Of a stretch of DNA of 64,000 bases, positions 1 to 64,000 are shown piece after piece (position 1 is the stretch's first letter; each line of letters begins with the position of its first letter). Under the pieces are notes generated by a model. That model was not told the DNA's origin, ran no database searches, and saw only the letters and a program-made list of their open reading frames with translations. The position numbers and the translations under genes were made by a program. Where the stretch lies: positions 224,001-288,000 of the forward strand of contig CALSNU010000004.1 in assembly GCA_943787795.1 (NCBI GenBank), read 5' to 3'. The DNA is from an uncultured bacterium (lineage in GTDB: Bacteria; Planctomycetota; UBA1135; GCA-002686595).

Positions 1-651
1 CCAGGGGGCGAGGCCGGCCTCGAGGGCGAGCTCACGCACCGTGTTGCGGATCCCGTCGGAGCCGTCGAAGGCGATGGCGCACCGCTCCACGTCCAGGACC
101 TTGCTGAACAGGCCTGGCGCGTGCAGCCCGAGGCCGAACGATGCGTCCACCCCATCGGGCTCCTCGGACAGCACGTACCGACGGGACCCGAAGGTGAAGT
201 CCATCTTGTTCCGGTAGCCCTCGAGCGTGGTCGCGGGCTCCACGTCTTGGACGGGCGGCGGCTCGCCGAGGCCAGCGGCCTCGAAGGACCCGGCCAGGGC
301 CCGCCCCACCAGCCCGCGCTTCTGGCTCAGCTGTTCGCCGTACTCGAGCGTCGGGAGGGCGCAGCCCCCGCAAACGCCGGCGTGCGGACAGCGCGCGGCC
401 GTGACGTGCGGCCCCGGCTCGAGGACCTGCACCACCCGCGCCTCGACTCGCCCCCCACGCCGCTTGAGGACCTCCGCGGTGACCGTTGACCCTGGGTTCG
501 CGTGACGCATGCGCAGCCGACTCTCTCCCACGGCGGCGACCCCCCGGCCGCGGTCGTCGATCACGTCGATCTCGACGTCGAAGCGATCACCCCGTCGCGG
601 CTTCCGCCGGATCGGCTGGGCGGAGGTGGGCTCGGAGGGTTCGGTGGACAT
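1..651 (-). CDS. rlmD: 23S rRNA (uracil-5-)-methyltransferase RlmD/TrmA family, N-terminal part; runs off the window edge
   Basis: Not in the ORF track. Manual translation from ATG at 651 gives MSTEPSEP...RRGDRFDVEIDVIDDRGRG (TRAM domain), then CPHAGVCGGC (4Fe-4S motif) and YRNKMDFTF. Confidence 0.85.
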   Translation of the reverse strand, partial: MSTEPSEPTSAQPIRRKPRRGDRFDVEIDVIDDRGRGVAAVGESRLRMRHANPGSTVTAEVLKRRGGRVEARVVQVLEPGPHVTAARCPHAGVCGGCALPTLEYGEQLSQKRGLVGRALAGSFEAAGLGEPPPVQDVEPATTLEGYRNKMDFTFGSRRYVLSEEPDGVDASFGLGLHAPGLFSKVLDVERCAIAFDGSDGIRNTVRELALEAGLAPW

Positions 652-731
652 GGGCGTGAAGGTGCGGGCAAGGACGAGCGATACGGGGCTCGGGAGCGTA
701 CGCTCCCCCGTAGGGAGCGACGACCCCCAAG

Positions 732-2543
732 ATGGAACAGCCGACAGTCGAGCAGCAGCGAGGGGCTCAGGCCGCAGGAGATCCAGCGGTTGGGCTTACC
801 GGCGCAGGATCCCCAGCCGCGGGATCTTCAGACGCGAGACCTTCAGGCGCAGGGCGCTTCAGCCTCGCGCTGCTCGCGCTCTCCGCAGCTCTGCTCCTCG
901 CCCTCGTCAGTCGCGTGGAGTTCCTGGTGGACGACGCGTACATCTCCCTGCGCATCGCCAGGAACTGGGTCGAGCTGGGCGCGCCCGTCTTCAACGCCTT
1001 CGAGCTCGGCCCCGGCGGGCAACCCGTGGAGGGCTTCAGCAACCTGCTGTGGACCGCGCTGCTCGCCGCGCTCTACCAGGCCGGCGCCTCCTTCCCCGAC
1101 TTCCTCGGCCCTCTCCAGCTCTCCCTGGCGATGGGCGTGCTCATCGTGCAGCTGCGCTTCGTGACCTCCGAGCTGCGCCTGGGGCGAGCGGGAGAGTGCG
1201 CGTCGGTGGTGCTGCTCGCCACCTCAGCGCCCTTCGTCGCGTGGTCCACTGGAGGCATGGAGACCACGCTCTTCACGCTCCTGCTGACCGCCTTCTCTGT
1301 GGGCCTCCTGCGCAAGGAACTCTCGAGCCGATCCGACCTCCTGCAGCTGGCCCTCACCGCCGCCGCCGTCGCGGCGGTACGGGTCGAGGGCATCCTCTGG
1401 GTCGCCGGCGTGACGGGCGCCACCCTCGCCGCCGAGTGGCTGCTCTCCGGAGACGGCAAGCACGCGCTCCGCCGCCACCGCCAGCGCCTCACCTGGATCG
1501 TCGTCTTCGCCGCGGCCTCCGTGGTGGCCCAGCTCGTCTGGCGCCAGGTCGTCTTCGGGCAGTGGCTCCCCAACACCGTCGCCGCCAAGACCGGCGGCGG
1601 CGCAGAGGTCCTGGGCCGCGGGCTGCGCCAGGTGGCGACGTGGGCCCTGGTGTCGCTCACCCCCCTGATCGCCCTCGGGCTCGCGCTGCCGGCCCTGCGC
1701 CACACCTCCTCCCGCGCACGGGTCGCCGCAGGAGCGAGCCTGTTCGTGGCTCTCGGCTTCGTGGCCTACAACGTGCTCGTCGGCGGCGACTGGATGCCGT
1801 TCTTCCGCTTCCTCGCCCCCTGCACGCCGGCCCTCGCGCTCCTCGCGGCGGTGGGCATCGACAGGGTCCCCCGCGGCGCCGGGATCGCCCTCACCCTCGG
1901 GGTCGCCGCGGCCCAGCCGCTGCCGCTCTTCGACGTCCACTTCGCCCCCGAGAGCCTGCGCAGCGCGCTCCGCTTCCGCTCCTTCAAGGGCGGCTACCGG
2001 AGCGAAGCCCAGCGCGTCGAGGTGGCTCGACAGAACGAGGGCAACTTCACCCTGCTCGGGAAGGCGCTGGCCGCCGAGGCGCAGCCGGGCGAGGTCCTCG
2101 CCTTCGGCCCCATCGGGTCGCCGGGTTGGTTCGCACCGTCGCTCGACTTCGTGGACCGAAACGGCCTGGTCACCCCCTCGGTAGCCCGACGGGAGGTCAA
2201 GGCCGGCGGGACGGCGGGGCACGAGAAGCGTGTCCCCCACGCCTGGTTCCTGGACCACGGCGCGCCCGCCCCCGACCTCCTCTACGCCACCTGGCGCCCC
2301 GGCATCGTGCGCGAGGAGGACCCCGGCCAGATGCGCGCCCTGAAGCGGGCCCTCCGGAGCCAGGGGCAGACCTCTCGGCCCGAGGAACGCCCGCTCTTCG
2401 ACGGAACCCGGCTCCGCCTCCACCCGATGAGCCTCTCGACGCTCGAGGATCCCTCGAGCCCGCCGCGCGACTTCAGCGAGCTCACGCTGATCCTCTTCGA
2501 GCGAACCGACCCCGCGACCGCGCGCGCCTTCTGGGGTCAGTGA
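732..2543 (+). CDS. Multi-pass GT-C type glycosyltransferase, AftB (arabinofuranosyltransferase)-like
   Basis: DDAYISLRIARN...VEGFSNLLW N-terminal motif, GGDWMPFFRF, GHEK, many TM segments. Confidence 0.7.
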   Translation: MEQPTVEQQRGAQAAGDPAVGLTGAGSPAAGSSDARPSGAGRFSLALLALSAALLLALVSRVEFLVDDAYISLRIARNWVELGAPVFNAFELGPGGQPVEGFSNLLWTALLAALYQAGASFPDFLGPLQLSLAMGVLIVQLRFVTSELRLGRAGECASVVLLATSAPFVAWSTGGMETTLFTLLLTAFSVGLLRKELSSRSDLLQLALTAAAVAAVRVEGILWVAGVTGATLAAEWLLSGDGKHALRRHRQRLTWIVVFAAASVVAQLVWRQVVFGQWLPNTVAAKTGGGAEVLGRGLRQVATWALVSLTPLIALGLALPALRHTSSRARVAAGASLFVALGFVAYNVLVGGDWMPFFRFLAPCTPALALLAAVGIDRVPRGAGIALTLGVAAAQPLPLFDVHFAPESLRSALRFRSFKGGYRSEAQRVEVARQNEGNFTLLGKALAAEAQPGEVLAFGPIGSPGWFAPSLDFVDRNGLVTPSVARREVKAGGTAGHEKRVPHAWFLDHGAPAPDLLYATWRPGIVREEDPGQMRALKRALRSQGQTSRPEERPLFDGTRLRLHPMSLSTLEDPSSPPRDFSELTLILFERTDPATARAFWGQ

Positions 2544-3061
2544 ACCGGAGGCTCGCTCGGCGGCGACGCGTCGCCCGTGGCGAGATAGACCGCGATGGCC
2601 ACCGCGTTGGCCAGATTGATGGAGCGCACGCCGTCGTGGATCGGGATCCGCACGCGGCGGCCGGCGTGGGCCTCAAGGAGCTCAGCGGGGAGCCCCTTGC
2701 TCTCGCTTCCGAAGACCAGGATGTCCCCTGGCTCGAAGGCGACCTCGCGCAGGGAGGTCCCGCCCCTCGCAGAGAAGAGGCGCAGCCGCTCCTCGAGCGG
2801 CCGCTCGCTTCCGGAGCGGAGCGCGTCGAAGCACGCCTCCAGGCTCCCATGCACCGTCAGGTCCACCAGCGGCCAGTAGTCGAGCCCTGCCCGCTTGAGG
2901 TAGCGGTCCTCGAGGCTGAATCCAAGGGGCTCGACCAGGTGGAGCCTCGCCCCCATCGCCGCCGTGAGCCGGCCAGCGCAGCCCGAGTTGTGCGGGATCT
3001 CCGGGTGCACGAGGACCACATCGATCCCTCCCTGCGCGGCGCCGTTCTCCGACCGTTCCAT
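2537..3061 (-). CDS. trmL: tRNA (cytidine(34)-2'-O)-methyltransferase TrmL (SPOUT)
   Basis: PEIPHNSG, LKRAGLDYW, FGSESKGLP, RSINLANA. Start moved to ATG 3061, which has a TATCCT box 7 nt upstream. Confidence 0.9.
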   Translation of the reverse strand: MERSENGAAQGGIDVVLVHPEIPHNSGCAGRLTAAMGARLHLVEPLGFSLEDRYLKRAGLDYWPLVDLTVHGSLEACFDALRSGSERPLEERLRLFSARGGTSLREVAFEPGDILVFGSESKGLPAELLEAHAGRRVRIPIHDGVRSINLANAVAIAVYLATGDASPPSEPPVH

Positions 3062-3113
3062 CGGGGAGAGGATACCCACTGCCCGGCGAGCCGCATCCCT
3101 TAGGGTGGGCGCC

Positions 3114-3794
3114 ATGGACATCTCGCTGAACGGACACGAGGCGCGCGCGCTGGGCGTGCTGATCGAGAAGGCCTTCACGACGCCGGACCAGTACCCCCTG
3201 TCCCTGAACGCCATCACGAATGGCTGCAACCAGAAGAGCAACAGGGACCCCGAGGTGGACTTCTCCGAGGCCGAGGTGCGGATCGCCCTCCAGGGCTTGC
3301 GGATGAAGGGGCTCGCGGGGCAGAGCGTGCCGGCCGGCAGCCGGGTCGAGAGGTGGCGGCACAATGCGAGCGAGACCCTGAGCCTGGGTGAGCGCGAGGT
3401 GGCGGTCCTGGCCGAGCTGCTCCTGCGTGGGTCTCAGACCGCTGGCGAGCTCCGCTCCCGCGCTCGTCGCATGCGAGACCTCCCGGACCTCGCAGCCCTC
3501 GAGCAGGCGCTCCAGGCCCTTCGGGACCGTGGATACGCCATCACCGCGACCGGCGGGCGTGCCCCCAGGACCTCGCAGCTCCTGTGCAAGCAAATGGACC
3601 CGGGCGCAGGGGACACGGCGTCGGTGGAGCCTGCACCCGGACATCCCATCGCCCCCGCCGGTGCCGCGGCGCCGCCAACCGCTGCCCCTGGCGGCGATCC
3701 TGCTCCTCTCGCTGACCGCGTGGAGACCCTGGAGCGTCAGGTTCGCGAGCTGACACGGAGCATGACTCAGCTCCGAGAGGAGCTCGGGGCTTGA
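3114..3794 (+). CDS. YceH/DUF480 family protein
   Basis: EARALGVLIEKAFTTPDQYPLSLNAITNGCNQKSNRDP; LLLRGSQTAGELRSR; C-terminal coiled coil. Confidence 0.9.
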   Translation: MDISLNGHEARALGVLIEKAFTTPDQYPLSLNAITNGCNQKSNRDPEVDFSEAEVRIALQGLRMKGLAGQSVPAGSRVERWRHNASETLSLGEREVAVLAELLLRGSQTAGELRSRARRMRDLPDLAALEQALQALRDRGYAITATGGRAPRTSQLLCKQMDPGAGDTASVEPAPGHPIAPAGAAAPPTAAPGGDPAPLADRVETLERQVRELTRSMTQLREELGA

Positions 3795-4993
3795 GGGGCT
3801 GGAGGGCGCTGATCCTGCTCGTCGCTGGCGGCGCAGCCTGCGCCACGGCGCCGCCGGAGCAGGGCTTGGCGGCGCCCGAAGCCCGCCACTCTCTGCCGGG
3901 CCCGGTCCATGCTCCGCCGCCTGTCGATGACGAGGAGGCTGCGCAGGAAGGTCCGCGTCGCAGCGGCTCGCTCCGGGCCAGCGCCTACGTGCTGCGCCCA
4001 GTGCGCGGCTTCGATGTGCGCATGGCGCCGGATCTGATCGACGGGGACCAGGCAGAGGTGGGCGCCCGCGCCCTCGACGCGCTGGACCGCGACCTCGGCG
4101 ACGTCCTGGACCAGACCCCCGCGATCCGGCACGACTTCCTGCGGTCGGTCCCCATCTACCTCGGCGTGGCCGATCCAGTGGCGCCATGCGCCTGCTACCA
4201 CCCGAGCGCCAGGTGGCTCGAGCGCAACGGTTTCGACCCGGCCAAGGCGCGGTCCGTGGAGATCTCCAGCGCCCGGACGTTCGTCGACTGGCGAAGGCAT
4301 CAACCTTCCATGGTCCTCCATGAGCTGGCCCACGCGCTGCACGACCAGGTCCTCCGGCCGGAGCAACCGCGGCTCGAGGCGGCGCTCGAAGCCGTCCGCT
4401 CCCGGGGCAGCTACGACCAAACCCTGCGCTGGTCCGGCGCGATCGCCAGTCACTACGCCCTCACCACCGTGGACGAGTACTTCGCGGAGACCACCGAGTC
4501 GCTGCTCGGGGTGAATGACTTCTACCCCTTCGTCCGCGCCGAGCTCCTGGGCGTCGACCCCGAGGGCGCAGCCCTGGTGGCGGCCCTGTGGAAGGATGAG
4601 ACCCAGGGAGCGGGAGACGGCCCCGCCCGCGGAGGGGTGATCGAGGCCCTGGAGCACCTCGCCGAGGCCCTGGAGCCCGGAGAGGGTCGTCCGGGCACGC
4701 CTCCAGCCGCCGCGCTGGCGCCCCTGCTCGCCAGGGGATTCGAGCTCGTTGAGCGCGACGGTCGCGTGCGTCTCCAGCGAGACCTGCTGGAGAGCTCCGC
4801 GCCCTTCCCCGCGCGACCCGCGCTGCCGGTGGACCTGCTCTCTTCCCAGCCGATCGGCCCGCTGCACACGGTCGTCACGTTCCGCGCGGCCGAGGACGGC
4901 GCGACCTGCTCTGCTGTCCTCGAACGCAGCGCCGAGGCCCCTGGGGGGCTGCGCTGGCTGAGGCTCCAGGTCTCGGGGCCGGGGGGGCGCTAG
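3791..4993 (+). CDS. Exported zinc metallopeptidase-like protein (HExxH), probable lipoprotein
   Basis: Signal peptide with AAC; MVLHELAHALHD and downstream EYFAETTE; 4-bp overlap with the upstream gene. Confidence 0.7.
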   Translation: MRGWRALILLVAGGAACATAPPEQGLAAPEARHSLPGPVHAPPPVDDEEAAQEGPRRSGSLRASAYVLRPVRGFDVRMAPDLIDGDQAEVGARALDALDRDLGDVLDQTPAIRHDFLRSVPIYLGVADPVAPCACYHPSARWLERNGFDPAKARSVEISSARTFVDWRRHQPSMVLHELAHALHDQVLRPEQPRLEAALEAVRSRGSYDQTLRWSGAIASHYALTTVDEYFAETTESLLGVNDFYPFVRAELLGVDPEGAALVAALWKDETQGAGDGPARGGVIEALEHLAEALEPGEGRPGTPPAAALAPLLARGFELVERDGRVRLQRDLLESSAPFPARPALPVDLLSSQPIGPLHTVVTFRAAEDGATCSAVLERSAEAPGGLRWLRLQVSGPGGR

Positions 4994-5075
4994 GCCCCAC
5001 GAGAATCGCCACGTTCAGCAAAAAGGGAACGGCTCCCCGGCAGAGCCGCTCGCTCGGTCGGACTATGCTCCGTCC

Positions 5076-7340
5076 ATGAAGATCGCGGTCATCGGAGGAG
5101 GTCCTGGCGGGCTGTTCACGGCCATCCTCGCCAAGAAGGCGTTCCCCGGCGCCGAGATCGACGTCTACGAGCGCAACGCCCGCGGCGACACCTTCGGCTG
5201 GGGCGTGGTCTTCAGCGACGAGACCCTTGGCAACGTCGAGGGCGCCGACCCCGAGAGTTTCCGGGAGATCCGTGAGTCGTTCGCCTACTGGACGGACATC
5301 GAGACCTTCATCGGCGGCGAGATGGTCCGCTCTACCGGACACGGCTTCTGCGGCCTGGCGCGCAAGGAGCTGCTGGCGATCCTGGATCGACGCGCCGCGG
5401 CCCTCGGCGTGCGTTCCCACTACGAAGTCGAGGTCGATCGCGCGGAGCTCGAGCAGTCGGCGGACCTCGTCGTGGCCAGCGACGGCCTGAACAGCGCCGT
5501 CCGGGAGGGCGCCGGGGACCGCTTCGGCCCCTGCATCGACTGGCGCAAGGCGCGCTTCTGCTGGCTGGGGACCGACAAGCCCCTCGGGGCCTTCACGTTC
5601 ATCTTCAAGGAGAACGAGCACGGGGTGTGGAACATCCACGCCTACCCCTTCGAGCGCGGCGACGAGCCCCGCTCCACCTGGATCGTGGAGTGCGATGAGG
5701 CGACCTGGCAGCGCTCGGGGCTCGGTGATGGCGACGAGGACGCGACCGTTCGCTACGTGGCGGACCTGTTCTCGGAGCACCTCGAGGGCCACGAGCTCCT
5801 CACCAACCGCTCGATCTGGCGCGTCTTCCCCACCGTCGCGTGCGCCACGTGGGTGGACGGCAAGACCGTCCTCGTCGGCGACTCGGCCCACACCGCCCAC
5901 TTCTCCATCGGCTCTGGGACCAAGCTCGCGATGGAGGACTCCATCGCGCTGGTGGACGCGCTCATCTCGGCCCGCACGGGAGAGGACGACGCGGACGTGG
6001 GCGCCGCCCTGGCCAGCTACCAGGAGCGCCGCAGCGTCGAGGTGCTCAAGACCCAGAAGGCCGCCCAGATCAGCCTGGAGTGGTTCGAACACTCGGGGCG
6101 GTACATGGAGCAGGACCCGGTCCTGTTCACGTTCAACCTCATGACGCGCTCGAAGCGCATCACCTACGACAACCTCGCGCTGCGCGACCCCGACCTCGTG
6201 GACAGCGCCCGGCGCCGCTTCATCGAGCAGGAGGGCGGCGACCCCGACGTCATCACGCTCCCCGCCTTCACGCCCTTCCGCGCGCGCGACGTCGTTCTGG
6301 CGAACCGCGTGGTCGTCTCCCCCATGTGCCAGTACAGCGCCGTCGAGGGCACGCCGCTCCGCTGGCACGACGTCCACTACGGCGCGCGCGCCATCGGCGG
6401 CGCCGGCCTGCTGTTTACTGAGGCCACCAACGTCTCCGCGCAAGGCCGGATCACCTACGGCTGCACGGGGATCTACACTGACGAGCACGAGGCTCGGTGG
6501 AAGGAGATCGTCGACTTTGCCCACGAGCACTCCGGCGCCAAGGTCGCGATGCAGCTGGGCCACGCCGGTCGGAAGGCGTCCTACTCGCTTCCCTGGGAGG
6601 GGGACGCACCCCTCCTGGATGAGACCGCCTGGTCCACCATGGGCCCAACGAACGCCCCCTTCCGCCCCGGGGCCCCCGCCCCGAAGGCCATGGACCGCGC
6701 CGACATGGACGCCGTGCTGGCCGAGTTCAAGGACGCGACCGAGCGCAGCGTGCGCGCCGGGTTCGACGTCATCGAGGTCCACGCGGCCCACGGCTACCTG
6801 CTCTCGAGCTTCCTGTCTCCGGCGGTGAACGACCGCGCAGACGGGTACGGCGGCGACCAACTGGAGGACCGCGCACGCTTCCCTCTGGAGGTGATCGACG
6901 TGGTTCGCGCAGCCATGCCAAAGGGCATGCCGCTCTTCCTCCGCGTCTCGGCCACGGACTGGTTCTTCGAGGGCGGCCAGACCGTCGAGGACTCCGTGCG
7001 CTTCGCGCGCCTCGCCAAGGACCGTGGCGTCGACGTGATCGACGTCTCGAGCGCCGGTAACGTGCCCACCTCCCGGCCCGTGTACGGGCGCATGTACCAG
7101 GTCCCCTTCGCCGAGCGTATTCGCTACGAGGCGGAGGTCCCCGTCATGGCCGTGGGCGCGATCCAGGGGATCGACCACGCGAACACCATCCTGGTCTCCG
7201 GACGCGCGGACCTCTGCGCCATGGCGCGGCCGCACCTCGAGGATCCGCACCTGACCCTGCGGGCCGCCAACGAGTCCGGAGAGCCCGGGCAGCACTGGCC
7301 CGCGCAGTACGCCGCGGCCCGGCGGCGCCCGCGGGCCTGA
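5076..7340 (+). CDS. Bifunctional salicylyl-CoA 5-hydroxylase / anthraniloyl-CoA monooxygenase-type flavoprotein (FAD monooxygenase + Old Yellow Enzyme domain)
   Basis: GGGPGG, TFGWGVVFSD, GDSAHTAHFSIGSGTKLAMED, then NRVVVSPMCQYSA and HAAHGYLLSSFLSP. Confidence 0.9.
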   Translation: MKIAVIGGGPGGLFTAILAKKAFPGAEIDVYERNARGDTFGWGVVFSDETLGNVEGADPESFREIRESFAYWTDIETFIGGEMVRSTGHGFCGLARKELLAILDRRAAALGVRSHYEVEVDRAELEQSADLVVASDGLNSAVREGAGDRFGPCIDWRKARFCWLGTDKPLGAFTFIFKENEHGVWNIHAYPFERGDEPRSTWIVECDEATWQRSGLGDGDEDATVRYVADLFSEHLEGHELLTNRSIWRVFPTVACATWVDGKTVLVGDSAHTAHFSIGSGTKLAMEDSIALVDALISARTGEDDADVGAALASYQERRSVEVLKTQKAAQISLEWFEHSGRYMEQDPVLFTFNLMTRSKRITYDNLALRDPDLVDSARRRFIEQEGGDPDVITLPAFTPFRARDVVLANRVVVSPMCQYSAVEGTPLRWHDVHYGARAIGGAGLLFTEATNVSAQGRITYGCTGIYTDEHEARWKEIVDFAHEHSGAKVAMQLGHAGRKASYSLPWEGDAPLLDETAWSTMGPTNAPFRPGAPAPKAMDRADMDAVLAEFKDATERSVRAGFDVIEVHAAHGYLLSSFLSPAVNDRADGYGGDQLEDRARFPLEVIDVVRAAMPKGMPLFLRVSATDWFFEGGQTVEDSVRFARLAKDRGVDVIDVSSAGNVPTSRPVYGRMYQVPFAERIRYEAEVPVMAVGAIQGIDHANTILVSGRADLCAMARPHLEDPHLTLRAANESGEPGQHWPAQYAAARRRPRA

Positions 7341-7573
7341 GAGATCGGTTCGACCGCTCCTGCGGGGGAACGCGAGGTGCCGCCTGACATGACGTGAGCC
7401 GGGCCGTGACGGCCGGCGCAGCCGAGGGAGGCTCGGCGCCGTCGATCCCCGTTCGGCCGCCCTACCGTGGGGCTTCCAGGCGCCGCTGGGCGTGGTGAAG
7501 CCGCTCTGCTCTCTGGGGCCAGGCTCTGGGACTGAGCCTACCGGCGCCCCATCACCTGACCCGATGCCCCGTA

Positions 7574-7608
7574 GGCTGTGGGCTGTGGGCTGCGGGCTGT
7601 GGGCTGCG
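7574..7608. repeat. 5 x 7-bp tandem repeat (GGCTGTG/GGCTGCG)
   Basis: Read directly in the intergenic region between convergent genes. Confidence 0.85.
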
Positions 7609-7645
7609 GAGCCTTCGAGTCAGCGCTCCCTGGCCCGAGCCTTCC

Positions 7646-8368
7646 CTACGACGCGGAGCCGCGGTCGTAGCGGAGGCGCACGTTCTGACGACCCATCTCT
7701 TCGAGCCGCGCCTTGTCCTTCTTCAGGCCCAGGTTGTGGGCCTTCGAGACCACGCTCTTCACGGAGCGCCCGAGCTGCTGGGCGATCTGCAGGTTGCTCT
7801 CGCCAGGATAGAGCTGCCGCAGCACCTGAAGCTCCGGCTCCGTCCAGCGCGGCATGCGAGTGCGCTCGTTGCCGCTGGTCTTGCGACGCATGTACGCCTT
7901 GTCCTTGGACAGGCAGAGGCGACCGGCCTCATCCTGAATTCGGTCCAGGGTCCGACCGAAGATGATCGCCAGGTCCTCGTCCGCCCGGGTGCCGTACTGG
8001 CGCTTGAAGTGGATGAGCTCGGGGCTCGTGAGGGGAGCCTCGGAGAGGGTGGTCGCGAGCTCGACGAGCTTGCCCTCGAGGTCCTCAACCGTCCGGCCGA
8101 GCATCCTCGCCAGGAGCTTGGACTCCACGCCACCGAGGTAGCGTCGAAGGGTGTCGACGTCGTCGGCCGACCAGGGACCGCTGGCAGGTTCCGTCGAGAG
8201 GAGCTCGGTGGCCTTGGCCCGAACTTCCTCCACGGAGCGTCCCAGCTCACGGGCGAGGAAGGACTCGTCCTTCTGACCGAAGGATGCCTTCAGCGCGTCG
8301 ACGTCGGACTCAGACCAGGGTTTATCCTGGCTCGGCTCCGACTGAGGGTTGGATTGTCCTGTTGTCAC
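7646..8368 (-). CDS. Protein of four tandem Myb/SANT-like helix-turn-helix repeats, putative DNA-binding
   Basis: Repeats begin W(S/T)xxD/E and end (L/F)GR(S/T); GTG start. Confidence 0.65.
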   Translation of the reverse strand: MTTGQSNPQSEPSQDKPWSESDVDALKASFGQKDESFLARELGRSVEEVRAKATELLSTEPASGPWSADDVDTLRRYLGGVESKLLARMLGRTVEDLEGKLVELATTLSEAPLTSPELIHFKRQYGTRADEDLAIIFGRTLDRIQDEAGRLCLSKDKAYMRRKTSGNERTRMPRWTEPELQVLRQLYPGESNLQIAQQLGRSVKSVVSKAHNLGLKKDKARLEEMGRQNVRLRYDRGSAS

Positions 8369-8400
8369 GGTCGATCAATTGGGGTTCGCGCGCCTTCCAA

Positions 8401-8409
8401 ATTGTATCA
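8401..8409 (-). promoter_or_regulatory. Extended -10 element (TGaTACAAT) upstream of the Myb-like gene
   Basis: Minus strand reads cttgaTACAAT in an AT-rich patch 32 nt upstream of the GTG. Confidence 0.5.
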
Positions 8410-8438
8410 AGACAGTACACCAGTACCCCAGCCCCTCC

Positions 8439-10211
8439 TCAACCGTCTGTGGACGCAGATCCGGAGACGGCCTCCAGCATCTCCTCCCCGAACCGCTCCC
8501 GCACCTCGTCCAGCCGCGCCCGGACGTCCTCTATGGTGGCTGCAGCGCGCACAGACTCAGCCAGAGCCCGGGCATCCTCCATCGTCGTGCGCCGGACGGC
8601 GAACTTCAGGACCGCCAGGAAATTGGGGGCGACGCTGAGCGAGTCGAAGCCCATCCCGGCCAGCATCACGGCCACGGCCTCGTCTCCGGCCATCTCGCCG
8701 CAAACACAGGCGCTCTTCCCCGAGCGACGCACGGCGTCGCCGATCGCTCCCAGCGCCCGGATCACCGCCGGGTGGCAGGGCTCGTAGAGGCTGGAGACGA
8801 AGACGTTGTCCCGATCGACCGCGAGGAGGTACTGGACCAGGTCGTTGGTTCCCACGCTGACGAAGTCCACGAGGTCCAGAACCTCGTCGAGGACCCAGAG
8901 CATGGACGGGATCTCGATCATCACCCCGACGGGGATGTCCGGTGCAACGTCGTAGCCCTGGGCGCTGAGCTGCTGCCGAGTCTCATCGAAGATGGCGCGC
9001 ACGGCTCGAATCTCCTCGAGAGAGGTGATCATCGGGAGCAGAACACGGACCTCGCCGTGCAGGCTCGCCCTCATGATCGCGCGCAGCTGAACCCTCAGGA
9101 GATCCTGCCACTCGAGGGTGATCCGGGTGCCTCTCCAGCCGAGCGCCGGGTTGTTCTCCCGCGGCGTCTTGAAGTACGGCAGCTGCTTGTCCCCTCCGAT
9201 GTCGAGGGTGCGGATCACGACGTACCGGTCGGCCATCGCGTCGACCATCCGACGATAGAGCCGGTACTGCTCCTCCTCGGAGGGGAAGACGGTCCGCTCC
9301 ATGTAGAGGAACTCAGTGCGCAGCAGGCCGACGCCGTCGCAGCGTCGATGCTCGAACATCTCGAGGTCACGCACCGACTCGAGATTCACCAGCACAGAGA
9401 CCGTCTCTCCGTCCAGGGTGACCGCGGGCTCGGTCGCATGCAGCGCGAGCGCCGCCTCCCGCACGGACCGCTGCGCGAGGCGAAGCTCGAATTCGCTCTC
9501 CGAGGCCTCGTCCGGGGCGAGCGTCACGGCGCCGTTGTCCCCGTCCACGAGCACCGGCATGTTCTGCTCGAGTCTGGCGAGCAGGTTAGGGATACCCACA
9601 ACACAGGGGATGCCGAACGAGCGGGCCAGCACGGCGCCATGGGAGAACCGGCCGCCAGCCTCGGTCACCACGGCGATGACGCGATGGCGAGGGAGGAAGG
9701 TCACCGCCTCCGGGGTCAGCTCCGCCGCCGCGATCACGACCCGCCCCTCCGCCTGGGTGATCGTCTCCTGGTCCGAACGCATCAGCGCCGCGATGACGGC
9801 GTGCCATGGTTCGCTGATGTCGGCGGCGTACCCCCGAACGGAGTCGCCCTCGAGCCGGCCCATCGTCTCCTTCAGACGATCGACCAGGCGCTCCACCGCG
9901 GCCTCCGCGTTGATGCGCTCCTCCCGAATCGTCCGGTCGACCTGCTCCCGTGCGCCTGGATCCTGGAGGATCATCTGGTGGACTCCGAGAATGCCCGCGT
10001 CCTGCTCCCCCACGGCCTTGGCGACCTCGGCCTGGCGCACCCCGAGGACGTCGATCACCCTGGAGATCGCGTCGTTCAGTCGCTTGACCTCCGCGTCGAT
10101 CTCGCCTGAACGCAGGGTCCAGATCGGCGCAGCGTCCAGCCTCGCGCGGACGACGTGGACGGGTCCGAGGCCCAGGCCCGGGGAAACAGAGAGTCCTTGA
10201 ATGAGAGCCAT
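8439..10211 (-). CDS. ptsI: Phosphoenolpyruvate-protein phosphotransferase (PTS enzyme I)
   Basis: GGRFSHGAVLARSFGIP (phospho-His), GVGLLRTEFLY, RTLDIGGDK, SVGTNDLVQY, CVCGEMAG. Confidence 0.93.
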   Translation of the reverse strand: MALIQGLSVSPGLGLGPVHVVRARLDAAPIWTLRSGEIDAEVKRLNDAISRVIDVLGVRQAEVAKAVGEQDAGILGVHQMILQDPGAREQVDRTIREERINAEAAVERLVDRLKETMGRLEGDSVRGYAADISEPWHAVIAALMRSDQETITQAEGRVVIAAAELTPEAVTFLPRHRVIAVVTEAGGRFSHGAVLARSFGIPCVVGIPNLLARLEQNMPVLVDGDNGAVTLAPDEASESEFELRLAQRSVREAALALHATEPAVTLDGETVSVLVNLESVRDLEMFEHRRCDGVGLLRTEFLYMERTVFPSEEEQYRLYRRMVDAMADRYVVIRTLDIGGDKQLPYFKTPRENNPALGWRGTRITLEWQDLLRVQLRAIMRASLHGEVRVLLPMITSLEEIRAVRAIFDETRQQLSAQGYDVAPDIPVGVMIEIPSMLWVLDEVLDLVDFVSVGTNDLVQYLLAVDRDNVFVSSLYEPCHPAVIRALGAIGDAVRRSGKSACVCGEMAGDEAVAVMLAGMGFDSLSVAPNFLAVLKFAVRRTTMEDARALAESVRAAATIEDVRARLDEVRERFGEEMLEAVSGSASTDG

Positions 10212-10462
10212 GGCAGCTGGAATGAGCCCTCGCCCCCGACCAGCGGGGACCCTTCAAGGGCGGTTCTGGGGCCCATCTTACGCCCTTGATGACTCTATCG
10301 GTCGGAGATGGACCTCCGGTCGAGGGGACTCAGGAATGGGCCTTCCAAGAGGGCTCAAGAGGACCGCAGGAAGGTGTAAAGCTCTGCCGGAGAGAGAGTC
10401 GAACCCAGGGATGGCCCGACGTCCACCTCTGCGGCGTAGGACCACAGCTAGAGGATCAGCCC

Positions 10463-11443
10463 ATGCAGCGTCACGCTAACCAGAAGATCTCACCTCGCAC
10501 CGGATCCTCCATCCCGTACGGGAAGCCCAGCCGACCGAGCCTGATCGGTCGCTCGATCCCGGTGCTCTTTGGCACGTTCGGCGTGGCCCTGATCGCGGTC
10601 GCCGCGGTGACCGCCCTGGTCCCCCAGCTCCCGGCGGCATTCGCGCCAGTGCTCGATGGGCTGACCCGTGCGGGACTGGACAAAGGGCCCCTTGCGATGT
10701 TCGGCCTGCTCACCGTCGGCACGGCCTTCGGGATGCGCCGCCCGCAGCCCAAGGAGGCCGACGACACGCAACTCGAGGAGCTCCTCCAGCGCGAATTCCA
10801 GGCCATGGAAGCACACGTCCGGGACTCGGGAGCTGCGGTCGCGACGCTCCGTCAGGATCTCGCAGCCCTCCAGCATTCGATCGGAAGCGGCTTCGAGGCC
10901 GCTGAGGCCGCGGCAAGCACCAGCAAGGAAGCCAGCAACGATCGCATCTTCCGGCTCGCGGCCAGCCTTGATCAGCTCGGGGCCCAGGTCGACCGCCGAC
11001 TCGATGCGGCTCGCCAGGACCTCCGGTCCCTCATCACGAGCTCAGCGGAGAGTCAACGTGATGCGACCGAGCAGTTGATCGCCCAGATGATCAAGGACGC
11101 GCAGGAGCCCAAGGGTGAGGAGCCCCACACGGACGCCGAAGCAGCACGCGAGCCGATCTACGGCGGGAACCCGAAGGAGGCGATGGCCTCCTTCATGGAT
11201 GACCTCCGATCGCTCCCGCAAGACCTCATGGAAGATCCGGCGGAGCTCAACTCCATGGCCGAGGGGGAGCTCGCGATGGCCTCCGATGCGACCAACGAGC
11301 CGGCCGCCGCCCTGCCCGCGCCAGATCCGGCGGGTCCTGGCGAAGGCAACGACGACCGGTTCAGGCTCATCGACGAGATGGAGCAGAACACCGCGGAGCC
11401 CCACCCGCTCCGACCCGGAGAGGGGAACGTCGAGGGGAGCTGA
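10463..11443 (+). CDS. Hypothetical membrane protein (2 TM, coiled coil, acidic tail)
   Basis: Long ORF with typical codon usage; two hydrophobic segments, then a heptad-like region; start uncertain. Confidence 0.6.
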   Translation: MQRHANQKISPRTGSSIPYGKPSRPSLIGRSIPVLFGTFGVALIAVAAVTALVPQLPAAFAPVLDGLTRAGLDKGPLAMFGLLTVGTAFGMRRPQPKEADDTQLEELLQREFQAMEAHVRDSGAAVATLRQDLAALQHSIGSGFEAAEAAASTSKEASNDRIFRLAASLDQLGAQVDRRLDAARQDLRSLITSSAESQRDATEQLIAQMIKDAQEPKGEEPHTDAEAAREPIYGGNPKEAMASFMDDLRSLPQDLMEDPAELNSMAEGELAMASDATNEPAAALPAPDPAGPGEGNDDRFRLIDEMEQNTAEPHPLRPGEGNVEGS

Positions 11444-11510
11444 GCCCAACGGGGCGGAGCGCGCACGAGAGCGCGCTCGGTCCCGCCGAGCCGGCTGCGG
11501 GTCACCCCGC

Positions 11511-11542
11511 GCTGCTCACTCCTCGCTGCTCACTCCTCGCTG
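11511..11542. repeat. 14-bp tandem duplication (GCTGCTCACTCCTC x2) spanning the tex stop codon
   Basis: Read directly; the stop (TCA on +) is at 11530-11532. Confidence 0.85.
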
Positions 11543-14500
11543 GCCGAATCCGGGCTCTGGGCCTCCGGCGGCTGTGAGCCCTCCAACTGGGGATCGGGCA
11601 TCGGATCGCCGCTCTGCTCGAGACCCTTCTCGGGTCCCTTCTCAGGTCCTTTTTCCGGCCGCTTGCCCTTGGGGCCCTTCTTCTTCTTCGGCTGGGGCGC
11701 CTCCTTGGGCGGCCCGTCATCCTGCTTGAAGAATTGCGCGAAGGGGTTGTTGCTGAGCTTGTCCGGCTGAACATTGATCTTGCGAAGATCGACCCGCTCG
11801 CCGCGCTCGAAGCGACCTTCGTCGCGCCCGCCGCGACGCGGTCCCCCGCGCCGAGTCCCTCGCCTCGAGGACGTGGCGGCTCCAGCGGCACCGTCACGGC
11901 GCCAGATGCGCCCCGCCGGTCCCGTCGGCTGATCCGAGCCGCGCGCTCCACGGCCGCCTCCACGGCGGCGCGTTGCAGCACCCCGACGGCGAGCGCCGCG
12001 TTCGGGACGCTCCTCGTTCGGGACGTCCTTGAGCGAGAGCGCGAGGCGCGACGAGTTCCCGTCCACGATCTTCGCTCGGATGGTGGCGCCGATCGAGAGG
12101 AGCTCGCGGGCATCCCTGATGTAGCGAGACGCCAGCTGCGAGATGTGGATCATCGCGTCCTGCTTCTTGCCGACGTCGACGAATGCCCCGAAGCTCGCCA
12201 CGTTGGTGACCACCCCGGTGATCACGCGACCCGGCTGGAGCCGGATCGGATCCGTGGACTCCGAGATGTACTCGGGGACGTGGTTGCGACCGCGTGGGTC
12301 ACGGCCGGGGAAGCTCAGCTCGCGCATCAGGTCGCGCCAGGTGAACTCGTCCACATCGAACGACTGTCGGCGAAGCCCCTTGGTGGCTCCCGGTCGCCCG
12401 AGCGACTCCGAGACGGAGCCGCCGCTGCTCTCCAGGAGCTGCCGCGCGAGCTGATATTGCTCGGGGTGTAGCGAGGTCCGGTCGAGCGGATCGGAGGACC
12501 TGCGCATGCGCAGGAAGGCAGCGACGCTGGTCCACTGGGCCTCGTCCAAGACCCCCTCGGCGCGGATGGCTTCGCGGGACTCGATGTCGCCGGCATCGCG
12601 GCGATCCGCGAGGCGCTTGGCGGACTCCTCATCCAGCCCGGGCAGGTGCTCGATGATCGAGCGCGGCGCCGTGTCGAAGTCGCAGCCCACGAAGGCCACC
12701 GCCGACTCCACGGCGTCCTGGAGGGTCCGGCGCAGGTTGGCCTTGCTCACCAGCCGCTGCTCGGCGCCGAGGCTGAGCTGCTTGGGATCGACTTTGAGGA
12801 ACTCCGCCATCGGGTCCTGCAGGCGTCGCCCCATGCTGATGGCGAGGCGCAGCCCCACGCTGCTCTCGGCGAGCTCTGCGCGAGCGCGGGTCCCGTTGGC
12901 GTAGCTGGTGGCACCAGCATCGTTGACTACCATCACCGGCGCCTGAGAGTTGGCGGCAGCCAGCGCCTCCCGGAGCCTGTGCCCGGCGGCGCGGGATGAC
13001 TTCCCGCTCCCCACCGCGATGGCCGCGGCCCCGTGCGATTCAATGGCGGCGGAGACCTCCGCGCCGATGGCCGCGGGCTCCTTCTCTCCGGTCTCGACCT
13101 TGACCTCGGCAGCAAGGTCTCCGTCGGCACCCAGGAAGGCGAGGGTCATGTCGCCCTTCGCGCTGACATCCAGTCCGGCCACGGGCACGCGACCGAAGAA
13201 CGGCGTGAGGAGGATCTGGCGCAGGTGTGCCCCGAGGAATCGCAGAGCCTCGGCGTCGCTCCGCTCCTTCAGCTCAAGCCTGATGTCCTCCTCGATGACG
13301 GGGAGGATTCGCTGAGCGAGGGCCTTGCGGGCGATGTCGTCCAGCAGCGGCTCGTACTCGGGGCGGGTGTGCTTGCCGAGGGCCGAACGCACGCGGCCGA
13401 CGACCTCCGAGGGATGAAGCTCGATAGAGGTCGAGATGACACGCTCGCTCTGAGCCTGTCGGATCGCGGTGAGGCGGTGCCCCTGAAGCTGACGAAGTGG
13501 CGTCTTGAGCTTGAGCAGGTTCTTGTGACGCCCAGCCTTCTTGTCGTCCACGAGCGCCCGGGCGCGCAGGACGCCCTTCTTGCGCATGATCCGGCGCACC
13601 GTGTCACGCAGGCGAGAGTCACGGCCGAGCCGATCAGAGAGGATCCGAACGGCGCCAGCGAGCGCCTCGGTCTCGGTGTGCACGCCCTTGTCGGGGTTGA
13701 CGAACGGCTCGCAGAGTTTCGAGAGCTCGGCAGTGATCACCAGCGCCTCGGGCTGGGGCGAGGGGGCCGGAGCCGGGCTGGGCTTCGGACCGGGCTTTCG
13801 GTCCGCGGCTGCCGCAGCGCCAGCCTGGGAGCCGCCGTCCGTGACCGCGACATCGGCTTCACCCACGCCGGCTGCGGAGGCGGGCGCGGGATCTTCCGCA
13901 GGAGCACTGGCGGCGGGCGCGTCGTCCGCAGGCGCCTCTGCCACGGCGGGTTCAGCGGCAGCGGGCTCTTCTGCGGCGGGCTCTTCTGCGGCGGGCTCTT
14001 CTGCGGTGGGCTCTTCTGCAGCGGGCTCTTCTGCAGCGGGCTCTTGTGCGGTGGGCTCTTCTGCGGCGGGCTCTTGTGCGGTGGGCTCTTCTGCGGCGGG
14101 CTCTTGCGCGGTGGGCTCCGTCACTGCCCCGCCTTCCGGCTCGGCATCCTCGGGGGCATCGCTCCCCAGCTTGGCGTCGTGTCCGACCGTCGGAGGACGC
14201 TGATCGTCCTGGTCGACTTCGATGCTCGCGGAGTCTCCGGGTTCAGGCGCTTCGGCCGCGCCTTCCGGGCCCCCGTCAACGCTGTGATCGATGCTCGGCT
14301 CAGGCTCCACGACGGGCTCAGGCGCGTGCTCAGCGGTGGCCTCAGCGGTGGCCTCAGCAGTGGGCTCGGCGGCGGGCTCGGCGGCGGGTGACTCCGCGCC
14401 AGCGTCCGAAGCTTCGGAGGGAGCGGCGGAGGTCTCCTCGCCCTTCCCCTTCTTCGACCGGGGCGGCTTCTCTGAGGGCGGCCGCTCGGACTTGGGCGTC

Positions 14501-14895
14501 GGCGCTACCAGCAGGTCAGCCAGGCCGCCCAGGCCGCGGTCCATGGCGAGCTGGACCTCAGGCTCGGGTCGCCGGTGAGGGACATAGAGGTCCTCGAGGC
14601 GGAAGCGATCCATGCAGACCGTCACCTCCTCGATGGCCTTCGGGGAGATCCCCTCCACGCGCTCCATGGCTCGCAGGATCGTCCCGCGGCGCCGGTCGAG
14701 CTCGATGAGCTCCTCGCGCTGGAGAGACAGCCGCCGAACGTGCACCTCGGACATCGCGCCAGTTCGGGCCCGGCGGAACTTCCCGATGAAGGGTGCCGAG
14801 AGGCCGGCGTCCAGCATCTCGAAGGTGGCCTGGATGGACGGGACGTCGGTCGAGAACTCCTTCGCGAGAGCCTCGAGAATCGGTTGTGCTGTCAC
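11530..14895 (-). CDS. tex: Tex-family transcription accessory / RNA-binding protein with a long acidic low-complexity insertion
   Basis: Tex N-terminus (APFIGKFRRARTGAM, LEDLYVP), GRRLQDPMAEFLKVDPK, HhH, LDRTSLHPEQY, C-terminal S1 (NVASFGAFVDVG). GTG start inferred. Confidence 0.85.
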   Translation of the reverse strand: MTAQPILEALAKEFSTDVPSIQATFEMLDAGLSAPFIGKFRRARTGAMSEVHVRRLSLQREELIELDRRRGTILRAMERVEGISPKAIEEVTVCMDRFRLEDLYVPHRRPEPEVQLAMDRGLGGLADLLVAPTPKSERPPSEKPPRSKKGKGEETSAAPSEASDAGAESPAAEPAAEPTAEATAEATAEHAPEPVVEPEPSIDHSVDGGPEGAAEAPEPGDSASIEVDQDDQRPPTVGHDAKLGSDAPEDAEPEGGAVTEPTAQEPAAEEPTAQEPAAEEPTAQEPAAEEPAAEEPTAEEPAAEEPAAEEPAAAEPAVAEAPADDAPAASAPAEDPAPASAAGVGEADVAVTDGGSQAGAAAAADRKPGPKPSPAPAPSPQPEALVITAELSKLCEPFVNPDKGVHTETEALAGAVRILSDRLGRDSRLRDTVRRIMRKKGVLRARALVDDKKAGRHKNLLKLKTPLRQLQGHRLTAIRQAQSERVISTSIELHPSEVVGRVRSALGKHTRPEYEPLLDDIARKALAQRILPVIEEDIRLELKERSDAEALRFLGAHLRQILLTPFFGRVPVAGLDVSAKGDMTLAFLGADGDLAAEVKVETGEKEPAAIGAEVSAAIESHGAAAIAVGSGKSSRAAGHRLREALAAANSQAPVMVVNDAGATSYANGTRARAELAESSVGLRLAISMGRRLQDPMAEFLKVDPKQLSLGAEQRLVSKANLRRTLQDAVESAVAFVGCDFDTAPRSIIEHLPGLDEESAKRLADRRDAGDIESREAIRAEGVLDEAQWTSVAAFLRMRRSSDPLDRTSLHPEQYQLARQLLESSGGSVSESLGRPGATKGLRRQSFDVDEFTWRDLMRELSFPGRDPRGRNHVPEYISESTDPIRLQPGRVITGVVTNVASFGAFVDVGKKQDAMIHISQLASRYIRDARELLSIGATIRAKIVDGNSSRLALSLKDVPNEERPERGARRRGAATRRRGGGRGARGSDQPTGPAGRIWRRDGAAGAATSSRRGTRRGGPRRGGRDEGRFERGERVDLRKINVQPDKLSNNPFAQFFKQDDGPPKEAPQPKKKKGPKGKRPEKGPEKGPEKGLEQSGDPMPDPQLEGSQPPEAQSPDSASEE
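13961..14110. repeat. About 10 x 15-bp coding tandem repeat (EP[A/T]A[E/Q]) inside tex
   Basis: GCGGGCTCTTCTGCG-type units read directly. Confidence 0.9.
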
Positions 14896-15185
14896 GCGAC
14901 TTGGGGGGGCTGGCAGCGATTCGGTCGGACCGAGATCGCGCAGGCTGGGCGGCCGGACTTGGGGGCGTGCAGGCCGCACTCGGATAATGGCAGCGGTCGA
15001 CCCGCGAGGCTCAGTGGAGCCTCGTACGCGGTCGCTCGCTCAGGTCACGGCGCCCCTTGTTGGACCCCGTGTGCAGGAAGAGATATCACAAACCCGGGAC
15101 CGCATGGGGCCCGCAGGACTCACCGCGTGCGAATTGCCGTTCGCACCCCCTCCTGGGGAGGCATCCGGGCTAAGTGGAAACCCGT

Positions 15186-16211
15186 TCAGGCCGGCAGTTC
15201 GAAGACTGAAACCCGGGTCTCCTCCGCGAGCAGCCCCGCGCCGTCGACGACCTGGAACGCGACCTTCTCGTCGAGGCCCGGCACGGTCCAACTCCCGAGG
15301 GTTCGCCCCGAGAGACCGTCCACGGCTTCAAGGTGGGCCTGCCGCTCCAGGTAGAACTTCGAGCTGTCCGCGGTGACCGAGACCTCGGGGAGGTCGTCCA
15401 CCGGCCGCGTCTCCAGGATGCGATACCAGAGGGGCTCCTCCCCCGCCGAGGCGTCCGCCCGCAACGCTGCGATGCTCAGCGTGTCGCGGGGCCCCTCGTC
15501 GGGGTGAGAGGCCAGCTGCAGCATGAAGTCCATGCGGTTGTCGTCACCGAGGAGGAATTCGAGCTCACAGGTCACGATCGCCACAGCGGCGCCCGCGGCC
15601 GCGATCCCTCGGATCAGCGGCATGACCGGCTGGAGCAGGTAACCCTCGAAGCTCCCGCTCTTCGCGTTGAGCCGGACGACGCCGTACTTGCCCGACTCCG
15701 TACTGGAGATGATCACGTAGACGTGGGCTCCGCTCAGCGCGAGCCCGTGATACCGCTCTCCCTCCCGGCCGTAGCGCCAGCTCTCCTGGAGGTCGAGGGT
15801 GTCGAGGCCCCAGACGGACCTGGCGTTGGCGCAGACCACCACCTCGGAGTGGACCACGGCGTCGTCGAAGGGCTCGATGTCGTTGGATTCGAGGAGCTCC
15901 CCGTCCGCCATCGCCATGCGCACCATCCGGTGCCCGCCCTGGCTCGGCCCCAGCACGATGACCTGGCCCTTCTGACCGAGGCCCGCGCCGAAGCCGCGCC
16001 CATAACCGACCTCACAGGGGGCGATCCACAGTCGCTCTCCGGTGCTCCGGTCGAAGGCCCCGAGCTTGCCGGGGATGACGTCGTCAATCCACTTGCCACC
16101 CGCCGGCGGATCGTAGCCGTGGAGCAGCACGGGACCGGTCGAGGCGAAGGCAATGCCATCCACCTCGGAATCAAGCTCTCGGCTCCAGCGTCTCTTGGCC
16201 GTGGTCGTCAT
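15186..16211 (-). CDS. PQQ-like beta-propeller repeat protein
   Basis: LGAFDRSTGERLW, VWGLDTLDLQESW, LEAVDGLSGRTLGSW blades; TAGACT box 7 nt upstream of ATG. Confidence 0.6.
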   Translation of the reverse strand: MTTTAKRRWSRELDSEVDGIAFASTGPVLLHGYDPPAGGKWIDDVIPGKLGAFDRSTGERLWIAPCEVGYGRGFGAGLGQKGQVIVLGPSQGGHRMVRMAMADGELLESNDIEPFDDAVVHSEVVVCANARSVWGLDTLDLQESWRYGREGERYHGLALSGAHVYVIISSTESGKYGVVRLNAKSGSFEGYLLQPVMPLIRGIAAAGAAVAIVTCELEFLLGDDNRMDFMLQLASHPDEGPRDTLSIAALRADASAGEEPLWYRILETRPVDDLPEVSVTADSSKFYLERQAHLEAVDGLSGRTLGSWTVPGLDEKVAFQVVDGAGLLAEETRVSVFELPA

Positions 16212-16358
16212 GGCGGAGAGTCTACCCCGGACGCGCTGGAACACCGCGCGCCCGGAGCAATGAGCGGCACGTTTGAGCGGAGCGCGTGGCCCGCTCCCCC
16301 CGTAGAACGAACGACGAGACCTCGAAACCGCCGGCGGCTTCCGCTACACCCTCGTCCC

Positions 16359-17060
16359 ATGGGCACGAGGAACGAGCGCGCGACCGAGGATCCAGAGCGC
16401 CGGGTCGAGGATCCCGACGGGCACCTGGCAGAGATCCCGGCAGGCTGGGCCCTGCTCGCCCCCGGCGACCCCGCGGCCACGCGCCGGGTCAAGGCCGCGG
16501 GCGATCACCGCGTCATGAGCACCCGCAAGGGGCGCCGACGGATCAGCCTTGGCGTTTGGGCTCCCCCGGCCACGATCGAGCGCGTGCAGGAGGACCTCGA
16601 GAGCGAGCGCGCCGACCCGTCCTATCAGCGGCGACTGGACGCTGGCCGTGCCCGCCGCGCCCGGGAGCAGGCCGCCTATGAGCAGGAGTTCCTCGCCGAG
16701 GTCCTGGCCTTCCTGGACTTCGCCGACGCCCATGAGCGCCTGGCGGCGAAGGTTGCGGCGGCCATCACACGCCACGCCGTGCCCGTGGGGAGCGGAACCG
16801 TGGCGCGGACGCAGCGCATCGCCGTCGACCGGCGCGCCGAGGCCGCCACCATCGCCTGGCTGCGCCACCAAACGACGGCCTATGACCAGATGAAGATCGC
16901 CCGCGTCCGTGGCCGGCGCCGAGAGGTCCGCCGGGAGCTCGCCCGGCACTCCCGAGCCCTGCTGGACCGGTACCGCAGGGGCGAGACCGTGAGCGGAGGC
17001 CGTTGCGTCCTCCAGCAGGCCCTCTCGGCGCGCCCCGCGACGGATGACACCACCACCTAG
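16359..17060 (+). CDS. DUF2293 domain protein
   Basis: PAGWALLAPGDPAATRRVKAAG, GVWAP, HAVPVGSGTVART, AATIAWLRHQTTAYD. Confidence 0.8.
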   Translation: MGTRNERATEDPERRVEDPDGHLAEIPAGWALLAPGDPAATRRVKAAGDHRVMSTRKGRRRISLGVWAPPATIERVQEDLESERADPSYQRRLDAGRARRAREQAAYEQEFLAEVLAFLDFADAHERLAAKVAAAITRHAVPVGSGTVARTQRIAVDRRAEAATIAWLRHQTTAYDQMKIARVRGRRREVRRELARHSRALLDRYRRGETVSGGRCVLQQALSARPATDDTTT

Positions 17061-17182
17061 GCCCCGCCGCCCAGGCACACATCACCAAGGCCCCCCCGCT
17101 GGGCACCAGCCGCAAGGCACCACCCGCAAGGCACCACCGCTTGGGCCTGCGCCGCTGAGGGCGCGCTCGTTCGGGCAACGCC

Positions 17183-17230
17183 GCAGAGGAGCCGAACTGC
17201 AGAGGAGCCGAGCTGCAGAGGAGCCGAGCC
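17183..17230. repeat. 3 x 16-bp intergenic tandem repeat (GCAGAGGAGCCGARCY)
   Basis: Read directly. Confidence 0.85.
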
Positions 17231-17444
17231 GCAAAGAGGCTAGGGTCGCGGTGGAGCCGGGCTGAGGCGGAGCAGATTCCCAGAGGAGGCTCCCCCCAAG
17301 GGGTAAGCGTTTCCCCTCAACCGTCCCAACCTGGCGACAGAACCACCGCCCCACGGCGTAGTTCTCCGCGGCCGGTGGTGACTCAACTCCCATCGCCCAA
17401 CTAGGCTCAAGTCGGGCCCCTCTTGGGCCTCCGATCCGTTGACC

Positions 17445-19394
17445 ATGAGGAGCAGACTCGCCGTCACGACCGCCCGCTGCGCGGTGCTACTCTTCATCCC
17501 GATCGTGGTCGGGAGGATGACCGCCGACGCCGCCTCGGCGCCTTTGACCTCGCTCAGCGCCGCAGACCTCGCCGTCACGAGGCACGACTTGCACGCGGCG
17601 GACAAGCAGGTCATCGAGCTGCTGTGCGTGGAATGCCACGATGGCCCGGAGGCAGAAGCCGGCTTCGACATCGGCCGCCTCGTCGCCTCGGAACAGGTCG
17701 CCGAGGACCTCTTCGAGTGGCGCAGGGCCCGGGCCATGATCGAGTCCAACGCGATGCCTCCGCCCATGCGTTCCGGCCGGGGCGGTGGCCTGGACGAGGA
17801 GGACCGCCGGGCGGCCCTCTCCTTTCTGGACGTGGTCGAGCGCGAGGCCCTCGCGCGCGGTGGCGCGGCCGGCGAGGAGCCTGCGCGTCGCCTCACCCGG
17901 GACGAGCTCGCCCACGCCCTCCAGGACCTCCTCGCCGTCGACCTGGACGTCGCGGCGCTCATGCCGCCGGAGCTGATCGCCGAGAACAGCTTCGACACCA
18001 ACGGCGCGACGCTCTTCATTCACGGGCAGTGGCTGCAGCGGGCGGATATCGCCGTGCGCGTGGCGGTCGACGCGGCTGTCCCCGACGGCTCCCTGGCCGC
18101 GGGACGCCCCCTCCCCACCCTGCCCGCCCTCCTCCGGCGCGCCTTCCGACGCCCACCGACGGCCGAGGAGCTGGAGCGCTACGGTCAACTCGAGACAGAT
18201 CGGCTCGCGGCAGGTGCGACCCCGGAGGGCGCCCTCCGGCAGACGCTGACGGCGATCCTCTCCTCCCCGCACTTCCGGCTCCGGCTGGAAGATCTGCCGC
18301 CCGAGGTGGACGGCGCTGGGGAGCTGGAGCGCCAGCCGCTCGAGGCCAGCGAGCCCGAGCGCGCGGTCAGCCCCCACGGACTCGCGAGCCGGCTCTCGTT
18401 CTTGCTCTGGTGCGCTCCGCCCGACGACCGCCTCCTGGACCTCGCGGACGCCGGCACGCTCGCGGACCCCGAGGTCCTCGCGACCGAAGCCGCGCGCCTG
18501 CTGGAGGACCCCCGCGCGCTGCGCTTCGCCCGGAGCTTCGCGGGGCAGTGGCTCGGCACCCGCCGCGTTGGGCGGGAGCTCAAGCCGGATCCCATCGACA
18601 ACCCCGCCATGACCGACTCGCTCATGGCGGACATGCGCGACGAGGTGGCGCGCTTCTTCCTCCTGCTCCTGCGGGAGGGGGCCCCACTAGACGACCTGCT
18701 CCTCGGCCGCGAGACATTCCTCACCGAGGAGCTCGCGCGCTTCTACGGGGTCGAGGTCGTTGGGGTCGAGGTCGTCGGGGGCGGGGTCGCCCGGACCGAG
18801 GTCCCCGAGCGGCGCGCCGGTCTCTTCGGCAAGGCGGCGGTGCTCGCCGCGACCTCCTACCCCGATCGCACGAGCCCCGTCTTGCGCGGCGCGTGGATCC
18901 TCGACGACCTGCTCGGGACGCCGCCGCCCCCTCCTCCGCCCGGCGCCAGCGAGATCGATGAGGAGACCTTCGAGGCCGCCGAGGAGCTTGGCGCCCGGGC
19001 CATCCTCGAGCTGCACAGGGCCTCCCCGGCCTGCGCCTCCTGCCACGACCGCATCGACCCGCTGGGGTTCGCGCTCGACGGCTTCGACCGGTTCGGCCGC
19101 CGCCGCGGCCGCGACGACCTCGGCCAGCGAGTGGATGAGCGCGGGGCGCTCCCGGGCGGGCCCACGTTCAAGGGACCCGAGGCGCTCTCGCGCGCGATCC
19201 TCACGCACCGCCGCGCCGAGCTGTCCCGCGAGATCGCCCGGCGCCTGCTGCGGTTCGCACTCGGGCGCCCGCTGGAGTGGTCCGATGAGCGCACCGTGGT
19301 CGAGCTCGGCGCGGTCCTCAGCGACCGCGGCTTCGGCGCGCTGCTGGAGTCCTTGATCGCCTGTCGACCGTTCACGAGGGTGACCCTTCGATGA
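17445..19394 (+). CDS. Planctomycete-type cytochrome c protein with DUF1587/1595/1592/1588/1585 domains
   Basis: CVECH and CASCH heme motifs, RRLT, LASRLSFLLW, FAGQWL, TSPVLRGAWIL, IDPLGFAL. Confidence 0.88.
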   Translation: MRSRLAVTTARCAVLLFIPIVVGRMTADAASAPLTSLSAADLAVTRHDLHAADKQVIELLCVECHDGPEAEAGFDIGRLVASEQVAEDLFEWRRARAMIESNAMPPPMRSGRGGGLDEEDRRAALSFLDVVEREALARGGAAGEEPARRLTRDELAHALQDLLAVDLDVAALMPPELIAENSFDTNGATLFIHGQWLQRADIAVRVAVDAAVPDGSLAAGRPLPTLPALLRRAFRRPPTAEELERYGQLETDRLAAGATPEGALRQTLTAILSSPHFRLRLEDLPPEVDGAGELERQPLEASEPERAVSPHGLASRLSFLLWCAPPDDRLLDLADAGTLADPEVLATEAARLLEDPRALRFARSFAGQWLGTRRVGRELKPDPIDNPAMTDSLMADMRDEVARFFLLLLREGAPLDDLLLGRETFLTEELARFYGVEVVGVEVVGGGVARTEVPERRAGLFGKAAVLAATSYPDRTSPVLRGAWILDDLLGTPPPPPPPGASEIDEETFEAAEELGARAILELHRASPACASCHDRIDPLGFALDGFDRFGRRRGRDDLGQRVDERGALPGGPTFKGPEALSRAILTHRRAELSREIARRLLRFALGRPLEWSDERTVVELGAVLSDRGFGALLESLIACRPFTRVTLR

Positions 19395-20728
19395 CCTTCC
19401 CTGTCCTCCGCCCCTTGGCGCGGCGCACCTTCCTGCGCGGTGCCTGCGCCACGATCGTCGCCCCCTACCTCGAGGCCCTCGCGCCCCGGGGGAGCGCGCC
19501 GCCCGTCCGCGCCGCGTGGCTCTACTTCCCCAACGGCGTCGCCGACGGGTCCTGGGCGCCCAGCGCGGATCGCGGGGGGAGGCTCCGGCGATTGAACGAG
19601 ACGATGGCGCCGCTGGAGCGGCACCGGGAGCGCATCGTCATCCCCCAGAGGGTGTTCACCCCCCGGGGGAACGGGCACGGGGCGGGCACCGCCACCTGGC
19701 TCACCGGAGCGGACTGGGAACACCGGGAGCTCAACGCCCACGGCCCGAGCATCGACCAGGTGATCGCCCGCGAGTTCGCCGACGAGCACGTCGTCCCCGC
19801 TCTGACCATCAGCGCCAGGGGCGAGGGCTTCTTCGCCGCTGATGTCCCCCGCAACACGATGTCGTGGGCGGCCCCCGGTCGCCCCGTCTTCCGCGAGACC
19901 GACCCGCGGGCCGTCTTCCAGCAGCTCTTCGGCGGCGGCCCCTCCGCAGACACGAGCCTGCTGGATGACCTCAAGGACCAGGTCCGCGCGCTCCAGCGGC
20001 GCGTGTCCCAGTCCGATCGACGGCAGCTCGACGCCTACCTCGACGCCATCCGCACCCTGGAGCGCCGCATCGCCTTTGTCCAGGACGAGGCCACCGCCCG
20101 CCGGCTCGCCCGAGCCTCCGAGCTCGGGCTCCCCTTCGACCCCGCGCGCCCGATCGAGGCGGTCCCCGAGGACCACGGCGAGTACCTCGACCTCCTCCTC
20201 GATCTCGTGGCCCTCGCCCTGTGGTCCGGGGCCTCCCGCTGCGCGTCGTTCATGCTCGATCACGGCCAGTCCAACCGCTACTGCACGTTCGTCCCCGGCG
20301 TGCGCGGCACGTGGCACGCCCTCTCTCACTGGAAGGACACCTCAGGGAAGACCGAGGACGACGACGGCGTCACGAGCTGGAGCTCTCGCCGCTCCAAGCG
20401 CGAGATGTACGACGCGGTCGTGACCTGGCACCACGAGCGGGTCGCCCGCTTCCTGGACCGCCTCGCCTCATTGCCCGAGACCGGCGGCTCCCTGCTGGAC
20501 CAGTCGATGGTCATGTACGGCTCCTCCATCTCCGACGGACACGAGCACGGCGAGCGGGACCTGCCCGTCCTCATCGCGGGCGGCGCGGGCGGCGCCGTGC
20601 GCGGCGGCCGGCTGCTGCGCCAGCGCCGCGAGACCCCCCTCGAGCGGCTGCACCTCGCCACCCTCCGCGCCACCGGCGTGAGCGCGGACAAGTTCGGCGA
20701 CGAGGACTCCCCCCTCGACCTGACCTGA
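19391..20728 (+). CDS. DUF1552 (HxxSH-type) family protein, Tat-exported
   Basis: RRTFLRG twin-arginine, YFPNG, SIDQVIA, WHALSHW, LPVLIAGG; usual partner of the upstream gene; 4-bp overlap. Confidence 0.9.
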   Translation: MTFPVLRPLARRTFLRGACATIVAPYLEALAPRGSAPPVRAAWLYFPNGVADGSWAPSADRGGRLRRLNETMAPLERHRERIVIPQRVFTPRGNGHGAGTATWLTGADWEHRELNAHGPSIDQVIAREFADEHVVPALTISARGEGFFAADVPRNTMSWAAPGRPVFRETDPRAVFQQLFGGGPSADTSLLDDLKDQVRALQRRVSQSDRRQLDAYLDAIRTLERRIAFVQDEATARRLARASELGLPFDPARPIEAVPEDHGEYLDLLLDLVALALWSGASRCASFMLDHGQSNRYCTFVPGVRGTWHALSHWKDTSGKTEDDDGVTSWSSRRSKREMYDAVVTWHHERVARFLDRLASLPETGGSLLDQSMVMYGSSISDGHEHGERDLPVLIAGGAGGAVRGGRLLRQRRETPLERLHLATLRATGVSADKFGDEDSPLDLT

Positions 20729-20747
20729 GGCGCGTCCCAGACACCGA

Positions 20748-20784
20748 GAGAGCCCCCTGTCCGCATGGCGGACAGGGGGCTCTC
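20748..20784. terminator. Hairpin between convergent genes, probable bidirectional terminator
   Basis: GAGAGCCCCCTGTCCGC-ATG-GCGGACAGGGGGCTCTC, 17-bp perfect stem. Confidence 0.75.
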
Positions 20785-20824
20785 GGAGTCCAGGGCGGTG
20801 AGGCCCCAGATCAGCCGGCGGGGA

Positions 20825-22939
20825 TCACTCCCCCATCAGCTTGGCGGCGATGCCGGCCGGGACGTCGCGGTACTCGGAGAGCTCCATGGAGAACTGCCCA
20901 CGGCCCTGGGTCGAGCCCCGGAGCGCCGAGGAGTAGGCGAACATCTCGGCGATCGGGACCATCGCGTGCACGAGGCGGATGTCGCCCTGGTGCTCGATCT
21001 CCGCGATCTCGCCGCGGCGCGAGTTGAGGTCACCGACGACTGAGCCGACGAACTCCTCCGGAACGCTGACCTCGACCTTCATGATCGGCTCGAGGAGCAC
21101 GGTGTTGTTCTCGATCGACTGGCGGAAGGCCAGGTTGCCAGCGGCGCGGAACGCCATCTCGCTCGAGTCAACGTCGTGGCTCTTGCCGTCGTAGAGGCGC
21201 GCCTTCGTGCTGACGAAGGGGATGCCCGTGTTGCCGCCCGTGGTGAACATCTCCTCGAGGGCGCTCGCGACGCTCGGGATGTACTCGCGCGGGACCGCGC
21301 CACCCTTGATGCCGTCGACGAATTCGAAGCCGCTGACCTCGGGGTCGTACTCGATGACGACGCTGATGACGGCGTACTGACCGGAACCACCCGACTGACG
21401 GATGTGTCGAGCCTGGGTGTCGATCTGCTTCTTGATGCGCTGCTTGAACGCCACCTTGGGACGGCCGGTACGAACGTCACACTTGTGATCGTTCTTGATC
21501 CGGTTGACCATGATCTCCAGGTGGAGCTCGCCCATGCCGGAGATGATCAGGTCGCCGGTGGCCTCGTTGGTGAAGGCCTTGAAGGTCGGGTCCTCGCGCA
21601 TCATCCGGCCGATGATCTCGCTCAGCTTGTCGCGGTCGGTGGCCTTCTCGGGCTCGAGCGACATGGAGATGACCGACTCGGGGAAGGACATCTTCATCAG
21701 CTGGATCGGGTGGTCGTCGTCACAGAGCGTGTCGCCGGTCACCGTGTTCTTGAGGCCGATGATGGCCGCGATGTCGCCAGCGGGGACCGAGTCAACGGCC
21801 TCGCGCTTGTTGGCGTGGACGCGGACGAGGCGGCCGATGCGCTCCGTCTTGCCGGTGCGCGGGTTCTGCAGCTTGGAGCCCTTCTCGAGGGTGCCCGAGT
21901 AGACCCGGACGAAGGTCATGTCGCCCGTGGGCTCCGCGACCGTCTTGAACGCCATCAGGGACACGTAGTCGTCCGGCGTGGGCTTGCGGGTGATCTTCTC
22001 TTCCTTGCGGGGCAAGGTGCCCTCGACGTCGCCGAGCTCGGCAGGCGCCGGGAGGAAGTCGAGGGCTGCGTCGAGGACGAAGCGGACGCCCTTGTCCTTG
22101 AGCGCGGAGCCGGCGAGGACCGGCACGCAGTTCATGGCGAGGGTCTCGGCGCGCAGGCCCATGATGATCTCGTCCTCGGTGAGCTCTTCGCCCTCGAGGT
22201 ACTTGTTCATCAGGTCGTCGTCGCCGGTCGCGGCGGCCTCGACGAGGTTGTGGCGCGCCGCCTCGGCGGCCTCCTTGTGCTCCTCGGGGATCTCGCCCTC
22301 CATGTAGGAGCGACCGCCGTCCGTGGAGTCATCGATGAACTCGACGTACTTCATCCGGATCAGGTCGACGAAGCCGGCGAACTCCTTCTCGGCGCCGATC
22401 GGCAGCTGAATCGGGACCGGGTTGGCGCCGAGGCGCTCGCGGATGGTGCCGACGCTGAACTCGAAGTTCGCGCCGACCTTGTCCATCTTGTTGATGAAGC
22501 AGATCCGGGGGACGCCGTAGCGATCAGCCTGACGCCAAACGGTCTCGGACTGCGCCTCAACACCCTGCTTGCCGTCGAACACCGCGACCGCGCCGTCGAG
22601 GACGCGGAGCGAGCGCTCCACCTCGACCGTGAAGTCCACGTGACCCGGCGTGTCGATGATGTTGATGACGTGGTTGTTCCACTCGCAGGTGGTCGCCGCC
22701 GACTGGATCGTGATGCCGCGCTTCTGCTCCTCCTCGAGGAAGTCCATCGTGGCGTCGCCGTCGTGGACTTCGCCGGTCTTATGGACCATGCCCGTAAGGA
22801 ACAGGACGCGCTCGGTGACGGTGGTCTTCCCGGCGTCGATGTGGGCCATGATCCCGATGTTGCGCTTCAACGAGGGGTCGTTCTTCTTGGCCGCGAATTG
22901 ACGCGGGGAGACGTTCTTCTTCTCCACGGTGGTGCTCAT
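20825..22939 (-). CDS. fusA: Elongation factor G, outside the str operon
   Basis: [54 protein letters not shown]. Confidence 0.95.
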
Positions 22940-23137
22940 CGGAAGTACAGGGAGCGCAGAGACGCACTCGGGTCTGGAGACGCTTAGTTAGGGAGACGCG
23001 GTCCGGAGAGCCGGGTGGCTCCGACGGATAGCGACGGCGGATGGGTTTCGACGCGGGGAGAAGCAGACAGAGGAAGCGGCCGATGGCCGTGCCCCTGATC
23101 GTCCTCTCGACATCAGAAATCCGAGATTGAGCGTAAG

Positions 23138-23165
23138 AGGGTAGGCATGTGGGGGCCTCCGTCAA
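23138..23165 (-). promoter_or_regulatory. Sigma70-type promoter for fusA (TTGACG-16-TACCCT)
   Basis: Read on the minus strand about 200 nt upstream of the ATG. Confidence 0.55.
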
Positions 23166-23244
23166 GCAGCGAACGTCCTCCCTGAGGACTCCTCTCGGTG
23201 AGGGCCACGGTCACGCGGCCTCGTCCCTGCCGACCTGGGCTGGC

Positions 23245-24468
23245 CTACGCCTGGGGGCGATTTCGACCCAGCGACTCATGCGCCGCCACGAATTCGTGGC
23301 TCGCGAAGGCTGCCAGGAGCGACAGATCGCCCGCGAGAACGGTCCCTGCGGCGATCTCAGCCAGGGTGATCACCTTCCCAGGGCCCGCGCAGCCCATCAC
23401 CCGGAGGGCCTCCAAGGCGGTGCCCTGACCGCTCCCCCCCCCCACAGAGCCCAGGAGCAGGCTCGGCAGGGTCAGGGTCGCGTGGAGGTCCCCGCCGCCG
23501 TTCACGTCCAGGTCGAGGAGCCCGGTCGCGCATTCGGTGACGTAGGCCACGTCCTGCCCGCAGGCGAGAAAGAGCGCCGCCAGGGTGTTGGCGGACTGAA
23601 TCGTCCAGTTCTGAGTCCCGAGGTGGGCGAAGCCTGCCGCGTAGGTACGCATCACCCGGACCATGGCCTCCGGCGTGGTCCGCGCCTTCTCGGCGAGCAG
23701 GGTGCGGCTCACGGTCGCCTCGGCGACCACGCTGCGACCGCGCCCCTCCACGAGGGCCCGCGCGTTGGCCCGCTTCTCCACGTCCTGGCCGTGGACGTGG
23801 CGCTCCACCGCCCCGGTGCGCTCCGCGAGATCGGCGCAGCACAGCTCGGCCCCGTGCGCGGCCATGTTGATGCCGATCGCATCCCCGGTCGTGAAGAGCA
23901 GCCGCAGGACGAGCCTGCGTCCCAGGACCTCGGGCTCGACCCGCACCAGTCGGCCGTGGGTGGTGATCGAGGCCACCAGGCCCTGGAACCGCTCGAGGCT
24001 CTCCGCCGCGACCTTCGCCGCCGCCAGCGCGGGCTCGATGCCCTCGTAGACCAGCATCGGGTGCTGGGAGAGCTCGTCGCGGGTGACCCGCGCGCGGACC
24101 CCGCCGCTCGCCCGCACCAGGCCCATGCCGCGCGACGTGGAAGCCACCAGGGCCCCCTCGGTCGTCGCGAGCGGCACGAGGACCTCCCTCGCGCCGTGGG
24201 TCCCGTCCAGGAGCAGGGGGCCGGCGAGCCCCACGGGCACCTGGGCCCAGCCCACCATGTTCTCGATGTTGCCGCGCGCGGCCTCCGGCGCCACCGGCGC
24301 GCCGCCGAGGTGCGGAAGCGGCTGGCCCGCGGCCCGCTCGGCGAGCTTGAGCCGCGCCTGGAGCCAGCCCCGAGAGGGCTCCTCCTCCCTGGGTCCCCGC
24401 GGGATCTGCATCGGACCAGGCGCAGGCTCGCTGCTGGAGTGCTCGGGGGGCTCGCTGGGCTCGTTCAT
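23245..24468 (-). CDS. Hydroxymethylglutaryl-CoA reductase-like protein, class I type, divergent
   Basis: ENMVGWAQVPVGLAGPL, PLATTEGALVASTSRG, TGDAIGINM, ACGQDVA, GSVGGGS, GDLSLLAA...AHESLGR. Confidence 0.85.
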   Translation of the reverse strand: MNEPSEPPEHSSSEPAPGPMQIPRGPREEEPSRGWLQARLKLAERAAGQPLPHLGGAPVAPEAARGNIENMVGWAQVPVGLAGPLLLDGTHGAREVLVPLATTEGALVASTSRGMGLVRASGGVRARVTRDELSQHPMLVYEGIEPALAAAKVAAESLERFQGLVASITTHGRLVRVEPEVLGRRLVLRLLFTTGDAIGINMAAHGAELCCADLAERTGAVERHVHGQDVEKRANARALVEGRGRSVVAEATVSRTLLAEKARTTPEAMVRVMRTYAAGFAHLGTQNWTIQSANTLAALFLACGQDVAYVTECATGLLDLDVNGGGDLHATLTLPSLLLGSVGGGSGQGTALEALRVMGCAGPGKVITLAEIAAGTVLAGDLSLLAAFASHEFVAAHESLGRNRPQA

Positions 24469-24550
24469 TGCTCGCGTGGCAGGCTACTCGCCCGCCCACC
24501 GATCCGATAGCGTCTGGGGACCCCAGGTCTCCCACCGCCCCCCCCACGCC

Positions 24551-25360
24551 ATGTCTCTCAATCTCTTCGGCGCGCTAACCGGCCTCTTCGTGGTCGTCTA
24601 CGACGGTCAGCACGCCCTCCGATTCACCCTCGGGCGCGCGCGCGAGGTCGTCGGCCCCGGCATCCACTTCAAGTGGCCGATCATCCAGACGTTCCGCACC
24701 GAAGAGACCAAGCACACCACGCTCGACCTGGAGCCGCAGGTGATCCAGCTCGATGACGACCTGGTGTACGAGGTGGACGCCAAGGTCGTCTACCAGATCG
24801 TCAACCTGCGCAAGGCCCTGATCGAGATCGACGACCTGGTCACGGGCCTTCAGAACCGCGTCGTCATCGCGGTCCAGTCGGTGGTCGCCCGCCAGAGCCG
24901 GGAGACTGTCACCGATGTGGACGCCATGTGCGACGCGATCCGCGCCGAGCTCGAGCCCGTCGAGGACCAGTGGGGCGTGCGCATCCTGAAGTTCGGGTTC
25001 TCCAACATCTCTCCGTCCCCCACGACGCTCGAGATCACGCAGCTCGAGCTGCTGACCCGCGAGAAGCGCCGCCTCTACGGCGACCTCCGCGAGCGCGGGC
25101 TGACCGAGGAGGCCGCCGTCGCCCTGGTCTCTGGCGCCGTGGTGTCGGTGCACCCGGAGGACCCCGGGCCGCTCCGCCGGCCGAGCAGGGCGGCGCGCGA
25201 CGAATCAGTGGCCGCCGTCGAGGAACAGCTGGCCGATACGGAAGCCGAGAAGCTGCGCCGCGAGGTCCGGCGCAAGCAGAACGAGATGGGGAACTCGGAG
25301 GGCTCGATCGAGGACGACGAGGGCGAGGAGCTCACCGGGGAAGGCGACCAGCCCTCCTGA
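24551..25360 (+). CDS. SPFH/Band 7 domain protein
   Basis: ALRFTLGR...GPGIHFKWPII, VDAKVVYQIV, WGVRILKFGFSNISP. Confidence 0.82.
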   Translation: MSLNLFGALTGLFVVVYDGQHALRFTLGRAREVVGPGIHFKWPIIQTFRTEETKHTTLDLEPQVIQLDDDLVYEVDAKVVYQIVNLRKALIEIDDLVTGLQNRVVIAVQSVVARQSRETVTDVDAMCDAIRAELEPVEDQWGVRILKFGFSNISPSPTTLEITQLELLTREKRRLYGDLRERGLTEEAAVALVSGAVVSVHPEDPGPLRRPSRAARDESVAAVEEQLADTEAEKLRREVRRKQNEMGNSEGSIEDDEGEELTGEGDQPS

Positions 25361-25367
25361 CGACCGC

Positions 25368-26240
25368 GTGTTCCAGTTCCCGTCGATCTCGCCCGACGCG
25401 CTGTACTACATCGGCGCCGTGGTCCTTGCCATCGTCCGCGCCAGCGGCGTGACGGTGAAGAGTGGTAGCACCGGCTTGATCTACACGGTGGGCCGCGTGG
25501 ACCGGCCGGTCCCACGCGGGTTCCGCCCGCTCCTCCCCCTGGTCCGCAAGCTGCCGTTCATGAGCGGCTGCCCACGCCAGGTACTCGAGCCCGGCTTCCA
25601 CCCCATGATCCCGTTCCTCCAGCAGGCGCGGCGGCTCCCCACCCGGTCGCGCACGCTGGACCTCCCCGCCCAGCGTGTCGCCACGCCCGCGGGCCATGTG
25701 TTCGTCGCGGACGCCAACATCGTGTACCGGGTCGTGGACATCCGGAAGGCGCTGATCCAGGTGGACGACGTGGTGCGCGGCATGACCCAGATGCTCACCC
25801 TCGGGGTCCAGGAGGTCCTGCGGTCGGCGCCGATCGAACAGCTCCGGACCGGCGTCGGCCTCGACGAGGCCCTGCGCGCGAACCTGGAGGGCAAGCTCGC
25901 GGCGTGGGGCGTCACGGTGGAGCGCGCCGGCTTCCCGACCATCACGCCCTCCCCCATGACCCTCCGGATCACTCAGCTGGGCCACCAGACCGAGGAGCGC
26001 CAGCGGCAGCTCCGCGCCCTGTTGGACAGCGGCGCAGACGGACCGACCATGGGGGCCCACGCGGGCCTCGGCACGGTGGGCACTCGCCGCTTCTTCAGGA
26101 CGAAGGCGCGGGCACGGAGACGCGATGCCGCCGACCGCCGGGAGCACCTGCGCCTGCGGGCCAGCCTCGAGCGACGCGGCTGGACCGGCGCGGCGATCGA
26201 GGGCGCGCTCCGTCGACTCCGAACAGCCGCTCGCCCCTGA
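25368..26240 (+). CDS. SPFH/Band 7 domain protein, second paralogue
   Basis: LEPGFHPMIPFLQ, ADANIVYRVVD, WGVTVERAGFPTITP; similar to the upstream gene; GTG start. Confidence 0.82.
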   Translation: MFQFPSISPDALYYIGAVVLAIVRASGVTVKSGSTGLIYTVGRVDRPVPRGFRPLLPLVRKLPFMSGCPRQVLEPGFHPMIPFLQQARRLPTRSRTLDLPAQRVATPAGHVFVADANIVYRVVDIRKALIQVDDVVRGMTQMLTLGVQEVLRSAPIEQLRTGVGLDEALRANLEGKLAAWGVTVERAGFPTITPSPMTLRITQLGHQTEERQRQLRALLDSGADGPTMGAHAGLGTVGTRRFFRTKARARRRDAADRREHLRLRASLERRGWTGAAIEGALRRLRTAARP

Positions 26241-26268
26241 GGAGAGCCCTCCAGCGCATCGCGCCCTC

Positions 26269-26348
26269 GGGTGTTGCTGGCCCCGGGTGTCGCTGGCCTC
26301 GGGCGTCGCTGGCCCCGGGCGTCGCTGGCCCCGGGCGTCGCTGGCCCT
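26269..26348. repeat. 5 x 16-bp intergenic tandem repeat (GGGYGTCGCTGGCCCC)
   Basis: Read directly between convergent genes; no spacers. Confidence 0.9.
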
Positions 26349-26381
26349 CGCCGACCCCGAGGGCAGATTCGGTTCGACGGG

Positions 26382-27014
26382 TCAGAAGCCGGGGCGAGAC
26401 GCGTACTCCCACTTCCCGACGCGCTTGCCGTTGATGTATCGGCCCCGCTCGGACCAGGCTCCTTCCTCGTCGTAGAGGACCCACTCGCCGGAGCGTTGGC
26501 CGCCGGCGTATTCCCCTTCGCTCGCGAGGCTCCCGTTCTCGTGCCAGGCGCTCCAGGGCCCGGTGCGGACCCCCGCTCGAGCCAGGCCCTCCGACGAGAC
26601 GAACCCGTTGGCGTGCCACCAGGTCATGCGGGTCGGCCGCTCGGGGTCAAAGGTCGTGGCTGAACGCAGGGCGCCGTTCTGCCACCACGACCACCAGGCG
26701 CCGACCGGCTCGCCGAGGTGATAGGAGCGCACCGAGCGGGGCGCTCCGTCGGGATACCAGGTGGAGTGGCGACCATGGTTCGGGCGGCCGCCGTCCGGCA
26801 TGCGCATGTAGCTGCGCTCCTCGAGCGGCGCTCCCGAGACCTGCTGGCCCTGCACCTCGCGCTCGAGGCGGGGCTCTGAGGGGGGCTGCCGCCTCGCGTT
26901 CCGGTCAAAGGCCGAAGCGATCACGCCTGAATAGCGAGGGCCGCAGCTCCCCGCGAGGGCAGCCGTCAGGGCGAGGAGCGCGAGGAGGATCCGGGCGGGA
27001 GAGGAATTCGGCAT
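26382..27014 (-). CDS. MORN-variant (YwqK-like) repeat lipoprotein
   Basis: Signal with LAGSC; repeats WYPDG, WWQNG, WHANG, WHENG...EGEY. Confidence 0.75.
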   Translation of the reverse strand: MPNSSPARILLALLALTAALAGSCGPRYSGVIASAFDRNARRQPPSEPRLEREVQGQQVSGAPLEERSYMRMPDGGRPNHGRHSTWYPDGAPRSVRSYHLGEPVGAWWSWWQNGALRSATTFDPERPTRMTWWHANGFVSSEGLARAGVRTGPWSAWHENGSLASEGEYAGGQRSGEWVLYDEEGAWSERGRYINGKRVGKWEYASRPGF

Positions 27015-27042
27015 GGCCTGGGACGTAGACTTCGGCAATCCC

Positions 27043-28650
27043 ATGATGCCGCGCGACTCCGAAGGCGACGAAATATCCAAGGGCTCCCCTGGCCCAGGGG
27101 AGAATGCTGCCCATGGCCCGAATGGCGGCGGGAGAAATCCTGCCCCCGGAGCACAGGGCGGCATTCCCGACGCGCCGGAGGGGAACCCGACCTTCGACGC
27201 CTCTGCGGCGGACGACGGGACCCAGCGGCCCCTGGCCCAGCTCCCCACGGCGGACTTCTGGGACGTGCTCTACGGGAGACGGTCGATCCGCAAGTTCACC
27301 GAGGACCCGGTGGATCACGAGCTGGTGGATCAGGTCATGCACGCGGGCATCTGGGCGCCCAGCTCCTGCAACTATCAAATGTGGGACCTGGTCGCGGTCA
27401 CAGACCCGGCCGTGAACGCGACGCTCGCGGGGCTCTCGACACAGATGGCCAACGCCCCGGTGAACATCGTCATCAGCTACGGGCGGGACTTCTCGGAGGA
27501 GGCCTGGGCCAACATCCAGTCGGCGTCAGCCCTGATCCAGAACATGAGCCTCGCGGCCCACGCCCTGGGCCTCGGGACCTTCTGGATCACGCAGACCGGC
27601 GGCGCCGAGGAGGTGCGCGAGGTGGTCGGCCTGCCCTACGACCGCATGGTCATCGCCGTACTCGCTCTCGGCCACCCCAAGGTGACGCCCCGCCGCGGCC
27701 CGAAGCGGCGCCCCCTCGATCAGGTCACCCATCGCGACCACTACGCCGGGCGCGTCATCCCGTCGTCGGTGCGCCCCGACGACTGGGCGCCGGACCTGCT
27801 CGCCACCTACCAGCGCGCGAGGGTCCTGAACGGCCTGCGCCATAACAAGCCGCGCGCGTGGGAGCAGCGGGCGGTCAGCGAGGCCCTGGACGCGCTCCTC
27901 CCCGAGGGTGCCGAGCGTCCCCCTGCGGGAGAGGCGGAGGACTCACGTGGCCGTTGGCTCGACGTGCTCCCCTGCACCGGGATCATCACCGCGCGGTTGG
28001 CGGCCGTCCGCAAGGGCTTCCGCTTCGACGTCGCCGAGCGCTCCCTGGAGGTGGCCGAGTTCTGTGCGGGGCGGGTGAGCCCCCGTGGTGCAGCCCTCGC
28101 CTGGCCCGAGGTCGCCGACGGTGCAGATCCCCCCGGCACCGGCACCGGCACCGGTACCGCCCCCGGCCCCGGCACCTACGACGTGGTCTCCTGCCTCTTC
28201 CGGCTCGAGGGGGTCCGCAGCGATCAACGGGCAGCGCTGATACGGGACATGGCAAGCTGGCTGAAGCCCGGGGGCAAGCTCCTGATTGGGTTCGTGTCCA
28301 GCCGCTCGTTCCACCGCTGGACAGAGCGCCTCCGGGCGCGCGGGCGCGGGCCCAAGGGGGTCGAGTACGTCCTGGCCCCCGACCCCAACATTGGCCCCTT
28401 CGAGCCCCTGGCGCCGCAGGAACTCAGCGGGTGGCTCAAGGCCGCTGGGCTCGCGGAGGTGGGCCGCTCGGGGTTGCAGCCCGTCCCCGCACCCGAGGAG
28501 ATCGAGTTCCGGACCCGGAACATGAAGGGCCCCCTCGGGAGGCTGCTCCGCGCAGCGGCGGGCGCCCTTGGGGTGATCGGGTCGCTACCTGGCCTTGGGG
28601 GCAGGTTCGGAAGATTCCAGTTCATCGTCGCCCGCCGACCTCGGGACTAG
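27043..28650 (+). CDS. Nitroreductase-family domain fused to a class I SAM methyltransferase-like domain
   Basis: RRSIRKF, APSSCNYQMW, SLAAHALGLGTFW; C-terminal WLDVLPCTG, YDVVSC, WLKPGGKLLI. Start 27043 chosen for the TAGACT box 11 nt upstream. Confidence 0.78.
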   Translation: MMPRDSEGDEISKGSPGPGENAAHGPNGGGRNPAPGAQGGIPDAPEGNPTFDASAADDGTQRPLAQLPTADFWDVLYGRRSIRKFTEDPVDHELVDQVMHAGIWAPSSCNYQMWDLVAVTDPAVNATLAGLSTQMANAPVNIVISYGRDFSEEAWANIQSASALIQNMSLAAHALGLGTFWITQTGGAEEVREVVGLPYDRMVIAVLALGHPKVTPRRGPKRRPLDQVTHRDHYAGRVIPSSVRPDDWAPDLLATYQRARVLNGLRHNKPRAWEQRAVSEALDALLPEGAERPPAGEAEDSRGRWLDVLPCTGIITARLAAVRKGFRFDVAERSLEVAEFCAGRVSPRGAALAWPEVADGADPPGTGTGTGTAPGPGTYDVVSCLFRLEGVRSDQRAALIRDMASWLKPGGKLLIGFVSSRSFHRWTERLRARGRGPKGVEYVLAPDPNIGPFEPLAPQELSGWLKAAGLAEVGRSGLQPVPAPEEIEFRTRNMKGPLGRLLRAAAGALGVIGSLPGLGGRFGRFQFIVARRPRD

Positions 28651-28714
28651 AGGGCGCGACGGGGACGGGCTCTCTCCTATGATCAGGGAGAACCCGATCC
28701 GACCCGGAGCCCCC

Positions 28715-30022
28715 ATGATCCTCGCCCTCGTCCTCTCCGCGCTCTCCGCGCTCCCGCAGCCCGAGGACCCGCCCCCCACGGCGTTCGTCGGCGCTCGCAT
28801 CCACACGGTCAACGGCCCGCCGATCGAGGACGGGACCCTCATCGTCGTCGGCTCCAAGATCGTGGCGGTCGGGCCGGCCAGTGAGACGGCGGCCCCTGCC
28901 GGAGCGAAGATCATCGACGCCAGCGGCAAGACGATCATCCCCGGACTGATCTGCACCCACAGTCACCTGGGCGGCACGGCTGGCGCGGACGGATCCGGCC
29001 CCATCCAACCCGACGTGCGCGTCTCCGACTCGCTCAACGTGAGGGACTCTGGCTACCGCAGGGCCCTCGCAGGGGGGCTCACCACCCTCAACTGCATGCC
29101 CGGCTCGGGGCACCTGCTCAGCGGCCAGACCGCCTACCTGAAGCTTCGCCCCGCCAACACCATCGAGGACATGTTCATCCTCGACCCGAACGGGGAGCCC
29201 ATGGGCGGGATGAAGATGGCCAACGGCACGAACTCCATGCGGGGCGGGGCCTTCCCCGGCACCCGCGGTCGATCCGCTGCGCTGGTACGAAAGCAGTTCA
29301 TCGCGGCCCAGGAGTACGCGCGCAAGGTCGAGGCCGCGGCCGGCGATCCCGAGAAGATGCCCAACCGCCACATCGGGCTCGAGGCCCTGGGCGAGGTGCT
29401 CTCCGGCAAGCGGATCGTCCACCACCACACCCACCGCCACGACGACATCATCACCGTCCTGCGACTCTCAAAGGAGTTCAACTTCCGGGTCGTGCTGCAC
29501 CACGTGAGTGAGGCCTGGAAGGTGGCCGACGAGATTGCAGCGGCGGGCGCCCCCTGCTCGGTCATCGTGATCGACAGCCCCGGTGGGAAGCTGGAGGCCA
29601 TCGATGTCGCCTTCCGCACGGGCGGTGTGCTCGAGCGCGCCGGCGTCAACGTGGCCTTCCACACCGACGATGGGATCACCGACTCGCGACTCTTCCTCCG
29701 CAGCGCGGCGCTCGCCGTGCGCGCTGGCATGACCCGGGAGGGAGCCCTCCGGGCCTTGACGCTGTCGGGCGCCGAGATGATGGACCTCCAGGACCGCACA
29801 GGCTCACTGGTCCCTGGGAAGGACGCGGACTTCGCGATCCTCGACGGCGACCCGTTCAGCGTCTACACCAAGATCCTCGAGACCTGGGTCGAGGGCGAGC
29901 GCCGGTTTGACCGTTCCGACCCCCAAGACCGGCTCTACGCCGAGGGCGGCTACGGCGCCACCCACGAGCAAGACCCCTACTTCTGCTGCTTCGGCGACGA
30001 CAACCAGGGAGACCAGGACTGA
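28715..30022 (+). CDS. Amidohydrolase family protein, exported
   Basis: IIPGLICTHSHLG, FHTDD, GSLVPGKDADFAILDGDP. Confidence 0.88.
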   Translation: MILALVLSALSALPQPEDPPPTAFVGARIHTVNGPPIEDGTLIVVGSKIVAVGPASETAAPAGAKIIDASGKTIIPGLICTHSHLGGTAGADGSGPIQPDVRVSDSLNVRDSGYRRALAGGLTTLNCMPGSGHLLSGQTAYLKLRPANTIEDMFILDPNGEPMGGMKMANGTNSMRGGAFPGTRGRSAALVRKQFIAAQEYARKVEAAAGDPEKMPNRHIGLEALGEVLSGKRIVHHHTHRHDDIITVLRLSKEFNFRVVLHHVSEAWKVADEIAAAGAPCSVIVIDSPGGKLEAIDVAFRTGGVLERAGVNVAFHTDDGITDSRLFLRSAALAVRAGMTREGALRALTLSGAEMMDLQDRTGSLVPGKDADFAILDGDPFSVYTKILETWVEGERRFDRSDPQDRLYAEGGYGATHEQDPYFCCFGDDNQGDQD

Positions 30023-31281
30023 TGGGACGACACCTCACCTTCACCCTCGGCGCCCTCGCGCTGCTCGCTCCCCTCGCGCCCGCCCAGGTGGCGGTCCGTG
30101 GGGAGGTCATCCATACGCTGGCGGGCCCGCCGCTTGAGAACGGCGTGGTCCTGATCCGTGACGGCAAGATCGCGGAGATTGGCCCCGCGGACGCCGTGCA
30201 GATCCCCGCCGGGTTCGAGGTCCTCGACGCCGCGGTGGTCACCCCTGGCCTCGTGGACGCCCGCTCGGTCGTGGGCGTCGCGGGGTACTACAACCAGAAG
30301 AAGGGGGACCAGGAGCAGCACGAGGATTCGTCCCCGGTCCAGCCCGAGCTGAGAGCCCTTGACGCCTACAACCCTCGCGAGGCGCTCGTCCACTGGGTCT
30401 GTAGCTTCGGGGTGACGACGGTCCAGACGGGCCACGCCCCCCGCGAGCTCGTCCCCGGCCAGCTCTTCATCGTCAAGACCGTCCCCACCACGGCAGACGA
30501 CGCCGCGGTGCGCCCGTTCAGCGCGGTCGCCGCCACCCTCTCGAACGCCGCCAAGCGGTCGGACAAGTCCTCGCCGGGGACCCGGGCCAAGATGATGTCC
30601 ATGCTCCGCTCGAAGCTGATCGAGGCGCAGGAGTATGCGTCCAAGCGAGACGCGGCCGAGGAGGACAACCTCCCCCCGCGGGACCTCGCCCTGGAGGCGA
30701 TGTGCGCGGTCCTCGACGGCGATGTGCCGATGATCGTGACCGCACACCGCGCCCAGGACATCGCCTCCGCCCTCCGGCTCGGGCGCGAGTTCAACTTCAA
30801 GCTCATCCTGGACGGGGCGAGCGAGGCGTACCTCATGCTCGATGAGATCAAGGGCGCGGGCGTCCCGATCATCCTTCACCCGTCCATGAAGCGAGCCTCG
30901 GGCGACGCAGAGAACCTCTCCTTCGAGACGGCGGCGCGGCTCGAACAGGCCGGCATCCCCTTCTCGATCAAGAGTGGCTTCGAGTCCTACGTACCGAAGA
31001 CCCGGGTGATCCTCTTCGAGGCGGCCATCGCCGCGAGCCATGGGCTGGGCTTCGATGCGGCGCTGCGCTCGGTGACCATCGACGCGGCGCGAATCCTCGG
31101 TGTGGAAGATCGCGTGGGCAGCCTCGAGGTGGGCAAGGACGGAGACCTCGCGCTCTACGACGGGGACCCCTTCGAGTACACGTCCCACTGCGTCGGGACG
31201 GTCATCGAGGGCGCCGTCGTCGCCCGAGGCGAGCGGGGCCAATCCGCCGGGACACCCGTCGGTCCGAACAAGAAGCGCTAG
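30022..31281 (+). CDS. Amidohydrolase family protein, second paralogue lacking the HxH motif
   Basis: TPGLVDARS, GSLEVGKDGDLALYDGDPF; 1-bp overlap with the upstream gene. Confidence 0.85.
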   Translation: MGRHLTFTLGALALLAPLAPAQVAVRGEVIHTLAGPPLENGVVLIRDGKIAEIGPADAVQIPAGFEVLDAAVVTPGLVDARSVVGVAGYYNQKKGDQEQHEDSSPVQPELRALDAYNPREALVHWVCSFGVTTVQTGHAPRELVPGQLFIVKTVPTTADDAAVRPFSAVAATLSNAAKRSDKSSPGTRAKMMSMLRSKLIEAQEYASKRDAAEEDNLPPRDLALEAMCAVLDGDVPMIVTAHRAQDIASALRLGREFNFKLILDGASEAYLMLDEIKGAGVPIILHPSMKRASGDAENLSFETAARLEQAGIPFSIKSGFESYVPKTRVILFEAAIAASHGLGFDAALRSVTIDAARILGVEDRVGSLEVGKDGDLALYDGDPFEYTSHCVGTVIEGAVVARGERGQSAGTPVGPNKKR

Positions 31282-31300
31282 GCCTGGGAGCCCTCGCCGT

Positions 31301-31975
31301 TCAGGCGGGGGACGCGAGGTCCGGTCCGCGGCGTCGGGCGAGCAGGAACCGCTCGGCCCATCGCCGCGCTGGCGCCTTCCGCTGGACCTCGACGTCCTCG
31401 ATAGCCTCGGCTCGCGTGCCGAGGACTCGCAGGAGGTCCGCGCTACTCATCCCGTGGGGAGGCCCCCCTTCCGACTCGGGCTTGCCGAAGGGGAAGACCA
31501 GCGCCGCGTAGAGTCCTCCTGGGAGAAGCAGCTCGCCGGCACGCGCACCCCAGGGGCCGCGGTCCGCGGGATCGATGGCGCAGAAGAAGGTGTGATCCCA
31601 GATCAGGTCGAAGGGCTCGTCCTCGAAGTCGAGGGCATCCCCCTCGACGAATCGGCCGCCAAGCCGCGCGAGCGCCGCCCCGAGGTCTCCCCCCACCAAC
31701 CCCACGAGGTCCAGCGCCACGACCGTCCAGCCGCGCCGCGCGAGTGCGAGCGCGTCGTGCCCCCGCCCCGCGCCGGGAACGAGCGCGCGAGCGCCGTCCC
31801 TGGGCGGAGCCAGGGATCCCCCGGAGAGCCTCCGACTGAGCTCAGGGTGCGCGCCGCCGAGATCCCAGGGCGTCTGCCCGGATCGATAGCAATCGGCCCA
31901 GTCCACCGGGCCAGGGACCTCGCCGCCGACTCCGTCCGCAGGAAAGGCAGGGCCATCTTCGCTGGGTGTCACCAT
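31301..31975 (-). CDS. Thiopurine S-methyltransferase-like SAM methyltransferase
   Basis: W..CY..GQTPWD, LVPGAGRGHD, FDLIWDHTFFCAI, GGPP. Confidence 0.85.
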   Translation of the reverse strand: MVTPSEDGPAFPADGVGGEVPGPVDWADCYRSGQTPWDLGGAHPELSRRLSGGSLAPPRDGARALVPGAGRGHDALALARRGWTVVALDLVGLVGGDLGAALARLGGRFVEGDALDFEDEPFDLIWDHTFFCAIDPADRGPWGARAGELLLPGGLYAALVFPFGKPESEGGPPHGMSSADLLRVLGTRAEAIEDVEVQRKAPARRWAERFLLARRRGPDLASPA

Positions 31976-32063
31976 CCCGCGAGGATCCGCGAAGTCCGCG
32001 GCCCGTGCAAGGGCCGGTTGCCGCCCGAACGGATTCAGCCGGATGCGAGTCCGCCGGTGGCCC

Positions 32064-33860
32064 TCACCACGCCAAGAGGAGGATCCTCCCGCCCGTCGAC
32101 CTGGCAAGGCCGCCCCACAGCCGCTCCAGCTTGCGGGAGCTGTCCACCAGGACGAAGTCGAGGAGCGCCGGCCGGAAGCGGAGCCGCTCCCTCACGAGCG
32201 AGACCATGAGGCCGATGTTCCATCGTTCCCCTCCCGAGGGGGCGCCGTCCGAGAGGAGCACGACGCGGTCGACCTCGGGCCTGTCGAGGGCGAGGCTCAA
32301 GGCCTCGAAGAGGTCCCCGCTCCCGTTCATTCGTGCCGAGGCAAAGAAGCGCTGCGCGCGCCGGATGTTCCTCCCGGTGGCCTCCACCAGCCCCGGCTCG
32401 AAGGGATGCGGCTCGCGGGTGTAGGGCACGAGGAGGAATTCGGTCCCCGCGCTGAAACCGGAGAGGAGCTGCTCTACCTGGGGATCGAGCCGGTCCTTCT
32501 TGCAGCGGCCCTCGTCGTTCTCGATCCAGAGGGATCCGGAGAAGTCGATGAGGATGGCGAGGCGGTCGCTCTTCGGATCCAGCCGACCCAGCGCCGCCAC
32601 GGTCCCGCGTGCCCTCCCCCCCCGTGCTCCGGTGGGCGCCGGTGCGTCGATGGCCGGGGCCCAATCCGGCGGGAGGGCTCGGAGCGCGGTCTCCCAGGCC
32701 TCGACACGGTCTCGATACCGCAGGCCGGTCAACTCCTGCAGGGCCGCCACCAGGGCCGCGCGGAGCGCAACGCGCGACTCCACCCGAAGACGATCCAGCA
32801 GGAGCCCGAGGACGAGCGGGGGCGCCTCCTCTCCTTCGATCGCCCTGGACCTTGCCGTGGTGGTCGCCCTGGACTCGGCGCTGGCGTCGGTTCCCAGCGA
32901 GGAGCCTCCTGAAGGGCCGACGGGTGACCCTGCCGGCTCACGGGTCAGCTCCGGCCTCCGCCGTCGAGTGAGATCCCCAGTGAGATCCCCAGTGAGATCC
33001 CCAGCGAGGTTCCCCGTGTGGTTCCCGGCGAGCTCGAGGGCCGAGCCTCGGGCCAGCTCGATGGCCCGGAGCCTCACCCCCCAGTCCTCGTGTCCCATGG
33101 CCGCCTCCAGAAGAGAGGCCTTACCCGTGAGGCCCAGCTCCATGGCCGCCATCACCGCAGAGCAGCCGAGCGCGCGGTCTCCATCGGCGATCCAGGGCCC
33201 GATGAAGGGCACCGCGCGCTCAGGTGTGAGCTGCACCAGGGCCTGAAGCGCTGCCGCGCGGCAGCCCGTGTCGCCCCCTCTCCGCACCCCATCCAAGACG
33301 CGCTTGACTAGGCGTTCAGGATCTCCGGCGATGAGCTTGCTGCGGGCCAGCCGCTCCACGCTCCAGAAGAGCGCCCGCCGCTCGTCGGCGCCGCGCACGC
33401 CAAGCAACGAGGCGAGCTCCCTGGCCGGCAGCGGCGCGGGGCAACGGCCCATCAGCTCTGCCCAACGGAGGCGCACGAGAGGGGCGCGATCCGCCAGCCC
33501 CTTGTGCCTGCGGAGCAAGGCGGGGAGCGCGGCGCCGACGACCCCGGGAAGCTGAAGCTGCGCCTCGTCAGCGACCTCTCCGGAGCGATCCGAGAGCGCA
33601 CCGACGATCCGTGCGACCGCCCGCTCGCCACCCAGCTGAGCCAGCCCCGCCACGGCGCGGCGGCGGCGCTCGGATCGAGGCTCTCGCAGCTGCTGCTCCA
33701 GGCGGCCCAGCTCCGCACGCCTGGTTCCGTCCCGCTCCCCCGGCGGCCCGGAGTCCGCGGGCGCAGGGCCTGCCGCCGCCAACGCCACCAACAGCATCCA
33801 GCCGACCCAGCCCAGGAGCCTGCCAGCACGCCACCTTCCACTCGACTCGTCCAACACCAT
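32064..33860 (-). CDS. HEAT-repeat protein with C-terminal vWA domain, exported
   Basis: HEAT-like repeats (DWGVRLRAIE), IDFSGSL MIDAS-like motif, VLLSDGAP; internal 12-bp GDLT repeat. Confidence 0.75.
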   Translation of the reverse strand: MVLDESSGRWRAGRLLGWVGWMLLVALAAAGPAPADSGPPGERDGTRRAELGRLEQQLREPRSERRRRAVAGLAQLGGERAVARIVGALSDRSGEVADEAQLQLPGVVGAALPALLRRHKGLADRAPLVRLRWAELMGRCPAPLPARELASLLGVRGADERRALFWSVERLARSKLIAGDPERLVKRVLDGVRRGGDTGCRAAALQALVQLTPERAVPFIGPWIADGDRALGCSAVMAAMELGLTGKASLLEAAMGHEDWGVRLRAIELARGSALELAGNHTGNLAGDLTGDLTGDLTRRRRPELTREPAGSPVGPSGGSSLGTDASAESRATTTARSRAIEGEEAPPLVLGLLLDRLRVESRVALRAALVAALQELTGLRYRDRVEAWETALRALPPDWAPAIDAPAPTGARGGRARGTVAALGRLDPKSDRLAILIDFSGSLWIENDEGRCKKDRLDPQVEQLLSGFSAGTEFLLVPYTREPHPFEPGLVEATGRNIRRAQRFFASARMNGSGDLFEALSLALDRPEVDRVVLLSDGAPSGGERWNIGLMVSLVRERLRFRPALLDFVLVDSSRKLERLWGGLARSTGGRILLLAW

Positions 33861-33978
33861 CCCACAACCCCCGTCCCCTTTCTTCGGAGCACGCCGGCCC
33901 CCAGCACTCAGGGGTGTGCGGCAGCTCCGCTGGCCTGTTCAGGACCGCCGCCCCATTGAACGGTGGCTCCAAACGCGA

Positions 33979-34009
33979 GAGCGCGGCGCCCACAGCGGGC
34001 GCCGCGCTC
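33979..34009 (-). terminator. Hairpin, probable terminator
   Basis: GAGCGCGGCGCCC-ACAGC-GGGCGCCGCGCTC downstream of the 34101-34448 gene. Confidence 0.6.
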
Positions 34010-34100
34010 CCACGGAACGAACGGCTCGACACCTGGTGACATCCAATTCACCGCAGCCCGCTCAACGCAGCCTGGCGGCAACTGGCCGGCGCGTGCAGCC

Positions 34101-34448
34101 CTAGACGCCGGGCCGGACCACGTACACCATCAGGACCGCGGTGACGACGAGGGCGAACGCGAGCCAGCTCAGGGACTTGGTCGCCTCGGGCTTGCGGTAC
34201 GCGACGCCCGCGAGCGCCGAGAGACCCAGCCAGCAGCCGATCTTGACGAACACCCAGACGTCCCACGCGTATCCCATCTTTGCCATGAGCCCGAAGCCCC
34301 CGACGAGGGCCGCGAGGCTCGTGATCCCCGACAGCATGAGGTTGGAACGCCGGCTCTCCGGAGTCGGGGCGGCGAAGGCCCGGAACGTGACCGCCACGAG
34401 GAAGATGACGGAGACGAGGTGGATGACTTGGTAGATCTTGGGGTCCAT
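34101..34448 (-). CDS. Small 4-TM membrane protein (SirB-like)
   Basis: YQVIHLVSV, GGFGLMAK, WVFVKIGCWL. Confidence 0.7.
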   Translation of the reverse strand: MDPKIYQVIHLVSVIFLVAVTFRAFAAPTPESRRSNLMLSGITSLAALVGGFGLMAKMGYAWDVWVFVKIGCWLGLSALAGVAYRKPEATKSLSWLAFALVVTAVLMVYVVRPGV

Positions 34449-34656
34449 CGCAGAGGGGGGCCGACAGGGTTTCGGAGCGCGGGGCGTGAGCACGGAGTGT
34501 AGGGCCCAGGAGCACGGGATCCGAGCCTCTCCCCGGGCACGTCGCGGCCGCGCCCCACCGCGGCCCACCGCGCCTCGCCACGGTGCCGGAGCGGCCGGGC
34601 GTGAATTGGGTTCAGGAGCAGACGCCCGATGAGGTCAATCGCTACGGTGCGCCCAG

Positions 34657-35700
34657 ATGTCCCACCAACCCAAAGGTCCCGACCGCTCGGTCCAGCTCTG
34701 CGGCCTCCTGTGCGTCGCCCTGGCGGCCGGAGCGGTCTTCGTCCGCCCGCTGCTCGGTGAGTCACGGCTCGTCCCGTCGCCCTCCGTGCTCGCGCTGATC
34801 ATGGGGCTCCTCCTGGGCCTCGCTCCGGTGGTCCAGTCGCACATGGTCAGCGCTGCCAAGACGGTCTCCAAGCGGGCGATCCCCGCGGCGATCGTGTTGA
34901 TCGGCTTCGGCATGGACCTTGACCCGCTGCTCGACGGGGGCGCCCTGGGCGGGACGCTCATGGTCGTGCTCGCAGGGATCGCGGTGGCCTTCGCGGGCGC
35001 GCTGCTCGCCGGCAAGCTCTGTGGCCTCGACCCGAGGGCCTCGCTGCTCCTGGGAGCCGGCACCGCGATCTGCGGCAACAGCGCGATCATGGCGGTGGCG
35101 CCCACGGTCGAGGCCGACGAGGAGGACCTGGGGCTCGCCATCGGTGTGATCAACCTCCTTGGCGTCGCGATGCTCTTCGCGCTCCCCCCCGCCGCGATCG
35201 CCGTGGGCATCGAGGGGCAAGCGGGCGGCGCCCTCGCGGGCCTGACCGTCCACGCGGTGCCCCAGGCGATTGCCACCGGCGAGGCCTTCGGCGCTGAAGC
35301 CGTGGAGTGGGCGACGCTCTACAAGTTGCTGCGCGTCGCGATGCTGGTCCCGATGGTCGTCGTGCTCGCGCTCCTCGTCCCTGCGAGGGACGGGACCCGG
35401 CGCAAGGGAGGCGGCGTGGGCGTCCCCCACTTCGTCTGGCTCTTCGCCGTGGCCTCCGCGCTCCGGGCCAGCGGCTGGCTCGACCACGAGCTGTCCATCG
35501 CAGGAGACACGCGCCCCACGTGGGGCTGGCTGAAGCAATCGGGGAGCTGGCTGCTCGCGGCCGCCCTCGCGGCGATCGGCATGACCCTCCACGTCCCCCG
35601 GCTCATCCGCGTCGGACCGCGCTTCCTGCTGGCCGGGGCCCTCGCGGTGACGGCCATGGTGGCGGTCACCATGCCGTTGGTGATCTGGCTTCTGGGTTGA
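34657..35700 (+). CDS. YeiH / putative sulfate exporter family transporter
   Basis: GTAICGNSAIMAVAP, AGLTVHAVPQA, KLLRVAML. Confidence 0.88.
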   Translation: MSHQPKGPDRSVQLCGLLCVALAAGAVFVRPLLGESRLVPSPSVLALIMGLLLGLAPVVQSHMVSAAKTVSKRAIPAAIVLIGFGMDLDPLLDGGALGGTLMVVLAGIAVAFAGALLAGKLCGLDPRASLLLGAGTAICGNSAIMAVAPTVEADEEDLGLAIGVINLLGVAMLFALPPAAIAVGIEGQAGGALAGLTVHAVPQAIATGEAFGAEAVEWATLYKLLRVAMLVPMVVVLALLVPARDGTRRKGGGVGVPHFVWLFAVASALRASGWLDHELSIAGDTRPTWGWLKQSGSWLLAAALAAIGMTLHVPRLIRVGPRFLLAGALAVTAMVAVTMPLVIWLLG

Positions 35701-35746
35701 TGCGCCGGTTCAAGGGGCCCACGGGTCCGGGCCGGGCCCCGAGCGC

Positions 35747-35866
35747 GTGAGCCCCGCGACGGCGTGAGGCCCGCGACCGGCGTGAGCCCCGCGACCGGTG
35801 TGAGCCCAGCGACTGGTCGCCTGGGAGCCCCGCGACTGGGTGAGCCCCGCGACTGGGTGAGCCCCG
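35747..35866. repeat. About 7 degenerate 17-18-bp intergenic tandem repeats (GTGAGCCCCGCGACYGG)
   Basis: Read directly; contiguous, no unique spacers. Confidence 0.85.
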
Positions 35867-36202
35867 GATCCTGCAGGAGGCGAGGATCCAGTGGGAGGCA
35901 CGGCGACCGGGAGCGGGGCGGGGCCCACGGGACCTCCGCCGCCCACTCCGGCCCTCCTAGGATCCTGTATCCAGGCCGAATGGAGCGCGCCTGGGCCTAT
36001 CCAGACCGGTCGCGCCGGAGGCTCCTGATTTGAGACAGTCCTGTCTGGCCGTGGCGTGAGAGTATTAACCCATGCAGAGGGACCCTTTCTGGGGCCGCTG
36101 CCGTCCATCAGCAGCCGCGGTCTTGCCTGCTTCCCGGCTCCAAGCTCTCCCAGGGGGTCGTCGACCCTCTCGCTCCTTCCCTCACCTCCAGTTCAAACAC
36201 CC

Positions 36203-38206
36203 ATGCGCGTCTCGAAACTCCTCGCCGCCGCCTCCTTGATCGCCGCCCCGTTGATGGGGATCGCGGGCGCTCAGGGAGCAGATGACTGCTCCAATGCCCA
36301 GCCCATCTCCGGGCTCGGGACGTTCGCGTTCGACAACACCAGCGCCACCAACGGCGGCCCCTCTGGCTGCGGCAACATCGGAGACGATGTCTGGTGGGCC
36401 TGGACGGCTCCGAGCACGACCGACTACCAGGTCTCCACCTGCGGCAACGCGAACTGGGACACCGTGCTCGCGGTCTTCAGCAGCTGCTCCAACCAGATCA
36501 CCTGCAACGACGACGCCTGCGGCCTGCAGTCCACCGTCAGCTGGTCGGCCATGGCGGGTACGACCTACCTCATCCGCGGCGGCTCCTACTCCGGAAACAG
36601 CAGCGGCGTTGGCTCGATCGAGATCACCGCGGGCGGCGGCGGGAGCGGCGGCTGCGCCAACCCGGCCATTGGACCCGACGTCATCGTCGGCGGCCTCCCG
36701 GGGATCTCCAACTACGGCGCCACCGGCGGCATGGCTGGTTACTCCCTCGGGACCACCTCCTGCAACGTCGGCGACGCCGAGCTGCTCTGGATCTCGAACA
36801 GCAACCAACACCCCGTCATCGGCCAGAACATCTACCGCATCGACGGCGGCCGGTTCGAGCAGATCGGCCAGAGCTGGCTCAAGCACGGCTTCACGGCGCT
36901 CCAACAGGGCCTCTGCTGCAACTGCAACAGCTCCGGCACCGGCACCCGCCTGGGCGTCGGATGCTCCGACCCCTACAGCTCCGGCCTCAACGGATCGCAG
37001 TCGGGTCTCGGCCCGCGCTTCCAGGTCAACGCCTTCACCGGCGCGTTCAGCTACCCGTTCGCCCAGCAGGGCCAAACCGGCGACCGCGTCTTCAAGCGGA
37101 TCCAGGTGGCCAATGACGACGTCGACCCCAGCCTGAACCCCGACGCCACCTACTGGGGTGAGTCCCAGTACATCGCCCCCGACGACGCGCTGGCGGGCAA
37201 CGGCTTCAACAACGTCTCCTACGTCCCCCTCAGCCGCCCCGGCTCCACGACGAACGGCGCGTGGCGCCTCAGCATCGGCGGCGGAACGGTCCGCGAGCAG
37301 CCGGCGATCTACGCCTGGTCCGCGACCACGCCGACCGCCTCCATCGAGGAGATCAATGTCCCCGGTGAGGGCCAGTTCGTCGCCGGCTCCAACGTCGTCG
37401 ACAACGGCGATGGCACCTGGACGTACAACTACGCCATCTTCAACAACAACAGCGACTTCTCCGGCGAGAGCTTCACGGTTCCGCTGGGGTCGAACGTGAC
37501 GGTCACCGACCCTGGGATGTCGTTCCCGCTCTACCACTCTGGCGAGCCGTACACGAACCTGGACTGGAGCCCGACGATCTCCGCCACGGAGATCACCTGG
37601 AACACGCAGAGCTACGTCGTCAACCAGGACGCCAACGCGCTGCGCTGGGGCACGACCTACAGCTTCTGGTTCACCGCCGACGCCGCCCCCGAGGCGAAGT
37701 CCGGTGTCCTCGGGCTCTTCAAGCCCGGTAACCCTGGCGCCCAGGTCTTCCCGACCGAAGGCCCCGGCACCGGCGGCGGGACCCTGATCATCCAGAACTA
37801 CTGCACCCCGGTCCCGAACTCGACCGGGCAGACCTCGACCATGATCGCGTCCAACGTCGACCTGACGCTGCGCACCATGGACCTCGAGGCCGTCAACCTC
37901 ACGCAGAACGCGTTCGGTTACTTCCTCGCCTCCCTGACCCAGGGCTTCATCCCGAACGCTGGCGGAAGCCAGGGCAACCTCTGCCTCGCCGGCGACATCG
38001 GCCGCGGCGTGGGTGGCGGCATCCTGTTCTCCGGCACCTCGGGCTCGTTCTTCACGCCCGTTGACCTGGACCAGATCCCGAGCCCGACGGGGATGACCTC
38101 GGCCATGAGCGGCGACCGCTGGCACTTCCAGGCCTGGCACCGCGACTCGGTCCTCGGCTTCGCCACGTCGAACTTCTCCGACGGCGTCTGGGTTCAGTTT
38201 CCCTGA
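36203..38206 (+). CDS. Secreted Cys-rich multidomain protein of unknown function
   Basis: Signal peptide; DDCSNA...DVWWAWT...DTVLAVF...CNDDAC domain; central PDVIVG...GTTSCNVG...HPVIGQNIYR domain; C-terminal NYC...PNSTG...FQAWHRD...SNFSDG domain. Confidence 0.8.
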   Translation: MRVSKLLAAASLIAAPLMGIAGAQGADDCSNAQPISGLGTFAFDNTSATNGGPSGCGNIGDDVWWAWTAPSTTDYQVSTCGNANWDTVLAVFSSCSNQITCNDDACGLQSTVSWSAMAGTTYLIRGGSYSGNSSGVGSIEITAGGGGSGGCANPAIGPDVIVGGLPGISNYGATGGMAGYSLGTTSCNVGDAELLWISNSNQHPVIGQNIYRIDGGRFEQIGQSWLKHGFTALQQGLCCNCNSSGTGTRLGVGCSDPYSSGLNGSQSGLGPRFQVNAFTGAFSYPFAQQGQTGDRVFKRIQVANDDVDPSLNPDATYWGESQYIAPDDALAGNGFNNVSYVPLSRPGSTTNGAWRLSIGGGTVREQPAIYAWSATTPTASIEEINVPGEGQFVAGSNVVDNGDGTWTYNYAIFNNNSDFSGESFTVPLGSNVTVTDPGMSFPLYHSGEPYTNLDWSPTISATEITWNTQSYVVNQDANALRWGTTYSFWFTADAAPEAKSGVLGLFKPGNPGAQVFPTEGPGTGGGTLIIQNYCTPVPNSTGQTSTMIASNVDLTLRTMDLEAVNLTQNAFGYFLASLTQGFIPNAGGSQGNLCLAGDIGRGVGGGILFSGTSGSFFTPVDLDQIPSPTGMTSAMSGDRWHFQAWHRDSVLGFATSNFSDGVWVQFP

Positions 38207-38223
38207 TCCAGCCACCGGCATGA

Positions 38224-38265
38224 AGCGCGGCCCGCGCGGGAGAGTCCTCCCGCGCGGGCCGCGCT
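38224..38265. terminator. Hairpin between convergent genes
   Basis: AGCGCGGCCCGCGCGGGAG-AGTC-CTCCCGCGCGGGCCGCGCT, 19-bp stem. Confidence 0.8.
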
Positions 38266-38328
38266 CGTTCTGTACGGGGTCGCGCCCGGCCCCTCCCTTG
38301 GCCCGCGGCTGGACCCCGGGAGGGTGAC

Positions 38329-38394
38329 GGTCCGCTGGGGGTCCGCTGGGGGTCCTCAGGGGGTCCTCAGGGGGTCCTCAGGGGGTCCGCTGGG
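38329..38394. repeat. 6 x 11-bp tandem repeat (GGTCCGCTGGG/GGTCCTCAGGG) spanning the xylB stop
   Basis: Read directly. Confidence 0.85.
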
Positions 38395-39844
38395 CGGCGA
38401 CAGCGCCGGCTAGCCGGCCCGCGAGCCGAGCGAGGCGCTCCACGGTCTCCCCGTCAGCCGACGGCTCCACCGCGGCTCCACCGTAGGCAACGAAGCCCTG
38501 GGCGATCCGGTCCACCGGCTCGTCCCGCACCGCCGCGGCGACCTGCAGCGCCGCTCCCACGGCGGCGGTCTCCGTCTCCACCAGCACCCGGACGGGCACG
38601 CCAAAGGTGGTGGCGAGGATCTCTTGCCAGAGGGGGTTTCGGGCGGCGCCCCCAACCAGTCGGACCTCCTCTGGCTCGATGCCCATACGCCGCATGCGCT
38701 CGACACCGGAGGCGAGGTTGAGAGCGACGCCCTCGAGGGCCGCGCGGTAAAGGATCCCCGGCGAGAGTGACCCGGGCCGGAGCCCGGAGAGGGTGGCCGT
38801 CGCGTCCGGGAGGTTCGGAACGCGCTCCCCCATGAAGAAGGGCACGAGCAGCTCCTCCCCCATGGACGCCGTCCGGGCGAGCTCGGTGAGCTCGTCGTGG
38901 CCCTTACCCGTCAGGGCCCGCAGGTCCTCCAGGGGCTCGGTGCAGTTCATCACGCAGAGCAAGGGCAGGTGCCCCGCCACGCCGTCGTCGCCCGCGCTCG
39001 ATGCGCGGAAGCTCGCGATATCGCCACCGGGGTCCACGGCCGGCTCGGCAGCGAAGGCGAAGACGGTGGCCGAGGTCCCGAGGCTGCAGACGGAGACCCC
39101 GGGGCGCGTGGCCCCCGCACCGATCGCGCTCATCATGTTGTCGCCGCCCCCTGCCGAGACCGGGGTGCCGGCCTCAAGGCCGAGCGCCGCCGCCGCGGCG
39201 CCGGAGAGCTCCCCGGCCGGCGCCGCACAGGAGCGGAGCGGGGGGAGGAGATCCGCGAGCCCGGGGGCAGACCGCTCGACGGCCTCAGCGTCGTACGATC
39301 CGCTGGCGGGGTCGAAATAGCCCGTCCCCGACGCGTCCCCCACCTCAGTGAAGAACTCGCCGGTGAGGAAGAGGTTGATGTAGTCGTGGGGCAGCAGCAC
39401 TCGCTGCACCCGTGCCCACACCGCCGGCTCCCGCTCGGCGGACCAGCGGAGCTTCGGCGCGGTGAAGCCCGCAGGGATCGCTCGGCCGAGCTCCGCCGAG
39501 AGTGCGGCGGCCTCCTCAGCGGCGGAGGTATCGCACCAGAGCTTGGCGGGTCGCAGGACCTCATCCCCGGCGCCCAGCAGGACCGCCCCGTGCTGTTGCC
39601 CCGAGACCCCGACCCCGCGTATGCGCGGGCCCAGCCCCAGGGACACCTCGCGGACCGCGGCGATCACGGCCTCCGTCCAGGTGCCCGGATGTTGCTCCGC
39701 GTGTCCAGCGGGGAGCCCCCCGATCAGGTCATAGGACCGAGCAGCCCGGGCCACGACGCTGCCGGAGTCCACGTCTACGAGCACCGCCTTGGTGCTCTGG
39801 GTGCCGACGTCGACGCCGAGGAACAGGTCCCCGTCACCGCTCAT
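38378..39844 (-). CDS. xylB: Xylulokinase
   Basis: GVDVGTQSTK, SGQQHG, LWCDT, GGGDNMMSA, GERVP; overlaps xylA by 4 bp. Confidence 0.92.
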   Translation of the reverse strand: MSGDGDLFLGVDVGTQSTKAVLVDVDSGSVVARAARSYDLIGGLPAGHAEQHPGTWTEAVIAAVREVSLGLGPRIRGVGVSGQQHGAVLLGAGDEVLRPAKLWCDTSAAEEAAALSAELGRAIPAGFTAPKLRWSAEREPAVWARVQRVLLPHDYINLFLTGEFFTEVGDASGTGYFDPASGSYDAEAVERSAPGLADLLPPLRSCAAPAGELSGAAAAALGLEAGTPVSAGGGDNMMSAIGAGATRPGVSVCSLGTSATVFAFAAEPAVDPGGDIASFRASSAGDDGVAGHLPLLCVMNCTEPLEDLRALTGKGHDELTELARTASMGEELLVPFFMGERVPNLPDATATLSGLRPGSLSPGILYRAALEGVALNLASGVERMRRMGIEPEEVRLVGGAARNPLWQEILATTFGVPVRVLVETETAAVGAALQVAAAVRDEPVDRIAQGFVAYGGAAVEPSADGETVERLARLAGRLAGAVAAQRTP

Positions 39845-41016
39845 CCGCGGGCCCCCATCATGTGCTCCACCATGATCTGGTCGAGCCGCTCGTACCTGAG
39901 CCCCTTCGCGCCGATGCCCTCGGCGTCGACCTCCAGGCCCCGAAGCGCGGCGCCGCGCTCCGCGCTGTAGCCGGCGCCGACGTCCACCAGGTTGGCCGCC
40001 ACGGTTCCAGCAAGGATCTCCCGAACGTCAGGGTCGGCGTCGAATGCGGCCGCTCGGGCAGCGAGGAGCTTGTAGGTGCGCATGCAGCCGCTCGCGAACT
40101 CCCATACGCCGTCGTGGTCCTCGGTCCGGTAGGCGTGAGCATCGAAGTGGCGCGGCCCCTCGTAACGGGCGCCGCCGCCGGTCCCCTCGAGCAGCCGGAC
40201 CAGGAGGAACGCCTGCTTCAGGTCCTCGGACCCGAAGCGGAGGTCCTGGTCGTAGCGGCCGATCCGCTGCCCGTTGAGGTCGATGTGGAAGAGTTTGCCG
40301 CACTCCATGGCTTGACCGACCCCGTGGACGAACGAGAGCCCCGCCATGGTCTCGTGCGCCACCTCCGGGTTGACCCCGACCATCTCGCTGTGGTCGAGGG
40401 TCGAGATGAAGTGGAGCATGTGGCCCGTCGTCGAGAGGTAGATGTCACCCCGCGGCTCGTTGGGCTTGGCCTCGAGGGCGAAGCGCATGTCGTAGCCCTG
40501 GTCCTTCACGTATCCGCAGAGGAAGTCGATCGCGTCGCGGAAGTTCGACAGCGCGGTCCGCGGGTCCCGGCAGGCGTCGGCCTCGGCGCCCTCGCGGCCT
40601 CCCCAGAACACGTACGTGCTGGCCCCGAGCTCGACGCCGAGGTCGATGGCGTCCATGGTCTTACGGATGGCGAAGGCCCGCACCGCCGGGTCGTTCGAGG
40701 TGAACGCGCCGTCCTTGAAGATCGGCTGGCTGAACAGGTTGGTCGTGGCCATGGGGCAGACCACCCCAGAGTCGGCCATCGCCCTCTTGAAGTCCCCCAC
40801 GATCCGGTCACGCTCGGCGGCCGAGCTCCCGAACGGGACGAGGTCCTCGTCGTGAAGGTTCACGCCCCAGGCGCCGATCTCTCCCAGCTTGGCGACGATC
40901 TCGCAGGGGTCGAGAACCGGCCGAACGGCGTGACCGAAGGGGTCGCGGCCGGGGTTGCCCACGGTCCAGAGGCCAAAGGAGAAGCGATCGTCGGGGGTGG
41001 GGTCGAGGGAGCTCAT
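39841..41016 (-). CDS. xylA: Xylose isomerase, short class I type
   Basis: FSFGLWTVG, WGGREG, EAKPNEPRGDI, GVNPEVAHE, FHIDLNGQ, YDQDLRFG, HFDAH. Confidence 0.95.
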   Translation of the reverse strand: MSSLDPTPDDRFSFGLWTVGNPGRDPFGHAVRPVLDPCEIVAKLGEIGAWGVNLHDEDLVPFGSSAAERDRIVGDFKRAMADSGVVCPMATTNLFSQPIFKDGAFTSNDPAVRAFAIRKTMDAIDLGVELGASTYVFWGGREGAEADACRDPRTALSNFRDAIDFLCGYVKDQGYDMRFALEAKPNEPRGDIYLSTTGHMLHFISTLDHSEMVGVNPEVAHETMAGLSFVHGVGQAMECGKLFHIDLNGQRIGRYDQDLRFGSEDLKQAFLLVRLLEGTGGGARYEGPRHFDAHAYRTEDHDGVWEFASGCMRTYKLLAARAAAFDADPDVREILAGTVAANLVDVGAGYSAERGAALRGLEVDAEGIGAKGLRYERLDQIMVEHMMGARG

Positions 41017-41098
41017 GGTGGCTCTCGACTCTAAGGGACGGAGCCCGGCCCAGGAACGGTGGCCAGGGAGTCCCCGGCAGCTGAGACCCGGAATAGCA

Positions 41099-41132
41099 AG
41101 GCACCCCGGCGGAGCGAACCGCCGGGGTGCCT
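41099..41132 (-). terminator. Hairpin terminating the candidate selenoprotein gene
   Basis: AGGCACCCCGGCGG-AGCGAA-CCGCCGGGGTGCCT, 14-bp stem, about 55 nt after the final TGA. Confidence 0.7.
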
Positions 41133-41185
41133 GCGTGACGAGGCGCGACGGGCGCCCGGTGTGGGGCGCGCAGCCGCGAGCGCGA

Positions 41186-41836
41186 TCAGAGGATGTAGGT
41201 CTTGTCCTTCTTGATGCTCTTCATCTTCACCTTGTGCTTGGCGAGGGCAGCCTTGAGCTTGGCCTCGTCGAGCTTCTCGTCCTTCTTCATCTGGATGATG
41301 ATCTCCGGACCGGCGTAGACATCGGCGACGTTGTCCCCGAGGGACTTCATGAGGGTCTCACGGACCCTACCGGCGGTGTCGCTTCATGTCAGGCCGGGCG
41401 TCTTGGCGACGTAGGCCGCCTTCGCCCGCGCCGACTCGCGGCTGGTGAGGGAGACCCACTTGAGGCGCTGCTTCTCGATGGCGGCCTTCAGGGCCTTTTC
41501 GTCCACCTTGACCCCCTTCTTCAGGGTGAAGCTGGCGCGGGTGCCGCTCCAGAAGATGCGTTCGATGTCGTCGTCCTCGTCGAGGACAGTGAGGAAGGCC
41601 GCACGGGCCTTCTTGCCCGCGCTTCAGCCCTTGCCGGAGGCATGGAGGGTCCAGACGGTGATCTTGTCCTCCTTGGCCTCCTTCTTCTTCGTGTCGCCCT
41701 TGACGGCGGGGCCGTCGTCACCCTTCTGGGCGATGGGCTTGGAGGTGGGGCCTTCCTGGTGGGCGGTGACGAGAGCGCTTGAAGCGATCCCGGCCACAGC
41801 CACGAGCAGGGCTCCCTGAACCAGTCTTGTGATCAT
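41186..41836 (-). CDS. Candidate exported selenoprotein, 216 aa, two tandem HMA-like domains with in-frame UGA (Sec) at codons 71 and 151
   Basis: The frame continues with normal codon usage through TGA 41624-41626 and TGA 41384-41386: signal peptide...VWTLHASGKG-U-SAGKKARAAF...VDEKALKAAIEK...YVAKTPGLT-U-SDTAGRVRETL...LDEAKLKAALAK...TYIL*. A SECIS-like hairpin follows each UGA. Confidence 0.8.
41352..41368 (-). promoter_or_regulatory. Putative bacterial SECIS element 2
   Basis: AGGGUC-CGUGA-GACCCU; 21 nt between the UGA at 41384-41386 and the loop. Confidence 0.7.
41594..41612 (-). promoter_or_regulatory. Putative bacterial SECIS element 1
   Basis: GAAGGCC-CGUGC-GGCCUUC; 18 nt between the UGA at 41624-41626 and the loop. 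Confidence 0.7.
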
Positions 41837-42090
41837 GAGATGAGGGTTGCTGAGCGCGGGCCAGGAAGCGGCCCGCTGGTTTGTATTACCCGGTGTTCTT
41901 CGCCGCGGGGCTACCGCGCGGACGAGAGGGTTGTGTGAAAACCTCGCGCGCCTCCGGATGACCCTGGGGAATATGCCCCTACCGCGTCAGGGCGCGGCAT
42001 GCCGAATTAGGGTTTACCCTCATTTATGTGCGGCAGCTTCGCTCTCGAAGAGGGAATTGGCCCGGTTCGCTCCCCATCCGCCAGGTACCC

Positions 42091-44802
42091 ATGACTCACC
42101 GCGACCAATCCCTCCTCCTCTGGTTCTCCGAGGTCGGCAGAGACGACGCCGATCTCGTCGGCGGCAAGGGAGCCTCCCTTGGCGAGCTCTACCGCGAGCT
42201 GGTCCCGCGCGGCGTCCGTGTCCCCAACGGCTTCACGACCACGGCGACGGCGTACCGGCGGTTCCTTGAGGCACCCGTGGACCGGGACGCCTGGCTCGAG
42301 GTGGAGGAGCCCGAAGGGCTGGCCAAGGTCCGCGCGACCGCCGTCCGTTGCGACAGCCTGGACGAGGCGCTCCGCGCGTCCTTCGAGGGCGCAGACGCCA
42401 GCGATCAGCTGGAGATGTACGGTCGAACCGCCCTCGCCCGGCAGCTGGTGGAGGAGACCCCCGTCCCCCAGGACGTGATGGACTCCCTTCGGGAAGCCTA
42501 CCGCGAACTCTGCGACGAGTACGGCGCGGAGGTCGACGTGGCGGTCCGGTCCTCGGCCACGGTCGAGGACTCGGCGGACGCGAGCTTCGCAGGCCAGTGC
42601 GAGAGCTACCTCAACGTCCACGGGTTCGAGGAGGTGCTGCTGCGCTGGAAGGAGTGCTGCGCGAGCCTCTTCACCGAGCGCGCCGTCTCGTATCAGCTCG
42701 CCAAGGAGATGGACCCGCTCGCCGCGTCCCTCGCTGTCGTGGTCATGAAGATGGTCCGAAGTGACCTGGCGACCTCCGGGGTGATGTTCACCCTGGACCC
42801 CGACTCCGGACATCCGGGCGTCATCCACGTCAGCTCGAGCTACGGGCTCGGTGAGCTCGTGGTGCAGGGCTCTGTGTCCCCCGATCAGTTCACCATCTGG
42901 AAGGAGGGCCTGCGCCGCGGATACTCCGCCATCGTGCACCGGCACCTCGGCGCCAAGGACCAGGCCATGGTGTACTCCACCCAGGGGGGTACGCGGACCG
43001 AGAGCAACGACACCTCCAGCGCCAGGCGGCGGCAGTGGTCACTCTCAAGGGAGGAGATCAGCGAGCTCGGCCGCATGGCGCTCGCGATCGAAGAGCACTA
43101 CGGCCAGCCCATGGACATCGAGTGGGCGAAGGACGGGCGAAGCCAGGACCTCTTCATCGTCCAGGCTCGCCCAGAGACCGTTCACTCCAAGGCTCGGCCC
43201 ACCGAGATCGTCCGCTACGCGATGCCGTCGGGCCTCGCCGCTCAGCTCGCGGTGGATGGGAAGGTCCTCGCCGAGGGGCAGGCCGTGGGGACGCGTATCG
43301 GCAGCGGCCGTGTGCGGCTCTACAAGAACTACGAGGAGGTCATCCTGCGCAAGCGGGCTCTTCGGGAGCGGATCGCCGCCGGAGAACGCCTCGACGGCAT
43401 TCCCGCGGAGGAGCGCGTCTTCGACTCAGGCGACGTCCTCGTCACCGAGATGACGACCCCCGACTGGGAGCCGCTCATGAAGGACGCCTCCCTGATCATC
43501 ACCGAGAAGGGCGGGCGCACCTCCCACGCCGCGATCATCGCGCGGGAGTTCGGCATCCCGGCCATCGTCGGCTGCGAGGACGCCACCAAGCGCCTCGCCC
43601 CCCTTCAAGAGGTCACGGGCACCTGCGCCGAGGGCGACATCGCCCTGGTCTTCGATGGCATCCACCCCTTCGAGATCGAGCGGACCGAGGTCGACACGTC
43701 GATCGAGCTCGAGACCAAGATCAAGCTCAACGTCGGGTTCCCCTCCAAGGCGCTCACCGACAGCCGCCTCCCCGTGGACGGCGTCGGACTCGCTCGCCTC
43801 GAGTTCATCCTGACCAGCGAGGTCGGCGTCCACCCGCTCGCCCTCCTCTACCGCCAGGAGCTGCAGGACTTCCTGGAGACCGGCAAGGTCGCCCCCGTCC
43901 TGACACGCTTCCAAGAGCGCCTCGAGGCAGAGGGCTCGGAGGAGCTGCGTGGCATGCTCGGGGCCATCGACCGGCGCACCGCGGCCTACGCGGACAAGCG
44001 CCAGTTCTTCGTGGACCGGGTCATGGAAGGCGTCGGCCTCATCTGCGCCGCCTTCCACCCCCGCCCGGTCCTCGTGCGGCTCTCGGACCTGAAGTCCAAC
44101 GAGTACCGCGAGCTCCTCGGCGGGCGACTCTTCGAGCCTGTCGAGGAGAACCCGATGATCGCCTGGCGAGGCGCGAGCCGGTACGTGGACCCCGACTTCA
44201 CCCCCGCCTTCGAGATGGAGTGCGACGCGCTCCGGCTCGTCAAGCGGCGACTTGGCCTTGAGAACCTCGAGCTCATGGTCCCCTTCTGCCGCTCACCAGA
44301 GGAGGGCGCCGAGGTCAGCGAGCTCCTCGCCGACCGCGGGCTGGGCCCCGAGGCCGACGTGCGCCTGTTCCTGATGATCGAGCTGCCCAGCAACGTCATC
44401 GAGGCGGATCGGTTCATCGACGCCATGGACCTCACGGGCGGCTCGATCGGCTCGAACGACCTGGTTCAGACGGTCTACGCCGTCAGCCGTGACGACCTCG
44501 AGGGGTACCGCCACGCCGTGGACGCCCGCTCCCCCGCGGTCCAGCGCATGATCGCCGACGCGATCACGGCCTACCGCCAAAGGGGGCTGGAGATCGGCAT
44601 CTGCGGCCAGGCCCCGAGCGACCACCCGGACGAGATCCCCGCGTTCCTGGTCCAGTGCGGCATCAGCTCGATCTCCGTCACCCCCGACACCGCTCTGGAC
44701 GTGCGCCTCGCCGTCGCTCAAGCGGAGGCCGACGCGCGGGCGGAAGCCGGAGTCCGCAACGAAACCTCCGCCACGCCGGGGCCCGACACCGACGTGGCCT
44801 GA
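42091..44802 (+). CDS. ppsA: Phosphoenolpyruvate synthase (pyruvate, water dikinase)
   Basis: VGGKGASLGE, VAVRSSATVED, DIEWAKDG, IVQARPETVHS, GGRTSHAAIIARE, SIGSNDL, GICGQAPSD. Confidence 0.95.
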   Translation: MTHRDQSLLLWFSEVGRDDADLVGGKGASLGELYRELVPRGVRVPNGFTTTATAYRRFLEAPVDRDAWLEVEEPEGLAKVRATAVRCDSLDEALRASFEGADASDQLEMYGRTALARQLVEETPVPQDVMDSLREAYRELCDEYGAEVDVAVRSSATVEDSADASFAGQCESYLNVHGFEEVLLRWKECCASLFTERAVSYQLAKEMDPLAASLAVVVMKMVRSDLATSGVMFTLDPDSGHPGVIHVSSSYGLGELVVQGSVSPDQFTIWKEGLRRGYSAIVHRHLGAKDQAMVYSTQGGTRTESNDTSSARRRQWSLSREEISELGRMALAIEEHYGQPMDIEWAKDGRSQDLFIVQARPETVHSKARPTEIVRYAMPSGLAAQLAVDGKVLAEGQAVGTRIGSGRVRLYKNYEEVILRKRALRERIAAGERLDGIPAEERVFDSGDVLVTEMTTPDWEPLMKDASLIITEKGGRTSHAAIIAREFGIPAIVGCEDATKRLAPLQEVTGTCAEGDIALVFDGIHPFEIERTEVDTSIELETKIKLNVGFPSKALTDSRLPVDGVGLARLEFILTSEVGVHPLALLYRQELQDFLETGKVAPVLTRFQERLEAEGSEELRGMLGAIDRRTAAYADKRQFFVDRVMEGVGLICAAFHPRPVLVRLSDLKSNEYRELLGGRLFEPVEENPMIAWRGASRYVDPDFTPAFEMECDALRLVKRRLGLENLELMVPFCRSPEEGAEVSELLADRGLGPEADVRLFLMIELPSNVIEADRFIDAMDLTGGSIGSNDLVQTVYAVSRDDLEGYRHAVDARSPAVQRMIADAITAYRQRGLEIGICGQAPSDHPDEIPAFLVQCGISSISVTPDTALDVRLAVAQAEADARAEAGVRNETSATPGPDTDVA

Positions 44803-44820
44803 GCCGCGAGGCTCCGTCGC

Positions 44821-44878
44821 TCACTCCGGCCGCGAGGTCACTCCGGCCGCGAGGCCCCGCCGGTCACTCCGGCCGCGG
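44821..44878. repeat. Three copies of TCACTCCGGCCGCG, duplicating the stop region of the HtrA gene
   Basis: Copies at 44821, 44838 and 44864. Confidence 0.85.
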
Positions 44879-45949
44879 GCGCTCGCCGAGCAGGACGGAG
44901 ACCTTCCTCGCCAGCTGGTCCCTTCGGACCTCGAGCTCCACCTTGGTTCCGGGAGCGAAGCTGGCGACGACCGCCATCAGGCTCTGCACGGTGGTGACGG
45001 GGCGGTCATTGACCCGGACCACCACGTCCCCGGACTCGAGCCCGGCCTGCTCGGCCGGCCCGCCCTTGACCACGCTCCGCACCGCGACCCGGCTCGCCCC
45101 CGAGTAGTCCAGTCGAGCGAGCTCGGACTCGCGGACCTCGCGCAGGTTGACGCCGACGTATCCCCGCCGCACCTCGCCCCAACGGGCGAGCTGCTCGGTG
45201 ACCTGGGCGACCATGTCCGCGGGGATGGCGAAGCCGATGCCCTGGCCCCCAGTGCGGATATCAGCGACGGCCGTATTCACACCCACGATCCGGCCCTGAA
45301 GATCCACGAGCGGACCACCGCTGTTCCCGGGGTTGATCGCTGCGTCTGTCTGAATGAAGTCCTCGTAGGTCGTGATATTCGCCGTGCGGCCTCGTCCGCT
45401 CACGATCCCGGCGCTCACGCTGTGCCCAAGCCCCAGCGGGTTGCCCACCGCGATGACCCACTCCCCAACGCGCGCAGGCTCCTCGGCGCGAAGCGGCGCA
45501 GCGACGAGCCCGTCAGCCTCGACCCGCAGGAGCGCGAGATCGCTCTCCGTGTCCATCCCCACCAGCTCCGCGTCCAGGGCGCGGCCGTCGAGCAGCTGGA
45601 TACGGATCGCGTCCGCGCTGTCCACCACGTGGGCATTGGTGACAATGAGCCCTTTGGCGTCGAGCACGAAGCCCGACCCCACTCCGAGCGGCCGAGTCCC
45701 GCCCTCTGCCCGTCGCCCGGACTCGATGCGCACGACCGAGGGCGCGATGCGCTCGCTGACGGTCTCGAACGCCTGGGACACGCCCTGAGCCACGTCCGCG
45801 TCCGACTCGAGGTGAGCGGAGCCTGCGAGCGCCAGCCCGAGGATCGCACCCGCGACCCCAAGACCCGTCCGCACGGACCCCGCCCTTGAAGCGGAGCTCG
45901 TGGAGGCGTCGCGGGAGGGAGCGGTCGGTCGGTTGAGGAGGAGGCTCAT
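44864..45949 (-). CDS. HtrA/DegP-family trypsin-like serine protease with one PDZ domain
   Basis: GSGFV, TNAHVV, DLALL, IQTDAAINPGNSGGPL, C-terminal PDZ. Confidence 0.93.
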   Translation of the reverse strand: MSLLLNRPTAPSRDASTSSASRAGSVRTGLGVAGAILGLALAGSAHLESDADVAQGVSQAFETVSERIAPSVVRIESGRRAEGGTRPLGVGSGFVLDAKGLIVTNAHVVDSADAIRIQLLDGRALDAELVGMDTESDLALLRVEADGLVAAPLRAEEPARVGEWVIAVGNPLGLGHSVSAGIVSGRGRTANITTYEDFIQTDAAINPGNSGGPLVDLQGRIVGVNTAVADIRTGGQGIGFAIPADMVAQVTEQLARWGEVRRGYVGVNLREVRESELARLDYSGASRVAVRSVVKGGPAEQAGLESGDVVVRVNDRPVTTVQSLMAVVASFAPGTKVELEVRRDQLARKVSVLLGERPRPE

Positions 45950-46276
45950 GGGATGATGACTCTAAGGGGTTTTCGCGAGAGGACGCGGCGCGGACTCAAC
46001 TCCTGGGCAATGGCCCGCCGCGTTTCAACCCCGGCGGATCCCGCCTCGAGCGCTGCTGCGCGGTACTGAACGGCCTCGCGGGTAGGCCCTGCGTACACCC
46101 CAGGTAGAACCTGCGTAGCCCCCGCCCGCAGCGTCACTCTGATCCGCCTTTGGACCGATCTCGGGAGGCCCCTGACGCGGGAACGACCACCGGGATCCCG
46201 CTGGCGCAGGATCCCCTTCAGCACCGGATCTTCGCAATCCAGAACCCTCGTCACTCGGCGTCACGACCGATCGGAT

Positions 46277-47128
46277 TCACTCCGGCCCGGTGAGCTTGAT
46301 CTTGAACAGGTAAGGCCAGCGCTTCCCCGTCACGTAGATCGCGCCCGTCGCCGGATCATGCGCGATCCCGTTGAGGACGTCCTCGAGGGGCGAGTCGACG
46401 CGGGTCGAACCCAGGAGACCCCGGAGGTCAATCCATGCTGTGACCTGGCCAGTCACCGGGTCGATACGCGCGATGCGATTCCGCTTCCAGACGTTGGCCC
46501 ACACCTCTCCGTCGATCCACTCCAGCTCGTTCAGGTTGCGGACGGGCCGCCCAAGGTCCGTGACCGTGACCCGCCGCTGCTCCGTCATGCCCTTGGGATC
46601 GAGGAAGCGGAGGACCGCGGTCCCGTCGCTCATGACCAGCTGCCCCTCGGGCGTCGTCGTCAGCCCCCAGCCCTCGCCCGGATAGCCGTATCCGTAGCTC
46701 ATCGGCCGGAGCGAGGCCCGGTCGAAGAGCAGGGCGCGGCCGCTCTTCCACGTCAGCTGGTAGAGCAGCCCGCCGACCGACGCGAGGCCCTCTCCAAACA
46801 GGCTCGCGTCGATGGCACGGCGCTTGAGCACCTCCCCGGTCTCGACGTCCACGAGCCGTACGGAGGACTCCCCGTTGCGCCCGGTGCTCTCGTACATCTT
46901 TCCGTCCACGATGAGCAGGCCCTGGGTGTAGGCCCGCCGATCATGGGGATAGCGCTCGACGATTTCGTAGCCAAAGACCGGTGTCCGGACCTGGGGAGGG
47001 GCGGTGCTCTCGGCCTGGCTCCCCCCGGCTCCGGGGGTGGTTGCGGGCTCGGACCCGCACCCTGCGCAGGCTGAGATCAGGGCGGCGAGGGCGCTCGCGA
47101 GGACGATTCGGGTGCTGACAGCGTGCAT
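46277..47128 (-). CDS. Glutaminyl-peptide cyclotransferase (bacterial/plant type), lipoprotein
   Basis: YPHD..AYTQGL, ESTG, FGEGL, LTWK, GEGWGL, SDGT, LNELE, VLNGIA, TGKRWP. Confidence 0.92.
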   Translation of the reverse strand: MHAVSTRIVLASALAALISACAGCGSEPATTPGAGGSQAESTAPPQVRTPVFGYEIVERYPHDRRAYTQGLLIVDGKMYESTGRNGESSVRLVDVETGEVLKRRAIDASLFGEGLASVGGLLYQLTWKSGRALLFDRASLRPMSYGYGYPGEGWGLTTTPEGQLVMSDGTAVLRFLDPKGMTEQRRVTVTDLGRPVRNLNELEWIDGEVWANVWKRNRIARIDPVTGQVTAWIDLRGLLGSTRVDSPLEDVLNGIAHDPATGAIYVTGKRWPYLFKIKLTGPE

Positions 47129-47317
47129 GTGCCTCCGAGGATAACGTCCGCCAGCGCAGCGCCCCCCCCTGGGTTGCCCCAAGTGCCAAGTCCCTTCCTC
47201 GCGTCGCGAGGAAGGGCCCCCTCTTGCTAGACTCTGGCGCCACCGCTCGGGCCTCCCGAGCCCTCGGACTCGATCTGGCCGCCCACGGCAGCGCCCCCTC
47301 ATCTCCTCCTCTCGAAC

Positions 47318-49621
47318 ATGACACACCCGACCCGAAGCGCCCCCTCCAGGCTGCGGCGATCCACAGTTCTGCTCCTTGGGCTCACGACGCTCATCACCGG
47401 GTGCGTGGACGTGGACGATCCCCGATCCCAGACCGTCGCCGTCTACAACCCCTCGGCTGGCACCTTCCCGATCCCGAACGACCTGCTCTTCAGCGGCACC
47501 CTCGACGGGACCGTCAACATCCCGCCTGCACTGGACGGGAGCGGGAACCCGCTGCCGATCCCCGAACCCCTCCTGAGCCTCAACACGGTGGACGGCGCCT
47601 CGACGGCGGCCCCCATCCTGATGAACTTCTCGCGGGCCATCGACGACGCGTCGCTGGTCGAGGGCTCCAGCGTCCGGATGTTCCAGGTGACCGCCGAGAC
47701 GGCCTCTGGTCCCGTCGGAGGCGCGGTCACCGCCATCACCAACGAGCTCAGCGCCGCGGATTTCTCCGTCTCGGTGGTCTCTGAGTTCGGGAACACGGCG
47801 ATCCAGATCCAACCCCTCGCGCCGCTCACGCCGAGCACCGCCGGCGGAAGCAGCGTCTACATGGTCGTCCTCACCGACGCCATCCTCGACGCCGACGGTG
47901 TGGGCGTGACGCGAGACGTCACCTACAACCTCGCAGCACAGGCGACTCCCTTCGACCCGGCCACGACCGAGCTCTCACTCGTCGGCCTCCAGGCCCTCGT
48001 CAACGCGCAGCTCGTCGCCTTCAGCTCGACGACCGCCGTCGCCCGCGAGGAGGTCATCTGCTCCTTCACCTTCACGACCGAGTCCATCGGCTCCGGTCTT
48101 GGCTCCGTGATCACCATCGCGAACGGAGGCGAGGCAGCCCTGATCACGGGCCTCTGCGCGGCGTTGGGGACGTGCGGCGGCGACACGGCCCCCAGTCCGT
48201 TCTCGACGCCGCTCGTCAACGTCGCTCCCATCGCTCCGGTGATCGGTTCGGTCGCGGACCTGACCGGCCCCAACCTCACGAGCGGGAACGCCGACATCTA
48301 CGTGGGCAGCTTCCAGGCGCCCTACTACCTGACCGCTGCGGCCAACGCGACCTTCGACCAGGTGACGTTCGACTCGGCACCGCTGACCGCCCCCTGGGCC
48401 ACGCGCTACCCCGCGCCCCTGGAGGCCGCCCTGCCAGCTGCCGAACGCGACAACAACGTCACGCGCTTCAACCCGCTCCCCGTCGCCACCGATGCCGAGA
48501 TCATGCCCGTGCTGCTCTCGGTCCCCGGAGCTGCGGTTGGAGCGCCGCCTGCGGGTGGCTGGCCGATCGTCATGTTCGCCCACGGTATCTATCAAAGCCG
48601 CCTCAACATGCTCCCCCTGGCGGACGCCTTCGCCGACAAGGGCTTCGCGGTCATCTGCATCGACCTCCCGCTCCACGGAGTGAACGCTGCCGCCTTTGGT
48701 CCGACCAACACCAACGGGGGGCTCCTCGCCAACGGAGCGAACATCTTCGTGGGATTCAACGATCAAAGCGGCGGGCCGCGTGAGCGGACCTTCGGGATAG
48801 ACCTCCTGAACAACACGACGGGCGCTCCTGGCCCGGATGGCACCGCTGATACATCGGGTATCCACTACGTGAACCTGGCCAACCTCGCGGTCACCCGCGA
48901 CAACCTCCAGCAGACCGTGGCGGACTTCGCAAGTCTCCGCGCTGCCCTCGGGGGGCTGTCCGTGGCGAACGCCGGAGGCGACGTCTTCGATGAGACCAAG
49001 GTGCACTTCGTGGGACACTCCCTGGGGGCCATCGTCGGCATGCCGTACATCACGCTCGACGACGCCAACCTGACCGCCAGCACCCTGGCCATGGGCGGCG
49101 GCGCGATTCCCTATCTCCTGGAGTCGTCCATCGCCTTTGGACCGACGATCCAGGGCGGCCTCACGGCGGCTGGCGTTCCGCCGGGATCGCCCCAGTACTA
49201 CCAGTTCCTCCAGACGGCACAGACGGTCATCGACACCACGGACGCGATCAACTTCACGGGCTTCGGCGCCACCGGGCCGCTGTTCGCGATGGAGGTCATC
49301 GGCGGCGGACCGCTCGGCGGGCTCACCGATCTCGTGGTCCCCAACCTCGCCGCGGGGAACCCGCTTGGGGGCACGGAGCCGTTCATCACCGAAGCTGGGC
49401 TCGCCTCCGTCAGCGTGACCACCACGGTCCCCGCCGGCCAGCGCGCCGCGGTGCGGTACATCGAGGGGTCGCACAGCTCGGTGCTGGTCCCGGTGATCGA
49501 CGGGCAGAGCCCCGAAGCCAGCAACTCCGCGGCCTGGGTCGAAATGCAGGAGGCGCTGACCGAGTTCCACGCCACCGACGGCGCAACCGTCACCGTCACC
49601 GACCCGGCCCTCGTGCAGTAA
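47318..49621 (+). CDS. Extracellular lipase/phospholipase, Pla-1/VolA-like lipoprotein
   Basis: Lipobox ITGC, PIPNDLLF, WPIVMFAHGI, IDLPLHG, RDNLQQ, GHSLG nucleophile, GSHSS. Confidence 0.82.
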   Translation: MTHPTRSAPSRLRRSTVLLLGLTTLITGCVDVDDPRSQTVAVYNPSAGTFPIPNDLLFSGTLDGTVNIPPALDGSGNPLPIPEPLLSLNTVDGASTAAPILMNFSRAIDDASLVEGSSVRMFQVTAETASGPVGGAVTAITNELSAADFSVSVVSEFGNTAIQIQPLAPLTPSTAGGSSVYMVVLTDAILDADGVGVTRDVTYNLAAQATPFDPATTELSLVGLQALVNAQLVAFSSTTAVAREEVICSFTFTTESIGSGLGSVITIANGGEAALITGLCAALGTCGGDTAPSPFSTPLVNVAPIAPVIGSVADLTGPNLTSGNADIYVGSFQAPYYLTAAANATFDQVTFDSAPLTAPWATRYPAPLEAALPAAERDNNVTRFNPLPVATDAEIMPVLLSVPGAAVGAPPAGGWPIVMFAHGIYQSRLNMLPLADAFADKGFAVICIDLPLHGVNAAAFGPTNTNGGLLANGANIFVGFNDQSGGPRERTFGIDLLNNTTGAPGPDGTADTSGIHYVNLANLAVTRDNLQQTVADFASLRAALGGLSVANAGGDVFDETKVHFVGHSLGAIVGMPYITLDDANLTASTLAMGGGAIPYLLESSIAFGPTIQGGLTAAGVPPGSPQYYQFLQTAQTVIDTTDAINFTGFGATGPLFAMEVIGGGPLGGLTDLVVPNLAAGNPLGGTEPFITEAGLASVSVTTTVPAGQRAAVRYIEGSHSSVLVPVIDGQSPEASNSAAWVEMQEALTEFHATDGATVTVTDPALVQ

Positions 49622-49704
49622 GTCAGCGAAACGCTGGGTCGGGGCGCGCCTCGATCCAGCTCGCGAGCGGCCTCATCCCCCGGGACACTGGGGATGAGCA
49701 AAAG

Positions 49705-49743
49705 AGAAGGAGGCCGGAGCACTCAGTGCTCCGGCCTCCTTCT
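49705..49743. terminator. Bidirectional terminator
   Basis: AGAAGGAGGCCGGAGCAC...GTGCTCCGGCCTCCTTCT with A-rich and T-rich flanks, between convergent genes. Confidence 0.85.
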
Positions 49744-49804
49744 TCTTATTTGCGCCTGCGGTGCGCCAGCAGCGCGCCAGTCGTGAGCCCGGCGCCTCTG
49801 GGGA

Positions 49805-50110
49805 TCACCAGCTCGACTTGCGCATGCCCGGGATCTTGCCCTCGTGGGCGAGCTCGCGCAGGGTCACCCGGCAGATGCCGAAGCGACGGTAGACCGCGCG
49901 CGGGCGACCGGTGAACGAGCAGCGGTTGCGGATCCGGTTGGGGTTCGCGTTGCGCGGGATCTTGGCCAGCGTGGCGCGTGCCTCGTCCTTGGCCTCCTCC
50001 GTGGTCTTGGTGGAGCGGATGATGCTCTTGCAGTCCGCGCGACGCTCGGCGTACTTGTCGGCGAGCTTCCGGCGGCGATCGTTCTTCTGAACTGAGGAGA
50101 CCTTGGCCAT
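49805..50110 (-). CDS. rpsN: 30S ribosomal protein S14, long (101 aa) form lacking a complete zinc ribbon
   Basis: [10 protein letters not shown]...[50 protein letters not shown]. Confidence 0.95.
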
Positions 50111-50258
50111 GGCGGTGCGGTCGGTAGGTGTGAGATCGGGGTTGGTTCGGTTCCGACCGCGGCGACGGTTGCCGGTTCGGTCGGGAGATCGGTGAGGGGC
50201 AGGCGAGGGCGCCTGCGGGCCCGGGCCGGGTCCTCTCGGAGGGCGGTTCGGGGGCAAG

Positions 50259-50287
50259 AAGATACGGTCCCAGCGCTCCGGTGGCAA
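50259..50287 (-). promoter_or_regulatory. Sigma70-type promoter for rpsN (TTGCCA-17-TATCTT)
   Basis: Read on the minus strand about 150 nt upstream of the ATG. Confidence 0.6.
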
Positions 50288-50679
50288 TCCGGCGGACGCT
50301 CTGCTTGGCCGGATCGAGAGATTCCGGCCTCTCGACCCGGCCCCTGGGGACCCTCGGGCGCCCCAGGGCCCGACCCATTGGAGCGGGCCAGGAGAGAGGG
50401 CCAGGGCGGCTTGGACCCCTGCGGCTGGCTCCTGCAGCTGGGCCAAGGAAGCTCGGCCGCGGGGGATCTGCCGCGGGGGCGTCGACCCCGACGAGCAGGC
50501 CGAGGAGCCCCCGCCGGGAGGCGCCGCCCGATGGCCCAGCCCCTGAACCCCTTCCAGAGGCTGATCCGAGCGCCCTGGTATGAGGCCCCGCGTGGGAGGC
50601 CCTGATTCGGCGCCCCAAAGGGGCGCCCCAAGGGGGCGGCCCGAGCCCGATGGCTCTATCGAGCGACCGGGGTGGACCC

Positions 50680-51642
50680 TCAGCTGAGCTCCGTGCGGAG
50701 CCGCTCCAGGAGCTCGCGGGTGCGGGTGATCCCGGCGCGCTCGTCCGCATCCCCCCCCTCGTACTCCACGCCAACCCAGCCGCGGTACCCCGCGTCCTTC
50801 ACGATCTTCATCATCCGGGCGTAGTCGATCTTGGTCTCATTGCCGTCGCCGTCGAAGGCGTAGGACTTGGCGCTCACGGCCTTGGCGAAGGGCATCAGAT
50901 CCGCGACGCCCTGATAGCGGTCGTATTCGTAGAAGTTCCCGAAGTCGGGGAGGGTCCCCACCCGCGGGTGGTCGCAGCGGCGCATCACCCCCGCCAGCCA
51001 GGCCCCGTCCGAGGACAGCCCGCCGTGGTTCTCGACGATGACGTTGATGTCGTAGGCGTCACTCACGCGCGCGATCCTGACGAGGGAGTCGGCGGCACGC
51101 TCCGACTGCTGCTCCGGGGTCCCCCCACCTCCGGCGTTGACCCGGATGGAGTGGCACCCGAGGTAGGCCGCCGCGGCCACCCACTTGAAGTGGTTCTCGA
51201 CCGCGTCGCGGCGCCGGCCGTCATCCTCGTCCGCGAGCTGCCCCTCGCCGTCCACCATGATCAAGAGGCTCTCGACGCCGGCCTCCGAGCAGGCGCCGCG
51301 GAGGTCGTTGAGGTAGCCGAAGTCGGTCCCCCGCCAGACCTCCTCGCCACCCCGGCCCGCCGACTTGAAGAAAGCGTTGACGTACTCGACGCCGTCGATC
51401 CCGAGCCCCTTGGCGACGCCCGGGAACTCCAGGTTGGTGATGCGCTCGGCGCCGGAGCTTCGGAGCGCGCGGTGCAGGGACCACTCGGCGAGGGAGATAC
51501 GAAACCAGGGGGCTTGGAGTTCCATGGGATCTAGGGCCAGGCCAGTACCTGCTACAGCCGCCGCTGCGGAAGCGGCAGAGGCCGCCTGGAGGACGTCGCG
51601 GCGGGTGAGGCGAGGAGTGGACGGGCGGGCGTTGGACTGCAT
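50680..51642 (-). CDS. Sugar phosphate isomerase/epimerase (xylose isomerase-like TIM barrel), Tat-exported
   Basis: [53 protein letters not shown]. Confidence 0.88.
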
Positions 51643-51674
51643 GGGGTGTTCGGGATAGAGGGGAGTGACCCGGC

Positions 51675-52679
51675 CTAGCTTACCGAAGCGCTCGCGCCCC
51701 CGATGGCCCTCCACCCGCGCAACAGCTCCTCAGGGTCGAGCCCCCGCCCGATCAGGACGAGCTGTGACACCTGCGGCCCGTGGCCAGGCTCATCGGTCGC
51801 CTCGAGCCATTGATACACGCCCTGGATGAGCAGCGCCCCGGCGGAGACTCGCAGGACCCCCTTGGCCCGCATGAGCTCCTGGCCCCGGCGCCGTGAGAGG
51901 AACTCCAGCCACATCAGCGCGGCGTCGCGATCGACCTCCTCCTCCGAGCTCAGCGAGACCGAACGGAGCCCGGACGTGTGCACCTGGGGCCCCTCGGCCG
52001 CCTCACCCAGCCGCTGCCACCGCTCCCCCGCGCCTTCCAGCGGACCTCCGCCGAGGAGCCACTCCAGCGGGACCGCGGCGCGCTCCGCGTGGCGGATCGC
52101 TGCGAGCGGGTTGAGCGAGCCCATCAGGTCCATGAGCGCCGGGAGGCGGTCCGCGGCGACCCGGTCCGAGTGATTCAGCACGAGGCGATCCGCGTACGCA
52201 ATCTGAGTCCCCGCCTCCTCGGTCTCCTCCAGCTGGGCCTCGATCTTGGCGGCGTGGAGGAGCGTCACGACACCGTCAAGGTGAACTCGCTCCGCGAGCC
52301 CCTCGTCCAGCAGGAAGGTCTGCACCGCGGGGCCAGGCGAGGCCGCCCCCGAGGCCTCGACCAGGATTCGCTCCGGGCCGCCATCGCTCCGACGGAGCCA
52401 CCGCCCCACGAGCCCTCCTCCTCCTGGCTCGGTGAGCTGGGTCAACGTCTCCCGCAGATCCTCCTGGATCTCGCAGCAGATGCAGCCGTTCGCAAGCTCC
52501 ACGACGGCGCTGCCCTCCGCCTCCCGCCGTACCACGAGGTCCCCGTCCACCCCCAGGGCACCGAACTCATTGACGATGACAGCGCACCTCACGCCATGAC
52601 TCTCCTCGAGGATGCGCTGGACCAGGGTGGTCTTCCCGCTCCCGAGGAACCCAGAGATGAGAGTGACCGGTGTCGTCAT
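51675..52679 (-). CDS. CobW/COG0523 family metal-binding GTPase
   Basis: SGFLGSGKTT, IVNEFG, GCICC, EASG, C-terminal RAKG...QGV...LVLIGR. Confidence 0.9.
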   Translation of the reverse strand: MTTPVTLISGFLGSGKTTLVQRILEESHGVRCAVIVNEFGALGVDGDLVVRREAEGSAVVELANGCICCEIQEDLRETLTQLTEPGGGGLVGRWLRRSDGGPERILVEASGAASPGPAVQTFLLDEGLAERVHLDGVVTLLHAAKIEAQLEETEEAGTQIAYADRLVLNHSDRVAADRLPALMDLMGSLNPLAAIRHAERAAVPLEWLLGGGPLEGAGERWQRLGEAAEGPQVHTSGLRSVSLSSEEEVDRDAALMWLEFLSRRRGQELMRAKGVLRVSAGALLIQGVYQWLEATDEPGHGPQVSQLVLIGRGLDPEELLRGWRAIGGASASVS

Positions 52680-52823
52680 GCGCCCATGACGTGAACCCGA
52701 GAGCCCGCCGTCAACGGTCTCGCCCGGTTTGGGTCCCTGGCCGGCCTCATTCGGCCGCGGGCTCAATCCTCGGATGGCATGCTCTTGTGCCGGCGGTGGC
52801 GCTTCAGCCCGCGACCGGTCCCC

Positions 52824-54107
52824 ATGAGTTCACCTCGACGCCTCCCTCTGCCTCTATGGGCGCTCTTATTGGCGCTCTGGTCCGGGATCGTCGTCAGCCT
52901 GTCGGGCTGTGGCGCGCCCGTCGACGAGACGCCCTCGTCCTCGACCGGCTTCTGGTTCGCGGAGCGAGGTGAGAGGGTCCAGGACGCGCTGGGCTCGCTC
53001 GGCTACGCAGCCGGCTACGAACCCGCGGAAGAGCGCTGGACCGGCCTTCGGGTTCACGCTCCAGAGGCGGCCTTCCTGGAACCACTCCTCTTCTCCTCCG
53101 GGCACGAGCCCGCGGCCTTCGCGCTCCTCCCGGACGGGACCATCGAGCGCCGCTGGTCGCTGGAGCAGTCTCCCAACAGCGACGAGGCGGGTCCCCGCTT
53201 TCAGCACCCCACCCAGCAGGCCTGGCGTCGAATCCAGGAGCTCCCAGGCGGCGACCTCCTGGTGATCCACGAGGGCCTGTGCCTGATGCGGCTCGCGCCC
53301 GACTCCACCATCCGCTGGCGCGCTGTCCCCGGGGCTCATCACGACCTGCTGGTCGAGGAGGACGAGGCCTGGGTCCTCGACCGCACGATCGGCCCGCCCA
53401 CCCCGCGTGAGCGGCGGTGGCTGGGCGACCTCGACACGCTGATCACCCGGGACGGGCTGGTCCGCATCTCCCTGGAGGACGGGAGCATCCTCGAGCGCAC
53501 CTCGATCACCGAGCTGAGGGGTGACGCTCCGTGGGAAGAGGTCTACCGCGAGGCCCTGACCCGGGCGCGGAGGGTAGAGATCGGGGACACCGAGCTCGCC
53601 GGTGAATTGCGAGAGGCCCTCGACCCCCTCCACACCAATGCCCTGGCCAGGCTCGATCCCTCGCGGAGGGTCCCCACCCTCTTCCTCCGAGAGACCGGCA
53701 CGTTCCTTGACCTGGCTGCCGATCTGGGCAGCGTCGACCGGCTGAGGTCGGGGCCGTTCATCGGAGCCCACGACCCGCAGCTCGACCCGGCCGGTGGCGG
53801 CACCTTGCTGTTCGACAACTTCGGTGACCGCTCCGTCGGCTCGCAGATCATCTCGATCAGCCGCGAGGAGCGAACGGCGAAGGTGCTCTTCCAGGGCACG
53901 CCGGAGGCGCCGTTCTTCTCGCCGGTTTGCGGCGCGGTCCTGCCGCTCCCGGGGGATCGACTGCTCATCGTGGAGAGCACGGCAGGCCGAGCCATCCAGA
54001 TCGATCGGGACGGCAAGCTCCTGTGGGAGTTCCGCACCCCGTTCAGGATCCCCCAGGAGGATCTCGTCGCGGTGCTTCTCGATATGAGACCGGCCCAGAC
54101 CCCCTGA
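52824..54107 (+). CDS. Arylsulfotransferase-like beta-propeller lipoprotein
   Basis: LSGC lipobox, AHHDL, LHTNAL, AHDPQ, LLFDN, LPGDRLLIVES. Confidence 0.7.
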   Translation: MSSPRRLPLPLWALLLALWSGIVVSLSGCGAPVDETPSSSTGFWFAERGERVQDALGSLGYAAGYEPAEERWTGLRVHAPEAAFLEPLLFSSGHEPAAFALLPDGTIERRWSLEQSPNSDEAGPRFQHPTQQAWRRIQELPGGDLLVIHEGLCLMRLAPDSTIRWRAVPGAHHDLLVEEDEAWVLDRTIGPPTPRERRWLGDLDTLITRDGLVRISLEDGSILERTSITELRGDAPWEEVYREALTRARRVEIGDTELAGELREALDPLHTNALARLDPSRRVPTLFLRETGTFLDLAADLGSVDRLRSGPFIGAHDPQLDPAGGGTLLFDNFGDRSVGSQIISISREERTAKVLFQGTPEAPFFSPVCGAVLPLPGDRLLIVESTAGRAIQIDRDGKLLWEFRTPFRIPQEDLVAVLLDMRPAQTP

Positions 54108-54208
54108 GCCGCGCTTCCAACGGTGGGCTCAACCGAGACCGCCTTCGAGGACGAACAGTCCGGACAGAGGGCGAAGCCTGCCGGGCGCCTCTCCCAACTC
54201 CTCGTCCC

Positions 54209-55000
54209 ATGCGGTTCAACCTCTTTCGATTCTTGCGACTCAATCGGGACGCAGATCCCGACTCGGCCCTGACGTCACCGGACAGCGAGGCGGAACAACA
54301 GAACCCTGTCGCGCGAGAGCTGGTCCTCCGCGCCACAATCGACGGCGCCCCGGTCGACGGGCTGGAGCTGTTCGACATGAACATCCGCGGCGCGCGGGTC
54401 CTCGTCCCCTTTCAGTTCGCGCCCACCGAGATCGCGGATCAAGCCGTCGCCCTCGACGTCGAGCACGAGACGGGAAACTGGACGATCCGGGTCCATGCTC
54501 GGATGATCCAGCTCAATCACTGGGGCGACGACAGGGTCATGCTCGAGCTCGAGTTCACCCGTGTTGGTGAACTGTACGCGCAGCTCGACAACGCCCTCGG
54601 CCGCTACTTCAATCGACGGGATTCCGATCGAGTCGCGCCTGCCGAGCATGAGCGCGTTGGAGTTCGAATCGCCTACGGGCCTCACCGCGTCCGGGGCCTG
54701 GCGAGCGACCTCTCCTCGACCGGCCTGTGCGCCAGGGCGCCCCTGGTGCAGGCTGCGGTCTTCCAGCTGGGCGAACACGTCAAGGCCTTCATCAGCCTCC
54801 CCGGTAGGGACGAGGAGATCGAGGTGGCTGGAGTGGTCAAGCACGGGTACCGGAAGAGTGAGGACGTCTTCCTGGGCATCGAGTTTGACCTGAGCGCTCC
54901 CTGCGCGATGACCTCGCGCCGGACGGAGTACCTCAAGTACATCGAACAGCGGCGCAAGGCGAGCAGGGTCCAGGGCAAGTCACGCCGCCTTGGAGCCTGA
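54209..55000 (+). CDS. PilZ domain protein (degenerate N-terminal PilZ-like plus intact C-terminal PilZ)
   Basis: RRDSDR (RxxxR) and DLSSTG (DxSxxG), GIEF. Confidence 0.8.
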   Translation: MRFNLFRFLRLNRDADPDSALTSPDSEAEQQNPVARELVLRATIDGAPVDGLELFDMNIRGARVLVPFQFAPTEIADQAVALDVEHETGNWTIRVHARMIQLNHWGDDRVMLELEFTRVGELYAQLDNALGRYFNRRDSDRVAPAEHERVGVRIAYGPHRVRGLASDLSSTGLCARAPLVQAAVFQLGEHVKAFISLPGRDEEIEVAGVVKHGYRKSEDVFLGIEFDLSAPCAMTSRRTEYLKYIEQRRKASRVQGKSRRLGA

Positions 55001-55087
55001 CCCGGCCCTGATGCTCTCCATGCGCTCCGCCGACCGTCCTTGAGGCGAAGCGTGGACTGGGGCAGCCGCCGCCCCCATAGTGTCCCC

Positions 55088-55915
55088 ATGAGCGCCGAAG
55101 AGAAGGAGAGGCCGGGGGCCAAGGCGCTCTACGAGACGATCTTCGAGCACGAGACCCGCCCGGGCTTCGTCTTCGACGTGGTGCTGCTGGTCGTGATCCT
55201 CGCCAGCATCGGGCTGGTGATGATCGAGAGCGTGCCTCGCTACTCCGAGTCCCACGGGAGCCTGCTCCGGACCCTTGAGTGGACCCTCACCATTGCGTTC
55301 ACGGTGGAGTACCTGGTCCGCCTCTATTGCCATCCCCGACCAGCCGTCTACGCGCGGAGCTTCTTCGGGGTCGTCGATCTCCTCGCGATCCTCCCGACCT
55401 ACGTGGCCGCTTTCGTGCCTGGCACCCAGGCGCTCGTGGTCGTTCGAACGCTGCGGCTCCTGCGGATCTTCCGGGTCCTGAAGCTCGCCCAGTTCGTCCA
55501 TCAGGCCGACGATCTCCGCGCGGCCCTCCGGGCGAGCCTGCCGAAGATCACAGTCTTCGTCATCGCTGTCCTCTCGATGACGACGATCTCGGGCTCGCTT
55601 CTCTACCTGATCGAGGGCCCCGAGAACGGATTCGGGAACATCCCAGAGTCGGTCTACTGGGCCATCGTCACCTTGACGACCGTGGGCTACGGAGACATCG
55701 CGCCGGAGACGCCCCTGGGGAAGTTCTTCGCCTCCATCATCATGGTCCTTGGCTACGGCGTGATCGCGGTGCCAACCGGCATCGTCAGCGCCGAGATCGC
55801 GAGGACACCGCGGCGCGGTCCAGTCGGCGGGCAGGCGTGCTCGGAGTGCGGCTCGGAGCAGCACACCCTCGGGGCTCGGTTCTGCTGCGAGTGCGGCTCG
55901 AGCCTTGAAGAGTAA
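55088..55915 (+). CDS. Voltage-gated-type potassium channel with C-terminal zinc ribbon
   Basis: RTLRLLRIFRVLKL S4 segment, TTVGYGD filter, CSECG...FCCECG. Confidence 0.92.
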   Translation: MSAEEKERPGAKALYETIFEHETRPGFVFDVVLLVVILASIGLVMIESVPRYSESHGSLLRTLEWTLTIAFTVEYLVRLYCHPRPAVYARSFFGVVDLLAILPTYVAAFVPGTQALVVVRTLRLLRIFRVLKLAQFVHQADDLRAALRASLPKITVFVIAVLSMTTISGSLLYLIEGPENGFGNIPESVYWAIVTLTTVGYGDIAPETPLGKFFASIIMVLGYGVIAVPTGIVSAEIARTPRRGPVGGQACSECGSEQHTLGARFCCECGSSLEE

Positions 55916-56002
55916 AGGGCCCTTGGGGCTCGGGGGTCGCTGAGGGCCGGGGGGCCTCAAGGGCGAGCCAGCCTTGGCGAGCTCAAGAGCTCGAGCTCCC
56001 GG

Positions 56003-56611
56003 TCAGCCCAACCACGCCAGCAGCGCGGCCTGGGCCAGTCCGATCAGCGCGCCGAGCACACCGCCGAGGACCTCGATGGACCGCAGCTCCCTCGCGGCGA
56101 CCTCGATGATGAGCGCCTCGAGTCGGGCGATGGGAAACGAGGCCACCTTCTCCTCCACGATGCGGTGGACATCGAGCCCCTCGTCCAACGCCTCCTGAAA
56201 CCCCTCGACGAGGACCGCCCGCTGCTCCATCACGCCCTTCACCGCCTGGGCGCGCAGGTCCCCGACACGCTCCTCGGTGAGCAGCGCGCCCACCAGAGGC
56301 ATGCGCCGGAACTCGGCGAGCTTGGGCTCGAGACCAGCCGCGAACGCCTGCTCCACCATCGGCTCAAGGTCGATGGACTCGAGCACCCCCTCGAGATCCT
56401 CCGGCTGGAGAAGGTGGTCCCCCACCACGTTCCCGATGCTCCGGGCCAGCTCCGGCTGCCGCCGTCCCACGAGCCCCTGGAACGTGAGGCCGAGGAATCT
56501 CCGCGGCTCGATCGGCCGGAAGATCATGCCGACCGCGAGGCGGTTGGTGCCGTATCCAATCAACGCTCCCACCAGGGGCAGGAGGAACCAGGGTAGGAGT
56601 CCTTCGGGCAT
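56003..56611 (-). CDS. DUF445 family membrane protein
   Basis: GALIGYGTNRLAVGMIFRP, QGLV, ELRSIEVLGGVLGALIG. Confidence 0.88.
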   Translation of the reverse strand: MPEGLLPWFLLPLVGALIGYGTNRLAVGMIFRPIEPRRFLGLTFQGLVGRRQPELARSIGNVVGDHLLQPEDLEGVLESIDLEPMVEQAFAAGLEPKLAEFRRMPLVGALLTEERVGDLRAQAVKGVMEQRAVLVEGFQEALDEGLDVHRIVEEKVASFPIARLEALIIEVAARELRSIEVLGGVLGALIGLAQAALLAWLG

Positions 56612-56659
56612 GGCGCCCAGACTACTTGGACGGGGCCGCCTCAGTGATAGGATCCCTTC

Positions 56660-57433
56660 ATGGAGCCTCCCGACCCCGTCGCCTTCGTGTTCGGCGCCAC
56701 CGGCTATGTGGGCCAGGCGGTCGTGGAGGTCGCTGCGCGAACCGCGGACGTCGCCCGCGTCATTGCCCACGCTCGGCCGGACTCCCCACGCGCGGACGAA
56801 CTGACGGCGCTGGCGAGCGACCGGATCATGGTCGACCGCACCCCGCTCGAGGTCGGCTCGCTCAGCGCGACGCTGACGGCCTCCAACCCCAGCCACGTCT
56901 TCCTGTGCCACGGGACGACCGCTCACAGGGCGCGACAAGAGGGGATTCCAGCGCCCTACGAGGCCGTCGATCTCGGCCTGACGCAGCTCATCCTGGAAGC
57001 TGTTGACGCGATGGCAACGCCACCCCGGATCGTCTATCTCTCCGCGATCGGAGCCTCGCCTCGCGCTCGCGGCGCCTACCTGAGCGCCCGCTGGCGAGCC
57101 GAGGAGGCGGTGCGGGCGAGCGGGCTGCCGTTCACCATCTGCAGGGCCCCGCTCCTGGGCGGCCCGGACCGGACGGAGTCGAGACCCCTCGAGACGGTGG
57201 CGCGAACTGTCGCAGATCCGCTCCTCGCTGCCCTCGGCGCCGTTGGCCTCACGCGCCTCCGGGACCGGCTCTCCTCGATGGACGCCACCGAGGCCGCCGA
57301 GGGCATGGTCCGCAGCGCGTTCCACTACATGACCATCAATCGCGTGGTCGAGAGTGACGAACTCCGCCGGGTTGGGGTCTATGAGAGGGAGCGGTGGGCG
57401 CCCGAGTCTCGCCGCGATACCCCACGGCACTGA
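56660..57433 (+). CDS. NAD(P)-binding Rossmann protein (atypical SDR/epimerase)
   Basis: FGATGYVG, YLSAIGA, EEAVRASGLPFTICR. Confidence 0.85.
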   Translation: MEPPDPVAFVFGATGYVGQAVVEVAARTADVARVIAHARPDSPRADELTALASDRIMVDRTPLEVGSLSATLTASNPSHVFLCHGTTAHRARQEGIPAPYEAVDLGLTQLILEAVDAMATPPRIVYLSAIGASPRARGAYLSARWRAEEAVRASGLPFTICRAPLLGGPDRTESRPLETVARTVADPLLAALGAVGLTRLRDRLSSMDATEAAEGMVRSAFHYMTINRVVESDELRRVGVYERERWAPESRRDTPRH

Positions 57434-57480
57434 ATCCCACGGTGCTGGGCCCAACGGCCCTGAGCCGCCCTCCCCTCTCC

Positions 57481-58665
57481 ATGTCCCGCTTTCACCCGAC
57501 CCGCCCGCAAGTAGAGCCGGAGAGAGGCGCCCATACCCTGGACGTGGTCGAGGGCACCGTCGTCGGGGTGCACGGAACGGACGTGTTCGTCGAGCTCGGC
57601 CCGAGGAAGCAAGGGGTGATCTCCCTGGCGTCATTCGATGACCCGCCCAGGGTCGGGGAGGTCCATCAGTTCACCCTCCGCGGTCGCGAGGACGAGCTCT
57701 GGATGCTCAATCTCCACAACCAGCGGACCCTCTCGGAGTGGGAGGAGCTGGAGCCCGGGAGCCTCACCACGGCGAGGGTGCTCACCAAGACCCACGACGG
57801 CTTCCAGCTGAAGATCGGTCCGGTCTACGCCTACATGCCCTACTCGCTCTCCGGCGTGCGCAAGCCCCGGGACCGCGGTGCACTCCTGGGTCGCTCCATC
57901 GTCGTCGAGGTCCTCGAGGTGGACGCCGACAAGCAGCGTGCGATCGTGTCACGCAAGGCGGTCCTCAAGCTCCAGAAGGCCGGCGCCGCCCCGGGCGCCG
58001 TGGTCCCAGGACAGACCGTCCAGGGGCGGGTGACCCGGATCGAACCGTATGGGGTCTTCGTCCGCCTCGGGCGAGGGCGAGAGGGCCTGTGCCATATCAC
58101 CAACTTGTCCGCGGACAGGGTCGAGCACCCCGGGGATGTGGTCCGCATTGGCGAGGTCGTGGATGCCCGGGTCCTCTACGTCCGAGCCGGAGGGAGACGC
58201 ATCGGGCTCGGCTTCAAGCAGCTCCTCGAGAGCCCATGGGTTCGACTGGAACGGGAGCACTGGGAAGGGCAGATCGTCTCCGTGGGGATCGTACGGGTGG
58301 GGCGATTCGGCGCCGTCGCCAGGTTGTTCGCCGGCGCAGAGGGCATCCTGCCCATGTCGGAGTGCGGCGATCGTTGCCCCCCAGCAGGCCTCTCCATTGG
58401 AGACCAGCTCTCGGCCCGGGTCCTCGAGATCGACCCTGAAGAACAGCGCCTTGCATTCTCCCTCCTGCACGCCAATGGCCAGCCGATCGCTCCGGATGAA
58501 GCCGAGTGCATCGCCGACTTCGGCACCATCCGGAGCCTGCCGGCGCTGAAGGACCTCCTGCCGGAGGCCGGCGCCGCCAGCGAGCATGGCGGAGGCGCCT
58601 CGACGAACCTCGGCTCCGTGCTACGCAGGGCGCTCGACGGCAAGTCCGACGGGCACCGGGGCTAG
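57481..58665 (+). CDS. S1 RNA-binding repeat protein (RpsA-like, about 4 S1 domains)
   Basis: VFVELG..KQG, GQTVQGRVTRIEPYGVFVRLG...EGLCHITNLS, RIGLGFKQL, FGAVARL. Confidence 0.8.
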   Translation: MSRFHPTRPQVEPERGAHTLDVVEGTVVGVHGTDVFVELGPRKQGVISLASFDDPPRVGEVHQFTLRGREDELWMLNLHNQRTLSEWEELEPGSLTTARVLTKTHDGFQLKIGPVYAYMPYSLSGVRKPRDRGALLGRSIVVEVLEVDADKQRAIVSRKAVLKLQKAGAAPGAVVPGQTVQGRVTRIEPYGVFVRLGRGREGLCHITNLSADRVEHPGDVVRIGEVVDARVLYVRAGGRRIGLGFKQLLESPWVRLEREHWEGQIVSVGIVRVGRFGAVARLFAGAEGILPMSECGDRCPPAGLSIGDQLSARVLEIDPEEQRLAFSLLHANGQPIAPDEAECIADFGTIRSLPALKDLLPEAGAASEHGGGASTNLGSVLRRALDGKSDGHRG

Positions 58666-58942
58666 CCAGGCGCTGCACCTGCGCGTATTCCCGTAAGGCG
58701 CGGGCTAAACACGCGCCTGGAATCGGCCCCCGCAGCCCCTGGGAGAGCCTGGCGCCCACCTAGGAAATTGTTTCCGAGCCGCGGCGGCCCCGAGTCCCGC
58801 TGTTAGGCCCACATCGGATCGGTTCCTGCCCGACCTCGTCCCGATCACGGACGCGAGGCTCACGGGCCACAGTGTGAGGAACACGGATGCCGATGACGGA
58901 CTGGCCGCGGGGTTCCGCGGCATCCGGCAACACCACGCCTCC

Positions 58943-61900
58943 ATGCTGCCAATGAAACGCCGCCTCCTTCGAAACGCACCTGCACCCGCCGCCTCCAGGA
59001 GAGGCACCGCACTCTTTGCCGTCATCCCCATCGCGATCCTGATGATGTCCGTGATGGTGGCCTTCGTGGGCACCGCCGTCGAGACGAGCAAGAGCAGCAT
59101 CACCGATCTCGATACGTTCCGGGCTCGTGCAGCGGCCAAGAACACCGCCACGCTCGCGATTGCGGAGCTCTGGGCGGACTTCAACAAGTCGAGCGGCGAG
59201 GCCTCGGGGGTCGCCAGCTTCAAGACGTTCCTCGATCAACAAGGCATGGTCACGCCAGAGCTGTCTAGCTCAGAGCCGATCAAGCGGGACTTCAAGGAGA
59301 CGCTCGGACTGAAGAAGGACAAAGAGGGCTCTGAGGCGCTGCAGAACGTCACCATCGACCGCGCCGAGATGTTCCGGGTGGACACGGCCGAGGCCACGAG
59401 CATCGTGGTCGAGGTCGATGCGACAGCCAACCGCCGCCCGGGAGACAAGACCTCCAAGGAGCGCCACGGTTCCATACGCGAGACCTTCACCATCTCGAGC
59501 CCGTCTTCAGGCGGCGTCGACTTTGGCATTCTCGCGGAGGAGGCGTCCTGCCTCTTCTGCCACACGACCATCGACAGCGCAGAGCGCGTCTACAACTCCG
59601 ACAGCAGGCTCACAGGTAGCTTCGCCCCAGTCAAGGCGGGCTTCCTCGGCAACCTCGGACTCCGGACTGACGCCGCGAGCGAAGTCGCGGGGATGATCTT
59701 GTCGCGCGGATCCGTCCACGACGTCGCCGGTGGCGCGATCTCCGACTGGAGCGCTTACGACGTCGAGGCCCTCAGCGCCGGCGCGAACGGCGAGCTCGAG
59801 GTGATCCACGAGAACGCTCTCGGCGACCCGACCCTCGGGTCTCTTCGCCCGTTCAGCGAGGGAGTCTCCGACGCCAACCTCTACGCCGAGATCACGCCGG
59901 GGATGGCCAACGCACCGGAGATGCCCGAGGAAATCCCGGCGGTGATCGCCGATGACGGCGGGTTTGACTATGCCACGGGCGAAGCACGCCCGGAGTTTGG
60001 CGGTAACCGGCTGGTCGACGATACCGAGTTCGCCGTCAAGGCGGCCACCGCCAACGGGTCCCTCTCGGGAGGGAAGATCTCGGTCATCGGACAGGGCAGC
60101 ACGATCGCCACGCCGGCCGAGCAGGCTGCGATGCGAGCAGGGCTTGAGACCTCTCTCAGTGCCTCCACCGCCGGGCATGTCTATCTCCGAGGCACCGAGC
60201 AGGACCCGATCCTCCTGGACGGCTCCATCGCTATCGACGGAGACGTGATCATCAGCGGTGTCGTCAAGGGGACCGGCAACGTGACGGCGCGAGGCAACGT
60301 CTTCATCGCCTCCGACCTGACCTATGCCGACCAGCAGAGCGGCACCTCCCGATCATTCGGTCGCGCAGCCGATGGAACGGAGAACCTGCTGACGCTCGCT
60401 GCCGGGGGCAACATCGTCGTCGGCGATTACTTCCGATCCAACGATTCGACCGAGGACCAGCCCGGGATCTCTGGGGACTCCACAGGGGACTTCAATGCCA
60501 CCCTGCAGGAGATCTCGATCTTCAACCGCTCCGAGTGGTCGAAGACGCAGCCTCAGGTTCCTGGGCCGGCCTCCGAGTGGACCCAGATCGGCACCGAATC
60601 GGTGGAGTACCCCGAGGTGATCACCGAGACCTACTACGAGTGGGTCACGGACGACCAGTCCAGCGCCGAGATCCCGACCGATCAGCTGAACCGTACCGCC
60701 GATCCGCTTCAGACCCCCTTCGTGAAGGAAGCTCAGGCGGCATCGTTCACCACGAGCGCCAACTCGCCCCCGGGAGTCACGAAGAAGAAGAAGAAGAAGA
60801 AGTCGGCCAAGAGCAAGAAGTCCGGCAAGAGCAAGAAGTCCGGCAAGAGCAAGAAGTCCGACAAGAGCAAGAAGAGCAAGAAGTCAGGCAAGAGCAAGAA
60901 GTCCGCCAAGAGCAAAAAGTCCGGCAAGTCGAATAAGAGCGCCAAGGCTGCTGCTGAGAAGGCTGCCGCTGAGAAGGCTGCCGCTGAGAAGGCCGCCGCT
61001 GAGAAGGCTGCTGCTGAGAAAGCTGCTGCTGAGAAGGCCGCCGCTGAGAAGGCTGCTGCTGAGAAGGCCGCCGCTGAGAAGGCTGCTGCTGAGAAGGCTG
61101 CCGCTGAGAAGGCTGCTGCTGAGAAGGCTGCTGCTGAGAAGGCTGCTGCTGAGAAGGCTGCCGCTGAGAAGGCTGCCGCTGAGAAGGCTGCCGCTGAGAA
61201 GGCTGCGGCTGAGAAGGCCGCCGCTGAGAAGGCTGCCGCTGAGAAAGCTGCTGCTGAGAAGGCTGCTGCTGAGAGGGCTGCCGCTGAGAAAGCTGCGGCT
61301 GAGCGCGCTGCTGCTGAGCAACTTGCTGCCGAGAGGGCCGCTGCTGAGAAGGTCGCCTTCGAGAGAGCCCTGGAAGAAAAGGCGGCTGCAGCCAAGAAGT
61401 CTTCCAAGAGCGACAAGTCCGACAAGTCCGACAAGTCCGACAAGAGCAAGAAGAGCAAGAAGAGCAAGAAGAGCAAGAAGAGCGAAAAGTCCGAGAAGAG
61501 CGAAAAGTCCGAGAAGAGCGAAAAGTCCGAGAAGAGCAAGAAGAGCGGCAAGTCCGACAAGAGCGACAAGTCCGACAAGTCCGACAAGTCCGACAAGGTG
61601 ACGGGTCGCTGGGTCCAGCGAACTCGTGAAATCACGACGGGCCGAATGCTGACCCGAGAAGAGCCGGTCTTCGGATGGAGCAACCTCATCTCGAACCCTC
61701 GCTACGACGCGGCTTATCGGCCTCGCTACTACAACGTGGGCGACAGCCAGGCGATCCCGATCCACAACAAGGGAGGGCACTTCGACCCGGCTTCTGGTGC
61801 ATGGGTCGGCCTTCCTCCCAGCACCAACAGCTGGGACACGGATCTACTCACGATCGCAGATCCTTCCGATCCCACGGACACGATCCTGTTCGACTCCGAT

Positions 61901-62278
61901 GGGACGTCGATCGCAAGTACGCTGCCGATCAACCCGTCGAATTCCTGGATCACACCGGAGCTGCTCCGTGCGACCATCTTGGATGAGCTGGACCCGAAGC
62001 GATCCGAGCGCGATCAGACGTTCAAGATCGACGCCACCCTGCACACGACCAACTCGATCCTCGGCTTCGTGCCTGGCTACTCGCCGACGTACAACACGGA
62101 CTCCCGCTACACGGACGGGCGAATGAGGATCAACGGATCGATCATCGCCACGCACGTCGGCCTTCACGCCACCGAAGGTATGACGATCAACTACGACGGG
62201 CGAGCATCAAGGAGCATGAGCGTCGGCAGCGAGGGTATCCAGATCCGGCGGTACTTCAGCGCTCCCACGATTCGCTGA
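58943..62278 (+). CDS. Large PilX/prepilin-like surface protein with Lys/Ser-rich blocks and an (AAAEK)n repeat
   Basis: N-terminal RRG-TALFAVIPIAILMM type IV pilin-like leader and helix; CLFCH; GDVIISGVVKGTG..ARGNVFIA beta-rich region; repeats at 60782-61597. Confidence 0.7.
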   Translation: MLPMKRRLLRNAPAPAASRRGTALFAVIPIAILMMSVMVAFVGTAVETSKSSITDLDTFRARAAAKNTATLAIAELWADFNKSSGEASGVASFKTFLDQQGMVTPELSSSEPIKRDFKETLGLKKDKEGSEALQNVTIDRAEMFRVDTAEATSIVVEVDATANRRPGDKTSKERHGSIRETFTISSPSSGGVDFGILAEEASCLFCHTTIDSAERVYNSDSRLTGSFAPVKAGFLGNLGLRTDAASEVAGMILSRGSVHDVAGGAISDWSAYDVEALSAGANGELEVIHENALGDPTLGSLRPFSEGVSDANLYAEITPGMANAPEMPEEIPAVIADDGGFDYATGEARPEFGGNRLVDDTEFAVKAATANGSLSGGKISVIGQGSTIATPAEQAAMRAGLETSLSASTAGHVYLRGTEQDPILLDGSIAIDGDVIISGVVKGTGNVTARGNVFIASDLTYADQQSGTSRSFGRAADGTENLLTLAAGGNIVVGDYFRSNDSTEDQPGISGDSTGDFNATLQEISIFNRSEWSKTQPQVPGPASEWTQIGTESVEYPEVITETYYEWVTDDQSSAEIPTDQLNRTADPLQTPFVKEAQAASFTTSANSPPGVTKKKKKKKSAKSKKSGKSKKSGKSKKSDKSKKSKKSGKSKKSAKSKKSGKSNKSAKAAAEKAAAEKAAAEKAAAEKAAAEKAAAEKAAAEKAAAEKAAAEKAAAEKAAAEKAAAEKAAAEKAAAEKAAAEKAAAEKAAAEKAAAEKAAAEKAAAEKAAAEKAAAERAAAEKAAAERAAAEQLAAERAAAEKVAFERALEEKAAAAKKSSKSDKSDKSDKSDKSKKSKKSKKSKKSEKSEKSEKSEKSEKSEKSKKSGKSDKSDKSDKSDKSDKVTGRWVQRTREITTGRMLTREEPVFGWSNLISNPRYDAAYRPRYYNVGDSQAIPIHNKGGHFDPASGAWVGLPPSTNSWDTDLLTIADPSDPTDTILFDSDGTSIASTLPINPSNSWITPELLRATILDELDPKRSERDQTFKIDATLHTTNSILGFVPGYSPTYNTDSRYTDGRMRINGSIIATHVGLHATEGMTINYDGRASRSMSVGSEGIQIRRYFSAPTIR
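60782..61597 (+). repeat. Coding low-complexity array: K7-(KS-rich), 21 perfect AAAEK plus about 8 degenerate pentads, then KSD/KSK/KSE triplets
   Basis: 15-bp GCTGCYGCTGAGAAG units from 60947; 9-bp AAGAGCAAG/AAGTCCGAC units on either side. Confidence 0.95.
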
Positions 62279-62302
62279 CACGAATGGTCGGCTGATCCAA
62301 GC

Positions 62303-62341
62303 CAGGGGGCCCCGATCGCGACCAGCGATCGGGGCCCCCTG
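62303..62341. terminator. Hairpin between convergent genes
   Basis: CAGGGGGCCCCGATCGC-GACCA-GCGATCGGGGCCCCCTG. Confidence 0.8.
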
Positions 62342-62345
62342 CAGT

Positions 62346-62383
62346 TCCTGACCTCAACGCAGTCCGTCCTGACCTCAACGCAG
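62346..62383. repeat. 17-bp direct repeat (TCCTGACCTCAACGCAG x2) spanning a stop codon
   Basis: Copies at 62346 and 62367; the stop is at 62375-62377. Confidence 0.85.
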
Positions 62384-63874
62384 GGCCCGGACCCCTTCAC
62401 GCCCAAAGTAGGGCACGACAACACCCGATTCGAGGGTGAGGCTGAGGGGTCGATACTCCCGGTCAAAGCGCGGGTCGGCGACGATATCTGCCTCCCACGG
62501 GTTCACGTCCACGGCGCCCGTGGTGGGCTGAATGACCCCGTTCCCCAGGATCAGATAATCCGGCCTCTGGTCGAGGACCCAGCGACCGTCGTGCCTGTGG
62601 TGCCCCTTGACCCGGACTCTGCTGAGGTCCGGAGGAGCCGAGGCAAAGGCCCCGTGCGTCAGACCGAGGACATCAACGACCTCGAGCCCCGAGGCCCAGC
62701 CGAAGGCCCCGATCGGCGAGAGCGCGACGGTGCCGCTCTGCGGCGCGAGCTCGCCGAACGCCTCCCCCATCTGCAGCCAATGCTGCTCGAAGAACCGATG
62801 CTCCCCCACCGCCTGCGGACGTGCAGTCAAACCGCCGCAGGTGAACATGGTGGAGACGGCGACAGCCGCCGCAATCCTCGTTCGCCTGTCGCTCAACCCT
62901 GAGAGAGCCGCAGCCGCGCCGACAGCTCCCACTCCGACGAAGGGTACGAGGAACCTCGAGTACACCATCCAGTCCCCGCCCACAGCGAGGACCGCGATCA
63001 GCGCTGAGCCAGCGGCCAGCGAGAGCGCTCGAGCGTCCGGCGCTCCCCGCGGAACCAGGATCGCAATGAGGAGCATCAAGGCGAGCGCGCCCTCGCCGAG
63101 AGAGCGCAGGAGGTAGCGGGCTCCGTACTCGAGCTCGGCGCTGATCGGGAGCGCCTTGAGCCCGAGCGCGTGGGGCGTGAAGGCACCGAAGACCTGATAC
63201 CTCAGGCCTCCGAGGAGCAGCAAGGTCATGAGCGGTGCGGCAAGCCAACCGACCTCCGCCGGTCGCAGCGGCCGCGCCGGCCGCATCGTGAGGACACAGG
63301 CTGCCCAGGGGATCAGGGCCTCCGCGCGGAAGGAGCACGCCACCGCGAACGCCAGCCCTGGCACGACGGCGCTTCCCCCGCGGCCAAGAGCCCAACGGGA
63401 CCAGTGGTGGAAGCCCAGGGCGATCGCCGCCGCCAGAGGGACCGTTCCGAGGCCAGCCATGGTGTGCCAGGCGACCGCAGGGGACAGGGCTACCCACCAG
63501 GGCGCAAGCTCCGCCAGGACGCTGGAGTCCCGCGAGCGCGCCCAGCGACCGACGACCAGGACGAGCAGACCGAAGCTCAGGGCACCGACCAGGGGGGTCC
63601 AGATGGCGGGGGTTATCCCCACCAGGACGCCGAAGGCGACCACGAGGAACCACCCTGGGCTCGTCACACCGTCGACAGGCACCTCGCCGGGATTGAAGAC
63701 AGGTCCCAGCCCCTCAACCCAGTGGCTCGCGTAGCGATAGACAATGTAGTCATCATCCACCGGCCCAACACCCAGCAGCGTGAGCACGTGAAGGAGCGCC
63801 ACGAGCACGGGCGCCCACTCGCGCAACGCGAGGCGGACTCGTGGGGTCCCTTCAACGTCGACGTGATCATTCAT
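62375..63874 (-). CDS. Second AftB-like GT-C membrane glycosyltransferase
   Basis: DDDYIVYRYA...GPVFNPGE..DGVTSP, GGDWMVYSRF, VVDVLGL, KGHH; start may be 63934. Confidence 0.7.
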   Translation of the reverse strand: MNDHVDVEGTPRVRLALREWAPVLVALLHVLTLLGVGPVDDDYIVYRYASHWVEGLGPVFNPGEVPVDGVTSPGWFLVVAFGVLVGITPAIWTPLVGALSFGLLVLVVGRWARSRDSSVLAELAPWWVALSPAVAWHTMAGLGTVPLAAAIALGFHHWSRWALGRGGSAVVPGLAFAVACSFRAEALIPWAACVLTMRPARPLRPAEVGWLAAPLMTLLLLGGLRYQVFGAFTPHALGLKALPISAELEYGARYLLRSLGEGALALMLLIAILVPRGAPDARALSLAAGSALIAVLAVGGDWMVYSRFLVPFVGVGAVGAAAALSGLSDRRTRIAAAVAVSTMFTCGGLTARPQAVGEHRFFEQHWLQMGEAFGELAPQSGTVALSPIGAFGWASGLEVVDVLGLTHGAFASAPPDLSRVRVKGHHRHDGRWVLDQRPDYLILGNGVIQPTTGAVDVNPWEADIVADPRFDREYRPLSLTLESGVVVPYFGREGVRALR

Positions 63875-64000
63875 TGAACCGGATCCGGCCAACGATCCCT
63901 CGCTCCGGATCGTAGCCGCTAGAGCGCCCGTCATCCTCCCGATCTACCACGAGAGGGGCTAGGCTGTGCGCTCACCGTCCGTTGAAGATCCTGCTCGCCT

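Follow-up and report, generated by a model that had tools for sequence, protein, structure and literature searches.

We identified a concealed selenoprotein on the minus strand (41186..41836) of a 64,000-nucleotide stretch, here termed the window, from the genome of an uncultured member of the Planctomycetota. The gene encodes a predicted exported protein of 216 amino acids in which two internal UGA codons are almost certainly read as selenocysteine (Sec), judging from codon conservation, adjacent hairpins and the Sec machinery of the host. Each Sec falls in one of two domains related to the HMA family of metal-binding proteins. From sequence comparison and structural models we propose that the protein may work on its own in the periplasm, its selenolates trapping or buffering soft metals, a reading to which we assign a probability of roughly 0.45.

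A gene interrupted by two in-frame UGA codons

Under translation table 11 the locus yields an ORF of 70 amino acids (41624-41836, minus strand) ending in TGA, after which the same frame remains open for 79 codons, and for 65 more after a second TGA. A preliminary description of this DNA had anticipated that standard gene callers would split the gene, and ordinary calling does cut what is a real gene into pieces. Translation of TGA as U gave the 216-amino acid read-through product that had been described, with U71, U151 and no Cys, and both unit sequences quoted there agree with it letter for letter. Host-like codon usage was likewise borne out, both TGAs being among 57 genome-wide candidates flanked on either side by coding-like codons, where they rank 2nd and 24th.

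All parts of the gene lie on the minus strand. A predicted signal peptide without a lipobox (about residues 1–25, 41762..41836; cleavage site estimated) precedes a poorly conserved Lys/Asp-rich linker (residues 26–56, 41669..41761). Domain 1 (residues 57–137, 41426..41668), a diverged HMA-like unit predicted to follow a beta-alpha-beta-beta-alpha-beta order, has an invariant Gly in its beta2-beta3 turn, and domain 2 (residues 138–216, 41189..41425) has the HMA fold. The true stop (41186..41188) is a third UGA lacking a SECIS, and homologs end variously in TGA, TAA or TAG. A GC-rich hairpin is present 3′ of this stop (41144..41178), as the preliminary description had noted, but the terminator role suggested for it is unsupported: the hairpin is no more stable than shuffled sequences (z 0.22), has no U-tract and was not called by a terminator scan.

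The proposed export is consistent with a hydrophobic stretch ahead of the core, both here (12-residue hydrophobicity 2.18) and in 34 of 42 homologs, the others scoring 1.77–1.96 against a threshold of 2.0; a loose pattern finds a lipobox-like motif in 20 of the 42. The calculated pI of 9.7 indicates a basic surface. The gene is divergent from a pyruvate phosphate dikinase gene, and a xylose-isomerase-like gene and an FGGY kinase lie downstream of it. Public runs with a matching stretch are marine, seawater or estuary metagenomes. Contigs from RNA-labelled marine runs span the gene, and a second study yielded a contig confined to it (41096-41850). These are at most a hint of transcription, since the runs were found with the gene itself and contigs cannot show transcription.

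Selenocysteine machinery and conservation of the UGA codons

The alternative that this is not a selenoprotein, the TGAs being true stops, errors, or Trp or Gly codons under a variant code, appears extremely unlikely. In the host genome (G000, 84.9 % complete) selA, selB and selD scored over their cut-offs and a single tRNA-Sec was found, supplying the machinery looked for; selD itself carries an in-frame TGA. There are two tRNA-Trp(CCA), and the only tRNA with a TCA anticodon is tRNA-Sec. TGA is the main stop, ending 2333 of 2829 long ORFs, and therefore UGA is not reassigned genome-wide.

We found the protein in 21 of 41 related genomes, and every one of the 17 other genus members keeps both TGAs. 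A search of the 201 genomes of the order with a profile of 14 sequences gave matches in 35; 30 of these matches fell below E 1e-15, of which 29 have two TGAs and one has TGC at site 2. Across the phylum, a profile built from 44 sequences found matches in 63 of 401 genomes, with E below 1e-27 in 11. The prediction that homologs would keep TGA or Cys at the two positions was upheld in a hand-picked set of 43 homologs, from which near-duplicates, L066 and sister forms were left out. Codon 71 (41624..41626; motif G-K-G-U-S-A-G) is TGA in 43/43, and codon 151 (41384..41386; motif G-L-T-U-S-D-T) is TGA in 42/43 and TGC in one. Together with the database protein P0002, which has Cys at both sites, the TGC variant provides natural Sec/Cys pairs, a further point against the non-selenoprotein alternative.

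Conservation continues beyond the first TGA: against seven close relatives pN/pS was 0.07 for the stretch separating the TGAs and 0.11 for that following the second one, and purifying selection past both codons counts against true stops. Sequencing error, raised in the preliminary description, is excluded because the TGAs are conserved across dozens of genomes. Sec use is the norm in this lineage, selA occurring in 193 of 201 genomes of the order and 288 of 401 of the phylum. Of the 63 genomes of the phylum matched by the profile, 61 have selA, which also argues for Sec, although kin in this comparison are not independent; the two exceptions are weak, stop-free matches. With selA so widespread, co-occurrence inside the order is uninformative.

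SECIS elements downstream of each UGA

Each internal UGA is followed by a hairpin with a 5-nt CGUGN loop on a stem of 6–7 bp, 18 nt away at site 1 and 21 nt away at site 2, so that the loops start 19 and 22 nt after the UGA. SECIS 1 (41594..41612) has a 7-bp stem and the loop CGUGC (-10.8 kcal/mol), and SECIS 2 (41351..41369) a 6-bp stem and the loop CGUGA (-8.6 kcal/mol), which is altered in the Cys variant. Both fall within the bacterial consensus set out in the parts of PMC13188914 used here: a loop of 3–9 nt with G in its first two positions, a stem of 4–16 bp, a distance of 16–37 nt from the UGA (also given in the part of PMC10778597 used) and an MFE at or below -7.5. The host fdhA carries a hairpin of identical geometry.

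CGT encodes the loop Arg at 72 of 74 homologous sites, one of the two exceptions being the Cys variant, whereas it makes up 7.3 % of Arg codons in long ORFs. A hairpin rule, fitted after inspection of the hairpins concerned, holds for 29/37 first sites and 35/37 second sites. Among the TGAs that close long ORFs it picks out 5/2333, including that of fdhA, and over all TGAs the rate is 0.63 %. Of 17 other candidate Sec codons, selD and 10 further ones escape the rule. In the hairpin alignment 88 % of cells at site 1 and 96 % at site 2 are paired, with 6 and 8 two-sided changes respectively; none of the 500 shuffles or slid controls reached these values. By two further covariation measures site 2 did not exceed its shuffles, and tests of this kind are inflated by relatedness. 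In wider sequence context a competing hairpin is predicted at site 1 that would hide the SECIS 1 loop, a point in favour of the non-selenoprotein alternative. The sequence tests argue strongly that SelB, guided by the hairpin after each UGA, would insert Sec twice, the third UGA, having no hairpin, ending the protein.

Tryptophan-containing homologs in sequence databases

Most of 106 database matches are fragments bounded by the two sites, and 13 of the 25 examined have W at both family sites. Homologs with Trp had been named in the preliminary description as a finding that would speak against Sec, and such forms do exist, which counts in favour of the non-selenoprotein alternative. Where they could be checked, however, they are TGA codons read under code 4. 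The W forms looked up stem from contigs of 0.8–3.2 kb, four of the ten members of the P0004 cluster end exactly before the W, and a metagenome contig 77 % identical to a W form has TGA followed by a SECIS at both sites. We take the W residues to be code-4 mis-calls, on the DNA of this one relative of one W form. A Trp or variant-code reading was rejected on the host tRNA set, its stop usage and the same relative. Three database relatives of the W form do have Cys at +4 of site 2, being themselves among these W-bearing sequences. The two-Sec family thus appears to sit in databases as fragments or with false Trp residues.

Two domains, one clearly of the HMA fold

The core was modelled with a pLDDT of 94 and a pTM of 0.83 as two beta-alpha-beta-beta-alpha-beta units. 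Of the two HMA-like domains that had been proposed, domain 2 is clear. The ten best VIA matches to its structure are all HMA domains, led by the N-terminal domain of ZntA (Z 9.8, rmsd 1.9 Å over 70 residues), and its profile matches CopA (E 1.6e-7) with U on the first Cys of GMTCAAC, in line with the suggested equivalence of GLT-U and GMT-C. The Sec also corresponds to the U of a canonical GMT-U-xxx-C lipoprotein encoded by the host. Domain 1 gave a more mixed picture. Its best Foldseek match is Atx1 (E 5.4e-4, TM 0.62), VIA ranks generic ferredoxin folds first, with the first HMA domain at Z 6.7 and 2.8 Å over 74 residues, and a profile search matched no HMA structure. It is homologous to domain 2: the two profiles align with a probability of 98.7 % (E 1.9e-16), unit 1 lacking one residue behind its U, and place U on U, confirming that the two Sec positions are equivalent. 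From this alignment we regard domain 1 as a diverged duplicate of the HMA-like domain 2. An MsrA-like reading of site 1 was rejected, the domain 1 profile scoring a probability of 0.4 % over 12 columns against the host MsrA.

Single-sequence searches of the protein gave nothing near a cut-off in Pfam or NCBIfam, no matches in a word-indexed protein search and chance matches only in a sequence search of the PDB. PF00403 did not match the query and matched 2 of 44 family members at E 0.001, the better reaching 23.7 bits against a cut-off of 24.8. No second Cys lies at +1 to +5 of either site in any of 43 homologs, and neither site has the two ligands of a CxxC/UxxC metal site. In 6 of 43 homologs the first domain, and in 9 of 43 the second, has a Cys in the beta2-beta3 turn, which adjoins the metal loop in the HMA topology.

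Sister proteins and origin of the tandem form

Wider searches reach exported proteins with GMT-U-xx-C or GMT-U-xxx-C motifs in one to three true HMA units, with signal peptides and mostly the same SECIS, as well as mixed-site intermediates. One sister, L070, scores 88.8 bits against PF00403. By their sequences these proteins appear to form a continuum from the lone-Sec family to true HMA domains. The CGUG-loop SECIS is absent from some sister units, P0122 being an example.

P0122 (G000:C2, L102:1483-1827, minus strand) is a lipoprotein with one canonical HMA domain and the motif GMT-U-GAG-C, likewise split at its TGA by table 11. It is the sole PF00403 match of the host genome and a second hidden HMA selenoprotein there. 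A link of this paralog to metal efflux was rejected, the nearby RND pump scoring as a multidrug type.

In a domain tree of 44 rows the first domains cluster together (95/94) and so do the second domains (97/98), on 76 columns only and with a bootstrap that had not settled; the pattern used to build it missed the sister units L070, L091, L100 and L102 and three second domains. The separate grouping implies that the duplication predates the spread of the family. Among distant forms, L084 (G239) has two adjacent TGAs at site 1 and none at site 2, and L057, L061, L064, L067-L069, L084 and L089 carry an extra N-terminal HMA-like unit without a Sec or Cys site.

Genomic context and candidate functions

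Of 155 ORFs called around 41 loci we assessed 115 flanking ORFs, dropping those that overlap the gene, and among these there was no metal transporter or regulator. There was also no conserved context beyond genus-level synteny with ppdK and the xylose-isomerase-like gene. The gene sits among housekeeping genes and is kept by the whole genus. P1B-ATPases were found in 8 of 18 genus carriers and in 3 other carriers; in the remaining 10 genus carriers none was found, carrier genomes being 70–94 % complete. G000 and nine other genomes of the genus (78–90 % complete) showed no heavy-metal P1B-ATPase, whereas 13 of 14 control genomes scored over the cut-off. MerT was found in 0 of 21 carriers, whose genomes are incomplete, and neither MerR nor CusA/CzcA scored above cut-off in the incomplete G000. 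Neither linkage to nor consistent co-occurrence with a partner transporter (MerT, P1B-ATPase) emerged from these incomplete genomes.

These results bear on whether the protein could be a metallochaperone of the MerP/CopZ type, serving an unlinked dedicated membrane transporter or a periplasmic metalloenzyme. The HMA fold, the export signal, the basic surface and the close MerP/CopZ-like sisters would suit such a role, as would the P1B-ATPases of the carriers that have them. With no metal transporter nearby and no P1B-ATPase found in 10 of 18 genus carriers, a MerP/CopZ partnership is unlikely. The gene is moreover under strong selection in the ten genus genomes in which a P1B-ATPase was not detected, MerT was found in no carrier, and no neighbor is conserved beyond the genus. 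We consider this role improbable.

The fold, the position of the Sec and the sister series instead point to soft-metal binding, and the missing second Cys and transporter partners favour a stand-alone trap or buffer over a classical chaperone. Selenolates have a high affinity for Hg and Cu(I). In the proposed mechanism the protein would be exported and adopt two HMA-type domains in rigid contact, with one selenolate of each displayed where helix 1 begins, the place of the first Cys in copper and mercury chaperones. Acting alone in the periplasm, the protein would capture at each Sec a single soft ion or monofunctional organometal (Hg(II), methylmercury, Cu(I) or Ag(I)), with any second ligand supplied by a small thiol, by another protein or, in members that have one, by the neighboring Cys of the beta2-beta3 turn. 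By analogy with the HMA topology the two Sec residues probably point apart and would form separate sites rather than a diselenide pair. HMA-type selenoproteins have been catalogued and linked to heavy-metal handling, according to the parts of PMC13188914 used here.

Several points weigh against a selenolate trap. A shared fold shows no function, and the metal binding proposed is read from sequence and models. The chelating second Cys is absent in all 43 homologs, no transporter or regulator partners were found, and a housekeeping setting with genus-wide retention is unlike that of a resistance gene. Dependence on selenium is an odd design for detoxification, as argued for another system in the part of 10.1101/2022.07.06.499078 used here. 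In the models, domain 1 alone fits generic ferredoxin folds at least as well as HMA domains (VIA-align).

The absence of a resolving Cys and of identified metal partners is also compatible with a periplasmic redox protein in which peroxide or some other oxidant would oxidise each lone Sec and thioredoxin-like selenoproteins would reduce it again, in the manner of peroxidases without a resolving Cys, the HMA fold serving as a scaffold. On balance we think this unlikely, while regarding it as the main rival. Several UxxC thioredoxin-like candidates occur in the host genome, and two AhpC/TSA genes are among the 115 flanking ORFs. Thr at +3 of site 2 in 30 of 43 homologs gives a UxxT pattern, which the parts of PMC13188914 used here list for GPx-like and OsmC-like selenoproteins, along with the expectation that most uncharacterised selenoproteins are redox proteins. 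The modelled fold, however, is not thioredoxin-like, no similarity to the host MsrA was found (the 0.4 % probability above), and since the SECIS constrains the residues after Sec, both UxxT and the invariant Arg may be a matter of RNA structure and not of catalysis.

A carrier or store of selenium or sulfur, holding Sec as a perselenide or selenosulfide or forming a reserve that tracks selenium supply through two recoding events, seems very improbable. One exposed chalcogen per domain and the almost uniform use of Sec in the order would be in keeping with it, and UxxG and UxxS motifs are listed for rhodanese-like selenoproteins in the parts of PMC13188914 used. No rhodanese, TusA or DsrE was found among the structural matches listed, which included no MsrA either, the 115 flanking ORFs revealed no linkage to sel or sulfur-relay genes, and two Se per 21 kDa would make a poor store.

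Returning to the selenolate trap, a bolder version would have a metal-chaperone fold rebuilt in these aquatic Planctomycetota, through loss of the chelating Cys and retention of one Sec per domain, as a single-ligand selenium device that captures or transforms monofunctional organometals such as methylmercury, in the periplasm and independently of any transporter. We hold this to be distinctly speculative, with the odds well against it. If true, exported multi-Sec HMA proteins would make up an unannotated series across the phylum, with UxxC and UxxxC forms at one end and the lone-Sec form as its end point. The family offers a natural series of Sec/Sec, Sec/Cys and Cys/Cys forms, with or without a partner Cys, on a small scaffold that is predicted to be well folded, making possible a direct test of what selenium adds at a metal-binding site, a question that the predicted heavy-metal selenoproteins pose.

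Further candidate selenoproteins of the host genome

A number of other G000 loci resemble Sec genes. The ORF at C5:48762-49658 (minus strand), a candidate cytochrome c-like selenoprotein, has a CxxCH motif, an N-terminus resembling a signal peptide and an internal TGA, behind which a hairpin with a CGUGC loop is spaced as at site 2. A candidate exported thioredoxin-like selenoprotein at C2:247100-248383 (plus strand) has a signal-like stretch, a TGA after a Cys-containing motif and a 7-bp SECIS-like hairpin. Three long ORFs, at C1:1248719 (plus strand), C3:277088 (plus strand) and C8:5572 (minus strand), terminate at a TGA behind which S-[S/T]-[F/Y]-W-R is encoded and a hairpin with a CGUGG loop is present; they are possibly a paralogous family with a late Sec. 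Further in-frame TGA candidates include C4:789560, C1:189924, C6:69376, C6:70103, C7:99960, C8:38656, C1:1014756 and C4:645494, among others; they have UxxC or known motifs, which we read as thioredoxin-like, GrdB/PrdB-like and FdhA. These frames suggest a large selenoproteome in the host genome, in an order of mostly uncultured Planctomycetota that is almost uniformly Sec-using and has many hidden selenoprotein candidates.

Comparison with known systems

HMA selenoproteins are already known; the exported tandem form with one Sec per domain is, to the extent of the 119-family catalogue and NCBIfam, uncatalogued. No such entry was recognised in the whole 119-family table of PMC13188914, and a search of the openly accessible literature gave no description of the family. 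The exported GMT-U-xx-C and GMT-U-xxx-C HMA proteins of Planctomycetota are likewise uncatalogued. These sisters (L070, L091, L098-L100 and P0122) share with the present family the signal peptide and commonly the CGUG-loop SECIS, but keep a second Cys and score as true HMA domains.

With HMA domains of PF00403 (MerP, CopZ/Atx1 and the N-termini of CopA and ZntA) the family shares the fold and the placement of Sec at the first Cys of GMTCxxC; it differs in having Sec for Cys, no second Cys, a score below the Pfam cut-off and a short beta2-beta3 turn. The tandem units recall CopA and the predicted export recalls MerP, whereas the modelled packing of the domains is unlike that of CopA or ATP7B tandems (rmsd 11–16 Å) and no transporter is linked.

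NCBIfam NF041115 (UxxU_metal_bind) is also an HMA-type metal-binding (seleno)protein with two Sec. That model is one 74-position domain with both Sec in UxxU, whereas the present family distributes them over two domains, one in each, at a distance of 80 residues, and the model gives weak matches in 3 of 44 family members, the best about 21 bits against a cut-off of 95. NF045683 (MerT_CopZ_Se) and the ATPase selenoprotein (TIGR01525, UxxC) also place Sec in HMA-related heavy-metal transport proteins, but these are membrane transporters, the ATPase keeping a Cys partner, while the present protein is soluble, predicted to be exported and Cys-free; no member of the family matches NF045683 at E 0.001, and none attains the cut-off of any of these three models. 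At the RNA level the arrangement resembles the fdhF-type SECIS/SelB system of Escherichia coli in its in-ORF hairpin and in the G at the second loop position followed by U. It differs in that the element is used twice in one short gene and has a near-invariant CGUG loop, which fixes an Arg codon.
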